Shown: one piece after another, positions 1 through 54,179 of the stretch
Layout of the letters: each line of letters opens with the position of its first letter
Numbering within the stretch: position 1 is the first letter of the stretch
Virus record (IMG/VR): IMGVR_UViG_3300023222_000219
Location: 1 to 54,179 of that record
DNA: 54,179 nt
Direction: 5' to 3' (one strand)
Source of the DNA: a virus
Lineage: Duplodnaviria > Caudoviricetes
Program-made: the position numbers and the translations under genes
Notes under the pieces: model-generated
Databases searched by the model: none
What the model was told of the DNA's origin: nothing
Seen by the model: the letters and a program-made list of their open reading frames with translations, nothing else

Positions 1-144
1 CAACCAGAAATCGAACAAAAAAGAGAAGAAGGCAACGAAGAAAAACACACAAAAGGAAAAGAAAGAAGCTAATCAAGAGCCAGATTATCCGGTTCAGGAT
101 CCAGAAGAATTGTTCTAAAAATTAGCATACATCGCAATGCGGCC
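1..144. repeat. 144-bp direct terminal repeat, left copy (circular assembly overlap)
   Basis: Bases 1-144 are identical to 54036-54179; the repeat begins inside the 3' end of the RecT/Bet gene (stop at 116-118). Confidence 0.95.
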
Positions 145-176
145 GACTCAAATAATTATCTGAGTCGGCTTTTTTT
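142..176 (+). terminator. Intrinsic terminator after the recombination operon
   Basis: GCCGACTCA / TGAGTCGGC 9-bp stem followed by a T-run. Confidence 0.85.
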
Positions 177-205
177 ATTTAAATTTTTTGTTATCGGATT
201 TATGG

Positions 206-233
206 TTGACGAACTTTAGAGAAATGGTAAATT
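206..233 (+). promoter_or_regulatory. Sigma70-like promoter for the replication operon
   Basis: TTGACG-N16-TAAATT with extended -10 TG. Confidence 0.6.
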
Positions 234-241
234 AGAGAAAT

Positions 242-327
242 GAACCTGCATAATAATCAATTGAAAAAATTATATTTGACCCTGTCCTAACAAGTCTCTT
301 TGCAGGTTCGTGTTGGGATTGGGGTCA
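242..327 (+). promoter_or_regulatory. Structured 5' leader (hairpin whose loop is complementary to the 5' end)
   Basis: GAACCTGCA 242-250 complements TGCAGGTTC 301-309, which lies in the loop of stem 277-292/311-327. Confidence 0.55.
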
Positions 328-350
328 TTATTTACTGAGAGAGAGCTTTT

Positions 351-989
351 ATGAAAGAGCGACCTGCATTATTTAACCCAGAAATGGTCACAGGCATATT
401 AAATCTTACCAAAACAAAGACTAGGAGAATTGTCAAATACCCCACAGCAGAAGGGGAGCATGGTTGGTTTAAAACTGATACTGGATTTGAATATAAATTA
501 GGAGGATCAAAAAGACCTGTTTGCCCATATGGCAAAAAAGGAGATCGGCTTTGGGTTAAAGAAACTCATTATTTGTATGGATTTTGGAATAAATCAAGCG
601 AATTTACAAAAACAGGCAAACAAAAATATGAATTTATTTGTGATAAAGAATATAAGGCCAAATATTTAAGCAATCCACCATCTGACATTAAAACTAAAAA
701 ATCGGAACTTGGTTGGTTTAAACGACCTTCAATATTCATGTATCGTTGGGCGAGTCGCATTCAATTAGAAATCAATAATATCCGAACTGAGAGAATTCAA
801 GAAATTTCAGCAAGTGATTGTTTGGCCGAGGGAATTAATATTGATCCAGAATATTTTAAGAAAATGCCAGGAAAAATTCTTGCATTTGAAAAATTCAAAA
901 GTCTATGGGACTCAATAAACGAAAAAAGAGGTTATTCATGGGATAAAAACCCATGGGTTTGGGTAGTCGAATTTAAGGTGATATCGTGA
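351..989 (+). CDS. ASCH/PUA-like conserved phage protein
   Basis: MKERPALF..M...IL...KT.TRR N-terminus, GDRLWVKET, PSIFM.RWASRI, W..NPWVWVVEF. Confidence 0.75.
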   Translation: MKERPALFNPEMVTGILNLTKTKTRRIVKYPTAEGEHGWFKTDTGFEYKLGGSKRPVCPYGKKGDRLWVKETHYLYGFWNKSSEFTKTGKQKYEFICDKEYKAKYLSNPPSDIKTKKSELGWFKRPSIFMYRWASRIQLEINNIRTERIQEISASDCLAEGINIDPEYFKKMPGKILAFEKFKSLWDSINEKRGYSWDKNPWVWVVEFKVIS

Positions 990-1150
990 TCTTCTGCAAA
1001 ATATGCTTCTTCTGGCAAATAATAGTTTTGATCCTTTGCATACTTTTAACGCAAAAAGAAGAGGATTGCTCACAAATTCAAATGTGTCTTTTATTAGTTC
1101 TTTTACCTTCATTGATTACAACTTATTACCTGATTTGGGGCCAATATTGA
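986..1150 (+). CDS. Small hydrophobic hypothetical protein (not in ORF track)
   Basis: GTG start overlaps the upstream stop (GTGA); 54 codons, two hydrophobic stretches; stop overlaps next ATG. Confidence 0.45.
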   Translation: MIFCKICFFWQIIVLILCILLTQKEEDCSQIQMCLLLVLLPSLITTYYLIWGQY

Positions 1151-1305
1151 TGGAAGTGGGAATTGCATTCTTTTTCGGTTGGACGATCGCCACGTTTATT
1201 TGCGACATTAGATATAGACGAAAAATGGATCGTTTGGCCAAAGAAATTGAAACTATCGTTGAAAGAGCTGTTGAAAAATATGAAGAAGGGAAAAGGCGTG
1301 GATAA
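1150..1305 (+). CDS. Small single-TM membrane protein
   Basis: Likely start MEVGIAFFFGW at 1150; hydrophobic segment then charged tail. Confidence 0.55.
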   Translation: MEVGIAFFFGWTIATFICDIRYRRKMDRLAKEIETIVERAVEKYEEGKRRG

Positions 1306-1675
1306 AGAATTAACCGCTAGGGCCGCGCTTGCATTGGGGTGGGTTAAATATGACGACCAATGGTTCGTTCCTTTGCTTGGTCATGCTATGAAGTTGAAAA
1401 TAGGCGCAGATGGTATATCTATTTTTGACATCAAATTCACGATTTCACTTGATTGGTCCGCATTGGGCCTCGAGGAAGTTAAAAGTAAGCATTACGATTT
1501 AGACAAATACCTAGACAGGTTAGCAAAAATATTGGGTTGGCAAGGCGGATTAAAAACACATTATTACGGTGAGGATATAAACCACGAAGATCAAGTTTCA
1601 GATATTGTCCAAGCAACTCCCGCTGAAATAACTCAGGCTTGGGTGGAAGTTTTAGAAAGTAAGGATAACTCATGA
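1298..1675 (+). CDS. Hypothetical protein, ABA-sandwich/NinX-like
   Basis: Likely GTG start 1298; ELTARAALALGW ... ISLDW ... ATPAEITQAW pattern. Confidence 0.5.
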   Translation: MDKELTARAALALGWVKYDDQWFVPLLGHAMKLKIGADGISIFDIKFTISLDWSALGLEEVKSKHYDLDKYLDRLAKILGWQGGLKTHYYGEDINHEDQVSDIVQATPAEITQAWVEVLESKDNS

Positions 1676-2103
1676 GCGATAAACCTAAATTAAACTTGAT
1701 TAAAGAAGAAGACTTTGAATTTCCAGGAGAGCGTATTAGAAATTATGACAATATAGTCCTGGTCAGAAGAAGACAATATATAGTCAAAGCCAACGATATC
1801 ATTCAAGCTTGGTACGAAAAAGAGTTCAAGGTGGGGTATTACATCGAGCAACACCCTGGATTTATCGGGCAAACATACGAGGACGATAGGGATTGTGACC
1901 GTCGCATAATCTACAAAACTAAGCCTTTAAAGGAAAAGGAAAAGTGTGATTTTGACCATTACACGGCCTATGAAATGCAAAAATCAGCTATCGGGTTGAT
2001 AGAAACCTATGCAAAATATCACGGCAATAAAATAAAAATCGAAACAGGAAAATGCCCTAAATGCGGGGAAAAACTGTCTAAATCAGAAAGTCAATCCGAA
2101 TAA
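1672..2103 (+). CDS. Hypothetical protein with C-terminal CPKCG
   Basis: Coupled ORF (ATGA overlap). Confidence 0.65.
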   Translation: MSDKPKLNLIKEEDFEFPGERIRNYDNIVLVRRRQYIVKANDIIQAWYEKEFKVGYYIEQHPGFIGQTYEDDRDCDRRIIYKTKPLKEKEKCDFDHYTAYEMQKSAIGLIETYAKYHGNKIKIETGKCPKCGEKLSKSESQSE

Positions 2104-2708
2104 TGTCTCAAGAAATTAAAGCAATTGAAACTCATTATGATGGCTATCGATTCAGAAGCAGATTAGAGGCTCGTTGGGCTGTGTTTTTTAATGCTGTAGG
2201 GCTTGAATATGAGTATGAAAAAGAGGGCTTTGAGCTTTCTAGGAGGTATTTGCCTGATTTTTGGTTGCCTCAACTTGAATGCTGGATTGAGATTAAAGGT
2301 GAACATATAACAGAACGAGATATTACATTATGTAAAGAATTAGCGGAACACACAGACACAACCGTTTATCTGATAGAAAAGCTGCCAAGTAGCAAGCCTT
2401 TCGCAATATACTTTCCACGCGAATACGAATATGAAACCGGTCATCTGTCTCGAGATTGTTACTGGGTCGAATCCCCATGTTGTCGAAAAATTTACATTGA
2501 TGATTCTACTTTAAATAATGAGGGATATTTTAATTATGGCAAAACACACTGGTGTACATGCTTGTTTCTTTATAGTCCCACAATCCTTATTCACAAAGAT
2601 AATCATTTTTTAGAAGAATGTTACAAATTGTCCAAAATGGCAAGGTTTGAGCATGGAGAAATACCAAGCACCGAAAAACACCCAGATTATGCAAGGCGTA
2701 TTAAATAA
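2103..2708 (+). CDS. PD-(D/E)XK nuclease-family protein
   Basis: AIETHYDGYRFRSRLEARWAVFF, YLPDFWLP, WIEIKG motifs. Confidence 0.8.
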   Translation: MSQEIKAIETHYDGYRFRSRLEARWAVFFNAVGLEYEYEKEGFELSRRYLPDFWLPQLECWIEIKGEHITERDITLCKELAEHTDTTVYLIEKLPSSKPFAIYFPREYEYETGHLSRDCYWVESPCCRKIYIDDSTLNNEGYFNYGKTHWCTCLFLYSPTILIHKDNHFLEECYKLSKMARFEHGEIPSTEKHPDYARRIK

Positions 2709-3448
2709 TGGCAAGATCTAGGAATCTTAAGCCAGGATCTTGTGACAACGAGGTCTTAGCTGACTTGAGCCCACATATAAGGTTGTTATGGGCATTTCTA
2801 CCTTGCCATGCAGATTGTGAGGGAAAGCTAGAAGATAGGCCCCAAAGACTTCACATCAAGATATTCCCTTATGAGCCAAAATTGAAATTCAATGGCATGC
2901 TGCAAGCGCTTCATGACAACAAATTCATAACCAGATATGAGGTCGATGGGGAAAAATTCATATGGATTAACAAATTTTTAGACCACCAATCACCGACCAA
3001 GAAAGAAAGGGAAAAAGGGTCTGATTTCCCCGATTATGATCCAAATTCCCATGGGACAGTACCGGAACAGAACGGGGATAGTACCGGTCTGGCCTTAACC
3101 CTTAACCCTAAACCCTTAACCCTAAACCCTAAACCCGCAGAGCTTGAAAATAAAATTAATGAAATTGGTGAATATTATAAAAACAATATAAATCCAACAG
3201 AAATATCGTCAGGGAAAAGGAACTTAAAAAAAATAGCGACAACATCAAATATCGACAACTTATTTCAATACGTCAAAAACTACCATCAGACAACAAAACA
3301 TAATTCAGGAACTCAATACAAAATCAGAATGAGAAATTTTTTCGGAAGAGATCGCAGATTTGAAGATTACAAAGAATTTGTCAATCCAAGCCAATATTCA
3401 AAAGATCCAGACGTATTTGAATTACCAAAATTAGGTGATAGACGATGA
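2708..3448 (+). CDS. Phage replication initiator / replisome organiser
   Basis: MARSRNLKP...ADCEG.LED N-terminal family signature, low-complexity linker, directly upstream of helicase. Confidence 0.75.
   Translation: MARSRNLKPGSCDNEVLADLSPHIRLLWAFLPCHADCEGKLEDRPQRLHIKIFPYEPKLKFNGMLQALHDNKFITRYEVDGEKFIWINKFLDHQSPTKKEREKGSDFPDYDPNSHGTVPEQNGDSTGLALTLNPKPLTLNPKPAELENKINEIGEYYKNNINPTEISSGKRNLKKIATTSNIDNLFQYVKNYHQTTKHNSGTQYKIRMRNFFGRDRRFEDYKEFVNPSQYSKDPDVFELPKLGDRR
3053..3136 (+). repeat. Iteron-like pair plus 7-bp tandem repeat inside the initiator gene
   Basis: GGGAYAGTACCGG at 3053 and 3075; six CCT(T/A)AAC units at 3093-3134. Confidence 0.75.
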
Positions 3449-4743
3449 AATACACAGCCGAACAATCAGAAAAAGCCTTTATAGGCTGTTTAATCCTAGA
3501 CCCTGAATTACTAGAAGTCGTTAAAGACAAAGGGCTTACGCCGGATTGGCTTAAAGACGGTAAACATAAAAGGATATTTGAAATCCTCTTAGAAGCCTTT
3601 GATGAAGGAAAATTTTTAGATCCAAACACAATCTCAGATAAGGGCGTGGATTACTTAATGATCACAGAATTGATGGACAGCGTAAATAGCACGTCAAATT
3701 TCGACGAACACGCTTACAACATAGGGGTGGCCCGTTTAAACGAAGCGATCCAAAATAGGCTCCTACGCGATCCTGAGAACCCACAGTCAGTTAGAGCACT
3801 TATTGATTCTTTTGAAAACAAGTTTTCGTCCAATAAGATTGTCAGAGTCAGCGACATTGCGAAAAAAATTGCTGAAGAGGTTATCAACGAGAATCCAAAG
3901 ATTGAAATGAATCTACCTTGGAGCAATTTAAATCAACTTTTAAGCGGAATTCAAAGAAAAAAGCTGTATTTCGTAGGAGGTCTTCCGGGTCACAGAAAGA
4001 CTGATTTCGTGATAAATATCTCTGATCACATTTTGAAACAGGGATTTAAGGTTCTGCATTGTGATTATGAAATGGGCGAGTCAGACACTTTTAAGCGATA
4101 TCTGACAAAACGAAAAGAAATTCCAAATACTTGGATCGACACAAGGCGAGACAAGTGGGGAAACGTTCTAGCTATCGAAGAACGCGAAATTATGTCAAAT
4201 CATACAGGTGAGTACGGCAAAGAGATTGACGAAATCTTGAAGATCGTTTGTTATCGCAAAATCAATGAAATCAAATCAATTGCTAAATCTATGCAAGCCG
4301 ACGTTATTGTGATTGATCACATTCAATTATTCTGCGAAGAGCACCCCATGAGAAAAGGTTCGACGAATGCGACACATATAAATAATCTATGCCGCAGATT
4401 AAAGAAATTGGCCATGGAATTGGACGTTGCGGTTATTTGTCCAAGTCAAATTGACAAAAATATGGAGGGGCCACCGAGAAAGAAGGATTTCAAGGAATCG
4501 GCCGGAATGATGGAAAATGGAGACGTCTTGATTGGGATCTGGTGGCCACATGCAGAACAGAAAAAGAAATCAAGTAGGGGCGTCGAATGCCTAATGAACT
4601 TTTTTGAATATGTGCTTGCAAAGCATAGGGGTGGTCCAGTTGGAAGAGACGATTTGGAATGCCAACCAGATACCGGATTAATGAAAGAATTTTCAAAAAG
4701 AGAAGAACCAAGCAACTGTTACGAGGGGAACGGAGAGTTATGA
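3445..4743 (+). CDS. dnaB: DnaB-like replicative helicase
   Basis: N-terminal SEKAFIGCLILD; variant Walker A GGLPGHRKT; EM; VIVIDHIQL; LKKLAMELDVAV..SQ; KESAG; AKHRGG. Confidence 0.85.
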   Translation: MKYTAEQSEKAFIGCLILDPELLEVVKDKGLTPDWLKDGKHKRIFEILLEAFDEGKFLDPNTISDKGVDYLMITELMDSVNSTSNFDEHAYNIGVARLNEAIQNRLLRDPENPQSVRALIDSFENKFSSNKIVRVSDIAKKIAEEVINENPKIEMNLPWSNLNQLLSGIQRKKLYFVGGLPGHRKTDFVINISDHILKQGFKVLHCDYEMGESDTFKRYLTKRKEIPNTWIDTRRDKWGNVLAIEEREIMSNHTGEYGKEIDEILKIVCYRKINEIKSIAKSMQADVIVIDHIQLFCEEHPMRKGSTNATHINNLCRRLKKLAMELDVAVICPSQIDKNMEGPPRKKDFKESAGMMENGDVLIGIWWPHAEQKKKSSRGVECLMNFFEYVLAKHRGGPVGRDDLECQPDTGLMKEFSKREEPSNCYEGNGEL

Positions 4744-4940
4744 AAAATTTGCAGAAATTCCCGCCAAATGAAGAGATTTACAAATTTCTTGAGGATTGTG
4801 CAAAAAATGGAATTGGAAATAATCCAAGGGAAAGACCGGTTAATATTTTGGCAAACAATTACAGTATGAGATACGAATTGGCGATCGAGTATCAAAAAGA
4901 ATTTTATAGAAGGCAAAGATTGAAAAGGAGCGAAAAGTGA
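4740..4940 (+). CDS. Hypothetical protein
   Basis: ATGA-coupled ORF after the helicase. Confidence 0.55.
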   Translation: MKNLQKFPPNEEIYKFLEDCAKNGIGNNPRERPVNILANNYSMRYELAIEYQKEFYRRQRLKRSEK

Positions 4941-5452
4941 GAAAAGCAATTGCAATTGCGGAATCAGAAAATTATTGGTCTGTTGTTTGTGACGACAGCT
5001 CTATATGGATAGGTCAAGGTAAAGATTGGAAAAGAATAGCAGGCATTCCTCAAGGCCTAAACGCTCATGAAGAAGAAATGAAAAAATATAAAGACGCTTT
5101 ACAGAAAATGGCCCAAGAAAAACAGGAATTAAAAGGGCAGTTGGCTAATGTAAAAGGAACTTTAAAACTTCGAGACAAAGAAGCCGAAGATCACTATCTC
5201 GAAATGTCCCACATTCGAGAAGTTGAAATTCCTGATTTAGAAATGAAAAACGCGGAATTGCAATGCGCTTTGAAAAAACTTCCCGAAACCGTTAACGTCA
5301 CGGGAGACGAAATGAATCTCACAATATTTCAAATATTAAAAGAAAATTATATAACCGTGAGAAATGAAATTATAAACGATAACAAACTCACAAATGAAGA
5401 AAAAAAACGATCTTTGGATTACTTAAACAGAGCTTGTAAGGTTTTAAAATGA
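4937..5452 (+). CDS. Hypothetical protein: short CDDxxIW domain plus coiled coil
   Basis: GTG start with AGGAG; N-terminus resembles 8385-8600. Confidence 0.65.
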   Translation: MRKAIAIAESENYWSVVCDDSSIWIGQGKDWKRIAGIPQGLNAHEEEMKKYKDALQKMAQEKQELKGQLANVKGTLKLRDKEAEDHYLEMSHIREVEIPDLEMKNAELQCALKKLPETVNVTGDEMNLTIFQILKENYITVRNEIINDNKLTNEEKKRSLDYLNRACKVLK

Positions 5453-5928
5453 TCTACGACCAAATAATAATCCCCGGCCAAGTTATTTCTAAAAAGAATA
5501 GTCCAAGAGTCACTAATTACGGAGGTCATTCAAGCATTCGAGCAAGTGAGGCTTATGAAAAATGGGAAAAATCTGCAAAAATATTTATGGCTGGAAGAAT
5601 AAAATTTAAGAAAGAATACCCTATTTTTTTACATTTTGAATTTGTCATGGAAACCGATCGGGTGTGGGATTGGAATAACCTGAGTCAGGGACCACAAGAT
5701 ATTTTAGTTCAAATGGGAATCATGGCAGAAGACAACTATAGATATTGCATTCCAGTGTTTTTTGGAAAGTATGCAGGTGTTTACAAAGACAAAAATAATC
5801 CAAGGTTGACTTTGACATTCACAGATTTGGACGAATTGAGAAGGCCCGATTTTTTTGAAGGGGAAAAGAGAAAATTAAATCATTACAAGCACCTTGCAGA
5901 AGTTGCCGAAAAAAAGAAGGGGAAATAA
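5449..5928 (+). CDS. rusA: RusA-like Holliday junction resolvase
   Basis: IPGQVISKKNS, D.DWNN...PQDILV..G...EDN, DKNNPR. Confidence 0.75.
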   Translation: MIYDQIIIPGQVISKKNSPRVTNYGGHSSIRASEAYEKWEKSAKIFMAGRIKFKKEYPIFLHFEFVMETDRVWDWNNLSQGPQDILVQMGIMAEDNYRYCIPVFFGKYAGVYKDKNNPRLTLTFTDLDELRRPDFFEGEKRKLNHYKHLAEVAEKKKGK

Positions 5929-5929
5929 A

Positions 5930-6226
5930 GTGGAAATAAATGAGTTAATGCAAGAAATAAACAAATCATCTTTAAAAGTAGCATTGTTCGCGTCGAATGA
6001 ATGTGAAAAAAGAAAGATACCCGCTTCGTGTGTGTCTACAGTTTTGTTGAATTCACTTGAGGGGGCAATTGTGTCTATCTGTTCAATCTTATTGAAAGAG
6101 TGTGGAAAAGAGGAATTTAATGCCTATCACAAAAATATTAACAATCAAATCAAGGCAGTAGGCGAGCAAATTAACGAATACCTCAATGAACAAATTGAAG
6201 AATTTAACAAAGAAAGCAAAAGATAA
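5930..6226 (+). CDS. Hypothetical protein
   Basis: Likely GTG start just after the rusA stop. Confidence 0.55.
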   Translation: MEINELMQEINKSSLKVALFASNECEKRKIPASCVSTVLLNSLEGAIVSICSILLKECGKEEFNAYHKNINNQIKAVGEQINEYLNEQIEEFNKESKR

Positions 6227-6591
6227 TGAGAGATATTTTCACGCCAGAATTTGAACAACATGCAATCAATCACCCGTTGATGGGATTGCCCTTAAAAGGG
6301 AGCGGAGGTTGTTATTTCATTCCGTTTACTAATAAAAAAGATAAAACTATTTTCTTGCAAGTTGTGGCCGACATTGGTGAAGGTTGGGATCATGTGAGCG
6401 TTTCATTGACTCATCGTTGCCCCAATTGGCTCGAAATGGATTACATTAAAAGATTGTTTTTTGAAGAAAAAGAAGTTGCTTATCAATTGCATGTCCAAAC
6501 AGAGAAACACATAAGAATTCACGATTATTGCCTTCATCTTTGGAGGCCACAAGATCAAGAGATTCCATTGCCACCAAGGATAATGGTCTAA
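6226..6591 (+). CDS. Conserved phage protein (GWDHVSVS family)
   Basis: GWDHVSVS..RCPNW.EM..IK.LFF...QLH......HDYCLHLWRP. Confidence 0.75.
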   Translation: MRDIFTPEFEQHAINHPLMGLPLKGSGGCYFIPFTNKKDKTIFLQVVADIGEGWDHVSVSLTHRCPNWLEMDYIKRLFFEEKEVAYQLHVQTEKHIRIHDYCLHLWRPQDQEIPLPPRIMV

Positions 6592-7364
6592 TGTGGATAG
6601 TCCCGAAAAACCACCCACTCCACCAAGAATTCTTTCCTTCTGTTCCGGTTACGGAGGAATCGAAATTGGTCTTGAAAGAGTGTTTGGAAAAATCAACGTC
6701 CTCGCTCATGTGGAAATCGAAGCCTATGCAATTGCAAACCTTATCAAGAATATGGAATCGGGCGAAATGGCTCCAAGTCCTATCTGGACGAATCTTAAAA
6801 CCTTGCCGCTGGGCCCCTTTCGAGGAAAGGTTGAAATCCTCACTGGTGGCTATCCCTGTCAACCATTTAGTAGCGCAGGAAAAAGACTTGGAGAAGAAGA
6901 CCCAAGGCACCTTTGGCCCTATTTCAGAACAGCAATCGACATTATTCGACCTGGATTGTGTTTCTTCGAGAATGTCGAAGGGCATATTACCGAAGGGCTC
7001 TATGACGTACTCGATGACTTGGGAGGCTTGGGTTATCAATCGACGTGGGGAATTTTTAGTGCGTCGGAATGTGGTTTCAACCACGAAAGGCAAAGAATAT
7101 TTATCCTTGCCGACTCCGGTAGCTTGCGATTACAAGGGCATTCAAAAGATTGTAATCACAAAGACAGGGCCCAAGCTTTACAGAAAAAACACAGGTCTAT
7201 ATTTCTCCCCGAAAGTGAGGGACATTCTGGAATATGGACACACGAAGGATTTCAAAGCGAACCCGTCGTTCCTCGAGGAAATGATGGGCTTAAAAGTTGG
7301 GTGGACAGATTTAGAATCTTGGGTAATGGAGTCGTTCCAAAAACAGCAGAAAAAGCATTTATAA
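6591..7364 (+). CDS. Overlapping-frame ORF, probable second (beta-like) methyltransferase chain
   Basis: 257 open codons from an ATG that overlaps the upstream stop; LPTPVACDYKG and NPSFLEEMMGLKVGWTD (motif IX-like). Confidence 0.6.
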   Translation: MWIVPKNHPLHQEFFPSVPVTEESKLVLKECLEKSTSSLMWKSKPMQLQTLSRIWNRAKWLQVLSGRILKPCRWAPFEERLKSSLVAIPVNHLVAQEKDLEKKTQGTFGPISEQQSTLFDLDCVSSRMSKGILPKGSMTYSMTWEAWVINRRGEFLVRRNVVSTTKGKEYLSLPTPVACDYKGIQKIVITKTGPKLYRKNTGLYFSPKVRDILEYGHTKDFKANPSFLEEMMGLKVGWTDLESWVMESFQKQQKKHL

Positions 7365-7390
7365 CATTAACAAAGGAACTAGCTAGATAA
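6593..7390 (+). CDS. DNA (cytosine-5) methyltransferase, catalytic (alpha-like) chain
   Basis: Motif I FCSGYGG, IV GGYPCQPFS, VI ENV, VIII HERQRIF, X LGNGVVP; no clear motif IX in this frame. Confidence 0.9.
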   Translation: MDSPEKPPTPPRILSFCSGYGGIEIGLERVFGKINVLAHVEIEAYAIANLIKNMESGEMAPSPIWTNLKTLPLGPFRGKVEILTGGYPCQPFSSAGKRLGEEDPRHLWPYFRTAIDIIRPGLCFFENVEGHITEGLYDVLDDLGGLGYQSTWGIFSASECGFNHERQRIFILADSGSLRLQGHSKDCNHKDRAQALQKKHRSIFLPESEGHSGIWTHEGFQSEPVVPRGNDGLKSWVDRFRILGNGVVPKTAEKAFITLTKELAR

Positions 7391-7399
7391 GGAGCAAAA

Positions 7400-7810
7400 A
7401 TGGCTAAGAAAAAGAAAGAGCAGGACGAAATCGAAAAGGAATTTTTTGACGTACTTGCAGACGTTAAAACAGCAAAAACCGTAACTCTGAATAAGTTTTG
7501 GATTAAAGGTTTGAAAGATCGTAAAGCAGAGCAGAACAGGGCAGTTAAGAAAGTTGAGAATCAAGTTTCAACGGCAAACATGGGCGTCATATCAAACGTT
7601 AAGCTTGCCAAAAAAAATATGGGCGAACTTGAAAAAGTAATCAATGATTTGTCAGCATACACAAAAGACGTTACAGAAATTGTTCAAAAACTAAATGATT
7701 TCAGAGCACAATATCCAATGTTCAAAGACTATTTCACACACACAGCAGAATTCAATATCGAAAAAGGGGCGATCGTATTGAAAGAAGTTAAAAAGAAGGA
7801 AGCAGAATAA
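7400..7810 (+). CDS. Hypothetical protein
   Basis: AAGGAG RBS, 136 aa, helical/charged. Confidence 0.7.
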   Translation: MAKKKKEQDEIEKEFFDVLADVKTAKTVTLNKFWIKGLKDRKAEQNRAVKKVENQVSTANMGVISNVKLAKKNMGELEKVINDLSAYTKDVTEIVQKLNDFRAQYPMFKDYFTHTAEFNIEKGAIVLKEVKKKEAE

Positions 7811-7980
7811 CCCCTGAGAAAGAAAGAGAGAGAAGTGAAGCAGACCGAAACAAAGAAGGCGAATTTAGAAGAAGAATACCAGAGTGCTCAAAGGGCTATG
7901 ATCGAGCACCCTGGTATTTATTTTGAAGTTAATAGCAAGTGTGACAAAAAGATAAGAATTTTTCTTAAGAAAGATCTTGT

Positions 7981-8388
7981 ATGGACAAGCAAAGTAGTTG
8001 CAGCGTGATTAATTCAGATCATAGAAATGACAACCTTTTGAATAATCACCTTCGAGCAGAAGAAGAGGTGGATAAATGGCAAGAGGTTTATCTCGAATCG
8101 ATCGCAATTGGATCTGATGGATTTGAGAATGAATATTTTGTTGATAAATTCTGTGCCAACGTTGATTGGGAAACGAACCCTGTTGAACTTGGCACAGATT
8201 GCATGAATGCAATTTTAGCCTTTAGAGTATTCAATGAACAAATCAGAAAGATTTTTAAAAGAAGAATTTCAAGATACGTCACCTATTATTACTTCCATTG
8301 GGAAGACGGAATAAATCAGGCCGACGCTTTAGAAGCCGTGGAAGATTACAGCAATAAATTATTTGAAAGAGGAGTCAAAAGATCATGA
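7981..8388 (+). CDS. Hypothetical protein
   Basis: ORF track; true start may be GTG 8005. Confidence 0.6.
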   Translation: MDKQSSCSVINSDHRNDNLLNNHLRAEEEVDKWQEVYLESIAIGSDGFENEYFVDKFCANVDWETNPVELGTDCMNAILAFRVFNEQIRKIFKRRISRYVTYYYFHWEDGINQADALEAVEDYSNKLFERGVKRS

Positions 8389-8600
8389 AGTTTTTCAAAA
8401 GGAAAAGGAGAATAGTTTCAATTTCGGCCGTTTCGGCGGGTCAATACAGAAGTATTTTACAAGTTGACGACACAGGCCAAGTTCAAGGGACCGGCAACGC
8501 TTGTGGAGTATTTGCCCTCATGAGTGACGATACAATTGAAATATTTTCAACAGGAAACAAAAAATGGACATTGTTGCCACCGGTCCCAAAGAGATTCTAA
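8385..8600 (+). CDS. Small conserved phage protein (FAL.DD.I...W..LPP.P)
   Basis: GGAG RBS, ATGA coupling. Confidence 0.65.
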   Translation: MKFFKRKRRIVSISAVSAGQYRSILQVDDTGQVQGTGNACGVFALMSDDTIEIFSTGNKKWTLLPPVPKRF

Positions 8601-9196
8601 TGAAACGCTATGGAATTTACGGATTCCCAGAAAAACCAACCGTCAATAAAATTGCATTGGCCAATAAAGAGTTTAGAGAAAAAAAGGTTTTGCAATATAT
8701 TGAAGAATGTTCAGAAGAAGTTATGAGATTGAAAATCAAAGCTATTTATTGCAGCCAAAAAACAATCACATATTTTATATGCCCAACGTGCAACGAAAAA
8801 AATATGAGAATAAATGTCAGACAAATGTTTTTTAGTACAGATTGTTATAAAAAAAGGGTGGTAAAGAAAATGCCTATTAAAAAAGAAAACAGAAAAAGGT
8901 ATCCAAAAAACTGGAAAGAAATTAGAACTGAAGTTTTGAAAAGAGCATGTCATCATTGCGAAGGATCGCCGCAATATCCAGATTGCAAGGTAAAGAATCA
9001 TAGCCTTCACCCCGTCACTGGATCAATGGTTATTTTGACGATCGCACACCTTGACCATATTCCCGAAAATTGCGGTGAACCAGGGAACAGGCCAAATCTA
9101 AAAGCTTGGTGTCAACGTTGCCACAATACTTATGACATGCCTCATAGGATTAAAAACGCCAAAATGACAAGAGAGAAAAAGAGGAATCAAAAATGA
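8564..9196 (+). CDS. HNH-like zinc-binding endonuclease (HNH part starts ~8870)
   Basis: MPIKKENRKRYPKNW...RA..CE...LTIAHLDH.PENC...NLKAWCQRCHN; N-terminal region with CPTC. Confidence 0.7.
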   Translation: MDIVATGPKEILMKRYGIYGFPEKPTVNKIALANKEFREKKVLQYIEECSEEVMRLKIKAIYCSQKTITYFICPTCNEKNMRINVRQMFFSTDCYKKRVVKKMPIKKENRKRYPKNWKEIRTEVLKRACHHCEGSPQYPDCKVKNHSLHPVTGSMVILTIAHLDHIPENCGEPGNRPNLKAWCQRCHNTYDMPHRIKNAKMTREKKRNQK

Positions 9197-9426
9197 TATT
9201 CTCACAATCAATAATGGAAGCCTTGGCACAAACAAAACTTATTGATGGCAAAAAACGAAAAGACGATGAGCCAAAAAAGACGACCGATTTAGAGATAAAA
9301 CTCAAAAAGAAAAAAGCTAATTTGATTGAGTATTACGAGCTTCTTCAATATTGGAATGAAATAAAAGAACGCAAATGGATTAAAGAAAAAATGGAACAGT
9401 TGGAAATTGAGATTGGACAGTTATGA
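9193..9426 (+). CDS. Hypothetical protein
   Basis: Coupled ORF. Confidence 0.55.
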   Translation: MIFSQSIMEALAQTKLIDGKKRKDDEPKKTTDLEIKLKKKKANLIEYYELLQYWNEIKERKWIKEKMEQLEIEIGQL

Positions 9427-9698
9427 AAAAAGAAAACTATGTTCATGTAGAAATTAATCTACCTTTGGTTCTTGATACAGACAAAGCATTTTGTTTTGGT
9501 GTTGGCAAAGAAGAAATATGGATACCAAGATCAGTTATTTTAAGTGCATGCGTTGAGGACAAGGGAGACTTTGACATTCATAGATCTTTTTTATCTTTGA
9601 TAATGCTTGAAAATATAATAGAAAGCCTTGAAATTCCAAAATGGCTTGCACAGAGCAAGGATTTAACAATTATCGAACAAGGCGATTCGGTTGATTAA
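9423..9698 (+). CDS. Small conserved phage protein (TDKA...WIPRS...IPKWLA)
   Basis: Recurrent motif pattern of small phage beta-proteins. Confidence 0.65.
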   Translation: MKKENYVHVEINLPLVLDTDKAFCFGVGKEEIWIPRSVILSACVEDKGDFDIHRSFLSLIMLENIIESLEIPKWLAQSKDLTIIEQGDSVD

Positions 9699-10140
9699 AC
9701 TCTCAAAAAGCATGAAAGAATTAGCCGAAAAATTGAATGTGGAAATCATTTATAAAGACGCACATCATATTCAATTTATTGGTCAATTGCTTGTGAATTA
9801 TTATCCACATTCAAAAGGGAAAACCGCCTATATAGCAGGAACAAAAAAAGGAATTCATGGAGTAAATTTTAACAGGACAATCAAAATGGCAAACAGACCG
9901 CCGTCAATCAAAAAAAATCATGACAGAAGAAAACCACATTGGGGATTGAAAAAGAAACTCTTGGAAAAAAACAATATTTGTCATTGGTGTCCAACCGAAT
10001 TGACTCACGAAACCGCCACGATCGAGCACATTATCCCATTAGGCCGTGGTGGCCTGGACAATCCTAATAATATAACTTTGGCTTGTAAGCCATGTAATGA
10101 AACCAGAGGGAACAATATGCCGGAAATGGAGAAAGAATGA
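9691..10140 (+). CDS. HNH endonuclease
   Basis: CHWC...TIEHIIPLGRGGLDNPNNITLACKPCN. Confidence 0.85.
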   Translation: MIKLSKSMKELAEKLNVEIIYKDAHHIQFIGQLLVNYYPHSKGKTAYIAGTKKGIHGVNFNRTIKMANRPPSIKKNHDRRKPHWGLKKKLLEKNNICHWCPTELTHETATIEHIIPLGRGGLDNPNNITLACKPCNETRGNNMPEMEKE

Positions 10141-10328
10141 AAGGCTTCACTGATTCGGAAATGAAATGTTTCAAATGCGAATACGTTGGAAAGTTCATTG
10201 AAGGATTAGAAGTCAACAAAACGCAATGGAAAAGAAATTTTTTAAATCAAATATTCAACCATCAAGATAATTATTTATGTCCAGTTTGTGGACAATATAC
10301 AACCAATTGGCAGCAGATAGCCCTTTAG
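10137..10328 (+). CDS. Small zinc-ribbon protein
   Basis: CFKC ... CPVCG. Confidence 0.55.
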   Translation: MKGFTDSEMKCFKCEYVGKFIEGLEVNKTQWKRNFLNQIFNHQDNYLCPVCGQYTTNWQQIAL

Positions 10329-11257
10329 ACAAGACCGCAAGCCATTCCAATAATTGAATCCTCTTCTTCACAATGACTATAAATATTCGCTGTAATAAAT
10401 GTCGTTTCATGATCCACTAATTTACTCACAGTCTGCAAAGGAACCCCATCAGCCAATTTATGAGAAACGAATGAATGACGTGTCGAGTGTGGGGTATAGC
10501 CTTTCTTATCAAATCCACAATCAGAACATGTTTTTTTAAAGAATTTAAGGGCCGCAGCATAAGACCATTGCTTGTTCATATTCGATTTGAAAATAAAGCC
10601 AGAATCAAAGCTTTTAACCCAACTTTGAAGATCTGTTTTAAAGCTTGCAACTTGCTTGATCAGAATGCCCTCAGAATCGAAATAAGGCATTAATTTCGAA
10701 CATTCTTTATTACCTTTAGCAATGTAATTGATTCGTATGCCGTTGTTCTCGAAATGCACGTCCTTTGTTTGAATTCCCAAAACTGAGGATATTCTTAAAC
10801 CATAAAGCCTTAAAATGGCAAAGAATAAATGATTCCTCATATCCATACAGCTTTCGTTTTTCTTTGAGTTCAGAAATTCAGAAATTAAGCTTAAGTCGTC
10901 TTTCTTGATAGGTTTCTTGTGTGAATATTTGCTTTTGATTGATTTGATCTTTTCAGCAACATTTTTTATTTCAAGATTGTGGTCAGGGTCAGATAGTTCT
11001 TTGAACATGGCTTTGATTGCAGACAAACGCGCTTTCAAGGTAGTTGGCTTAATGTTATTCAGAACACAATCAGCTAGATAATCTTTGATATCCATTGAAG
11101 TTACTTTGCTTAAAGCCTTGTCTCCTATGTATTTAAGAAAGAGCGTAAGCCTGTTTTTGTAAGCTTCAATTGTTTTTTCTGCAATGTATTGCTTTTCAAT
11201 TAATTGGTTCCTAGATACCGCTTTTAGGTAGATTTCCAAGATAAATTCGTTTTTCAT
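10325..11257 (-). CDS. Tyrosine recombinase/integrase (XerC/D-like)
   Basis: SAM-like N-domain; GLRISS (R), KGNK, HSTRHSF, DH....T..IY catalytic residues. Confidence 0.92.
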   Translation of the reverse strand: MKNEFILEIYLKAVSRNQLIEKQYIAEKTIEAYKNRLTLFLKYIGDKALSKVTSMDIKDYLADCVLNNIKPTTLKARLSAIKAMFKELSDPDHNLEIKNVAEKIKSIKSKYSHKKPIKKDDLSLISEFLNSKKNESCMDMRNHLFFAILRLYGLRISSVLGIQTKDVHFENNGIRINYIAKGNKECSKLMPYFDSEGILIKQVASFKTDLQSWVKSFDSGFIFKSNMNKQWSYAAALKFFKKTCSDCGFDKKGYTPHSTRHSFVSHKLADGVPLQTVSKLVDHETTFITANIYSHCEEEDSIIGMACGLV

Positions 11258-11298
11258 AAGAGTCCTTTTCCGTAGCTTGTAAAGTATTGTAATCTAAA

Positions 11299-11382
11299 TA
11301 TCAACAATTAGTTGTTATAAAAGGTCTTGAATTTTATAATCGCATTGGTTTAGAATTGAGATAAGCTATCAACATACTGTTG
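11299..11382. promoter_or_regulatory. Two operator-like palindromes in the divergent intergenic region
   Basis: TATCAACAATTAGTTG (11299-11314) and TATCAACATACTGTTG (11367-11382), both CAAC-N5-GTTG. Confidence 0.45.
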
Positions 11383-11476
11383 AATAAAGGATAAAATAAT
11401 ATGAAAACTACAGAGCTGAGATTATGAGTGAGAAATTGAAATATGCTAACTATAAAAACTAACGAAAGGAATTACT

Positions 11477-11785
11477 ATGTCAGAAGAAGGTTCAAATATT
11501 TTAAGTGAAGGAGAGGCAAGTATACAGATGCCTCAGTATCAGAGCCATAAAAAAGTGTGGGCTTTGAAGATAAAAGAAATAGTAGACCATAACGACCCAG
11601 AATCAGAAACCGATGGGAGTCGAATGATTACCCCCGAAGAAGCGGGTTATGCGCCATTTAGGATTGATCACGAATATAGAATAAGGCACAAACCAGAAGC
11701 GGGTGGTTATTACGTCGTTTATGAAGATGGCTACAAATCATATTCACCAGCAAAGCCATTTGAGGAAGGCTATACTAAGATATAA
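11477..11785 (+). CDS. Conserved phage protein (GYYVVYEDGYKSYSP..FEEGY family)
   Basis: MPQYQSHKKVWALKI ... GGYYVVYEDGYKSYSPAKPFEEGY. Confidence 0.75.
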   Translation: MSEEGSNILSEGEASIQMPQYQSHKKVWALKIKEIVDHNDPESETDGSRMITPEEAGYAPFRIDHEYRIRHKPEAGGYYVVYEDGYKSYSPAKPFEEGYTKI

Positions 11786-11865
11786 CACCCACAACGGAAC
11801 CCACAGCATGAAAGAAATAAAGGAGGTACAGTGAAATAAATTAAACAAACCAGAGATAAAATATC

Positions 11866-11890
11866 AAGGCCCCTTAATTGGGGCCTTTTT
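11866..11890 (+). terminator. Intrinsic terminator
   Basis: AAGGCCCC / GGGGCCTT stem followed by Ts. Confidence 0.75.
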
Positions 11891-11914
11891 CAGTAGACAA
11901 AAGGAGCAAATGGA

Positions 11915-12142
11915 ATGACAAATAAAAGCGATTGGTACACAGCTTATTTTTGCGTTAAATGTAATATAAGGCTTTCTAATCATAAGTTAATGTATAGCCG
12001 TGGAACTTGTCCTCATTGCGGGAATCATGAAGGGGTAACCATTATAGAAACTTATGAAAAATCTTGTCGTTTTATCAAAACGGCCCCTTGGTGGAAGTTT
12101 TGGGGAGATCAAGGCCATGAGGAATTTCAGGAGAAAAGTTAA
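11915..12142 (+). CDS. Small zinc-finger protein
   Basis: CVKC ... CPHCG, PWWKFW tail, AGGAG RBS. Confidence 0.65.
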   Translation: MTNKSDWYTAYFCVKCNIRLSNHKLMYSRGTCPHCGNHEGVTIIETYEKSCRFIKTAPWWKFWGDQGHEEFQEKS

Positions 12143-12355
12143 ATGGAAAAGCCACAAGAATATTTTGAAGATCTAATCATTGCCTTCATATCCGAAGTTT
12201 ACGAGTCAGGCAAACACGGTAATAAAACAAAAGTATGCGAGAAGCTTGGAGTAACAATGGCTGCAGTATGTCATTGGAAAAACGGTGACAGAATGCCGTC
12301 ATTGTATTGTTCAAATAAAATGTGGGAAATGATAATGGAGGCTCGGAGTGATTGA
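12143..12355 (+). CDS. Cro/XRE-like HTH protein
   Basis: KTKVCEKLGVTMAAVCHWKNGDRMPS. Confidence 0.75.
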   Translation: MEKPQEYFEDLIIAFISEVYESGKHGNKTKVCEKLGVTMAAVCHWKNGDRMPSLYCSNKMWEMIMEARSD

Positions 12356-12929
12356 TAAAAAACATGATTTGAACAGGCGTGAAATATTGTATGTAAGAAT
12401 AATCTCAAGAATGATGCTTGGTAATTTTTGGTATGGAGATTATAAGACTGGACGTAACAAAACATATGAAGACGTAAAAGACGAATTCCACTTGACCGAT
12501 GACGTTAAAGAAGGCGATATTGTTATTTGCTCATCGTCTATTTATAGGCAAAGTCATATTTTTGTAATCGGTAGGCTTTTAAAATATGATTATAACGCCA
12601 CTTCAGTAATTGAAGATCTTATGACTGGTGACTTATGCGACTATGGAAACGAGTCATATGTAGCTATAAGAAACTTGCCAAATCATTTATTGATAACAGA
12701 TAAGCAGTATAAGTTTTGGAGAAAGTTTGCAAACGTTTGTTATAAAATTGATAGCTATGAATTCATACCTTGCGATTGCTCATTTGATGACAAAGAAAAA
12801 ATAGCTATTTTCGAGACAAGGGAAAAATGGACAAATAAGACAATAAAACATACTCTTAAATATGGAATGACAATAAAAGCGATAAGTGAATACTTGCAGA
12901 ATGTATTGGAGAAAAAATGCAAACAATAA
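12348..12929 (+). CDS. Hypothetical protein
   Basis: 193-aa coupled ORF. Confidence 0.65.
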   Translation: MIDKKHDLNRREILYVRIISRMMLGNFWYGDYKTGRNKTYEDVKDEFHLTDDVKEGDIVICSSSIYRQSHIFVIGRLLKYDYNATSVIEDLMTGDLCDYGNESYVAIRNLPNHLLITDKQYKFWRKFANVCYKIDSYEFIPCDCSFDDKEKIAIFETREKWTNKTIKHTLKYGMTIKAISEYLQNVLEKKCKQ

Positions 12930-13319
12930 AGATAATTTTTAAAAGTGGCGCATCAACAAGCGTTGAAATGTGCAAAGAAGCTGCAATAGATTTGTTTAAT
13001 GAATTTGACAAAGAGCAAACAAACTATCGTATAATAGATTTATATATAAGATTAGAAAATGTTGATTGCATGGAAATATTAAAAAAGATTTAAAACTCAA
13101 TACGTTATTTCCCCAACACCTCAAACAGAACTAATTTATTTATTCAAATAAAATAACGATTTAATAATAATCAATAGTAGTTGTAACATCAAACACCTGA
13201 TCCCGTTCAAACACCAAAACGAATATTTGTTTGAAAAGCTTGAAATGTATTTGTTGCGTTACTATGTTAAGTGTGCAGTAAAGGTTACAAATTGTTCTTA
13301 AGTGTGAAGTCGAGGTAAC

Positions 13320-13724
13320 ATGGCGTTAGATGAAAAAAAGAGTGCAACAACAATCCCAGTAGATTTTAAAACAACGGTTGCGGGTGAAGCCCTTGCAACA
13401 TTCACTCAGATAATTGAGACATTTTATTATTTTAGGGCGAATGTCAAAATTCTAATTTCTTTTCATGCTCTCGTTCCTACTGATCCGGCAATAGTTGCAG
13501 AGGCAACGTCGGTAAATCGAACTGTAAATCAATTGACTCTTAATGGCGATACGATTGAAACGGTTACGCCCCCGGTAGACACGGAGGGTTTGGATTTAAA
13601 AGATTGCGAGAAAGTTAAAGTTCTTTCTGAATTTGCCTGGACTGATGCGCAAGGCGATAAAGACAAAGCTCCCGAAGACTCTGAGGTCATGATTCTGGTT
13701 AATTCTGCGACGGGTGAACTCTAA
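13320..13724 (+). CDS. Putative virion accessory protein
   Basis: GAGG RBS; first gene of a coupled acidic, Thr-rich block. Confidence 0.65.
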   Translation: MALDEKKSATTIPVDFKTTVAGEALATFTQIIETFYYFRANVKILISFHALVPTDPAIVAEATSVNRTVNQLTLNGDTIETVTPPVDTEGLDLKDCEKVKVLSEFAWTDAQGDKDKAPEDSEVMILVNSATGEL

Positions 13725-15685
13725 TGATCGGTCAAACGATTGAGAGAAGGCCGAAAACAGTTACCCAGGCAGAGGCCGAAGCTGGAACCGTAACAGATCC
13801 TAGAACGTGGACACCGGAACGGGACAAACAGGCCATAGAGGCTCTTGAGAGCTTCCAGAGTGCCGAGCAAACAAAGTTAGACAACATAGAGGCAGGGGCA
13901 GAAGTCAATACTGTTGATTCGGTAGCTGGAAAAACAGGGGTGGTCACACTTGATACTGACGACGTTTCAGAAGCTTCTAATCTTTATTACACTGAAGGCC
14001 GAGTCAGCGCAAACTCAGACGTTTCGGCAAATACAGCACACAGAAATGTATCTTCTGGAAATCCTCATTCCCTTGACATTGATGACGTAACGCCAACAAC
14101 AACAAAGGGCGACGTCATTGTTGAAAATGGTGCGAATGCCGTTCGCTTGGGCGTTGGTACTGATGGTCAACAATTAGAAGCCGACTCGTCAGAAGCAACG
14201 GGAATCAAATGGGTAACGCCACTAAGATTCTTTGATTTCCCATACAGAGCCACCACAAATAGTCAAACGCCAGCGCCAAATAGTGGCCGATTGATTTGGA
14301 ACACAGTTGATCAAACAGCCGCCACAGAATTATTCCTAAGCACCACAACGGACGCGGGATCAGATATTGCCGAACTATTAGAATTATTAGCCAAAGAAGG
14401 GGTTCAAGTCACTATTTTTGATAGATCTGACGTTTCATTAAGAATCACTTATACGATAACAGCGGACGCCACAGACAACACAACATATTTCACAATACCA
14501 GTTTCTTTTGAAGGTAATACGACAACATTTTCCAATAATTCAAATCTTACAGTCCTTTTTAATACGGGATTGCAAACGCCAGAAGCTTTTAAAGAAATTT
14601 CACAAGAAACGGATTTAGTTGGAGACTCATTAAAGGTAATTAGGGTTAATTCTGCAGAGGACAAACTAGAGCCATTTGACATATCACTGGACGATATTGA
14701 CGAAACGGCCACAGGTAAAATATTTACTGATGCTGAAAGAACCAAGCTTGGCAATCTAAATGATGGTTACAAAGGTTTCTTTGCCACTCCATCAGCATTG
14801 ACTACGGCCTTCCCCACAGCCTCAAACGGAGACTTTGCAACAGTTGGCAGCACAGACACTATTTGGGCATGGGACGGAGACACGACGGCTTGGGTAGACA
14901 CTGACTCAAATTCATTGGGCGACATGCTCAAAACCACTTATGATCCTACCTCAATTAATGGTGACGCTTTCGATATGGCCAACATGGTTGAAAGTGCTAC
15001 TGAAAAGATATTTTCAAATACAGAACGTACAAAATTAGGTGACATTGAACTAAATGCAACGGCGGATCAATCAAACGTCGAGATTGAAACGGCTTACAAT
15101 GCGCAAGTCGCAGCAGCTTCACAAGTTGAAATGGAGACAGGTACAGAAGCAGCTATAAGAAGAATGTCGCCTTTGCGTGTTGCTCAAGCTATAGCCGCCC
15201 TTGGTGGTGCTCACCTTGGGAGTTTTGATGCCAATGACGCTCTGTTTCCATCAAGCAATCCAGCCGTTGCGGATTCTCGTAATAGTCACCCAATTTTAGC
15301 GTTTGACGACACAATTGCAGAAAACATAATATTTAATGATGCAATGCCTCGACATTACAGAGAAGGCGATATTTTAATAGATATTGATTGGATTGCAGAA
15401 ACCGCAACGACAGGCGGGGTAACTTGGGGCGTTGAGATAGAACGAAATGCACCAGGAGGCAATGATATTGATTCGGATTCGTTCGCAACACAGCAGACAG
15501 GTAACAGCACAACAAATGCGACCTCTGGCATTGTCACAAGGACGACGATCACCTTGACACAGGCTGAAGCCGACGACATTGAGGCGAGAGATTCTTACAG
15601 AATGAGATTGCAAAGAGTGGTTGGTGATGGTGGCGATACCATGACTGATGACGCTCAAATTCTCAATGTGGCTGTGAGGCAATAA
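13724..15685 (+). CDS. Fibre-like virion protein with internal repeats
   Basis: VDSVAGKTGVVTL, TDDVSE.SNLYYT, TTKGD, AERTKL repeats and duplicated Q.E.E.GT....R..P.R..QAI motif typical of tail fibres. Confidence 0.7.
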   Translation: MIGQTIERRPKTVTQAEAEAGTVTDPRTWTPERDKQAIEALESFQSAEQTKLDNIEAGAEVNTVDSVAGKTGVVTLDTDDVSEASNLYYTEGRVSANSDVSANTAHRNVSSGNPHSLDIDDVTPTTTKGDVIVENGANAVRLGVGTDGQQLEADSSEATGIKWVTPLRFFDFPYRATTNSQTPAPNSGRLIWNTVDQTAATELFLSTTTDAGSDIAELLELLAKEGVQVTIFDRSDVSLRITYTITADATDNTTYFTIPVSFEGNTTTFSNNSNLTVLFNTGLQTPEAFKEISQETDLVGDSLKVIRVNSAEDKLEPFDISLDDIDETATGKIFTDAERTKLGNLNDGYKGFFATPSALTTAFPTASNGDFATVGSTDTIWAWDGDTTAWVDTDSNSLGDMLKTTYDPTSINGDAFDMANMVESATEKIFSNTERTKLGDIELNATADQSNVEIETAYNAQVAAASQVEMETGTEAAIRRMSPLRVAQAIAALGGAHLGSFDANDALFPSSNPAVADSRNSHPILAFDDTIAENIIFNDAMPRHYREGDILIDIDWIAETATTGGVTWGVEIERNAPGGNDIDSDSFATQQTGNSTTNATSGIVTRTTITLTQAEADDIEARDSYRMRLQRVVGDGGDTMTDDAQILNVAVRQ

Positions 15686-16347
15686 TGTCTAGGAACTTTG
15701 AAAAGGATAACAATGATTACATAGAAGTTGGTGATGTGCCAGATTTAAACCTTACAGGCAACGAAGTGACTTTATCAGTATGGGTAAGACTAGAATCTGT
15801 TAATGGAGAGGTGAAAGTGTTTGCTAAATGGGCAGATGATGGAAGCCGTTTCCAATACCTACTTTCGATTAATAGCGATGATGAATGCCTATTTGCTGTG
15901 CATGATGGTGGCTTTAAGATTGCGGAAGGGTCAACAGCTTTAGTTGTTGGAGTGTGGAATCATATTGCGGGAACTTATGATGGGTCGAATATTAGAGTTT
16001 ACTTAAATGGTGTAGAAGAAGATTCGTTATCGGCGACCGGAAATATGTCCTCGACAACCGCACCCGTTAGAATAGGTGCGGGTTCGGGAGGTGCTGGAAC
16101 TGAACAACCATTTGACGGAGATATTGGTCATTGTGCTATATGGGATACAGGTTTAAGTTCTAGTGAGGTCCAATCGCTGTCAGCGGGTATTAATCCCCTA
16201 AAAATTCGCAGTGAGAATAGATTGTTTTATGCACCACTTAATGGGCAGAATCCCGAACTAGACGTGGTTGGTGGATTGAGTTTAACTGTGAACGGGGCAA
16301 CCAGAGCAGAAGAGCCACCAATACCCAATAGCATAGTAGCGGCATGA
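15685..16347 (+). CDS. LamG / concanavalin A-like domain protein
   Basis: TLSVWV, WNHIAGTYDGSNIRVYLNG, FDGDIG...IWD..LS..EV. Confidence 0.85.
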   Translation: MSRNFEKDNNDYIEVGDVPDLNLTGNEVTLSVWVRLESVNGEVKVFAKWADDGSRFQYLLSINSDDECLFAVHDGGFKIAEGSTALVVGVWNHIAGTYDGSNIRVYLNGVEEDSLSATGNMSSTTAPVRIGAGSGGAGTEQPFDGDIGHCAIWDTGLSSSEVQSLSAGINPLKIRSENRLFYAPLNGQNPELDVVGGLSLTVNGATRAEEPPIPNSIVAA

Positions 16348-16369
16348 ATAGAATTTTTGAGGTAATAAA

Positions 16370-16882
16370 ATGAGTGACCCATATCCATTGAATAGTACAG
16401 TTGCTTTAGAATCTGTTGCTGAATTAAATAAAGTTCCAATAACTAACGCAGATATTAAATGCACAGTTCGACGACAAGCCGATGATATGTATTGGACAGG
16501 CACAGGAACAACGTTTCAAGCAGCTCCCACATTAATTGCCTTGACAGAATTAAGCGAAGCCAATTCGCCTGGTTGGTGGAGAAAGCTATTTGACACGACA
16601 GGCATAGCAGCAGCTACTTATACAGTCACATTTACGGATTCAAGCGGTAACGCTGACAATTACCCTCAATACGGAGAAATCATTGTTGGTGAGGGTGTCG
16701 TATTGCTGTCTGAAATCGCAGCCGCCGGCGTCGTTGCCAAAGTCACTTATGACGAAGTGGCGTCAACAATAACTTTGCAGCGTTGGGACGCTCCGAACAC
16801 AACACTTCAAATATTTGATGCAAAAGACAAAGACGGAAACCCCGCTTTACTCAACACAATGTTCGAGAAAATTCCCCAATAA
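16370..16882 (+). CDS. Putative virion accessory protein (beta-rich)
   Basis: GAGG RBS; YWTG..FQ, PGWW, YTVTF pattern. Confidence 0.6.
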   Translation: MSDPYPLNSTVALESVAELNKVPITNADIKCTVRRQADDMYWTGTGTTFQAAPTLIALTELSEANSPGWWRKLFDTTGIAAATYTVTFTDSSGNADNYPQYGEIIVGEGVVLLSEIAAAGVVAKVTYDEVASTITLQRWDAPNTTLQIFDAKDKDGNPALLNTMFEKIPQ

Positions 16883-17003
16883 TGAGCATTTCGGGCTATC
16901 TATTCGGTGTCGGTCCTAAAGGCGGGACAATTATTGAAGCTCCACCAATAATTCTTTCGGTGAATGTGAAATCAAAAAAAATCACAATAATCGTAAATAT
17001 TCC

Positions 17004-17032
17004 TTGTCCTTAATAATTTCTTAGATTACAAT
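17004..17032 (+). promoter_or_regulatory. Sigma70-like promoter
   Basis: TTGTCC-N17-TACAAT. Confidence 0.7.
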
Positions 17033-17040
17033 TTTAAGCA

Positions 17041-17132
17041 GCTACGGAAAGCTAAACCAAAAACACGATTAAAACTGAGGGTGCATTCTCTTAACGTCTA
17101 TTTCCGTAGCTTGAGGGTTTGCACCTTCTTTT
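17041..17132 (+). ncRNA. Candidate ~90-nt leader/antisense RNA
   Basis: 5' GCTACGGAAA complements TTTCCGTAGC (17101-17110) in the loop of stem 17077-17090/17113-17128, followed by Ts. Confidence 0.5.
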
Positions 17133-17301
17133 AGGGAACCAGGAGCGAATGTGAGTGAGAATTATGACGAACTAATGGATCGTGGGAGACAAATACTTGA
17201 AAACACCTACCATTCATCAATGGGAGGATTACAGAGTATGGACCATGTCATTCGAGTAATTCACAATGCTGGAAATGCAACGGAGAAGGAAGGCATTCGT
17301 T

Positions 17302-17475
17302 ATGAGTAAAGATTTGAAACCATTCGACATTGTCAGAAACGAGTGGGCAGGGAATAAAAACCCACAAAAAATATTAATACTTATTTCTAAGGGGAAAATA
17401 TATAAATCACTAGAAGTAAATTACAAGGACAAAAAGTCGTCCAATAAAAAAACAAAACAATTAAAGAAAGACTAA
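17302..17475 (+). CDS. Hypothetical protein (possibly truncated)
   Basis: MSKDLKPFDIVRNEWAG start. Confidence 0.45.
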   Translation: MSKDLKPFDIVRNEWAGNKNPQKILILISKGKIYKSLEVNYKDKKSSNKKTKQLKKD

Positions 17476-17533
17476 CCATGCCCGATAAAAACATTATGAA
17501 TTATCAAAGCATTTTAAATGAAAGGAGCATTTG

Positions 17534-17944
17534 ATGAAAAATTCATTATTACTAATAGTTGCATTATTATTTTTGGCAGGTTGTTATCAGCACAATATAA
17601 CAATGGGCAAAGGAGCACACTTGAAAGATACCGTTGTTGATGAAACCGAAATGAGACATTGGTTCGGGTTATGGGGCAACGTAGACGTGTCACCGGTTGA
17701 TATTGACGCATTTGTCAAGCAAAATCCTGATTGTCATATTCATATTGAAAGCAAGTTTGTTGACGTTCTTTTAGGGATTTTCATAAGTCCATTTAGCTTT
17801 GGTTCTCAAACTGTCACCTTTGAAGTTCCTGTTGATAAAAATTCTCGAAGAGGCATGGCTATTCTTGAAGAACAAAGAAAAAAGGCTCTTGAGAAGGCTA
17901 TGAGACAAGAGGTTGCGAGAAAGAAAAATAATAATAATGAGTAA
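17534..17944 (+). CDS. Bor-like lipoprotein
   Basis: Lipobox LAGC; HWFGLWG...VD...IESKFVD.LLG....TVT pattern of Bor/Iss family; AAGGAG RBS. Confidence 0.65.
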   Translation: MKNSLLLIVALLFLAGCYQHNITMGKGAHLKDTVVDETEMRHWFGLWGNVDVSPVDIDAFVKQNPDCHIHIESKFVDVLLGIFISPFSFGSQTVTFEVPVDKNSRRGMAILEEQRKKALEKAMRQEVARKKNNNNE

Positions 17945-17949
17945 TAATT

Positions 17950-18252
17950 TTGTTGATTGTGGAGGCTGTAAAGTCTCCACTTTTTGAAAGGGATAAAAAT
18001 ATGATGTCAGCAGATTTTGACAAAGACAAAGAAAAGCTTTTAAATGACTATGAAGAGGCTTTGCGTTCAATAGTTAATTTAGAACGGATTGTCAATGATC
18101 CTACTTATAAAGTAGCTAAAACGATTGCGAAAGACGCTCTAAGGCAAGATGGCCCTTGTAATCATGTCTGGCACAAGGCTAAGGCAGAAGAAGACGGAAA
18201 ATTTAAAAGCATAATTTTAGATGAATGCCCTGCTTGTGAGGAGAAATTGTGA
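17950..18252 (+). CDS. Hypothetical protein with CNHVW...CPAC
   Basis: ORF track; likely start ATG 18001. Confidence 0.55.
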   Translation: MLIVEAVKSPLFERDKNMMSADFDKDKEKLLNDYEEALRSIVNLERIVNDPTYKVAKTIAKDALRQDGPCNHVWHKAKAEEDGKFKSIILDECPACEEKL

Positions 18253-18291
18253 GAACAATAGCAGAACAATTAGAATTGGAGGAGAGTCAAG

Positions 18292-18606
18292 GTGAGTGAC
18301 CGTAGATTTGATAGCTGGGATTTAAACCCGACAATTAACAACAGCCAGGATGCAGGATCAGGCTTCTCAATTATGGGTGGTGCAACATCAGATCTAATTA
18401 CAGGAGAAGACCCAGAGACTCCAAGTAATGACCAATTGTCTGGCATGATTAGTATACGAAATATATACCTTATCGCCAAAAGCCCAACACAAAAGGACCC
18501 CACAAAATGGGTCAAGATGAGGAAGGGTGTAGAAACTGCCATTATTTCTGGGGCAGAAGTTGCAGAAGATATGAAGAAATTGGCAGAGGAAAAGTCTAAT
18601 GAGTGA
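18292..18606 (+). CDS. Chimeric small ORF carrying a fragment of the LamG-like head gene
   Basis: SQDAGSGFSIMGGATSDLITGEDPETPSNDQL nearly identical to part of 31845-32591. Confidence 0.55.
   Translation: MSDRRFDSWDLNPTINNSQDAGSGFSIMGGATSDLITGEDPETPSNDQLSGMISIRNIYLIAKSPTQKDPTKWVKMRKGVETAIISGAEVAEDMKKLAEEKSNE
18341..18443 (+). repeat. 103-bp dispersed repeat, copy 1
   Basis: 92/103 identical to 32356-32458 by manual alignment. Confidence 0.9.
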
Positions 18607-18796
18607 AGAATTGAAAACAGTTAAGAGATTAACCTTAACAACTGATTACAGTAAATGCAAATGCGGAAAGTATTATATCCACTATGTACCGACTTCTGGC
18701 ATATTTGGGTATGTTTTTAATCCAGATTATTGTAGTCCAAAATGTAAAGAAAAAGACATGGATTATCTTAACGACTTAGGCGGAACTTGTGGATAA
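18599..18796 (+). CDS. Small Cys-rich protein
   Basis: KCKCGK ... YCSPKC. Confidence 0.55.
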   Translation: MSEELKTVKRLTLTTDYSKCKCGKYYIHYVPTSGIFGYVFNPDYCSPKCKEKDMDYLNDLGGTCG

Positions 18797-18992
18797 ACAC
18801 AAACTATTGAAACCATGTCCTTTTTGTGGTGACTTAGCATGGCTAAACCAACAGTCCACCCTACGTCATTGTGTGGCCCTTATTGCTTTGGTGAAGCCGA
18901 AACGGTTAACGGCAATTGGTAACCCACAACACAACCCAAATAAATCCCAAACTAGAAATAGGAGTAAAAATGAAATTCGCAGTGAGAAATAG
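18789..18992 (+). pseudogene. Lar-like (restriction alleviation) N-terminal remnant
   Basis: LKPCPFCG start, then loses the second CxxC and WN motif. Confidence 0.4.
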
Positions 18993-19758
18993 CTACACAA
19001 ATAACATTCAATTCACAGCAGAGATTGACTGTGATGTGAGTAAAAGTTTTTTTTTTAAATTAGGCCTTGCTGCTAAGTGGGCGCTTAAATTTAGGGCATA
19101 TCTCAAAGGGGCAAATCTCGAAGGGGCATATCTCAAAGGGGCAAATCTCGAAGGGGCAAATCTCGAAGGGGCATATCTCAAAGGGGCATATCTCAAAGGG
19201 GCAAATCTCGAAGGGGCAAATCTCAAATGGGCATATCTCAAAGGGGCAAATCTCGAAGGGGCAAATCTCAAAGGGGCAAATCTCGAAGGGGCAAATCTCG
19301 AAGGGGCAAATCTCGAAGGGGCAAATCTCGAAGGGGCATATCTCGAAGGGGCAAATCTCGAAGGGGCAAATCTCAAAGGGGCATATCTCGAAGGGGCAAA
19401 TCTCAAATGGGCAAATCTCGAAGGGGCAGATCTCGAAGGGGCAAATCTCAAAGGGGCAGATCTCAATGTCCCATTCATTAAAGATATTAATAAAAAAGTT
19501 TATGAAGTAACTGATCAAGAAGGGAACTGTTTAAACATGGCGCAATGGCACTCATGTGAAACAACACATTGCCATGCTGGATGGGTGATAATTATCGCAG
19601 GAGAAGAGGGGCTTAAACTCGAAAAAAGAATAGGAACAGCAGCAGCAGCTTACGCAATTTATTGGAAGAGTGATCCTGAAATGAAAATGGTTCCTGATTT
19701 TTATTGTGACAATCAAACGGCTATGGCAGATATTAAGAAAAGGGCAGGTGTGAAATGA
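18970..19758 (+). CDS. Pentapeptide-repeat protein
   Basis: AGGAG RBS before ATG 18970; ~25 A(N/Y/D)L(E/K)(G/W) units; C-domain LNM..WH.CETTHC.AGW. Confidence 0.9.
   Translation: MKFAVRNSYTNNIQFTAEIDCDVSKSFFFKLGLAAKWALKFRAYLKGANLEGAYLKGANLEGANLEGAYLKGAYLKGANLEGANLKWAYLKGANLEGANLKGANLEGANLEGANLEGANLEGAYLEGANLEGANLKGAYLEGANLKWANLEGADLEGANLKGADLNVPFIKDINKKVYEVTDQEGNCLNMAQWHSCETTHCHAGWVIIIAGEEGLKLEKRIGTAAAAYAIYWKSDPEMKMVPDFYCDNQTAMADIKKRAGVK
19096..19466 (+). repeat. 15-bp tandem repeat, ~25 near-identical units
   Basis: GCA(A/T/G)ATCTC(G/A)AA(G/T)GG repeated. Confidence 0.95.
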
Positions 19759-19786
19759 ATAAATCCCAAGCCAGTCTAGATAGGAG

Positions 19787-19993
19787 GTGAGAGTGAGAAT
19801 TAGTTTGACTGCCGCAGAGGTTGATTACCTAAATAATATGGTGGGGTATCAGCGCATACTTCTACAAGAAAATTTAGACGGTGAGGCTGAACAAGAATAC
19901 TCTGAACCAGGGGGAGAAAGACACAAAAAAGAAGATTTGGAAAACTTTAAATTATGTATATCTATAGGTTCTAAGTTGAAACCCACAGCATGA
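19787..19993 (+). CDS. Hypothetical protein
   Basis: AGGAGG RBS. Confidence 0.5.
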   Translation: MRVRISLTAAEVDYLNNMVGYQRILLQENLDGEAEQEYSEPGGERHKKEDLENFKLCISIGSKLKPTA

Positions 19994-20475
19994 CTCACCT
20001 CGACAAGAGCGCAGAGGAAATTAACAAGCTGAGTGCTTTAATGTGTTTAGGCGAACGTTATGAAGATGAGTTTGGTCACGGTTATTATTATTTTAAAGAT
20101 AAGTATTTTTGGGAGGGGATTCACCCACACGCAGAGAGCGCCAAGAATGAGGCTTTAGAAGTTGGTCATTTCATCTGGAATCCTTGCGACCCCAACTCAA
20201 ACCAAATCCAGACTTATTTGATCCCGGCTTTGTTTGAGAAAGCACCGTATGATTATGACAATAAATTACGTATTGAACAACTACAAGATGGTTGGCACGT
20301 AGCTGTTATATTGTCTACAGATTCTATACCAACTGAGGACGACCCGTTTTCTCTGCCATGTACTATAAGAGTTTACGGTACCTGTGATGACATAACTCAA
20401 CTCAACAAAACAATAGCAGCCGCGATACTGGAAGCAGCTGAGATTATCAAAGGAGAAAATAATGGAAATAGTTAA
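19990..20475 (+). CDS. Hypothetical protein, ABA-sandwich/NinX-like
   Basis: EEINKL.A ... WNPC ... IAAAILEA. Confidence 0.5.
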   Translation: MTHLDKSAEEINKLSALMCLGERYEDEFGHGYYYFKDKYFWEGIHPHAESAKNEALEVGHFIWNPCDPNSNQIQTYLIPALFEKAPYDYDNKLRIEQLQDGWHVAVILSTDSIPTEDDPFSLPCTIRVYGTCDDITQLNKTIAAAILEAAEIIKGENNGNS

Positions 20476-20773
20476 ATTTAAAGATCAAACATGGCAGGAA
20501 ATACCCGATCACCAGAATCCAGCTATGATGAAAAACGGATTCGGAGAAACAGAAGAATGTATTATGATCTGTAAAGATAACCGTCAACGTGTAAACGCTA
20601 ATAGTTTTTTAGTTATCCATGTTCAGCCTGACACTGACATTACTCAAAAAGGTTGTTTCTGGAAATTTGAAGACGCTGAATTGTTCGCAAGTGCTTTTAA
20701 AGTGTTTTTGGTGAAATTGAATTTAGAGTTAGCCACATTAGAATCCGACGATAAATTGAAGGGGGAGGAATGA
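20462..20773 (+). CDS. Hypothetical protein
   Basis: AAGGAG RBS. Confidence 0.65.
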   Translation: MEIVKFKDQTWQEIPDHQNPAMMKNGFGETEECIMICKDNRQRVNANSFLVIHVQPDTDITQKGCFWKFEDAELFASAFKVFLVKLNLELATLESDDKLKGEE

Positions 20774-20985
20774 GTAAGTGGAGATCAATGGAATCAGCGC
20801 CGCTTGACGGTGAAATGGTGATTGGATTTGTCGGAGGTGAAGAAGTCTTATGTAGATACAACACTGAATCGAGGACGTGATCAGGGGCCGGAGGTGGAGT
20901 TCACCCTTGTCTTGGCCCAGGTTGGGAAGACGATTATAACGGATATTATATTGATGACCCTGAAAAATGGAGGCCAGATGAGTAA
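20770..20985 (+). CDS. DUF551-like protein with in-frame UGA (candidate selenoprotein/readthrough, or pseudogene)
   Basis: GGAGG RBS; MSKWRSMESAPLDG...RT*SGAGGGVHPCLGPGW...PEKWRP; UGA at 20878-20880; overlaps both neighbouring genes. Confidence 0.65.
20881..20918 (+). promoter_or_regulatory. SECIS-like hairpin directly 3' of UGA
   Basis: GGGCC/GGCCC lower stem, GGTGG/TCACC upper stem, apical loop AGT beginning 17 nt after the UGA. Confidence 0.45.
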
Positions 20986-21154
20986 CCACAACATGACCCA
21001 AAAAAATAAACCCAACAGCGAAGAAGAGAACGAGAAATACTGGGCAGACGTTATTAAAATCTGCGAAGAGAAGGGCTTGAACTATGACTGGGCCTCTGAG
21101 CGCATGGCCGCAATGGATTTATTAGATGGGGGGTATGAAATTGATAAACGCTGA
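20978..21154 (+). CDS. Hypothetical protein
   Basis: GGAGG RBS before ATG 20978. Confidence 0.5.
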   Translation: MSNHNMTQKNKPNSEEENEKYWADVIKICEEKGLNYDWASERMAAMDLLDGGYEIDKR

Positions 21155-21836
21155 AAGCGAAGAGCCGAGTCATGGTGAGATAAAAGGTGAAGAGTTAACC
21201 AAGTTTCATACTTCTAATTACAAAACCTTAAATGCACAAATTGCCTCCCTCAACAAAGAAAACAAATTTCTAACGGATGAAAACGATAAGAATGAGAATG
21301 CCTTACATGACATTTCTATATTATTTTGGGGCGACGGAACCGAAGACAGGGACAAGATAATTGAAAGGTGCGATTATCATAAAGATAAATTGGAACAAAA
21401 AAGTAAACGCCTCAACGAAGAAAATCAACGGCTACAAAGAGACAATGACACTATAACAATCGATCTAGAAAATAGAGATCATTGTCTTAATCTTGAAATG
21501 CTTAAAGAAAACAACACCTGGAAACTAAGAGTTGATGAAGCCGCTTTAATGGTGAAGAATCTTGAAGAAGAAAACCAACGGCTGAAAGCCCTACCAAAAC
21601 TAGGTGATGACACCCTCAAAGCATTTGAGAAAGGGAAGAAATGGACTGCATATATTAGAGCGCAATACCCCGCAAACAAGGGGGATCTTGAAAATCATAT
21701 TGAAATACTCACAGCGAAGATTGAGAGTCTTATAGACTTAGTAAAGCACAGCTCTATTAACGTTGGCAGTGACATGGACGGAGCTATGGAAAGGCAGTAT
21801 ATCAAAAACAAAATCTTAGAAGAATTGGAGAAATAA
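21135..21836 (+). CDS. Coiled-coil hypothetical protein
   Basis: Repeated L.EENQRL heptads. Confidence 0.65.
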   Translation: MKLINAESEEPSHGEIKGEELTKFHTSNYKTLNAQIASLNKENKFLTDENDKNENALHDISILFWGDGTEDRDKIIERCDYHKDKLEQKSKRLNEENQRLQRDNDTITIDLENRDHCLNLEMLKENNTWKLRVDEAALMVKNLEEENQRLKALPKLGDDTLKAFEKGKKWTAYIRAQYPANKGDLENHIEILTAKIESLIDLVKHSSINVGSDMDGAMERQYIKNKILEELEK

Positions 21837-22058
21837 ATGATAATTCTTGACTATACAACAGGAATCGAATTGAAAAGAGGATTTGTTTGGATCGAACAAC
21901 ATGAAAATTATGTTATTAAATGGCCGTGCTGTCATGTCGACGAATGTCCAAATGGAATTTGTGTTGGAAAGAATAAAAAATATTGTCACCCACACATGTT
22001 TGAAAAGGGAATGGAAAGTATTGAGGAATTGAAGGGAGAGATTCGAGATGAAAGATAG
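21837..22058 (+). CDS. Small Cys-rich protein
   Basis: CCHVDECPNGIC......YCHPH. Confidence 0.6.
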   Translation: MIILDYTTGIELKRGFVWIEQHENYVIKWPCCHVDECPNGICVGKNKKYCHPHMFEKGMESIEELKGEIRDER

Positions 22059-22173
22059 ATTGTATCTTTTATGGTCTAATCGTATTTGTGAATTAGATCT
22101 TGAAACATTAAAAATTATCAAAACAGAAGAATTCAAAAGGGATTCTGAGAAAGAAGAGGAAAATGACAAATAA
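22048..22173 (+). CDS. 41-aa mini-ORF resembling one repeat of 32954-33634
   Basis: GGGAG RBS; MKDRLYLLWSNRICELDLETL. Confidence 0.45.
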   Translation: MKDRLYLLWSNRICELDLETLKIIKTEEFKRDSEKEEENDK

Positions 22174-22480
22174 AACAGACAGCAAATTAAAATTACCAGA
22201 AGGATTATTCGCATGGCTGAGTGAGAACAACGGGACAATATCTTTCTATAAAGATAACAGAGGATATGAAGAAGACGTCCAAGCTGTAAGGCTTACAGCA
22301 AAGCCTAGATATGTTGAGGCGGCCATAACGGAAACGTTTGTAATCTTTAAACATGACATGGACAACATACCCTTGTTCAATAATAATATTTATAAATTCA
22401 TTATGAAAGTTCAAAAAGATCTTGTGTTTTCCAGAGATGAAGAAGAGGCGTTTATGAGGCGTAGAAAGGGTAAGGAATAA
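22163..22480 (+). CDS. Hypothetical protein
   Basis: GAGG RBS. Confidence 0.6.
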   Translation: MTNKTDSKLKLPEGLFAWLSENNGTISFYKDNRGYEEDVQAVRLTAKPRYVEAAITETFVIFKHDMDNIPLFNNNIYKFIMKVQKDLVFSRDEEEAFMRRRKGKE

Positions 22481-22488
22481 TATGACAT

Positions 22489-22575
22489 GGGGAGGTAACT
22501 CAGTGGCAGAGTACCATCATGAACGGCCGTTCTTTAGAATGGAAGTCGCAGGTTCGAGTCCTGCCCTCCCCTCCA
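22489..22575 (+). tRNA. tRNA-like element with expanded anticodon arm (identity undetermined)
   Basis: Acceptor GGGGAGG/CCTCCCC + T-CCA; D arm ACTC-AGTGGCA-GAGT; T arm GCAGG-TTCGAGT-CCTGC; anticodon arm 29 nt instead of 17. Confidence 0.75.
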
Positions 22576-22590
22576 TTTTGAAAGGATTTT

Positions 22591-23235
22591 ATGGGTAAAA
22601 TATATAGTCACTCTAAAGATATAGAAGTAGACGGCGTCATTCTTCGCGAGTGTAATTATTGCAAAAAATCGTTAAAATTAGAAAGTTTCCCTAAAAATAA
22701 AGTCTGTACCCTTGGAAGGGAGAGCGCTTGTAGGAGTTGCAGAAAAGAAAGAATGCCGGAATCGGTAAGGGAACGGATAAAGAAAAACAAGAGGAAAGAC
22801 AGTAAAAAAAAATACCATGAAGACATTGAAAAGTCTAGAGAAAATTCACGTGCAATATACAAATCAGGAAATTGGCCAAGTAAAGGGAAAATGGCTTCGA
22901 GACATTCAAATAGAAGCCTCAGAGATTATCATATTAAATACAAAAAAAAATATGAAGAGTCCGAAAAATCAAAATTAAAGCACCTTAAAAGAACAGAAGA
23001 ATGGCGAATTAAGAACAAAAAAAGAATTCTTGCACATGCTCAAGTTTACAATATGATTCGTGCTGGCAGAATAAAAAAGCCTTTTAAATGTCCTATTTGC
23101 AATAAAAAAACTAATAGTCGGAAAATGTATTTAAGGCTAGATGACAATCTTGATTATAAAAATCCTCATTGGCTCTGTTCTTTTTGTTCGGGCACTCAGA
23201 CAATAAATGACAACATTAAAAAGGGATTAGTTTGA
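22591..23235 (+). CDS. Basic Zn-binding protein, HNH-like endonuclease family (degenerate)
   Basis: CNYC..CRSC N-domain; AH..V...IRAGRIKKP..CPIC...DY.NP.WLCSFC; canonical His residues not evident. Confidence 0.6.
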   Translation: MGKIYSHSKDIEVDGVILRECNYCKKSLKLESFPKNKVCTLGRESACRSCRKERMPESVRERIKKNKRKDSKKKYHEDIEKSRENSRAIYKSGNWPSKGKMASRHSNRSLRDYHIKYKKKYEESEKSKLKHLKRTEEWRIKNKKRILAHAQVYNMIRAGRIKKPFKCPICNKKTNSRKMYLRLDDNLDYKNPHWLCSFCSGTQTINDNIKKGLV

Positions 23236-23769
23236 CAGTATCAAGCCTAGCCACCATCACCATTTACAATACTGAGATTTATGAATATTAAAGAGATTCG
23301 GCCTTGCACCGTCCCGCCAGTCCCTTGACTACTGGTAAGCAATTTCAGCGCATAACCTACAACTACGCTGAGTGATTGGCTGCGACCAGACGTTTCCGCC
23401 ATACACATTTTCAAGGTGTTGGATCCTGCACGATCAGATTTGTTCCAACTTATTAACCGGCTTACCTATCAATATGTCCCTTAGCATAACCATTGTGGGG
23501 GCCACGATATTTAAATATGTTATCAGAAAATTAGAAATGAAAGAAAGAGACAGCGACCGGACTCGAAACCGGCTATACCCCACTTAAAGCGGCTTGGAAG
23601 AAAAACGAGGTAGAATGGTGCGAATTGGCAGCAAAAGAAAAGGACGGATTTAGGTTTGCAAGAGCAAATAACAATGGTTACACGTCCGAATGTATATGTG
23701 TCCCTACTGCAAAATTAATACGGGCCATGAATCTTGCTATGATGATTAAGTTATGAGAGAGGGGAAATT

Positions 23770-24384
23770 ATGCTTTTAACATGGTCAGGTGGTTGCGATT
23801 CCACTTATTTACTCAATTATTTATGTCAATATGCCACAAAGGATAGTCCAGTCAGGACAATATCTATAAATCACCCGCAAATTGCGGCTTATGACATGCA
23901 AGTCATGGCAAGGCAAAGGATTCTCGAAGAACTCATTGATAACAGGCATTATCATATTGATCACACGGAAGTCGAGATTATTAATAATGGTCCGGCTTCA
24001 TGTGTTTCGGGGACAGGCTCGAATCAGGCAGCTATTTGGGTGTCAATGGCTTTATTGTATTTGAATGAGGGAGAGGATTTGTATTTAGGATTCATCAAAA
24101 AAGATGATATTTGGCATTCATGGCCTCATATGAAGACCATGTTTGAAGAAGGTTTAAAGCTGATGGGCAAGACTGGTAAGCTCAATTTGCACACAGAACA
24201 CCTTACAAAATGGGAGATTCTTAAAGGTCTTAAGGAAGATAAATTGTTGGATATGACTTGGCATTGTGAAGACGATTCATTGACGCCTTGTGGCCGGTGC
24301 ATTTCGTGTGAAACTCATCAAGTGGCTCTATATCAGCTCGATAAGTTCCATTCAAATCAAAATCTAACTGTAAAAGAGGTTTAA
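23770..24384 (+). CDS. queC: QueC-like (7-cyano-7-deazaguanine synthase family) protein
   Basis: WSGGCDST PP-loop; TWHCE....PCGRCISC zinc motif. Confidence 0.8.
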   Translation: MLLTWSGGCDSTYLLNYLCQYATKDSPVRTISINHPQIAAYDMQVMARQRILEELIDNRHYHIDHTEVEIINNGPASCVSGTGSNQAAIWVSMALLYLNEGEDLYLGFIKKDDIWHSWPHMKTMFEEGLKLMGKTGKLNLHTEHLTKWEILKGLKEDKLLDMTWHCEDDSLTPCGRCISCETHQVALYQLDKFHSNQNLTVKEV

Positions 24385-24385
24385 A

Positions 24386-24763
24386 ATGAAAGAAATCACA
24401 CTTACTGAAGGCAAAACCAAAAGCTTGGTTAAAGATATGAATAGGGCCGGGTTGAAAAGGACAGAGCCAATTCTTACGCTGCGTCCATCAGTCTTTCAGA
24501 AGCCAATCAAAGATATGAATAGGCAAAACGGTAGAATAAATATCGGAAAATGCAATGAGTGTGGAGAGCTGCCAACTTTAGAAGGCCATGATTTTTGTTT
24601 AGGTGAACTTCCAGGGTTAATGAACGCTTGTTGTGGTCATGGAGATAAAGAATCGGCATATGTCCAGTTTTTAGACACTTCCTGTATTCGAGGAAAATCA
24701 GCCTGTGTGATCATAGAAGAATTGAAAAAAGGTGCGATCAAACCTTGTGAAACTTGGGATTAG
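24386..24763 (+). CDS. Conserved phage protein (GHD.CLG.LPG..NACCGHG)
   Basis: CNECG..PT.EGHDFCLGELPGLMNACCGHG. Confidence 0.7.
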   Translation: MKEITLTEGKTKSLVKDMNRAGLKRTEPILTLRPSVFQKPIKDMNRQNGRINIGKCNECGELPTLEGHDFCLGELPGLMNACCGHGDKESAYVQFLDTSCIRGKSACVIIEELKKGAIKPCETWD

Positions 24764-24787
24764 AAGGAAGTTAAAAGAAATTATTAA

Positions 24788-24919
24788 TCAAATAAATTCA
24801 ATCAAGCCAGAATTATCCACAAAGGCAATTGTCTTGCCCGATTTTGTTTCAAGCCAGCCTTGCCATTTGAAGCCCTTATTTTTTTCTATAGTGCCTTTTG
24901 AATATCTTTTAAATCTCAT
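24788..24919 (-). CDS. 43-aa minus-strand protein (not in ORF track)
   Basis: AAAGGAG RBS and TACAAT upstream; MRFKRYSKGTIEKNKGFKWQGWLETKSGKTIAFVDNSGLIEFI. Confidence 0.6.
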   Translation of the reverse strand: MRFKRYSKGTIEKNKGFKWQGWLETKSGKTIAFVDNSGLIEFI

Positions 24920-25258
24920 TCGAACTCCTTTACTAGATATATCATTGTACACAATGTCACGCTGTTACGTATTATCATAATGGCTTGCTTAAAACCTACA
25001 AACTAGGTAATAAACACATATCGCCCTAACTCCTTGAAATGAAAAGCTTTAAAGAAAAAGGGAACAATCTGTTCACCAAACGACTTATAAAAATGTATAA
25101 ATAGTTATAAAGCCTTAAGAATCAACGACTTACAACAATAAACACCCCCTAAATGTCAAATGTAATCGTTTGCTCACATTAAAGAAAAAACGTAGTCTCG
25201 GGACGGCGGAGGCATTATTACTTCCCCTAGTCAAGTCACTCTTAATGAAAGGTTTTGT

Positions 25259-25564
25259 ATGGCGTATCCATATGTTAATTACAAGAAAACAATAAATCGT
25301 GGAATGTCTAGATTTAACACGCATAGCACGATTATCTTGGATCATTTCACATTGGTTGCTGAATCTGACAGTTGTTTCACATTTATGTTTAGAAATTGCA
25401 TTGACCTCCATGACATACCTAAATCTAGGATAGCCGACAAAAGATTCGCCCCCAACGAAACACCACCAAAAGAAGGTTATGATCTCGTCATTGCTCATTG
25501 GTTCTTTCATAAGTGCTTGAAAAAAGTCATGACTAGAAAGAAAATGTCAGGGTTTCGATTCTAA
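25259..25564 (+). CDS. Hypothetical protein
   Basis: AAAGG RBS, isolated in an otherwise non-coding region. Confidence 0.5.
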   Translation: MAYPYVNYKKTINRGMSRFNTHSTIILDHFTLVAESDSCFTFMFRNCIDLHDIPKSRIADKRFAPNETPPKEGYDLVIAHWFFHKCLKKVMTRKKMSGFRF

Positions 25565-25685
25565 ATATCCATACATTGTCCTCTGCAAAGCTCTGCAAGA
25601 TTAAACGTTGCAACTTTGCAGCCGATCGTAACCCCTTGATATCAAACAACTTAGCTCTGCAAAGTTAAAGATTGCACGATTGCAG

Positions 25686-25756
25686 CTTACTGAATACTTA
25701 CTGAACATTTACTGAATACTTACTGAACATTTACTGAATACTTACTTAATGCTTAC
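25686..25756 (+). repeat. 11-bp tandem repeat, 6.5 copies
   Basis: (C/T)TTACTGAA(T/C)A units in non-coding DNA. Confidence 0.9.
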
Positions 25757-26179
25757 GATAGTTCATGAGAGTTCGAATGCTTATTATATAAGCTTAATCA
25801 ATGGTTGATAGTTCGTGAGAGTTTATGAGAGTTCAACGCTACAAATTATTTATTCACGAATACCTCTTAGTGAACATCATATTCAATCTATCATTTGCTT
25901 AATAATTACCATGTGTCACACGTCAATGAGTGGTAGTTTTATAGTATTTAAAAGCTGTATCGTTGTTTCTGTGCTTAAATGAGGATTCATGGTCAATAGA
26001 TCTATAAGTTCTCTTTACCTTTGAGAATATTATCTGGTATAAAAGTTATAGATTGAAGAGGCGTATGATAATCACTAGGGGCAATGCCATCACAGACCAT
26101 TTAAAACACCATACATCAGACTTATATTTTCCCTTATTAGTCCTTAAAGCTTTGATTCTATTCATTAAAGCTTGATTAC

Positions 26180-26683
26180 ATGTCTCTCGTTCCATGTGGA
26201 GAGGGTACGGCGTTGACTGACAAAGAAAAAGAAAATTTCCAAAAACAAAATCCTGAAAGTGGTAAGTTACACCCTACCCCTCAGAAGCGAACACACTCAC
26301 CGAACCAAAACTTCGATTTTAGCTCAAAAATGCACATTGTAAAGAGAAGTTCGGTCCATTCGAAGTATATAGGCGTTTTTTGGTGTGGCCAGACATCGAA
26401 ATGGCATGCAAATTGGGGGATAGGTAATAAGAAGATTTCGTATGGTCGTCACATGACAGAGGAAGCTGCTGCATTGGCATATGATCTTAATATGCGGAAA
26501 TTAGTGAAGAGATTGAATAGGTATAACTTTCCGGCGGCGGATGACAAGATTGCCTCTGAGCGATCGGATCAGGAGTTGGCGAAGTTCCCCGATGAGAAGG
26601 CTCCCCAGGATGATGAGTTGTTTGGGCCCGGGACAGCATTGGATAAACGGGAGGCTCGTAAGGAAGTGGATAATGAATTTTGA
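26180..26683 (+). CDS. AP2-domain DNA-binding protein
   Basis: SKYIGVFW....KW.A........YG...TEEAAALAYD.....NF; start uncertain. Confidence 0.75.
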   Translation: MSLVPCGEGTALTDKEKENFQKQNPESGKLHPTPQKRTHSPNQNFDFSSKMHIVKRSSVHSKYIGVFWCGQTSKWHANWGIGNKKISYGRHMTEEAAALAYDLNMRKLVKRLNRYNFPAADDKIASERSDQELAKFPDEKAPQDDELFGPGTALDKREARKEVDNEF

Positions 26684-26773
26684 AAATGATTTAATAAACG
26701 GCTTAATAGCGGGTTTCTTTTTCGCGACCTCATTTTGGCTTTGGTTCATGCATAAATATTGCGGGGAGTTTTA

Positions 26774-27004
26774 ATGAAATTCAACAATCGCCACAGAGAC
26801 CCAGTTTATGCCACAAAAGAAGAGCTTGAGAAATGGGTTTTTATTAGAGAATGGGGCGCAATAGACAAAATCAATTCTGACCGGGAAAAATCTTTAAAAG
26901 AATGGGGTTGGGTTGGATTGGGAGATCTAGCTTTTGAAAGAGTTTCCCAGATTGCTTCTAAGGAACCATGGCAGAGAGGATTTAAGAAGGAACATTTTGA
27001 ATGA
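26774..27004 (+). CDS. Hypothetical protein
   Basis: GGGGAG RBS. Confidence 0.5.
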   Translation: MKFNNRHRDPVYATKEELEKWVFIREWGAIDKINSDREKSLKEWGWVGLGDLAFERVSQIASKEPWQRGFKKEHFE

Positions 27005-27146
27005 ATAAAAAACCCACAACAATCGGAATCGACATGGGCCTAGAAAATGGTGATATGTGCGTAATTATTGACAATACTAAACGCGGAAGACATTGTTTTG
27101 CTCAAAGTTAAGGCCACATGGAAACCGGGAAATTTTAGGTGGATCC

Positions 27147-27326
27147 ATGGAAAGTAAAATTGAAAATAAATCTGAAAATCGAATATTTTATGATTCGTTA
27201 TTGCCGCCGAAATCTGCTTTTTTATACGGACACATGTTTAAACCAACAAAGATTGATGATCACGAAACGCTTATGGAGCATCGATTCATCCCTATTGAAG
27301 TCCCAAAAAAGAAATGGCTCGAATAA
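27147..27326 (+). CDS. Hypothetical protein
   Basis: AGGTGG RBS before MESKIENK. Confidence 0.45.
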   Translation: MESKIENKSENRIFYDSLLPPKSAFLYGHMFKPTKIDDHETLMEHRFIPIEVPKKKWLE

Positions 27327-27387
27327 GAAAAATGATGCATGACAAAGAAGAGCAGCTTCGAAATGAATTTCTTGGCAAGTTTATTAA

Positions 27388-27630
27388 ATGATGACAAAAT
27401 CCCTAGATCTAAAGCAATTACGTTTAAATACTGGTCTACGCCGGAAGGAGTTTTGCTATAAATTGGGGATTGGTGAGCGATCCTTAAGATATTGGGAAGC
27501 CGGCCAGCGCATAGTCCCAACACAGAGAATCGTTAATTATGCGCGTGTGTGTGGCGTAAGTCAGGAAGAAATTTTAAAAGCAATTGGAGAAACATTTGAT
27601 AAGGTGGCGGCCGAAAGTTCGAAATCGTGA
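27388..27630 (+). CDS. XRE-family HTH regulator
   Basis: LKQLRLNTGL.RKEFC.KLGIGERSLRYWEAGQR.P. Confidence 0.85.
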   Translation: MMTKSLDLKQLRLNTGLRRKEFCYKLGIGERSLRYWEAGQRIVPTQRIVNYARVCGVSQEEILKAIGETFDKVAAESSKS

Positions 27631-27854
27631 TAATAGAAAGTCGGATTCATGATTGCATGTTTTGCGGCAAATTGTTTAATTTATACAGTAGAGGGCAAAT
27701 AGTTAATCACGCGATTAATTGCCCTGAAAAAGATAAATGGGAAAGCGATTTGAAAAAAGCCATCGATCGAGGAATCAAAAAAATGGCAATGTGGCCAAAC
27801 TCCATAAGCCCGATTTATATAAATCCCAATCCAAAATGCGAATTGTTGAAATGA
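27627..27854 (+). CDS. Small Zn-finger-like protein
   Basis: CMFCGK......H...C. Confidence 0.55.
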   Translation: MIIESRIHDCMFCGKLFNLYSRGQIVNHAINCPEKDKWESDLKKAIDRGIKKMAMWPNSISPIYINPNPKCELLK

Positions 27855-28243
27855 CTGAATACAAATATCCCCCAATCACTGATAAATGGCTTCCAAAACA
27901 GAATCCGGTTATTCGTGTAAACCCCACGTTCGATTCTCATGTTTCTAGTAAAGAATTTTTGAAATATCTACAAAAGACATGTAACGCAAGAGATTTTTCA
28001 GAAAGCACAGCGCCTATCAGCCAAAGACCTATAACCCCACCGCCAGAACCGGATTTTATTAAAGAGGATGAGTTGCCAAAAATTGATCCGCCAGAAGTCG
28101 AAAAAGAATATGGGGGATTAGCGCAGAATAAAAAATTTATTCCGGATTGGGTAAATCGAGAAAAAATTGGATCAAGGATACTTCTTGTTTCGATTTTAAT
28201 ACTTGGAATTATATTAGTGATTTGGACAAATTATTATGAATAA
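27851..28243 (+). CDS. Pro-rich protein with C-terminal TM helix
   Basis: Likely ATG 27851; ILLVSILILGIILVIW anchor. Confidence 0.55.
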   Translation: MTEYKYPPITDKWLPKQNPVIRVNPTFDSHVSSKEFLKYLQKTCNARDFSESTAPISQRPITPPPEPDFIKEDELPKIDPPEVEKEYGGLAQNKKFIPDWVNREKIGSRILLVSILILGIILVIWTNYYE

Positions 28244-28421
28244 CGCTTTAATGCCCAAATCAGACGAGGAAATCATGAAAGATTGGTTTGAGACTAATAA
28301 TTTGCCATTGAATAAAAAAAATTCTGATCATTTCAAAAAGACGTCAATTTTTGCGTTTCTTAAATTAGCCGATAGATTGCAAATTTTGAAAAAAACGATA
28401 ATTAAGGTTTTATATGGTTAA
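28236..28421 (+). CDS. Hypothetical protein
   Basis: Coupled ORF. Confidence 0.5.
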   Translation: MNNALMPKSDEEIMKDWFETNNLPLNKKNSDHFKKTSIFAFLKLADRLQILKKTIIKVLYG

Positions 28422-28854
28422 ATTAATAGAGCAAAGAAAAACCTGGGACTGTAGCCACGCATGTTTAGCCATGTGGGCAAAAGTACCTTATGACGTTGTG
28501 GCAATCAAAGCCAAATCACTTGATCTTTATAGTGAAGTCTTGGGAGATGGCGAATTTAAGGTTTTATGCCAGTCTTTCGGGATAAATCCCTTTGTTATTG
28601 ATCAAGCATACGGGAGGCTCGAGGGAACTTTGATTCTGCCATCACTCAACAATCCAGGTGGAGCGCATGCCGTTTATCTAAATGATAATAGCGTTTATGA
28701 TCCATCATGTAGAAAGAAATATTTAAGAAAATTTAGCCCATGGCCATCATGCTATCAATTAGCGATTGATTTAAATAATGATTATGGTCTTGAAATGGCC
28801 GACGAATGGCTTCAATACAAACAAAGAATTTTTGATGACGGGAAGCCAGTTTGA
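28414..28854 (+). CDS. Peptidase C39-like cysteine protease
   Basis: Q....DC..ACLAM ... HAVY ... VYDP catalytic pattern. Confidence 0.7.
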   Translation: MVKLIEQRKTWDCSHACLAMWAKVPYDVVAIKAKSLDLYSEVLGDGEFKVLCQSFGINPFVIDQAYGRLEGTLILPSLNNPGGAHAVYLNDNSVYDPSCRKKYLRKFSPWPSCYQLAIDLNNDYGLEMADEWLQYKQRIFDDGKPV

Positions 28855-28987
28855 TTGAATGGCTCATAAGATTTTTTGGTCGATTTCCGGCAAAATGCCC
28901 CAAATGCAAATTACATGGAGATTATAGAACAAATTTTGGAAAATGTGTTTTTTGTATGCATCAAATCCGCCAAGGAAAATATAGATA

Positions 28988-30421
28988 ATGGTTAGCGTTG
29001 CTGGATATCAACCAGGGGACGAAGCCATAAGAGCTCACAAAAGCCTCGCACGAATCCGGTGTCTGATTTGGGGAATTAAAAGCGGAAAGACTGAATGGGG
29101 CGCTTGCGAAATTGTCAGATTCGCAATGAAAAATTCAAATAAATTGGCCTGGTGCGTAAGTTCATCATTTAATAATCTTGGAGCCTGTTTCGTAGCGATT
29201 AAAAAATTACTCGATTATTACAAAGTTGGTTATAAATATAAGATTGCAGAACATGCTTATCATTTAACCAATGGAAGCATTATCGCTTGTAGATCAGGCG
29301 ATCAATATGACAATTTACGTGGCCCAAACGTTGATTTCCTTTGGATTGATGAGGCTGCATATGTCAAGGAGGAAGCTTGGTTTATCTGTGAAGATAGACT
29401 GGCGGCCACTGAGGGCGATATCATTTTGACCACAACTACCGACACAAGAAATTGGATTTGGGACTTATGCCTCGATGGCGGAATGCCTCCGTCTATGGAA
29501 TATGGTGTTTTTCAAAGTAAAGGTGAAAACGGCAAACGAGATCATAGGTATTTTATAAGTCATTGGCCAACGTGGCACTTTCCATGGGTTTCTGAAGAAT
29601 GGATTGCAAATGTAAAGAAAAAAAGACCTAGATCCATATTTGATAGAGATATTGGGGCCCTATTTACTTCTCACGGAACAGCCGTTTTTAATTATCTTTG
29701 GGAAGCCTTATCTCGAGCGCCACTTGTGAAAAGTAACGATGCTAAATATGTAATTGGATTAGACCTTGCCAAAGAACAAGATTTCACAGTATTAACCATA
29801 ATGGACGGTGACGGGCGAGTTTTCAAGGTTTTACGTTTTCAAAAAATAGATTATAGGATTCAAGTCAAAAGAATTGCCGAGCAAGCCAAGCTTTGGAATG
29901 CCTGTGTTGTTCTCGATAAAGCCAATGTAGGAAACGTTATTCAAGAGCTTTTAAGAGAGGAAAAGGTACAAATTCAATGTGTCGATATGAACAGCTCAGA
30001 AGTCAAAACTTCTTTGATTCAATCTCTTCAGATAGCATTTGAGAACAAATCTATCAAATTAATTGATCCAAAATCTCTATGGGGAACCAGAGAAGATAAA
30101 CAAATGTATGAGGAACTTGGTTATTATGCCACGAAATTAACGCCGGGAAGAAAACAATTAAGTTATGGAGCTCCAAGTGGATTTCATGACGATTGCGTGG
30201 TTTCTATTGCCTTGGCAAATTGGGGAAGAGTTAGAGGTTTTGCCGGTGGTGGAATGTCGGCTCAACAGGTGGCCGTAGGAGTGAAGGAGTGGGAAGCATT
30301 ACTCAGTCGAGCAAAAGACAAGAAAAATTTAATGAGACCACGAAACCTAAATCTGTTAAAAAGGTATTATGACAATAAAACTCGACTTGGTTTCAAGTCT
30401 GGTGGGACGTTTTGGAGGTAA
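28988..30421 (+). CDS. terL: Terminase large subunit
   Basis: GIKSGKT, LRG..DFLWIDEAA, IGLDLAKEQDFT, HDDCVVS.ALA. Confidence 0.95.
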   Translation: MVSVAGYQPGDEAIRAHKSLARIRCLIWGIKSGKTEWGACEIVRFAMKNSNKLAWCVSSSFNNLGACFVAIKKLLDYYKVGYKYKIAEHAYHLTNGSIIACRSGDQYDNLRGPNVDFLWIDEAAYVKEEAWFICEDRLAATEGDIILTTTTDTRNWIWDLCLDGGMPPSMEYGVFQSKGENGKRDHRYFISHWPTWHFPWVSEEWIANVKKKRPRSIFDRDIGALFTSHGTAVFNYLWEALSRAPLVKSNDAKYVIGLDLAKEQDFTVLTIMDGDGRVFKVLRFQKIDYRIQVKRIAEQAKLWNACVVLDKANVGNVIQELLREEKVQIQCVDMNSSEVKTSLIQSLQIAFENKSIKLIDPKSLWGTREDKQMYEELGYYATKLTPGRKQLSYGAPSGFHDDCVVSIALANWGRVRGFAGGGMSAQQVAVGVKEWEALLSRAKDKKNLMRPRNLNLLKRYYDNKTRLGFKSGGTFWR

Positions 30422-30426
30422 AAAAA

Positions 30427-31842
30427 ATGGGTTGGTTTAGAAAAGACAAAAACTTACAAGAATCGAACAAAGATAAACCCACTGGTTCTGGTTCCGGATC
30501 ACCTCGTTTCAAGAAACTCAATAAAATGACAGAGCAAATATTTGCAACAGGTGAAGACCTCGATGCCGGGACGGAATTTAGCGATATCTTTTTTAAAAAA
30601 ATCTCCGGAACTCCCGAACTTGATTTACCACCACAAACACTTAGAAAAGCTCAAAGACTTGCAATGCTTTTATATCGTAAAAACGCTAGGGCTTGGAGCG
30701 GAACCGAAGTTTTTAAGGATTTCGCTTTAGGTGACGGAATCAAATTCAAAGCTAAAGACCCTAAAGTCCAAGAAGTCTTGGACGAGCATTGGAAAATGAA
30801 TGAATGGGAGGACAAACTTGAGGAGAGAATGCGTGGCCTTGCTTTAATGGGTGAACAAGCATATCCCGCATTTATTAATAAAAATACAGGATTAGTAAGG
30901 CTTTCGTCAGTATCTCCTTTAAAAATAAAAGGGATTAGAAGGAATCCGGAAGACGCAGAAGACTTGCTTGAAGTCCTTACAGAGTTCAAACCTAAAGAGC
31001 CATTCGAAATTATTAAAATCAATGATGAAGGACAATTAGAAGGAAGTATTTTCTATTTTCCAGTTAATCGCGTAAGTGGCGGGACTCGTGGAGTTCCTGA
31101 TATGTTGCCTTCTGTTGATTGGCTCGAGGGCCTTGACGGTATGCTTTTCGCACTTATGGAAAGAAGTTCATTATCTCAGGACATTGTTTTTGATCTCGAA
31201 TATAAAGGCGCAGATGAAGGCGAATGTCGAAAAATGGCTTTGGAATTTATCGCAAGCTTAAAAGAGGGCGGGGCATACGCTCATAACGAAAACGTCAAGC
31301 TCACAATCATGGCTCCAAACTTGGCAGCCTCCGAAGCTGAAATAGTAATCTCAATATTACTCCGTCAAATTCAAGCCGGAATGAGATTGGCCGGTTTATT
31401 TTTCGGTGACGCTGAAGATTTAACAAAAGGAAGTGCAAGCGAATTGTCTATGCCAGTTGCAAAGGCCATAAGAGCAAGACAAAATGTTTGGATACGAATT
31501 TTTACAAAAATATTTGAATATCAAATTCAGAAGTCAAAGGAAGCCGGTAGATTGGATGGCGTCGAAGATTTTGGCTTTAAAATATCAATGGATCCGGTTC
31601 TTTTAAGGGACGTTAAAACAATAACAGCGGCCTTGATTGATTTGACTACCACATTAACAAATGCGGTCCAAGAGGATTACATTACAAATCCAGAAGCCGC
31701 CGAAATTTATAGAAAAGCATTGCAACAGCTTGGAAGCCTCATGGACGAATTTGATCCTGAAAAATCCTCTGATATTGAAGACCTTAAAAGAAGATTCTTA
31801 AAAAATGAAGATGACGACGAAGGCGATCCAAAGGAAGCTTAA
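30427..31842 (+). CDS. Portal protein
   Basis: Position after terL, ~470 aa, RG.PD.....DWL motif; likely ATG 30427 after GGAGG. Confidence 0.8.
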   Translation: MGWFRKDKNLQESNKDKPTGSGSGSPRFKKLNKMTEQIFATGEDLDAGTEFSDIFFKKISGTPELDLPPQTLRKAQRLAMLLYRKNARAWSGTEVFKDFALGDGIKFKAKDPKVQEVLDEHWKMNEWEDKLEERMRGLALMGEQAYPAFINKNTGLVRLSSVSPLKIKGIRRNPEDAEDLLEVLTEFKPKEPFEIIKINDEGQLEGSIFYFPVNRVSGGTRGVPDMLPSVDWLEGLDGMLFALMERSSLSQDIVFDLEYKGADEGECRKMALEFIASLKEGGAYAHNENVKLTIMAPNLAASEAEIVISILLRQIQAGMRLAGLFFGDAEDLTKGSASELSMPVAKAIRARQNVWIRIFTKIFEYQIQKSKEAGRLDGVEDFGFKISMDPVLLRDVKTITAALIDLTTTLTNAVQEDYITNPEAAEIYRKALQQLGSLMDEFDPEKSSDIEDLKRRFLKNEDDDEGDPKEA

Positions 31843-31844
31843 TT

Positions 31845-32591
31845 ATGCCACAACACCCAAATCCAAACTTTGAATCCAATGATTATAGCGATACGGGGAT
31901 ATGGGCACGTACAAACAACCCTTCTTTTGCAGATGATCTTTTTAATAAAGGTACCGCAATTGATGGAGGAACTGGATCTGCTGCGTTTGTAACAAAATCC
32001 CCCGGTGTTGTGGTGTCCGGTGACACAGCGATAACTAAGGCAATATGGTGGAAAGGTACTGATATGACATCCGTGCCTGACATACACGCTTTTTTATTAG
32101 CACAACATGATTCAACAATAAAGAGACAGTTTTTCATGAGGGTATTGGCTGGCAGTGTTGAACATGGTCAATTAGAGGTCTTTGTGTTTGACGGTGGGAC
32201 TAGCACTAATTCCATTAATTCTTTAAGTTCTAATAGGTTTGATGTTGATATTTGGTATTTATTTCTAGTCAGAGCTAACTCCTCGGCCTTGGATATATTT
32301 TTTGCAACAGTTGATAATCCAACGATAGCAGAAGTAGGTTATGTGGTTGGCAGGGACAGCCAAAATGCAGGTACAGGCTTCTCAATTATGGGTGGTGCAA
32401 CATCAGATCTAATTACTGGCGAAGACCCAGAGACTCCGGCCAATGACCAATTGTTTGGATTAAATGCTCGACCACGAATTTGGAAAAATAAATTTTTAAC
32501 TAACTCTCAACTTCAAAGCTTTGCAACCCAACAAATAAAATTAATCAATGGGACAGCAAAAAAAATCCTATTGTTTCCTGATAATGATTGA
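31845..32591 (+). CDS. LamG-like head-accessory protein
   Basis: T.AIWWK, WYLFLV, RIWK..LT..QL beta-sandwich pattern. Confidence 0.6.
   Translation: MPQHPNPNFESNDYSDTGIWARTNNPSFADDLFNKGTAIDGGTGSAAFVTKSPGVVVSGDTAITKAIWWKGTDMTSVPDIHAFLLAQHDSTIKRQFFMRVLAGSVEHGQLEVFVFDGGTSTNSINSLSSNRFDVDIWYLFLVRANSSALDIFFATVDNPTIAEVGYVVGRDSQNAGTGFSIMGGATSDLITGEDPETPANDQLFGLNARPRIWKNKFLTNSQLQSFATQQIKLINGTAKKILLFPDND
32356..32458 (+). repeat. 103-bp dispersed repeat, copy 2
   Basis: Matches 18341-18443. Confidence 0.9.
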
Positions 32592-32629
32592 TTTTTATTT
32601 AAAATGAAAAAAATTAAGAAAGGTAAATT

Positions 32630-32950
32630 ATGAAATATGCATTAATCAAAAACGTTCCATTAGGATCTTTGTTAGATAGGGATAAATCCACTGGAATGGT
32701 TAATTGGAGAAAATATGGATTCAATCCCGACGATGTTCGAAGAACAACCGTTCAAGGCGACGATTCAGAAGCAAACTATACTTCAATAATTCCCATATCT
32801 AATCAGGCGCTATTCGATAGTAAATTGTCAGAATTACAAGCAAAAATTGACACTAATAAATATGAAAATGATTCAATTACTGTTATTGAAGAAGCTGAAA
32901 AGGAAACCAGAAAAACAGATGTTGAAACAATTCGCGCTGCGCAGGAGTAA
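32630..32950 (+). CDS. Hypothetical protein
   Basis: AAAGG RBS. Confidence 0.65.
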   Translation: MKYALIKNVPLGSLLDRDKSTGMVNWRKYGFNPDDVRRTTVQGDDSEANYTSIIPISNQALFDSKLSELQAKIDTNKYENDSITVIEEAEKETRKTDVETIRAAQE

Positions 32951-32953
32951 ATA

Positions 32954-33634
32954 ATGTCTAATAAACTTTTTCACGTTTGCGCTGAGATCACAATACATCT
33001 TCTCAATCAAAACAACCTTACCTCTGAATTCAGCGCGGTAAGTCCTGATTCCAATCCAAAAGGAATTGGTGGAATAACTGACAGGCTTTTTCATGCCAGT
33101 ATTACCGGTCTTTTTGAACTAGATCCAGAAACTTTAGTAAGTCTAAGCAGTGCGCTTACTCCCGCGAGCGGTGGCTATGGAATGGGCGGAATTAAAAAAA
33201 GGCTTTATCATTCTTCCGATACACTAGCGTTATTGTTTGAAATTGACCCGGAAACACTCGCAAATCTAAGCGGGGGCGGTGTCAGTGCTCCCGATGCCTT
33301 GTCAAGAGGAATTGGCGGAACACTTGATAGACTTTATACTATTGCTGCAAATCTCTTAAAAGCGTATGAACTAGACCCAGAAACTTTAGCAAATCTAAGC
33401 GGTGCCGGGGTGACTACTCCGGGTAATTCTGGCGCGGGAATAGGGGGTACTGATAAAAGGCTTTTCTTTTCTAATCGTGCTGAAGACTTATTCGAGCTTG
33501 ATCCCATCACCTTGGCTAATTTAAGTGGGAGCGGTGTTAGCGGTCCGTGCACTAGCGCGCGAGGTATCGGCGGAACCAAATCAGGAAAATCGACATATAC
33601 AAAACATATTCTTTTAATTGATGCTCAAGAATGA
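32954..33634 (+). CDS. Repeat protein (propeller-blade-like ~43-aa repeats)
   Basis: Four to five GIGG..RL......ELDPETL..LS units. Confidence 0.7.
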   Translation: MSNKLFHVCAEITIHLLNQNNLTSEFSAVSPDSNPKGIGGITDRLFHASITGLFELDPETLVSLSSALTPASGGYGMGGIKKRLYHSSDTLALLFEIDPETLANLSGGGVSAPDALSRGIGGTLDRLYTIAANLLKAYELDPETLANLSGAGVTTPGNSGAGIGGTDKRLFFSNRAEDLFELDPITLANLSGSGVSGPCTSARGIGGTKSGKSTYTKHILLIDAQE

Positions 33635-34671
33635 CAAGTAGCGAAGATTCAAATAAATTTTCCCAATCATTTGCTGATAGCAGAAAACAGCTTTTCAAAC
33701 TATCAGACGCAGCCGTTTTAAATGTTATCAATCTCATGAAAGATTTTAGAGTCGATACATTAGATAGATTGAGAGCTGATAGGCCGTCAGATCCAAGAGA
33801 CCCATTTGACGTAAGAATTTTAGGTGATTTGCAATCAACCGTTAACGATTCCTTGGAATCCCTAAAAACAAAATCAGCTCAAGAATTTGACGAAAAATTG
33901 GGTTCAAGCTTTGAACTTGGCCAGGGAGTAACCGCCCGAGCGCTATTTGCCGCAAATATTCCAACGTTGTTTCCTCAAATTGCGCCAACCGTTTTGAATA
34001 CATTATCAAGAAATGCCGTCAATATTTATAGTGAAATGTTTGACGATCTGGGAACGGCTATCACAACGCAAATTAATCGCTCGATCGCTGGCCTTCAATC
34101 TTCAGGTCAGGCAATGGCCAAGATAAACCGTCTTTTAAGAACAAGTCCAGAAGTCAGAGCCGGATTGAGAAGGCGGGTAAAATTTGCTTTCCAGGCTGAA
34201 GAAATCACTAGGACTGAAATAGGTAGAGCTTTTTCAAATGCTCAACAGGCAGCATCAGAGCAATTATCTGATTCAATCCCAGGTTTAAAAAAAAGGTGGC
34301 TTCCAGTTGGTGACGGGAGAGTCAGACGTGGACATGCAGAAGCGGGACAAATTTATGGGCCTGGTGGCAGTATTGGCCCAATTCCAATAAAAAGCAGATT
34401 CAAAATAATCGATTATTCAAGAACGGGAACAAGCAATTTTCTTACTTTAGGCGGATCAGCAAGCCCTAAAGGATTCACAGGAGGCCAAAGAGTTATCCCT
34501 GTAAATCGATTTGTAAGACGTGGTGTATTGATTACCGATCAAATGCTGTTTCCAAGAGATCCGATCGCCAGTCCTGGGAATGTTATTCAATGCCGTTGCG
34601 TGGTCGTTGACGTTGTTCCCGATCTTGAAAAAACTTTAGACAAATCACTTGGAATTATTCAACAATCTTAA
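33631..34671 (+). CDS. Minor head protein (SPP1 gp7 / Mu F-like)
   Basis: ITRTE..RA, KKRW...DGRVR..H, FPRDP......IQCRC. Confidence 0.85.
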   Translation: MTSSEDSNKFSQSFADSRKQLFKLSDAAVLNVINLMKDFRVDTLDRLRADRPSDPRDPFDVRILGDLQSTVNDSLESLKTKSAQEFDEKLGSSFELGQGVTARALFAANIPTLFPQIAPTVLNTLSRNAVNIYSEMFDDLGTAITTQINRSIAGLQSSGQAMAKINRLLRTSPEVRAGLRRRVKFAFQAEEITRTEIGRAFSNAQQAASEQLSDSIPGLKKRWLPVGDGRVRRGHAEAGQIYGPGGSIGPIPIKSRFKIIDYSRTGTSNFLTLGGSASPKGFTGGQRVIPVNRFVRRGVLITDQMLFPRDPIASPGNVIQCRCVVVDVVPDLEKTLDKSLGIIQQS

Positions 34672-34687
34672 AAGGAGGTCATTTATC

Positions 34688-35047
34688 ATGGCAAAGAAAA
34701 CGACAACAAAGAAAACGACAAAGAAAAAAGAAAAAGTCGAAAAGCCAAAGGAAGAAGTCAAAAATGAAGAGGCTGAAAAAGAAATTACGGAAGCAACGCC
34801 GGAAGGAGTTTCATCATCAGAAACAGTAACGGTTGAATCTGAAGTTTCGGAAAAAATAGAAGAAAAGGCTGAAACTCAGGAAAAACAGGATTCAAACGCT
34901 ATGCCTGAAGGCGCTCCTGACATTACACATTGTCGCGGAGAATTCCAAACGGACACGCATTGGAAGTATAAAATCAAACATGAACATGTCGATAAATACG
35001 GCGGCAAAAAAACAATTATGATCGAAAAAAATCCGACAAAAAATTAA
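34688..35047 (+). CDS. Lys/Glu-rich hypothetical protein
   Basis: AGGAGG RBS before MAKKTT. Confidence 0.65.
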   Translation: MAKKTTTKKTTKKKEKVEKPKEEVKNEEAEKEITEATPEGVSSSETVTVESEVSEKIEEKAETQEKQDSNAMPEGAPDITHCRGEFQTDTHWKYKIKHEHVDKYGGKKTIMIEKNPTKN

Positions 35048-35064
35048 GTTCATGAAAAAAGCGG

Positions 35065-35111
35065 AACAGATTGTTCCCCAAATAGTCAAGGTTATTTGGG
35101 GGCAATCTGTT
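35065..35111 (+). terminator. Long hairpin before the capsid gene
   Basis: AACAGATTG..CCCCAAATA / TATTTGGGG.CAATCTGTT. Confidence 0.55.
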
Positions 35112-35155
35112 GATTTTTCTTGATTCAGTATCTCTGAATCAGTTATTTTTAATGT

Positions 35156-37642
35156 ATGAAACAATTTCTAGAAAAAAGTAGCGTCTTACTTTTACATGAT
35201 ATCGACGGAAAAACTGGCAAAGAATGGGATGTTGTTCTCATTGAATCCGGACTGTCTTTAAACAATAGATTTTATTCAAACGAAGTATTGGAAAGAAGTG
35301 TTAGTCTTTTTGAAGGTGTCAAATGTTGCGCTTTCTTAGAGGGTAATGAACTTAATCACCGCAATCAAAACAATGCTCGAAGAAATCCTTCCGGACCATC
35401 ACGGAATACCGTTGGTTGGTTTGAAAATGTAAGATTTGAAGAATTTCAAAGACCTGACGGCACAAAAGGTCACGGTATCATTGCGAGATTTCACATTCTA
35501 CCTAGTCAAACATGGTTAATGGAAGACTTGAAAGATTCCTTTAGCCATGGAAAATCCGATTTATTAGGTTTTTCTATAGACGCTCACGGCGAATCGCGTG
35601 GCGGAATGATTAACGGAAAAGAAGCTCTTATTGTTGAAAAAATCACACAAGTTGAATCAACCGACGTTGTCACGAGTCCAGCAGCCGGAGGCGGTGTTCT
35701 CCGCATTGCTGCAAGTGAAGAAAAGGGAAATCAAGGTATGAAAAATATTAAAAAATTTGCCGAGAAACTTGGAATTAAACAAAAAGAAGGTGAGAGTGAC
35801 GAAGATTTCACTTCAAGAGTTTTAGAGGCAAAAGTTCCTTTAAAAGAAGAAAACCCGCTTGGCGATTTCATACGAAAAATTTCTGAAGAAAAAGGCATTT
35901 CGACAACCGTCTTAGCCGAAACAGCAGATTTAGACAAAGGTCAATTGGCTTTAATTATGAGTGGAAAAATAAAACGACCACCAGACGCAAGACTTAAAAA
36001 AATGGCTGCCTCTTTGGGGGTCTCATTCGAAGAACTTAAAAACAAAATCCCCGAAAGCGTCAAAGAAGTTGACGGAGCATTTATAACTGATCATGAAACG
36101 GAGTTTGAAATGAAAACTAAAGAAGAAATTAAAGAAGCTGAAAAGAAGCTTGCAGAAGATCAAAAGGCTTCAAGAATTAAAGACGGCGAACTCCTGGTCA
36201 GAGAATGTTTGATTGGGTCTGATTTGCCCGAAAAAGCAAAAGAAAAAATAACAGAAAAATTTAAAGACAAAGAAGACGTCACGGAAGATCAAATTAAAGA
36301 GGCCATTAAGTCTGAAAAAGAATACATTGCTTCTTTTAAAGAAGGAACAGGCAAGGTCAATGGCCTTGGTGATGCTCATGATGACAACGCAGATGACGCA
36401 ACACGTATTAAAGTAAGTGAAAGTCAAAATGAAAAATTCGGCAAAGCTTGGGACGGATTCTATGAAGGCGAAAATATTGACGGAGTTCCAAAATTCCATA
36501 ATTTGAATGAAGCTTGGAGAGCATACAACGAAAACAATAAAAATGCACATGGAAGCCGCGAATTCGTGTCTCTCAATATTTTTGAATGCATGCACCGGTC
36601 TTTCCCGAAAAAAATTATGTATGATTTCGGTGACCCTTATGTCCAGCATGCACAAAAACTAAAAGAAAGTTGGGATCGAGGATCTTCCGATTGTTTGCAG
36701 GAGGCAACGATAACAAGCGATTTTGCCGTGGGTTTTGGTCAAGCTATGTTTCGCAGATTGCAAAAAGAATACACTCAAGATCCTAGAAACGATTGGCGTC
36801 AAATCATTTCAGGCATTGAAAACCTTCAAGACGCAACAAACACATTCTCAATTGTTAGAACTGGTGAAACAAAAGAATTGCCAGTTGTTGGACAAGGTGC
36901 GCCATACCAAGAATTACACCCAGACAGAGCGGAAGAGGTTGAAGTTATCCAGCCTTCTAAACGTGGTGGCTTGGAAGTCGTGACCTGGGAAGACGTTTTG
37001 GCAGACAACATCGGGATTGTTAAAAAGATTCCAAGAAATTTGGCCAGAGCATCAAACCTAACCATTCATAAATTGGTTTGGGATCAAATTGAATTAAATC
37101 CAAACATGCAAGACGGTTTTGCTTTGTTTGATGACACAAATCACAGTAACGATTTGTCAGGAGCGGGGGCGCTTTCATATGCAAACTCAGTTCTCTCAAT
37201 AGTAAAATTACGGAATCAATTGGCCTTTGAATCAGGCGAAAAGCTTGGATTAATGCCAGCGTGGTTATTCACTTCAGTTGATCAAGAAGCTAAAGGTGAA
37301 GAAATCATTGGTTCAGACAGAAAAGAAACTTCGTCAGAAGACGCTACAATCGATAACGTTTTGAAAAAGAAATTTCTCATGCGAGCACTTGGAACGATTG
37401 GTCTTGGAAGAACTTCCGGAACCAAAAATTTCTGGTATATCGCTGCAAGCGGTAAAGACGCTGACACAATTGCCGTTGGTTTCTTGGGTGGTCGTGATAG
37501 ACCTGACATTTTCGTCCAAGGTGTTGACACTCCGACAGCCGGATCAATGTTTGATGCAGACAAAATAACTTACAAAATAAGATTAGTTGTAGGCGCAAGA
37601 GTTGTGGACCACCGTTGGATTCAACGCTCTGCAAACGTGTAA
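35156..37642 (+). CDS. Fused prohead protease - HTH - scaffold - major capsid protein (Mu gpT-like C-domain)
   Basis: G.S.NNRFY, GFSI, STDVVTSPAAGG protease; coiled scaffold; LP.V..GAPY.E, KRGG...VTWE..LAD, D.ITYKIR....RVVDHR capsid motifs. Confidence 0.85.
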   Translation: MKQFLEKSSVLLLHDIDGKTGKEWDVVLIESGLSLNNRFYSNEVLERSVSLFEGVKCCAFLEGNELNHRNQNNARRNPSGPSRNTVGWFENVRFEEFQRPDGTKGHGIIARFHILPSQTWLMEDLKDSFSHGKSDLLGFSIDAHGESRGGMINGKEALIVEKITQVESTDVVTSPAAGGGVLRIAASEEKGNQGMKNIKKFAEKLGIKQKEGESDEDFTSRVLEAKVPLKEENPLGDFIRKISEEKGISTTVLAETADLDKGQLALIMSGKIKRPPDARLKKMAASLGVSFEELKNKIPESVKEVDGAFITDHETEFEMKTKEEIKEAEKKLAEDQKASRIKDGELLVRECLIGSDLPEKAKEKITEKFKDKEDVTEDQIKEAIKSEKEYIASFKEGTGKVNGLGDAHDDNADDATRIKVSESQNEKFGKAWDGFYEGENIDGVPKFHNLNEAWRAYNENNKNAHGSREFVSLNIFECMHRSFPKKIMYDFGDPYVQHAQKLKESWDRGSSDCLQEATITSDFAVGFGQAMFRRLQKEYTQDPRNDWRQIISGIENLQDATNTFSIVRTGETKELPVVGQGAPYQELHPDRAEEVEVIQPSKRGGLEVVTWEDVLADNIGIVKKIPRNLARASNLTIHKLVWDQIELNPNMQDGFALFDDTNHSNDLSGAGALSYANSVLSIVKLRNQLAFESGEKLGLMPAWLFTSVDQEAKGEEIIGSDRKETSSEDATIDNVLKKKFLMRALGTIGLGRTSGTKNFWYIAASGKDADTIAVGFLGGRDRPDIFVQGVDTPTAGSMFDADKITYKIRLVVGARVVDHRWIQRSANV

Positions 37643-37672
37643 TCCTAAACAGAACGGAAGGAATTAGAAAAG

Positions 37673-38110
37673 ATGGGTAAAAGCAATAAAATAGCAGACC
37701 TTCATGGGAATCATGTAGCGCAAGCGCGGACAATTCTTGTAGCCTTGGGCGCAGATGAAGAGTCCACAATTTGGCAAAACTTGACCGGAAAGCAAATCAA
37801 AATCACCAGTGTCAAATGGATTCCTGATACAGACGTCACCGGAGCCGCAACAAATAACTTTATTATTGGCCTTGTCAATAAAGAATTGTTAGGTGTTGGT
37901 GTGGTAGCGGTTACAGATCTTAAAACATATGCCAGCGGGATAGATTCCGTCGCTCACAAATCCGAAGATTTAACTCTTTCATCAACAGCCGCAAATTTGA
38001 TTGTTGAGGAAAATGAAGTTCTTTCTTTAGACAAAACGGAAAACGGAACCGGTTTTGCAATGCCTCCGGGCCTTGTTCAAATCACTTACGAACATTTAGC
38101 ACAAGGGTAA
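37673..38110 (+). CDS. Putative capsid decoration/cement protein
   Basis: Directly after MCP, beta-rich. Confidence 0.5.
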   Translation: MGKSNKIADLHGNHVAQARTILVALGADEESTIWQNLTGKQIKITSVKWIPDTDVTGAATNNFIIGLVNKELLGVGVVAVTDLKTYASGIDSVAHKSEDLTLSSTAANLIVEENEVLSLDKTENGTGFAMPPGLVQITYEHLAQG

Positions 38111-38116
38111 AAATCA

Positions 38117-38138
38117 GGGCCTCCTATTTTGGAGGCCC
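38117..38138. terminator. Hairpin after capsid genes
   Basis: GGGCCTCC / GGAGGCCC perfect stem; no clear U-run. Confidence 0.5.
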
Positions 38139-38161
38139 ATAAATTCAAATCAGGGGCATAA

Positions 38162-38518
38162 ATGAGTCAAGCTCGCGAAGTCGTACCAGATCTTTTATTA
38201 CCTCTTGTCACGCAAGACGGCAACCTAAGTACAAAAGAACTTGGTAACAAATCAGCTAAAACAATTGAATTTTGGGTCGATGTACAGGCTTTAGGTGCGA
38301 GTGGTAATTATGATCTCAATTTCCAAACTTCAGTTGTAGAAAAAGACGGCGGAGCGACGAAATTTGTAACACAAGAAACAATAAATGTTATCGCAACGGG
38401 TGTCGTCGTTGTTATCTTAAACAGAATCGATCATGCATTAGGTCAAAAATACAGAGTCAATCTTGTTAAAAATACCACAACCATAACACTTGAAATAAAA
38501 ACGGTCATTCTGGAATAA
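38162..38518 (+). CDS. Putative virion protein
   Basis: Beta-rich, within the head cluster. Confidence 0.55.
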   Translation: MSQAREVVPDLLLPLVTQDGNLSTKELGNKSAKTIEFWVDVQALGASGNYDLNFQTSVVEKDGGATKFVTQETINVIATGVVVVILNRIDHALGQKYRVNLVKNTTTITLEIKTVILE

Positions 38519-38531
38519 AGGAGGTTCCTCA

Positions 38532-39506
38532 ATGGCATTTAAACTCTTAGACGCACAAAATCGTGTAGTTTTGTTCATTAAAGATGTCGCTCCTTTTTTA
38601 ATCGCCGGTGATACAGATTTAGCTATCACAGTTGCAATTCAAGAATTAAACAAAGATAAACCTTTAAATGACGTTTCAGACATTCCAGGTGATGGAACTC
38701 AAGACTATAGATTGCCAGCCGCTTTTGTAAAAGGAATCTCTGACGTTTCACAAGTTGAATCGCCGGCCGGTCGAACACCAGTATTAATTAGACCACGAAA
38801 TGACGATTGGTTTCTCTACGAAGATCCAACATTTGCAGACAATAAAAGACAAAGATTGAGATTCAATCAATTTCAACCAAGTGCAACCAATGTTCTCGAA
38901 GCTTTGGACGTTGATACAATATTATTCCAATCTGGAAACACCATTAGATATACATTTAATGGATCCCCGGATTTAACCTTAATCAAGCTCAATGACGTTC
39001 TTTTTGCCGAAAGCTCAACGAATGCCGATAATGACGGAAGTTTTTATATAAGCGACATTAATGATCCGGGTGATTTTATTGAAGTCACGAATGATTTAAG
39101 GGAAGACGACGCATTAGATGAAGCTTCAGATAGTCCATCTACCGTAAAATTAAGAACGGTGGAAACAATCCGAATCTCATTTAATAGTGTTCATTTCATT
39201 AACTTAACGACTTCTTCTTTAAATGAGACAACATTAAACGCAGTTTGTTATTTGGCAACTTCGTTATTGTGTTATTCGCTTTCAAATCTAATGAATGAAT
39301 CTGTAAACAGGCAAATTGACGCCGATAGTGTTGATTATGCTATCAAAGGCCAAAACTTCAGACAGACAGCTAAAGACTTTCAAGCTAAATATGAAATGAT
39401 CGTCGGTCTTAGGGGAGACATTAAAGCGGCTCAGGCATTGGTTGAAGCAGATATTAAATTTTCTCATGGTGAAGACTTTATTTTTCACCCAACGATAAGA
39501 AGATAA
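38532..39506 (+). CDS. Head-tail adaptor with inserted domain
   Basis: Position; AV.YLA...LC, I.ADSVDY..K...F C-terminal pattern; unusually long. Confidence 0.55.
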   Translation: MAFKLLDAQNRVVLFIKDVAPFLIAGDTDLAITVAIQELNKDKPLNDVSDIPGDGTQDYRLPAAFVKGISDVSQVESPAGRTPVLIRPRNDDWFLYEDPTFADNKRQRLRFNQFQPSATNVLEALDVDTILFQSGNTIRYTFNGSPDLTLIKLNDVLFAESSTNADNDGSFYISDINDPGDFIEVTNDLREDDALDEASDSPSTVKLRTVETIRISFNSVHFINLTTSSLNETTLNAVCYLATSLLCYSLSNLMNESVNRQIDADSVDYAIKGQNFRQTAKDFQAKYEMIVGLRGDIKAAQALVEADIKFSHGEDFIFHPTIRR

Positions 39507-40015
39507 TGGCTAGTAAATTTACTATATCATTGGATAAAAGACCCCAAAACATACAAGGTCAAATTCCTTTTAATATCCAGATTGAAGAATATTCAAAGGC
39601 AGTTGCCGAAGGAATTGTTTTGATTCGTGGCGATTTCGTTCAAGAATCTCCCGTCGGCGGAACGGGCATTCTAAGAAACTCATGGATCACTGAAGGGCCG
39701 AACTTTTCAGGAAACACTATTAAAGGTGAGGTTGTCAGTTCAGTAATTCAAGCTCAAGTTGTTGACGGAGGAGCAAAAAGACATTTGCCACCTCACACAG
39801 AAGACTCAGGTCTTCATCAATGGGTGAGAAGAAAATTAAGAATAACCAATCGAACAAGGGCAAATAATGTAGCTTTTTTGATTTCTAGGAAAATTAAAAG
39901 AGACGGAATCAAAGCCAAAAGAACTTTCGTGAAATCATTTGAATCTGTTAAGCCTCAAATAGACGCAATGATGGAAAGAGCCAAAAATCGGACCGTCGCA
40001 AGGTTGGGTAAATAA
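39506..40015 (+). CDS. HK97 gp10-like neck/tail completion protein
   Basis: SPVGGTGILRNSW, G.K.H.PP, L.QWVRRK, I.RKI...G. Confidence 0.7.
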   Translation: MASKFTISLDKRPQNIQGQIPFNIQIEEYSKAVAEGIVLIRGDFVQESPVGGTGILRNSWITEGPNFSGNTIKGEVVSSVIQAQVVDGGAKRHLPPHTEDSGLHQWVRRKLRITNRTRANNVAFLISRKIKRDGIKAKRTFVKSFESVKPQIDAMMERAKNRTVARLGK

Positions 40016-40483
40016 ATGTCATATGAAACCATAATCGATCAAATCGCCATAATCTTAGACCAAGTCTCAGGAGCCGGAACAAAGATTCATAAATTCATAA
40101 GATCTACACAATTTTGGAACGAGTTTTTTGCTGAATATAAAGACGGCGGAAAGATATTAACTTGGGAGATTACTAGACTTGCAACGGCAGAGAAAGTTTG
40201 GAGCGTTCAGAATGCTGCAGGAAATGAACCAAATTTTCATGATACTCATAATTTTGCAATTGTTGGACGTATGTCTCTTGAAGATTCAACAGCGTCAGAG
40301 ACACTTTTTCAAAACATTCTTTCAGATATTCAAACCGAATTTAGAAAAAATAATGATCTGAATGGAACAGTCATAATTCCAAAACAATTACAAATAAGGT
40401 CAGTTGGCCATGCAAATTATGGTGGGGTATTAGTCCATCATGCAGCCCTTACATTTGAAGCAATCGAAAGAGTCGGAGGATAA
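40016..40483 (+). CDS. Tail terminator-like protein
   Basis: Position and size; GGVLVH.A.L C-terminus. Confidence 0.6.
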   Translation: MSYETIIDQIAIILDQVSGAGTKIHKFIRSTQFWNEFFAEYKDGGKILTWEITRLATAEKVWSVQNAAGNEPNFHDTHNFAIVGRMSLEDSTASETLFQNILSDIQTEFRKNNDLNGTVIIPKQLQIRSVGHANYGGVLVHHAALTFEAIERVGG

Positions 40484-40486
40484 ACG

Positions 40487-40657
40487 ATGTCAAAGAAAAG
40501 TGAAATCAAAAATAACAATACAAAATCCGGTTTTTGTCGAAAAGGTGGAAGCTGGACATATGACAAACAAGGAAAGCTTTTGGAAGGTCCAGGGACAGCC
40601 AAAGCCAAAACACAAGAAGCTAAAAAATCAACCAAAGAAGACGATGGGGGTAAATAA
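40487..40657 (+). CDS. Small basic protein (not in ORF track)
   Basis: GGAGG RBS; 56 aa with GGSW; stop overlaps the tail-tube ATG. Confidence 0.55.
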   Translation: MSKKSEIKNNNTKSGFCRKGGSWTYDKQGKLLEGPGTAKAKTQEAKKSTKEDDGGK

Positions 40658-41613
40658 TGGTATTTTTAACTAAAAGACAGCAAATTGCTGCAAAAATTGA
40701 AGCCGTTGAAGGCACAGAAGAAACTTTAGCTGACGCTGACGTAATCGCTCCAATTTATAATCCTGAATATACAATTGATAATATTCAAAATGATCGTCTT
40801 GAAGTGGTTCAACCAAGCTTTTCAAGGCTTTCACAAGTTGCAGGTGAAATCAATGCAACCGTAACATTCTCAACCGAATTAAAAGGATCGGGAGTGGCAG
40901 GAACAGCGCCAGCACATTTAACCGATTTATTCAAAGCATGTGGCCTAAGTGAAACAATTGTTGCCTCAACAAGTGTGACATACGCTCCCGTAACTGAGGA
41001 TATTCCAACTATTACACTCGAACTTAGAGAAGGCGCTAATGATTCAGTGTTCAAATCTAAGATCTTAATTGGAGCCAGAGGAACAGTCAAATTGGTTGCC
41101 GTTAAGGGCGGAATCGTCATGTGCGAATTTGAATTTAAAGGCAAATATAAAGAGCCAACAGATACAGTCGCATTTGCTCAGCCTTCTCCCGGTGTTATTC
41201 CAAAGACATTTTTGGGAGTAGCTTTCAGTGTTCAGGGCGTAGGAACTTTGAATATTCAAAATCTTACAATTGACATGGCAAACGAAATAATTCACAGACC
41301 AGACGTCAATGAGGCGACGGGTTATTTATCTGCTTTATATGTTGGTAGAGCGCCAAAGGCTGAAGTCGATCCGGAGCAGGTCGCAGTTGCCACTATAAAT
41401 TTCTTCCTCAAAATAAGAGACAATTCAGAAGGAATTTTGACTTATGCCTTAATAGGGGCCGCTGGCAATATCATGACATTCTCAGCACCAAAAGCCCAAT
41501 TCATTAATCTCAGTGAAGGCGACAGTGATTCAATCCGCACAGAAGAAATGGAAATGTCATTGAATCAAAACGGAGACGAAGGAGATGATGAATTCACAAT
41601 CGTATTCACATAA
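40657..41613 (+). CDS. Major tail tube protein
   Basis: AKIE...G, ELKGSG.AGTAP..L..ACG, GARGTV, G.DE..I.FT. Confidence 0.85.
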   Translation: MVFLTKRQQIAAKIEAVEGTEETLADADVIAPIYNPEYTIDNIQNDRLEVVQPSFSRLSQVAGEINATVTFSTELKGSGVAGTAPAHLTDLFKACGLSETIVASTSVTYAPVTEDIPTITLELREGANDSVFKSKILIGARGTVKLVAVKGGIVMCEFEFKGKYKEPTDTVAFAQPSPGVIPKTFLGVAFSVQGVGTLNIQNLTIDMANEIIHRPDVNEATGYLSALYVGRAPKAEVDPEQVAVATINFFLKIRDNSEGILTYALIGAAGNIMTFSAPKAQFINLSEGDSDSIRTEEMEMSLNQNGDEGDDEFTIVFT

Positions 41614-41658
41614 ATAAAACACAACCGAATAAGACTAACCAGGAGCAAAGGAGCAAAT

Positions 41659-42033
41659 ATGGAAATTCGGAATTTAGTAGAAGAAAGAAAGCCTAAAACA
41701 TACAAGATTGCTGATTGTGACGCGAAATTGTTAATTGTCGAGCCAAAGCCGAAGGAGCTCACGGAATTACGAAAGCAATGCACTTATAAAAATCGTGGTT
41801 CAAGATCTTTAGGGTCAAATTTAAACGAAAAAAGATTTAATGAAGCCCTTATGGATAAATTTATCGTTGGGTGGGAGGCAATAAAATTAGACGGCAAAGA
41901 TCTTGAATGCAATTTAAAAAACAAAATTATTTGCGATGACAATTGGACACAATTTAGTGAATGTTGGAACAATGTTATTGGAGGGTTTGAAGAGGCGGAA
42001 GAAGAAGAGGCGGAGGCAGAAGTAAAAAACTAA
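41659..42033 (+). CDS. Tail assembly chaperone
   Basis: Between tube and tape measure; IVGWE.I...G..LEC...NK; ends in a slippery site. Confidence 0.8.
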   Translation: MEIRNLVEERKPKTYKIADCDAKLLIVEPKPKELTELRKQCTYKNRGSRSLGSNLNEKRFNEALMDKFIVGWEAIKLDGKDLECNLKNKIICDDNWTQFSECWNNVIGGFEEAEEEEAEAEVKN

Positions 42034-42416
42034 CTACCTGGGCAGAGTTTAACTATGCTCAGGAGAATAGAGGCAATATTCAACATTGTGGCTATTGTCA
42101 ACGAGGGGTTGAAGGTGTTTCATGTTTGCGAGATGTAAATGACAATGGATTGTGTCCAATTGAAGACGAATCTCCTTTACTTTGGGACGAAAACCAAATC
42201 ATTCTTCATTTATATATTCAAGCAATGCAAACAGCAAAATCTATTAATGGCGAAGATAAAGACGTTTTTTATGTCCAACCTTCAGACCTGGATACGCTAA
42301 TGAATTTTTCTCAGATAGAGGAAGACGACAAAAAGGAAGTCATGGACAGGGTGATGATAATTCAAGGTATCGCAAACGATCAAAGACCAAACAGGCCAAA
42401 GCGTAGGACTAAATAA
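42024..42416 (+). CDS. -1 frameshift extension of the tail chaperone (gpGT-like)
   Basis: A AAA AAC at 42024-42030; the -1 frame is open from there (KKLTTWAEF...) into ORF 42126-42416. Confidence 0.75.
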   Translation, partial: KKLTTWAEFNYAQENRGNIQHCGYCQRGVEGVSCLRDVNDNGLCPIEDESPLLWDENQIILHLYIQAMQTAKSINGEDKDVFYVQPSDLDTLMNFSQIEEDDKKEVMDRVMIIQGIANDQRPNRPKRRTK

Positions 42417-44941
42417 TGGATCTTAGATACTTACTCACGGTTGATGATCTCGGCACACCCAGTATCAAGAAATTTGATAGTGCCATTGATAAATCTGCCG
42501 ATAATACCAAAAAAGCTTCTAAGAAAATTGGCAAAGCATTTAGGGCTATTGGAAACGCTGGAAAAAAAGCGGCTAAGGCAATCGGACTCGTTGCAATCGC
42601 CGCAGTTGCCTTGGCCAGCTTTGCTCTTTTCAAACTTGGGAAAGCTTCTCTTAAACTTGCTTCTGACTTTGCCGAAGTTGAACAGAAGTTTAATGTTGTT
42701 TTCAAATCCATTCAAGATGAAGCCAATAAAACTGCGGACAATTTAGCCGAAAACTTTGGCCTCTCAAATAAGGCAGCCAAACAGTTACTTGGAGGCACAG
42801 GAGATTTACTGACAGGCTTTGGATTCGCAGACAAAGCGGCATTGGACCTTTCTAATAAAGTTCAAGAATTAGCGGTCGATTTGGCTAGTTTTAACAATCT
42901 TCAAGGCGGGGCAACGAGAGCGTCAGAGATCTTAACCAAAGCCTTACTTGGTGAAAGAGATTCGTTAATTGCGGTTGGAGCCAAAATCTTAGAGGCTGAT
43001 TTGCAGCAAAGATTATTGATTAATGGAACAAACAAATTGACAGGCGTAGCGTTACTCGCCGCGAAAGCTGAAGCTACATTTGCATTGATTTTAGAACAAA
43101 CCATAAAAGCTCAAGATGACTTTGCTAGAAGTAGCGGCAGCCTAGAAAATCAACAAAAAACCCTAGCTTCTAGAATTGAAGACTTACAAGTTGCAATTGG
43201 TAAAAACTTAATTCCTGTCATGCAAGGTTTCACAGCTCAACTGATAAAGGTTGCCAATAGATCTACTAAATGGATAAAAGCCAACGATAAATTAGTCAAA
43301 TCAGGAGTCGTCGAATTCGCAAAACTATTTGCAAATGCTGTATTTTTTATAGCCGACGCTGTATTGTTTGCTATTAAGAAATTCAACTTCTTTTTGGCAG
43401 GATTGAAATTTCTAAAAGCCGCACTTATTGACTTGAAAATTATTATTCTTACATTTGCCAGAATCGTTTTGCTTTCATTTTCAGAAATAGGAAAATCTAT
43501 TGTTCAATTCTTTCAAGACCCTATAGATACAATTAAACGGCAATTTATAAAGTTTTCATTATTTATAAATAGACAATTGTTAAAAGCGGCTAAATTTGGA
43601 AAAGCGGTTTTGCCCGAAGGGACCGTTGATTTTGTGCGAAGGAATGTTAAGACACTGGAATTTCAACTTGGAAAAATGGGAGAGGCCGCTTCAGATGGCA
43701 CTAATGCAGTTAGCACAGCCTTTGAAAAAATGGCACTGGGAATTGATGCAAACATAGCAATTTCAAAAAAACAAGTAAAAGAGAATATAAAATCTGGAGT
43801 ATCTTATTTTAAATTGGGAGAATCAACGGATAAGTTCAGAGAAAAACTATCTTCTTTAAATGATGAAGTTATAAAAAACATTGATTTAACCTCAAAAACA
43901 CCGGACAAGGTTGTTGCCGCAAAATCTGCAAACATTCCAAGTACAGATCCTAAGTTCATTCAACAACAATTGGCAGCCGAAAGAGCGGCAGCAGCCGAAG
44001 CGGCAAAGATCGAAGATGAACGTAAAAAAAAGATATTTGAAAGCGCAAAAGAAATAAGTGCATTTCTTTCAACAGAAAATGAACTTAGATTTGCCGAAAT
44101 TGAAGCAAACTCAACTAAGCAACTTCAAGCAGCAGATTTTCTTAGAAGTCAAGATTTGACCGGAATACTTGAACATGAGGAAATTAAGAATGAAATTCGT
44201 TTACAGTCTCAATTACAAAGAGACGCTGTTCAAGTTGAGATTGAACAAAGGGAATTTGATAGAACAGTAGCTGTAAGAGAACAAGAATTGCAAAGCCTAT
44301 TAAGCCATGAACAGGCGTTATTTGATGCATCAGCAGGGGGATTATTTGCAAGAAACGCTCAATTTGTTAGGGCCAATCAGGAAAGATTAAAAGCATCCAG
44401 TAAAATTGTGGCCGCGGAGCAAAATGTAGAAAAAAAGAAAAGCGTTGCTTTAAGAGTCGGGGCTCAGCAACTTGGAGCAGCTTTGTTATCAATCGCTCAA
44501 ACTTCAGGTGGAAAATTATTTCAAATAGCCAAGGCTTTTGCAATCGCTGAAGCCGTGATAAACACATTTAGAGCCGTAAACGCAGCTTTAGCGGCTCCAC
44601 CAGGGCCACCACACACAATACCCGCGGCAATCGCGGCGGGTGTTTTTGGTTTTGCTCAGGTGGCATCAATTCAAGCAACTTCAGCAGGGGGAGGCGCTGG
44701 CGGTGCAGTTGGTGCGGGGTCAATTTCTGGTGGTGGTGGAAGTCCTGGGTCAGCTCCTGGTCCGGATCCTTTCGCCACACCAGTTTTGCCAGAAACGACA
44801 GAAAATCAACAGCAACTTGTAATTAATATAACGGGATCATTCATTGGCAATGAAGCTGAATTGGCAAGCAAATTGGCTGAAATCATTCAAGATGCGAGTG
44901 ACGATGATGTTGATTTTGGATTAACGGTTAGGGGCTCATAA
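42416..44941 (+). CDS. Tape measure protein
   Basis: 841 aa Ala-rich; ASDFAEVEQKFNVVF, LAVDLASFNN, AKAFAIAEAVINT. Confidence 0.9.
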   Translation: MDLRYLLTVDDLGTPSIKKFDSAIDKSADNTKKASKKIGKAFRAIGNAGKKAAKAIGLVAIAAVALASFALFKLGKASLKLASDFAEVEQKFNVVFKSIQDEANKTADNLAENFGLSNKAAKQLLGGTGDLLTGFGFADKAALDLSNKVQELAVDLASFNNLQGGATRASEILTKALLGERDSLIAVGAKILEADLQQRLLINGTNKLTGVALLAAKAEATFALILEQTIKAQDDFARSSGSLENQQKTLASRIEDLQVAIGKNLIPVMQGFTAQLIKVANRSTKWIKANDKLVKSGVVEFAKLFANAVFFIADAVLFAIKKFNFFLAGLKFLKAALIDLKIIILTFARIVLLSFSEIGKSIVQFFQDPIDTIKRQFIKFSLFINRQLLKAAKFGKAVLPEGTVDFVRRNVKTLEFQLGKMGEAASDGTNAVSTAFEKMALGIDANIAISKKQVKENIKSGVSYFKLGESTDKFREKLSSLNDEVIKNIDLTSKTPDKVVAAKSANIPSTDPKFIQQQLAAERAAAAEAAKIEDERKKKIFESAKEISAFLSTENELRFAEIEANSTKQLQAADFLRSQDLTGILEHEEIKNEIRLQSQLQRDAVQVEIEQREFDRTVAVREQELQSLLSHEQALFDASAGGLFARNAQFVRANQERLKASSKIVAAEQNVEKKKSVALRVGAQQLGAALLSIAQTSGGKLFQIAKAFAIAEAVINTFRAVNAALAAPPGPPHTIPAAIAAGVFGFAQVASIQATSAGGGAGGAVGAGSISGGGGSPGSAPGPDPFATPVLPETTENQQQLVINITGSFIGNEAELASKLAEIIQDASDDDVDFGLTVRGS

Positions 44942-45768
44942 TGGGTATTGCAATTATAGGAGCGGATTCAAGGCTTGATTCTGATGCCGTCACAGTAGTT
45001 CCATCCGAGAATGCCAATTTTCCAGCTTCAAATTTATCTGATGATAGGAATTATACAGTTTTCAAACCAGGATCGACCGCAACCAGTGTGACAATCAAAA
45101 CAGACGCAGGAGTCGGAAATACGGTTGATGTCGATTATTTCATGTCAGTTGGTCATGATTACTTTGATCCCGCTTTAGACGGCAACGGGGCAGTAGACGT
45201 TAAATTCGAGCATAGTGCTGATGATGCGGCATACACAACTTTATTTGATGAAACCGGCATTCTTGATAACAAAATCATTTTAAGATCATTTACCAAAGCA
45301 ACAAATAGATTTTTCAGATTAACCCTTTCAAGAGTTGCAACATTTATTCCCTCGATCGGGCAACTTCAATGGGGAAAAGCGGTTGAATTTCCTGCAGGGA
45401 CCATTTTAAAAGGATATGATCCGCAAACAGAAATGATAAGAAATGTGACTTCGAGGTCTCAATCAGGTCAGATTTTAGGAGCCGTCCGCTTTTATCAAGA
45501 AAGAAGGGCGGATATCAAAGCAAAGCTTTTGACTAATACTTTTGTTCGAGACGAAACTTTAGGAGGCTTTCAAGACTTTTGGGATAATCACGGCGTTCAA
45601 TTGAAACCTTTTGTTTTTTCTTGGAATTCAGGAAATCCAGGAAATTTCGAGAAAGACGCTTTTTTCTGTCAAATCGCTGAAAAAAAAGGAATTAGACGAC
45701 CAATAGTGACTCCGATTGATTCAGGATTCAGAGACTTATCTTTTTCAGTTATAGGAGTCAAAGAATAA
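44941..45768 (+). CDS. Distal tail-like protein
   Basis: Follows TMP; FPASNL.D, RFFRL. Confidence 0.6.
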   Translation: MGIAIIGADSRLDSDAVTVVPSENANFPASNLSDDRNYTVFKPGSTATSVTIKTDAGVGNTVDVDYFMSVGHDYFDPALDGNGAVDVKFEHSADDAAYTTLFDETGILDNKIILRSFTKATNRFFRLTLSRVATFIPSIGQLQWGKAVEFPAGTILKGYDPQTEMIRNVTSRSQSGQILGAVRFYQERRADIKAKLLTNTFVRDETLGGFQDFWDNHGVQLKPFVFSWNSGNPGNFEKDAFFCQIAEKKGIRRPIVTPIDSGFRDLSFSVIGVKE

Positions 45769-47987
45769 TGGCTTCTGCAGCATATTTGACCGAGCTTGCA
45801 AAAGTTTCGAGAGAAGTAACCCACTTGGTAAGGATCACAGTTTCCGGAACTGTTGCGGGATCCACAACCTTTAAATTCTCACCTCGAAACGGCAATCTCT
45901 TAAATCTTCAATTAAATGATGATATCAGGCCATATATGAAGAGTTTCACAGGTCGTCCATCAAGAATCAGACCTGAAAAATCAATCACTGAACAAACCAA
46001 TTTTTCAGTCACATTCTTTGACGACTTAAATCCACCAGATTTTGACCCTGCAGTTTTCACAGTGACGACAGGCGGCACTTTTTGGCAAAGATTACTTATA
46101 GCTCAACCGGACATTATTGGATCAAAGGTTGAAATCCTTCGAGGATTCAGAGCCGATGGCTTTTTAGAATCTGATTTTGAAGTTATCTTTTCAGGTCGTT
46201 TTGAGGACTATAAATTTGGCTCAGGTCGAGAAATTACTATAAAATCCAAAGATTTGCAGGTTTTGACTAACACCGAAACTCCCTCAGAGACCACAGATAC
46301 AAATTTAATTGACGGGGCTATTATTGCAACAGATTCAACTTTTGATGTTGATGACGCGGCGGAAATAACGGACCCTGATTCATTGGGATCCAAAGATCAA
46401 ATGCCTATTGTTATCAGACTTGATCCTGATGATGTTGACGAAGAGGACGTTATCATAAAAGGCATTTCATCAAATACCGTTTCAGTTCAAGACAATCACA
46501 TTGAAAGATCAGAAGATTTTGCAAATGCCAAATGGGTCAAAACCAGTGGAACCACTGCCAACGGGTCTTTTGCCGTTGGTCCTTTTGCCGTTGATATCAA
46601 TGCCGCACAAATTCTTTTTAACGCTGTTGCTGATGAAATTTCTCAAGACCCAACCGTTCCTTCTCTTGCAAGTGAAACATGGGTTTTCTCAATTTGGCTC
46701 AGATCTGCAGTCGGTGGAACAATCACTTTAGAAGTTGACGAAGACGGGGGCGATAATTTTACCTCACAAGTTACGCTTACTGATATCTGGACAAGGTTTC
46801 AGATTGTGGCCGCTTTTACAGGAGGCGCAGGAACAGCCGTTCACATCATTGTCAAGCGCGATACAGGTGATTTAGCAGAGGTCGAAGCATACGGAGCACA
46901 GTTTGAAGAAAGCTCAAATAGAGGCTTTTATGTGGCCACAACTGATCTGGCATCTTCAGGCGTGGACGCTGGAAGGGGAGCTTTTGGAACGACAGGAAAA
47001 GCCCATGGTGATGACGACTTATTCACCGAAGTTGCTATATATAGACAGCATTTGACAGAAGAAGGAATCGGACCAATTGTCATTTTGAGGGATTTGATAT
47101 CAAGAACTGGAATTGGTGATTCTGATTTAGATTTGGCGGTTTTTTCTTCTGAATTTGACGCAGATTCGGGCAAAGCCTTTAGAAGAGGCCGAGTCACTGG
47201 TGCGGTTGATACGACCATTGTCGAACCTCAGACAATCAGGGAATTAGTTACAGAAGTTAGAAAACAATCATTAATTGACGTATGGATTAGTGAACAGGGA
47301 AAATATAAGGCAAAAGCACCGTTAACCATTCGACCAGGCGAATCAATTGATTTGTTCACTGATGAAGCAAATATTGTTTTTAAATCTTCTGATGTAGAAG
47401 GAAACACAAAAGAACGTGTTACCAGGGCCATAGTCTACTATGACAAAAAATCCGGTGCAGACGGTGACAAACCAGAGGATTTTGAGCAGATCAGAATTAA
47501 CGTTGATTTAGGAGTTGAAGATCTTTCAGGACCAAAAGTCAAAGCAATCTTTTCAAATTGGATTTATAGAGCTTCAGAAGCTTCTCAAGTAACAGAGGGG
47601 GTAGTTTCAAGATTCAGAAGAGGTGCCGAAAGAATGCGTCTTAATTTCGAAGTTAAAGACGATTTTGATATTGTTGTGGGCAACGTTGTCGCCTTAAACA
47701 CAGAAGACATTTTGACTGAGAATTCAGACGGTAGTATTTCAAGGGGAAATTCATTTTGGCAAGTTACCCAAAAAAATCCCAAAAAAGAATCAGGTCAAAT
47801 TTCAACAGAGTTAGTCCTTTTGTCGAAAAGACACATTTGTTTTATATCACCGGCTATTCCACCAGGTGGAACATTTCCAGAAGATTTTGATGACGCTACA
47901 GAAGAACAGAAGATTTTTGGATTTATTGGAACAGCAGTTGGAAATAAGTTAGGTGATGACGCAGTTGATGGCTGCGTGATATTTTAA
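45768..47987 (+). CDS. Tail tip/hub protein with internal carbohydrate-binding-like domain
   Basis: N...SEDF....W, FSIWLRS, LTDIWTRF, YGAQFEE domain; GRGAFGT....H. Confidence 0.7.
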   Translation: MASAAYLTELAKVSREVTHLVRITVSGTVAGSTTFKFSPRNGNLLNLQLNDDIRPYMKSFTGRPSRIRPEKSITEQTNFSVTFFDDLNPPDFDPAVFTVTTGGTFWQRLLIAQPDIIGSKVEILRGFRADGFLESDFEVIFSGRFEDYKFGSGREITIKSKDLQVLTNTETPSETTDTNLIDGAIIATDSTFDVDDAAEITDPDSLGSKDQMPIVIRLDPDDVDEEDVIIKGISSNTVSVQDNHIERSEDFANAKWVKTSGTTANGSFAVGPFAVDINAAQILFNAVADEISQDPTVPSLASETWVFSIWLRSAVGGTITLEVDEDGGDNFTSQVTLTDIWTRFQIVAAFTGGAGTAVHIIVKRDTGDLAEVEAYGAQFEESSNRGFYVATTDLASSGVDAGRGAFGTTGKAHGDDDLFTEVAIYRQHLTEEGIGPIVILRDLISRTGIGDSDLDLAVFSSEFDADSGKAFRRGRVTGAVDTTIVEPQTIRELVTEVRKQSLIDVWISEQGKYKAKAPLTIRPGESIDLFTDEANIVFKSSDVEGNTKERVTRAIVYYDKKSGADGDKPEDFEQIRINVDLGVEDLSGPKVKAIFSNWIYRASEASQVTEGVVSRFRRGAERMRLNFEVKDDFDIVVGNVVALNTEDILTENSDGSISRGNSFWQVTQKNPKKESGQISTELVLLSKRHICFISPAIPPGGTFPEDFDDATEEQKIFGFIGTAVGNKLGDDAVDGCVIF

Positions 47988-47996
47988 GGAGAAAAC

Positions 47997-48545
47997 ATGG
48001 CGATTGACGGATTTTCTTACACAGTCATAGTCTCGGGCAGAACCGATCCGGACTCACCACTTGACACAACATTATTTGTAGATATTACAGATAACCTTGA
48101 ATTCTTAAAATTATGGCTTGGCAAAAGCTTTATCGGGGCAGCCGTTGCAGACCATGACCACGACGGCTTGAATTCAGCTCAAATTGATTCAAATGATTTA
48201 ACAGGACAAGTGATTCTTAATAACTTTGTATGGATTGATAGCGGAACCAACGTTGGACTGACAACGGGAGTGAAAGACATTTCTTCAATCGTTCCTGTAG
48301 ACACTCTTTTTGTCCAAGTTTATATTCGATATGACGTGACAAGTGGATCCACGGCAACTATCGACGCCGGCGAAGTCTCCGGAACATTAAGAGAGATTGC
48401 CCGAAACAGATCAACGAACCCCACTTCAGCGCAACATTATGCGGCACTGTCTCTTCTTCCCGTTGATGGTAGTCGTCAAATTGAAATAGCTGTTACCGGA
48501 ACGATATCAAATGGAGTCATGGAAATAAGGAGCAACCAACTATGA
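47997..48545 (+). CDS. Short tail fibre / receptor-binding-like protein
   Basis: DPDSPLDT.L...I.DNL.FL, HDHDG.NS motif. Confidence 0.55.
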   Translation: MAIDGFSYTVIVSGRTDPDSPLDTTLFVDITDNLEFLKLWLGKSFIGAAVADHDHDGLNSAQIDSNDLTGQVILNNFVWIDSGTNVGLTTGVKDISSIVPVDTLFVQVYIRYDVTSGSTATIDAGEVSGTLREIARNRSTNPTSAQHYAALSLLPVDGSRQIEIAVTGTISNGVMEIRSNQL

Positions 48546-48856
48546 CAATAGAAACAATATATGATTGCATTTCAATAAAAGAAGTTAAAGAAGAGATCGA
48601 TTCTAAGCAAGTCCTTACATATTATGAAGTTGAACATGACAGCCATTTTGTTAAAGGCATAAAAAAAGTTCAATTTCCTATTGTAAATGTCCATAAGCGT
48701 TCTAAAAATCCCAGGATATACATTGAGGCGGGTCGTCCATCAATAACCGAAGTCATTGAAAAAGGGGAGATCGTAAGAAGTTTTAAAGTTGAGTCTTTTT
48801 GTGAAGACGACAAAAACAGGTGTTTTCGTGTATTTACAACCGATTCCAAACCATAA
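48542..48856 (+). CDS. Hypothetical protein
   Basis: AAGGAG RBS, ATGA coupling. Confidence 0.6.
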   Translation: MTIETIYDCISIKEVKEEIDSKQVLTYYEVEHDSHFVKGIKKVQFPIVNVHKRSKNPRIYIEAGRPSITEVIEKGEIVRSFKVESFCEDDKNRCFRVFTTDSKP

Positions 48857-48865
48857 GGATAAATC

Positions 48866-49189
48866 ATGGAAGAATTAAAAGCTTCGGAAATTGGCGTCAT
48901 AGCCATAGTGTTATTGTTTGTGATCAAAGAATTGATCGGACTCATAAAATGGCTTATGTCGAAAAAGGACGATCAAAAAAAACCTGAACAGCCGGTCATG
49001 GTCTGCAACGCTGAAAGTAAAGACGTTTTGGACATGAAACTTAAAAGACATGAAAAAATGATTGAAACGCTTGAAACAATGAAAACAACTTTAACAATCA
49101 TGAATGAGAGTGTTCAAAGCACCAACGCAAAAGCCGCTAGAGTTGAGGAAAAAGTTATTTTAATTCACCAAACAGTAGACAAACTATAG
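48866..49189 (+). CDS. Single-TM coiled-coil protein (holin-like position)
   Basis: IGVIAIVLLFVIKELIGLIKWL then coiled coil. Confidence 0.5.
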   Translation: MEELKASEIGVIAIVLLFVIKELIGLIKWLMSKKDDQKKPEQPVMVCNAESKDVLDMKLKRHEKMIETLETMKTTLTIMNESVQSTNAKAARVEEKVILIHQTVDKL

Positions 49190-49208
49190 TTTTTTAAAAG
49201 GAGCAGAT

Positions 49209-49799
49209 ATGAAGAAACTAAAGATATTTTTAAGCATTACTTGCCTAATTGGCATATGTCTCATAATGTCGGCTTGTGATAGTTTTGAGCGAGATTATGG
49301 AGACGGTACACCAGTCGAAAAAATTGGATTATGGGACAAAACAAAGGATATCGTTACAGGAAAGCCAAATAGAAAAGAGAAAAAAAAGGTTGATTTGACA
49401 GGTGACGAAAAGAAGGATATTGAGATCAAAAAGAAGAATGCAGAGATACAAGAATACAATGAACTTGTAAAAAAAGGCAATGAAACCCCCGATGAAGGAT
49501 TGATTCCCATTCTTCAATATGTATTAGGTGCAGGGGGAATAGGTGGCGTCGGAGCGATAATCAGAAAGATCAATTTACAGCGAAAACGCGAAGAAAAGGT
49601 AGTTGTTGAACGTGACGAACTCAGAGCCGGATATCAAGAAATTAAGGAAACTTTTAGAGGCGAAAACGAAAAGCTTGAAGAAATCAAAGGCGTATTCAAT
49701 CAAGGTGTCAAGAATATTCAAAAAGCAATCAAAAATAAAGAGCTTCCAGAAGACGTTGATTCGTTCAAGGGGGTTTATAATAACGTCAGAAAGTTATAA
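49209..49799 (+). CDS. Putative lipoprotein with an internal hydrophobic segment
   Basis: Signal peptide ending MSAC; LIPILQYVLGAGGIGGVGAII; coiled coil. Confidence 0.55.
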   Translation: MKKLKIFLSITCLIGICLIMSACDSFERDYGDGTPVEKIGLWDKTKDIVTGKPNRKEKKKVDLTGDEKKDIEIKKKNAEIQEYNELVKKGNETPDEGLIPILQYVLGAGGIGGVGAIIRKINLQRKREEKVVVERDELRAGYQEIKETFRGENEKLEEIKGVFNQGVKNIQKAIKNKELPEDVDSFKGVYNNVRKL

Positions 49800-49841
49800 T
49801 TCCAACCGCCTCAATCAACAAATTAATTGAAAATTCAACAG

Positions 49842-49869
49842 AAAAGCCACTGTAAAAAGTGGTTTTTTT
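49842..49869 (+). terminator. Intrinsic terminator ending the late operon
   Basis: AAAAGCCACT / AGTGGTTTTT. Confidence 0.75.
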
Positions 49870-49909
49870 CTTATCATAAAAATAGTTATCGGATTCTGAG
49901 TATTTATTC

Positions 49910-49938
49910 TTGACACTTTTTTAAAAATGACGCACCAT
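49910..49938 (+). promoter_or_regulatory. Sigma70-like promoter
   Basis: TTGACA-N17-CACCAT. Confidence 0.5.
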
Positions 49939-49943
49939 GTTAA

Positions 49944-50138
49944 TAGTTGATATGAGCAAAAGCATAAAAATTAAGAAACGTATTCTATCGTAAGCGATTT
50001 GCTAATACGATAGTTCTTCGCAAAGTGGTCGAAACTCTGCTGTGACGACCGACCATCTATGCTCAAGCGCATGATCCTTTCATGCGGTATCAACTAGGGT
50101 GTAACTTGTTTTCTTCGAGTTGCACCCACTATTTTTTT
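49944..50138 (+). ncRNA. Candidate multi-stem structured RNA / regulatory leader
   Basis: Six nested helices plus a terminal 12-bp hairpin and U-run. Confidence 0.6.
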
Positions 50139-50158
50139 AGTTGATAAGGAGCAAAACA

Positions 50159-50410
50159 ATGGAATACATTCAGAATCACAATTTCAGATGCCTAGAAGAA
50201 GATATTTATGTAGTATTTTCAGACGGTCAAAAACACTTATTCGCAGTTCACGGCCATTATAGATCCGGACCATTATTGGAAACACAAGTTCAATTAAACT
50301 CTCAAATACGCAGATTCTTGAGAAGGGGTTATAAATATGAAATTCATACAGCCACCTCCGGCGAAAGCGTTTACAGCCCATTAGGATCGATTAGAGAAGA
50401 CCATTTATAA
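50159..50410 (+). CDS. Hypothetical protein
   Basis: AAGGAG RBS before ATG 50159. Confidence 0.6.
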   Translation: MEYIQNHNFRCLEEDIYVVFSDGQKHLFAVHGHYRSGPLLETQVQLNSQIRRFLRRGYKYEIHTATSGESVYSPLGSIREDHL

Positions 50411-50527
50411 ATTAAATGGCTATGCTAATATATTCAATATGCTTTCCTCTTAATGGACTGCTCTTCTCTCTCAGGCGACCATTTTCCGCCCGGTCTTTGG
50501 TCGCCACTATTTCTCAAGGATCCAATT

Positions 50528-50740
50528 ATGAATCAATGTAATAAGGGCCATTGGAAAATTTGGTTTAAAACAGTCAATTGCCCTTTGTGCGAAAAAAGAG
50601 AGGAAAACCCCGAACAAGTTAAAAAAAGACTAATCAGACAGGTTAAGAAGGTACTGGAAGAAACTAACAAACTTGAGAAAATTATTTTTGGAAACATTAA
50701 AGAAATTAATGAATTAGAAGAGAAAAAGGAGCAAGAATGA
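50528..50740 (+). CDS. Small Zn-ribbon/coiled-coil protein
   Basis: AAGGA RBS; CNKGH.......CPLC. Confidence 0.55.
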   Translation: MNQCNKGHWKIWFKTVNCPLCEKREENPEQVKKRLIRQVKKVLEETNKLEKIIFGNIKEINELEEKKEQE

Positions 50741-52077
50741 AGATTCAAAAAATAACAACAGAGAATTTTATGAAAGTTAAATTCGCAGAAGTCAATTTTG
50801 ATGATGAAGGCAATTTGATAATCATTGGAGGCGATAACGGGCAAGGCAAGACTAGTTTTTTAAATTCAATTGAGACTCTATTGGGTGGCACTAGAAACAT
50901 GCCGTCAGATCCCATAAGAAAAGGATCTGAAAAGGCCAGTATTGTTGCAGAACTTAAATCAGAAGACGGTGATCCATATGAAGATTTGATAGTTGAAAGA
51001 ACTATTCTTCCAAATAAAAAAACAAGTTTAAAAGTTAAATCGAAAACAAAAAAAGGCGCAAAATATAGTCAATCAATGTTATTTGAAATCATTGGCGCTT
51101 TAGCCTTTGACCCTTTGGCTTTCAAAAATATGGATATGAAGGCACAGGTCGATCATTTAAAAGACACATTCAAAATCGACTTTTCAGATCTTGAAAAAGA
51201 TTACAAGGAGAGTTTTCTAATCAGGACCGATTTAAATCGTGAAATCAAAAGTTTAGAAGCTTATTTGGACGCCAAACCAATTTATGAAGACGTTCCAAGC
51301 GAAGTTGTTTCAGTTGTTGAATTGTCGACAGAATTGGAAGAAGCGAGACTTCACAACGTTTCCAATCAAAACAAACTTGATCAGCTTGAAGGAATGCTGG
51401 AAAGAGAAAATAAAATCGTAGAAGAAAGCCAGTTAATTTTAAGTCATATTCAAGAATGCAAACAGAAAATAAAAAATTTGGAGAACGATTTTAAGGAAAA
51501 CGAAGAATCAACCAATATTCTCCACGACGACATAATAAATATAAAAAAAATAATTGCAAAATCAGAAGATAAAGATCTCGAAGAGTTCCGTGAAAAAATC
51601 AAAAACTCTGAAGAAATCAATGAAAAGATACGTTCCAATATAGGTAGAAAAGAACACACAGATAAAGTCAAAGAGAAATGTGAAGCCGAAAACAAGCTCA
51701 CTAAAAAACTCGAAAAGCTCAAAGCGGATAAAAAAGACCTTCTTGAAAAAGCAAACTTTCCAGTTAAAGGACTAGGATTCAATGAAACAGGTGTTGTTTT
51801 AAATGATCTTCCATTCAAGCAAGCGTCGGGGGCCGAACAGCTAAAGACATCGATCGCCCTTGCCATTGCTGCAAATCCAAATCTCAAAGTATTTCTAATT
51901 CGTGATGGGTCATTGCTCGATAAAAAGAGCGTCAAACTCATTGCAAAAATGGCTGAAAAAGCAGATTGTCAAGTGTTGATTGAAATGGTTGGCGAAGATA
52001 GTGGAATGACTATTGTCTTTGAAGACGGAGAGATTAAACAGCAATCTAAAACGAAGACTTCCAAGGCCAAATCATGA
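50737..52077 (+). CDS. SMC/Rad50-like AAA ATPase
   Basis: GDNGQGKTS Walker A, long coiled coil, ASGAEQ signature, IRDGSLLD. Confidence 0.85.
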   Translation: MKIQKITTENFMKVKFAEVNFDDEGNLIIIGGDNGQGKTSFLNSIETLLGGTRNMPSDPIRKGSEKASIVAELKSEDGDPYEDLIVERTILPNKKTSLKVKSKTKKGAKYSQSMLFEIIGALAFDPLAFKNMDMKAQVDHLKDTFKIDFSDLEKDYKESFLIRTDLNREIKSLEAYLDAKPIYEDVPSEVVSVVELSTELEEARLHNVSNQNKLDQLEGMLERENKIVEESQLILSHIQECKQKIKNLENDFKENEESTNILHDDIINIKKIIAKSEDKDLEEFREKIKNSEEINEKIRSNIGRKEHTDKVKEKCEAENKLTKKLEKLKADKKDLLEKANFPVKGLGFNETGVVLNDLPFKQASGAEQLKTSIALAIAANPNLKVFLIRDGSLLDKKSVKLIAKMAEKADCQVLIEMVGEDSGMTIVFEDGEIKQQSKTKTSKAKS

Positions 52078-53288
52078 TCGATAACTCAGAAATCATTTGG
52101 AACAGACCGTCATCAATGAAATTGATTTTAGATTGCCCGGGCTCAACGGAAGACGTTGACATGTCAGACGAAGAGATAGTTATTTTTAAAGACGAATCCC
52201 CACCGGCTTTATTAGGAACGGGAGTTCATGCGGTGGCGGCTGAAATCCTAAACAAGAATCTTGAGCATGTTCCGGATTTAGATTCATTTGCGACAATGTT
52301 TGGTGTTTCAGATCAAGCGGAAGATTTCAGGTATCTTTCATATTCAGCATTATCAGCCGCCAAAAACCTTAGAAACTCAATACAAATCATTGCAGTTGAA
52401 AAGCGACTCAGAAAGAAAATAACCGGAAACATAGGCATTCATGGGACTCCTGATGTTGTCGGAATCAATCCAGACGATGGCCTTCCAGTTGTTCCGGATT
52501 GGAAATCAGGTTGGAATAGATCAAAAGATTTTGAACCTCAATTGTTATCTTACTTGCTGTTAAAGGTCAATCTGAACAAATTAAAGTCAAGAAGCATTCC
52601 AGACAGTCAAATCATGGGGTGGCGGGTGATACTTTGGCTTAGATATTACGAGCAAGTCACAACGCCAGTGACGGCCGGTGAATTGAGAGCTTTCATAAAA
52701 AAGATCTCGAGCGCCATGAAAAACAGGTCGGTTTATAATCCTGGTGAAAATTGCGTTTGGTGTCATAAGAGAGCAGATTGCAAGGCAAGAGCCAAGTCAG
52801 TTCAGACAGTCACAAGATATCTTTCACCACTCAAAAAAGAAGATTTTGAAGGCATGCAATTAAATCAATTGGCAGAGCTCTATCCAAGAGCAAAGAACGC
52901 TGAAGCGGCCATAAAGGCTTATATGGAGGTCTTTAGAAATTGTGTTGGCGTGGCAGGGGATAAGGGACTACCTATGAATGACGGAACGGTAGCCAAGTTT
53001 GACACACAATTGAGAAAAGGCATTGTTCCAATAAAAGCGATCCCATTATTGAGAGATTTTATGGGAATTGATGACGACAAAGAGTTTCTTAAATTCTTAT
53101 TTGAATTTATAGGATTCTCCAAAAAAGACCTTATTAAAGCCTGTAGAGCTAGATTTGAAAAAGGTGAAAAAGGAAAAAAATCAGACGAATTAATGGAATT
53201 ATTCGAGGAAAAATTAGCGGTCGAAGTGACCGAAATAAACAAGATAACTTTTACTAAAGGAGAGGAAAATGACAGAATCAAAGGATAA
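52074..53288 (+). CDS. PD-(D/E)XK exonuclease (Cas4/DUF2800-like)
   Basis: PSS....CPGS, GT.VH, GTPDV, DWKSG, QL..Y, PG..C.WC....C. Confidence 0.8.
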   Translation: MIDNSEIIWNRPSSMKLILDCPGSTEDVDMSDEEIVIFKDESPPALLGTGVHAVAAEILNKNLEHVPDLDSFATMFGVSDQAEDFRYLSYSALSAAKNLRNSIQIIAVEKRLRKKITGNIGIHGTPDVVGINPDDGLPVVPDWKSGWNRSKDFEPQLLSYLLLKVNLNKLKSRSIPDSQIMGWRVILWLRYYEQVTTPVTAGELRAFIKKISSAMKNRSVYNPGENCVWCHKRADCKARAKSVQTVTRYLSPLKKEDFEGMQLNQLAELYPRAKNAEAAIKAYMEVFRNCVGVAGDKGLPMNDGTVAKFDTQLRKGIVPIKAIPLLRDFMGIDDDKEFLKFLFEFIGFSKKDLIKACRARFEKGEKGKKSDELMELFEEKLAVEVTEINKITFTKGEENDRIKG

Positions 53289-54153
53289 ATGGTTAATCCC
53301 ATATGAAATCAAAGCAGTTGGAACCGGTGAGAAATTAACGGTTCACGCAGGAACAATAAACAGGCTTATAAACCCACATGCCAGCCTTGAAGAATGCACG
53401 ATATTTTTGAATATGTGTAGATCTTATGGAGCCAATCCCTTTTTAAAGGATCTTCATTTGGTGAAGTACGCAAAAGACCAAAGGGATCCCGCAGAATTTG
53501 TTGCAGGAATAGGGTTTTTTGAGAAAAAAGCTCAAACCAATCCAAAATTTAAAGGCTATGGGAAAACCCTTTATATGAATGATAAGGGAGAATGGAAAGA
53601 CATTTTTATTGCCAAAAAATTTGGGTTTGGACAATATCCAGTTGCAGCAAGGGCATTTTGCTACGTTGACGGATTCGTAGAAATCCAAGAGAGAACCACA
53701 GGCTGGGACGAATGCGCTGGAAAGAAACGAGACGGAACTGTAAACGCCTCTTGGAAAAAACAGCCTGGAGTCATGCTTGAAAAGGTTGCCAAGGTCAGAT
53801 TATTGAGGGGTGTATTTAGTTCTGAACTAGGAGGTCTATACTCAATTGATGAAATGGGGTCAGATTCAATGCAAAACAAAAACCCCGAAAATCAACCGAC
53901 AGGATTGACCGGAGGCACAACCTCATTTTCACAAGTAACTGAATATCCGGACAATGCAAGTGAAACCCAAGAAGCTGAAATTGTCGAAGAAGAGACTCCC
54001 CCTGAAACAGAAGAAAACAATCAAGAACCAGAAAACAACCAGAAATCGAACAAAAAAGAGAAGAAGGCAACGAAGAAAAACACACAAAAGGAAAAGAAAG
54101 AAGCTAATCAAGAGCCAGATTATCCGGTTCAGGATCCAGAAGAATTGTTCTAA
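53269..54153 (+). CDS. RecT/Bet-like single-strand annealing protein
   Basis: FL..C....NPF.K.LHLVKY, W...P.VML.KVA....LR..F...LGGLY..DEM; acidic tail. Confidence 0.85.
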   Translation: MTESKDKWLIPYEIKAVGTGEKLTVHAGTINRLINPHASLEECTIFLNMCRSYGANPFLKDLHLVKYAKDQRDPAEFVAGIGFFEKKAQTNPKFKGYGKTLYMNDKGEWKDIFIAKKFGFGQYPVAARAFCYVDGFVEIQERTTGWDECAGKKRDGTVNASWKKQPGVMLEKVAKVRLLRGVFSSELGGLYSIDEMGSDSMQNKNPENQPTGLTGGTTSFSQVTEYPDNASETQEAEIVEEETPPETEENNQEPENNQKSNKKEKKATKKNTQKEKKEANQEPDYPVQDPEELF

Positions 54154-54179
54154 AAATTAGCATACATCGCAATGCGGCC
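54036..54179. repeat. 144-bp direct terminal repeat, right copy
   Basis: Identical to 1-144. Confidence 0.95.

Follow-up and report, generated by a model that had tools for sequence, protein, structure and literature searches.

Is an in-frame TGA in the middle of a small phage gene read as selenocysteine (Sec), read through by an ordinary tRNA, or simply a stop? The question is raised by a frame of 71 codons which an earlier reading of the sequence had singled out as a candidate phage selenoprotein or a case of programmed readthrough. The window analysed here is the whole of a virus record, 54,179 bp long with direct terminal repeats. Its G+C content is 38.5%, and nearly all of its genes lie on the + strand. 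The genome encodes a large terminase (TerL), a portal, a capsid-protease fusion, a tape-measure protein and a long pentapeptide-repeat protein, and carries a tyrosine integrase gene at 10325-11257 on the - strand. The structural genes together with the integrase therefore make it look like a temperate phage of the siphovirus type. By crude gene calling, TGA terminates 33 of 94 genes and is a working, ordinary stop in this genome; with the standard code, 92% of it is coding. No paralogue of the split gene was found in it. The features of the locus are as follows.

20462..20773, + strand: upstream gene of 103 aa, without known family, whose own TGA overlaps the start of the split frame (ATGA)
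20760..20769, + strand: purine-rich ribosome-binding stretch AGGGGGAGGA, with GGAGG at 20764-20768, 1 nt ahead of the ATG (read from the sequence)
20770..20985, + strand: small DUF551-like phage gene, 71 codons plus TAA, interrupted by TGA at codon 37 (translation)
20770..20877, + strand: N-terminal 36 codons, with motifs W..M..AP.DG and R29; A10, P11, D13 and G14 invariant (alignment)
20878..20880, + strand: the in-frame TGA, codon 37, in the column of the near-invariant family Cys (R-x-C; HMM alignment)
20881..20982, + strand: C-terminal 34 codons (GPGWEDDYNG...P..WRP), open and conserved; G51, W52, P64 and W67 invariant
20885..20918, + strand: hairpin after the TGA, with lower stem GGGCCG/UGGCCC, upper stem of 4 bp and loop GAGUU (fold)
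20983-20985, + strand: TAA terminating the full-length frame (sequence)
20978..21154, + strand: next small gene; its ATG lies within the end of the full-length frame (ATGAGTAA), and it has its own GGAGG at 20969-20973

The translation of the 71-codon frame, with its TGA at 20878-20880 and TAA at 20983-20985, agrees letter for letter with the original prediction. As that prediction had noted, the full frame is missing from the list of open reading frames, which holds only the 36-aa piece 20770..20880. The N-terminal 36-codon piece is the sole product if the TGA terminates translation; the second half (20881..20982) was read without finding an in-frame ATG, GTG or TTG, and therefore could not be produced on its own. 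The predicted GGAGG ribosome-binding sequence is present, although the spacer to the ATG is just 1 nt. The overlaps with both neighbours were also as described: ATGA is shared with the ORF at 20462..20773, for which no significant match was obtained in Pfam or PHROG, and the end of the frame overlaps, within ATGAGTAA, the ATG at 20978. A frameshift into the open frame 20822-21154 was considered and ruled out, as the conserved residues sit in frame 0.

To which protein family the frame belongs was examined by an exhaustive search of 1.84 billion cluster-representative proteins. This gave 35 HMMER matches at E<=1e-3 (best 3.9e-11), 34 of which cover residues ~3-70 of the query as a single stretch through the stop. 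The 35th (P0031, 3375 aa) aligns with residues 21-43 only, is without the domain and is spurious. A profile search gave 32 matches, 23 of them further members and none a half-length fragment. Against an HMM made from the 34 homologues only, the query matched over residues 2-70 with 75.6 bits (E 1e-25). These alignments show, beyond what chance would give, that both halves of the split frame belong to one domain. The family signature is W..M..AP.DGT...G......IRWAE.R.CMLAG.GGGNGYFGPGWED..N.L..D.P..WRP. Its members carry no annotation beyond 'hypothetical protein'; one protein so named comes from an Amycolatopsis genome. Neither the product nor either half matched any family in PHROGs or, at E<=1, in Pfam. 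A word-based protein search and a single-protein viral scan gave no match for the product, and a phage database gave none for the locus, either as DNA (near and distant modes) or as protein.

The stop falls on the most conserved single Cys of this family. In the HMM alignment of the 34 homologues, made without the query, R35 falls on the invariant Arg and X37, the stop, on the Cys of R-x-C; a two-residue deletion follows X37. MAFFT, run with X at the stop, placed the X under the Met after the Cys, one column off, and the HMM alignment was preferred because it also aligns R35. Cys occupies the stop column in 33 of the 35 HMMER matches and in 23/23 further profile matches, that is, in 56 of 57 members. 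It is missing in P0028, a true member, and in the spurious P0031, which lies outside the 57. Whether homologues have Cys or UGA at position 37, the check proposed with the original prediction, is thereby answered for Cys at the protein level. At the DNA level, the five homologous loci have TGC (four loci) or TGT (one locus) in this column, and TGA was found in 0/5 of them (L001-L005), a small sample. In one of the five, L005, an in-frame TAA directly precedes the invariant Trp of the C-terminal part, and the family motif resumes after the TAA. TAA cannot encode Sec, and premature stops other than Sec codons therefore occur in the family.

A random single-base nonsense change within this gene would strike codon 37 in 1 of 43 paths, or in 1 of 17 of the paths that create a TGA. 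The position of the stop thus weighs some 17- to 43-fold in favour of an explanation specific to that position, and it is the sole evidence that truly favours Sec. The column has the form of a true Sec/Cys pair, yet a single TGY to TGA substitution would equally produce it.

The original prediction had called the product DUF551-type, with signatures on either side of the UGA. Both signatures were found and are shared with DUF551: one like W..AP.DG towards the N-terminus, the other P..W towards the C-terminus. The label itself fared less well: the Pfam DUF551 model (PF04448) matched 0/19 aligned members at E<=1, and the fold spoke for it only weakly. An AlphaFold2 model was made of one homologue (P0002) from an alignment (A5) of 34 sequences. 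The model is confident (mean pLDDT 88.3), and in it strands flank the Cys on both sides, with the Cys directly preceding a short helix. No solved structure in the PDB matched it at E<=0.001. Among its top 50 BFVD matches it weakly resembles many DUF551-annotated viral proteins (best E 2.2e-3, TM ~0.5), and its predicted fold may be similar to that of DUF551. In the ESM Atlas, 11% of the members of the nearest cluster are labelled DUF551 (score 0.89), which we take as a lead only. Because the Pfam model matched none of the 19 members and the resemblance in fold and cluster is weak, we name the family DUF551-like and not DUF551. Like DUF551, whose small phage and prophage proteins include YfdS of E. 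coli CPS-53, the split gene would encode a small protein of a phage early region; unlike DUF551, the family has a signature of its own, R-x-C-M-L-A-G-x-G-G-G-N-G-Y-F-G-P-G-W-E-D. What emerges is a compact family of phage proteins that had no annotation, recognisable by R-x-C...GPGWED and a new relative of the DUF551-like small phage proteins. DUF551 has been tied, through the prophage protein YfdS, to resistance to oxidative stress (available text of PMC10834534). Such a tie would fit a reactive Cys, and we offer it as a lead only.

Four phages with a TerL 72-77% identical to that of the present phage share its structural module and are without the split gene and its neighbours (0/4 related phages, all four records being fragments by CheckV). 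The split gene is dispensable, because these four phages lack it; it belongs to the accessory genes, and the region around it is variable.

Taking these results together, we consider that the TGA is most likely, though far from certainly, a nonsense allele of a Cys-containing DUF551-like gene. A plain TGY to TGA nonsense change is the simplest reading. The TGT or TGC that relatives have for the conserved Cys would have become TGA by one substitution. The ribosome would then terminate at the TGA and release a 36-residue fragment, and this fragment would probably be inactive, as both halves contribute strands to the predicted beta-sheet and the domain could not form from one. On this reading the nonsense change would be recent and would have struck a dispensable accessory gene of the variable early region; its recency would account for a downstream half that is still intact and tightly packed between its neighbours. 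In favour of a nonsense change, TGA ends 33/94 genes, the Cys codons of all five homologous loci are each one step from TGA, none of the five has TGA in that column, and L005 bears a premature TAA. In favour of it, too, the hairpin is no better than that of synonymous recodings, the four related phages lack the gene, the phage has no sel genes, and the homologue model has strands on either side of the Cys.

Several observations count against a nonsense allele. The stop lies on the family's one near-invariant Cys, which by chance would happen in 1/43 (or 1/17) of cases. There is no decay elsewhere in the gene: no frameshift and no second stop were seen, and the HMM match of 75.6 bits is full-length. 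The coupled overlaps with both neighbours have been kept. As the assembled consensus has TGA, most of the sequenced population, if not all of it, carries this allele. In comparison with nonsense (opal) alleles of dispensable phage genes, the locus has in common with them a stop that a single substitution separates from the sense codon of relatives, absence of the gene from the nearest phages, and a second premature stop in the family (the TAA of L005). It is unlike typical opal alleles in that the stop hits the most conserved single Cys, reached by 1/43 of nonsense paths by chance.

That the codon is instead decoded as Sec is, in our judgement, improbable. SelB and Sec-tRNA(Sec) of a Sec-competent host would read the UGA by means of the hairpin directly downstream and yield a 71-residue selenoprotein. 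In this protein Sec would stand for the conserved, probably reactive Cys of the family. This reading draws on the position of the UGA, which falls on a near-invariant Cys (56/57 members) in an HMM made without the query, where a nonsense change would land by chance only once in 17 to 43 times; on the conservation of the ORF on both sides of the UGA; and on the homologue model, where the Cys lies just ahead of a short helix. The integrase makes expression from a prophage in the host plausible. Last, the hairpin satisfies all four consensus constraints for a bacterial SECIS (bSECIS), and its geometry resembles that of our control, the fdhF gene of E. coli.

The 40 nt after the TGA contain 26 G or C residues, a direct count that bears out the 65% originally claimed, against 39% in the surrounding 2 kb. 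They fold into the two-tier hairpin that had been described, with a G-containing loop, at -18.1 kcal/mol; the apical loop GAGUU lies 16 nt after the TGA. Compared with dinucleotide shuffles, the hairpin gave z -0.16, and compared with synonymous recodings sampled by the codon usage of the phage itself, z -0.4 to -1.2; its stability does not exceed chance. The genuine SECIS of E. coli fdhF, used as a control in the same stability test, gave z -0.5 to -1.0. Because the genuine element scores no better, the test of minimum free energy (MFE) is powerless either way.

The consensus bSECIS has, according to the available text of PMC13188914, a loop of 3-9 nt with G in its first two positions, an upper stem of 4-16 bp, an MFE of <= -7.5 kcal/mol and a distance of 16-37 nt from the UGA. 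For scanning we used our own coding of the constraints in the legend to Fig. 2 of that review, which is an approximation and not bSECISearch. The candidate passes, with a spacing of 16 nt, a 4-bp stem, G first in a 5-nt loop and -16.1 kcal/mol, as does the fdhF control (spacing 18 nt, -14.2 kcal/mol). Its stem length and spacing are at the lower limits of the bSECIS model, and its loop is without the common G[G/U] pattern; both count against Sec. The scan did not discriminate. Of 400 synonymous recodings of the same peptide, 385 passed, and 143 passing recodings (36% of recodings) folded at equal or lower energy. All five Cys-coding homologues passed downstream of their Cys codon, and 307/1250 TGA triplets on the + strand of the genome passed as well. 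No match to the Rfam SECIS models was found in 20700-21050, a weak negative since the models are gene-family specific; the control fdhF element was found by SECIS_2 at 87.1 bits.

The hairpin is uninformative, because nearly any coding of a Gly/Ala/Pro-rich peptide complies with the constraints, as does each of the five Cys-coding homologues. It arises as a side effect of the Gly, Ala and Pro codons in the family's loop, and neither supports nor refutes Sec. The SECIS-like geometry of the original prediction thus stands as a description and fails as a means of discrimination. These controls show that, where the coding sequence is rich in Gly, Ala and Pro codons, finding a bSECIS-like hairpin behind a UGA has no value as evidence.

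The available text of PMC13188914 lists three standard filters for a new selenoprotein: Cys paired with Sec, a possible bSECIS, and homologues in other genomes that contain TGA. At the present locus there is a Cys/Sec pair and a potential but uninformative bSECIS, and TGA-containing homologues number 0/5 loci. Of the selenoprotein interpretation, the part concerning Cys at the UGA column accordingly held, while the hairpin lost its weight and no TGA-containing homologue came to light. In our literature searches no report of a phage selenoprotein was found, including in the available text of the reviews PMC8310308 and PMC13188914; in that of PMC13188914 neither 'phage' nor 'virus' occurs.

Compared with bacterial selenoprotein genes that have a SECIS within the ORF, such as E. 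coli fdhF (control L010), the split gene is alike in having UGA where homologues have Cys, in being conserved on both sides of the UGA, and in having a 3' hairpin whose apical loop starts with G (16 nt from the UGA here, 18 nt in fdhF). It is unlike fdhF in that no second TGA-containing homologue was found, there is no known Sec-competent host, and neither SECIS_2 nor SECIS_3 of Rfam, both of which find fdhF, matches it. Also in contrast to fdhF, the hairpin is found equally in Cys-coding relatives, and the family is without known redox function. Another comparison is with the glutathione peroxidases of molluscum contagiosum virus and fowlpox virus, since here too a viral gene would rely wholly on the Sec machinery of the host. 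In the fowlpox virus enzyme the SECIS lies inside the coding region (available text of PMC8310308). These poxviruses, however, are viruses of eukaryotes whose GPx genes were captured from cells and whose SECIS elements are of the eukaryotic kind, whereas the phage gene is of unknown function and no more than a candidate for Sec.

Reliance on the host would be complete, as the original prediction had correctly stated that there are no sel genes in this genome: SelA, the SelB wing domain, SelD and tRNA-Sec all gave nothing above cut-off. The host was sought through relatives of the phage. Among 185,579 species-representative genomes none was found to hold a relative, either by the family or by a TerL profile, and the TerL homologues are all metagenomic proteins. 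In a database of cultured phages, the only match to the portal was Microcystis phage Mae-JY22 (27% identity, E 1e-34), which was also the sole match covering >=80% of the capsid-protease fusion, and the second-best match to an ATPase was Microcystis phage MaeS. The kinship of these nearest cultured relatives, as far as protein similarity goes, together with the long pentapeptide-repeat protein, weakly suggests a cyanobacterial host. In a survey of 2006, now old, neither Cyanobacteria nor Bacteroidetes were found to have the Sec-decoding trait (available text of PMC1794560). Sec machinery is perhaps unlikely to be available to the phage.

Were Sec decoding to hold, for which we see only a small chance, this would be the first bacteriophage selenoprotein: a DUF551-like protein of a temperate phage, in which the invariant Cys is replaced by Sec and decoded by host SelB. 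Selenoproteins would thereby be extended to bacteriophages. The Gly-rich loop would supply the hairpin ready-made in each member of the family, so that one TGY to TGA change would suffice for a selenoprotein gene, and the locus would show in practice how a hairpin already present in coding sequence permits a Cys to Sec codon change in one step. It would also point to a reactive Cys or Sec as the working part of the very common, functionally unknown DUF551-like proteins.

Leaky or programmed readthrough appears about as improbable as Sec. A near-cognate tRNA (for Trp or Cys) would read the UGA and give a little full-length protein, either tolerated or serving to control dosage. UGA is the leakiest stop in bacteria, the downstream half is intact and in frame, and there is a hairpin behind the UGA. 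Against this, no homologous locus has a stop at the column (0/5 loci), and the next base is U; in E. coli, U after UGA makes a strong termination context. Insertion of Trp for the near-invariant Cys would probably give a protein that does not work, the phage's only tRNA is without a UCA anticodon, and the hairpin is accounted for by the coding sequence. The readthrough by way of the hairpin put forward in the original prediction is therefore unsupported.

A little less probable still is an error of base calling or assembly, in which case codon 37 would in truth be TGT or TGC and the gene would be intact, like any other family member with Cys. The TGA is a single letter away from the codons at all five homologous loci, the remainder of the gene is perfect, and the genome is a metagenome-derived virus record. 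Against this, substitution errors are rare in consensus assemblies, and nothing else looks broken in the crude gene map, at 92% coding. One sequencing run (X1) contained 0.04 of the sampled words, and no RNA run was found to contain them; at 80% likeness, only short contigs of <95% likeness were obtained, with 20614-21014 uncovered.

It is very improbable that UGA is reassigned throughout the genome (code 4 or 25) or that the phage encodes a UGA suppressor: both codes are refuted by the 33/94 genes that end in TGA and by the 92% coding already obtained with the standard code, and the one candidate for a suppressor, a peculiar tRNA 1.5 kb downstream of the split gene, has an anticodon loop reading UUA and not UCA and falls below the cut-off of the tRNA-Sec model. 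Explanations other than those discussed hold the rest of the probability.

The tRNA just mentioned, at 22489-22575, is the phage's single one. UUA is read in its only canonical anticodon loop, and it scores 21.5 bits against the tRNA-Sec model, for which the cut-off is 47. No similar tRNA was found in viral contigs, and it is without relation to the tRNA-Met of a relative (L006). A second in-frame TGA, at 1148-1150, was dropped from consideration, as the frame upstream of it reads non-protein-like. When TGA was taken as sense throughout, two pieces of >=60 aa were joined in one frame only; there the upstream gene runs on by chance into ORF 20822-21154, which is out of frame with the split gene.

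One tRNA gene was found in the window.

22489-22575, + strand: tRNA gene, 87 nt

The gene scored 51.9 bits with the Rfam tRNA model, as against 21.5 bits with the tRNA-Sec model, which is below the cut-off of 47. Between its D arm and its anticodon arm are 13-14 extra nucleotides, within which lies the palindrome GAACGGCCGTTC. When these inserted nucleotides are left out, an anticodon stem CCGUU/AAUGG and a loop CUUUAGA can be read, giving the anticodon UUA. With this anticodon, the gene product is predicted to be an ochre-suppressor-type tRNA. In the same genome, TAA terminates 57 of the 94 crudely called genes. A search of viral contigs for tRNAs resembling this one found none.

An in-frame TAA was observed in one homologue of the Cys form, that is, with Cys at the column where the window's DUF551-like frame has TGA.

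L005 (metagenome contig) 517-726: Cys-form family member with in-frame TAA

The TAA replaces the Glu of P-E-x-W; downstream of it the frame stays open over a long stretch and still encodes the conserved AWR. The predicted protein of this locus, P0060, terminates at the TAA.

The closest cultured relatives of the phage are Microcystis phages, as judged by protein matches at 27-35% identity.

30412-31842: gene matching Microcystis phages
35156-37642, + strand: protease-like and major-head protein, 828 aa; gene matching Microcystis phages
50737-52077: gene matching Microcystis phages

Microcystis phage Mae-JY22 provided the sole database match to the portal, and the sole match with at least 80% coverage to the capsid-protease fusion; Microcystis phage MaeS ranked second among the matches to an ATPase. 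The fusion is a single frame joining protease-like and major-head parts, and was assigned to the PHROG families 'head maturation protease' and 'major head and protease protein'.

Among the long minus-strand ORFs, a family match was obtained only for a tyrosine integrase, whose presence implies that the phage would be temperate.

10325-11257, - strand: tyrosine integrase (Phage_integrase, E 1.7e-23)

Tandem repeats were present at three places.

3093-3136, + strand: CCTAAAC repeat, 7-bp unit, 6.3 copies, within ORF 2708-3448
18916-19758, + strand: pentapeptide-repeat protein, 280 aa, A-N-L-x-G units
25686-25756: CTTACTGAATA repeat, 11-bp unit, 6.5 copies, perfect as 22-bp units

The CCTAAAC unit is complementary to a telomere-like repeat of the plant type. 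The coding region of the pentapeptide-repeat protein contains a 15-bp tandem repeat (24.7 copies, 19094-19464), and several frames are open there on both strands. The CTTACTGAATA array may be an iteron or operator array.

Long ORFs also overlap at 6410-7390.

6528-7364 and 6593-7390, + strand: two long overlapping ORFs in different frames

The opposite strand of this region carries a further ORF of 215 aa. Since long ORFs overlap here on both strands, the sequence is suggested to be repetitive or compositionally odd.
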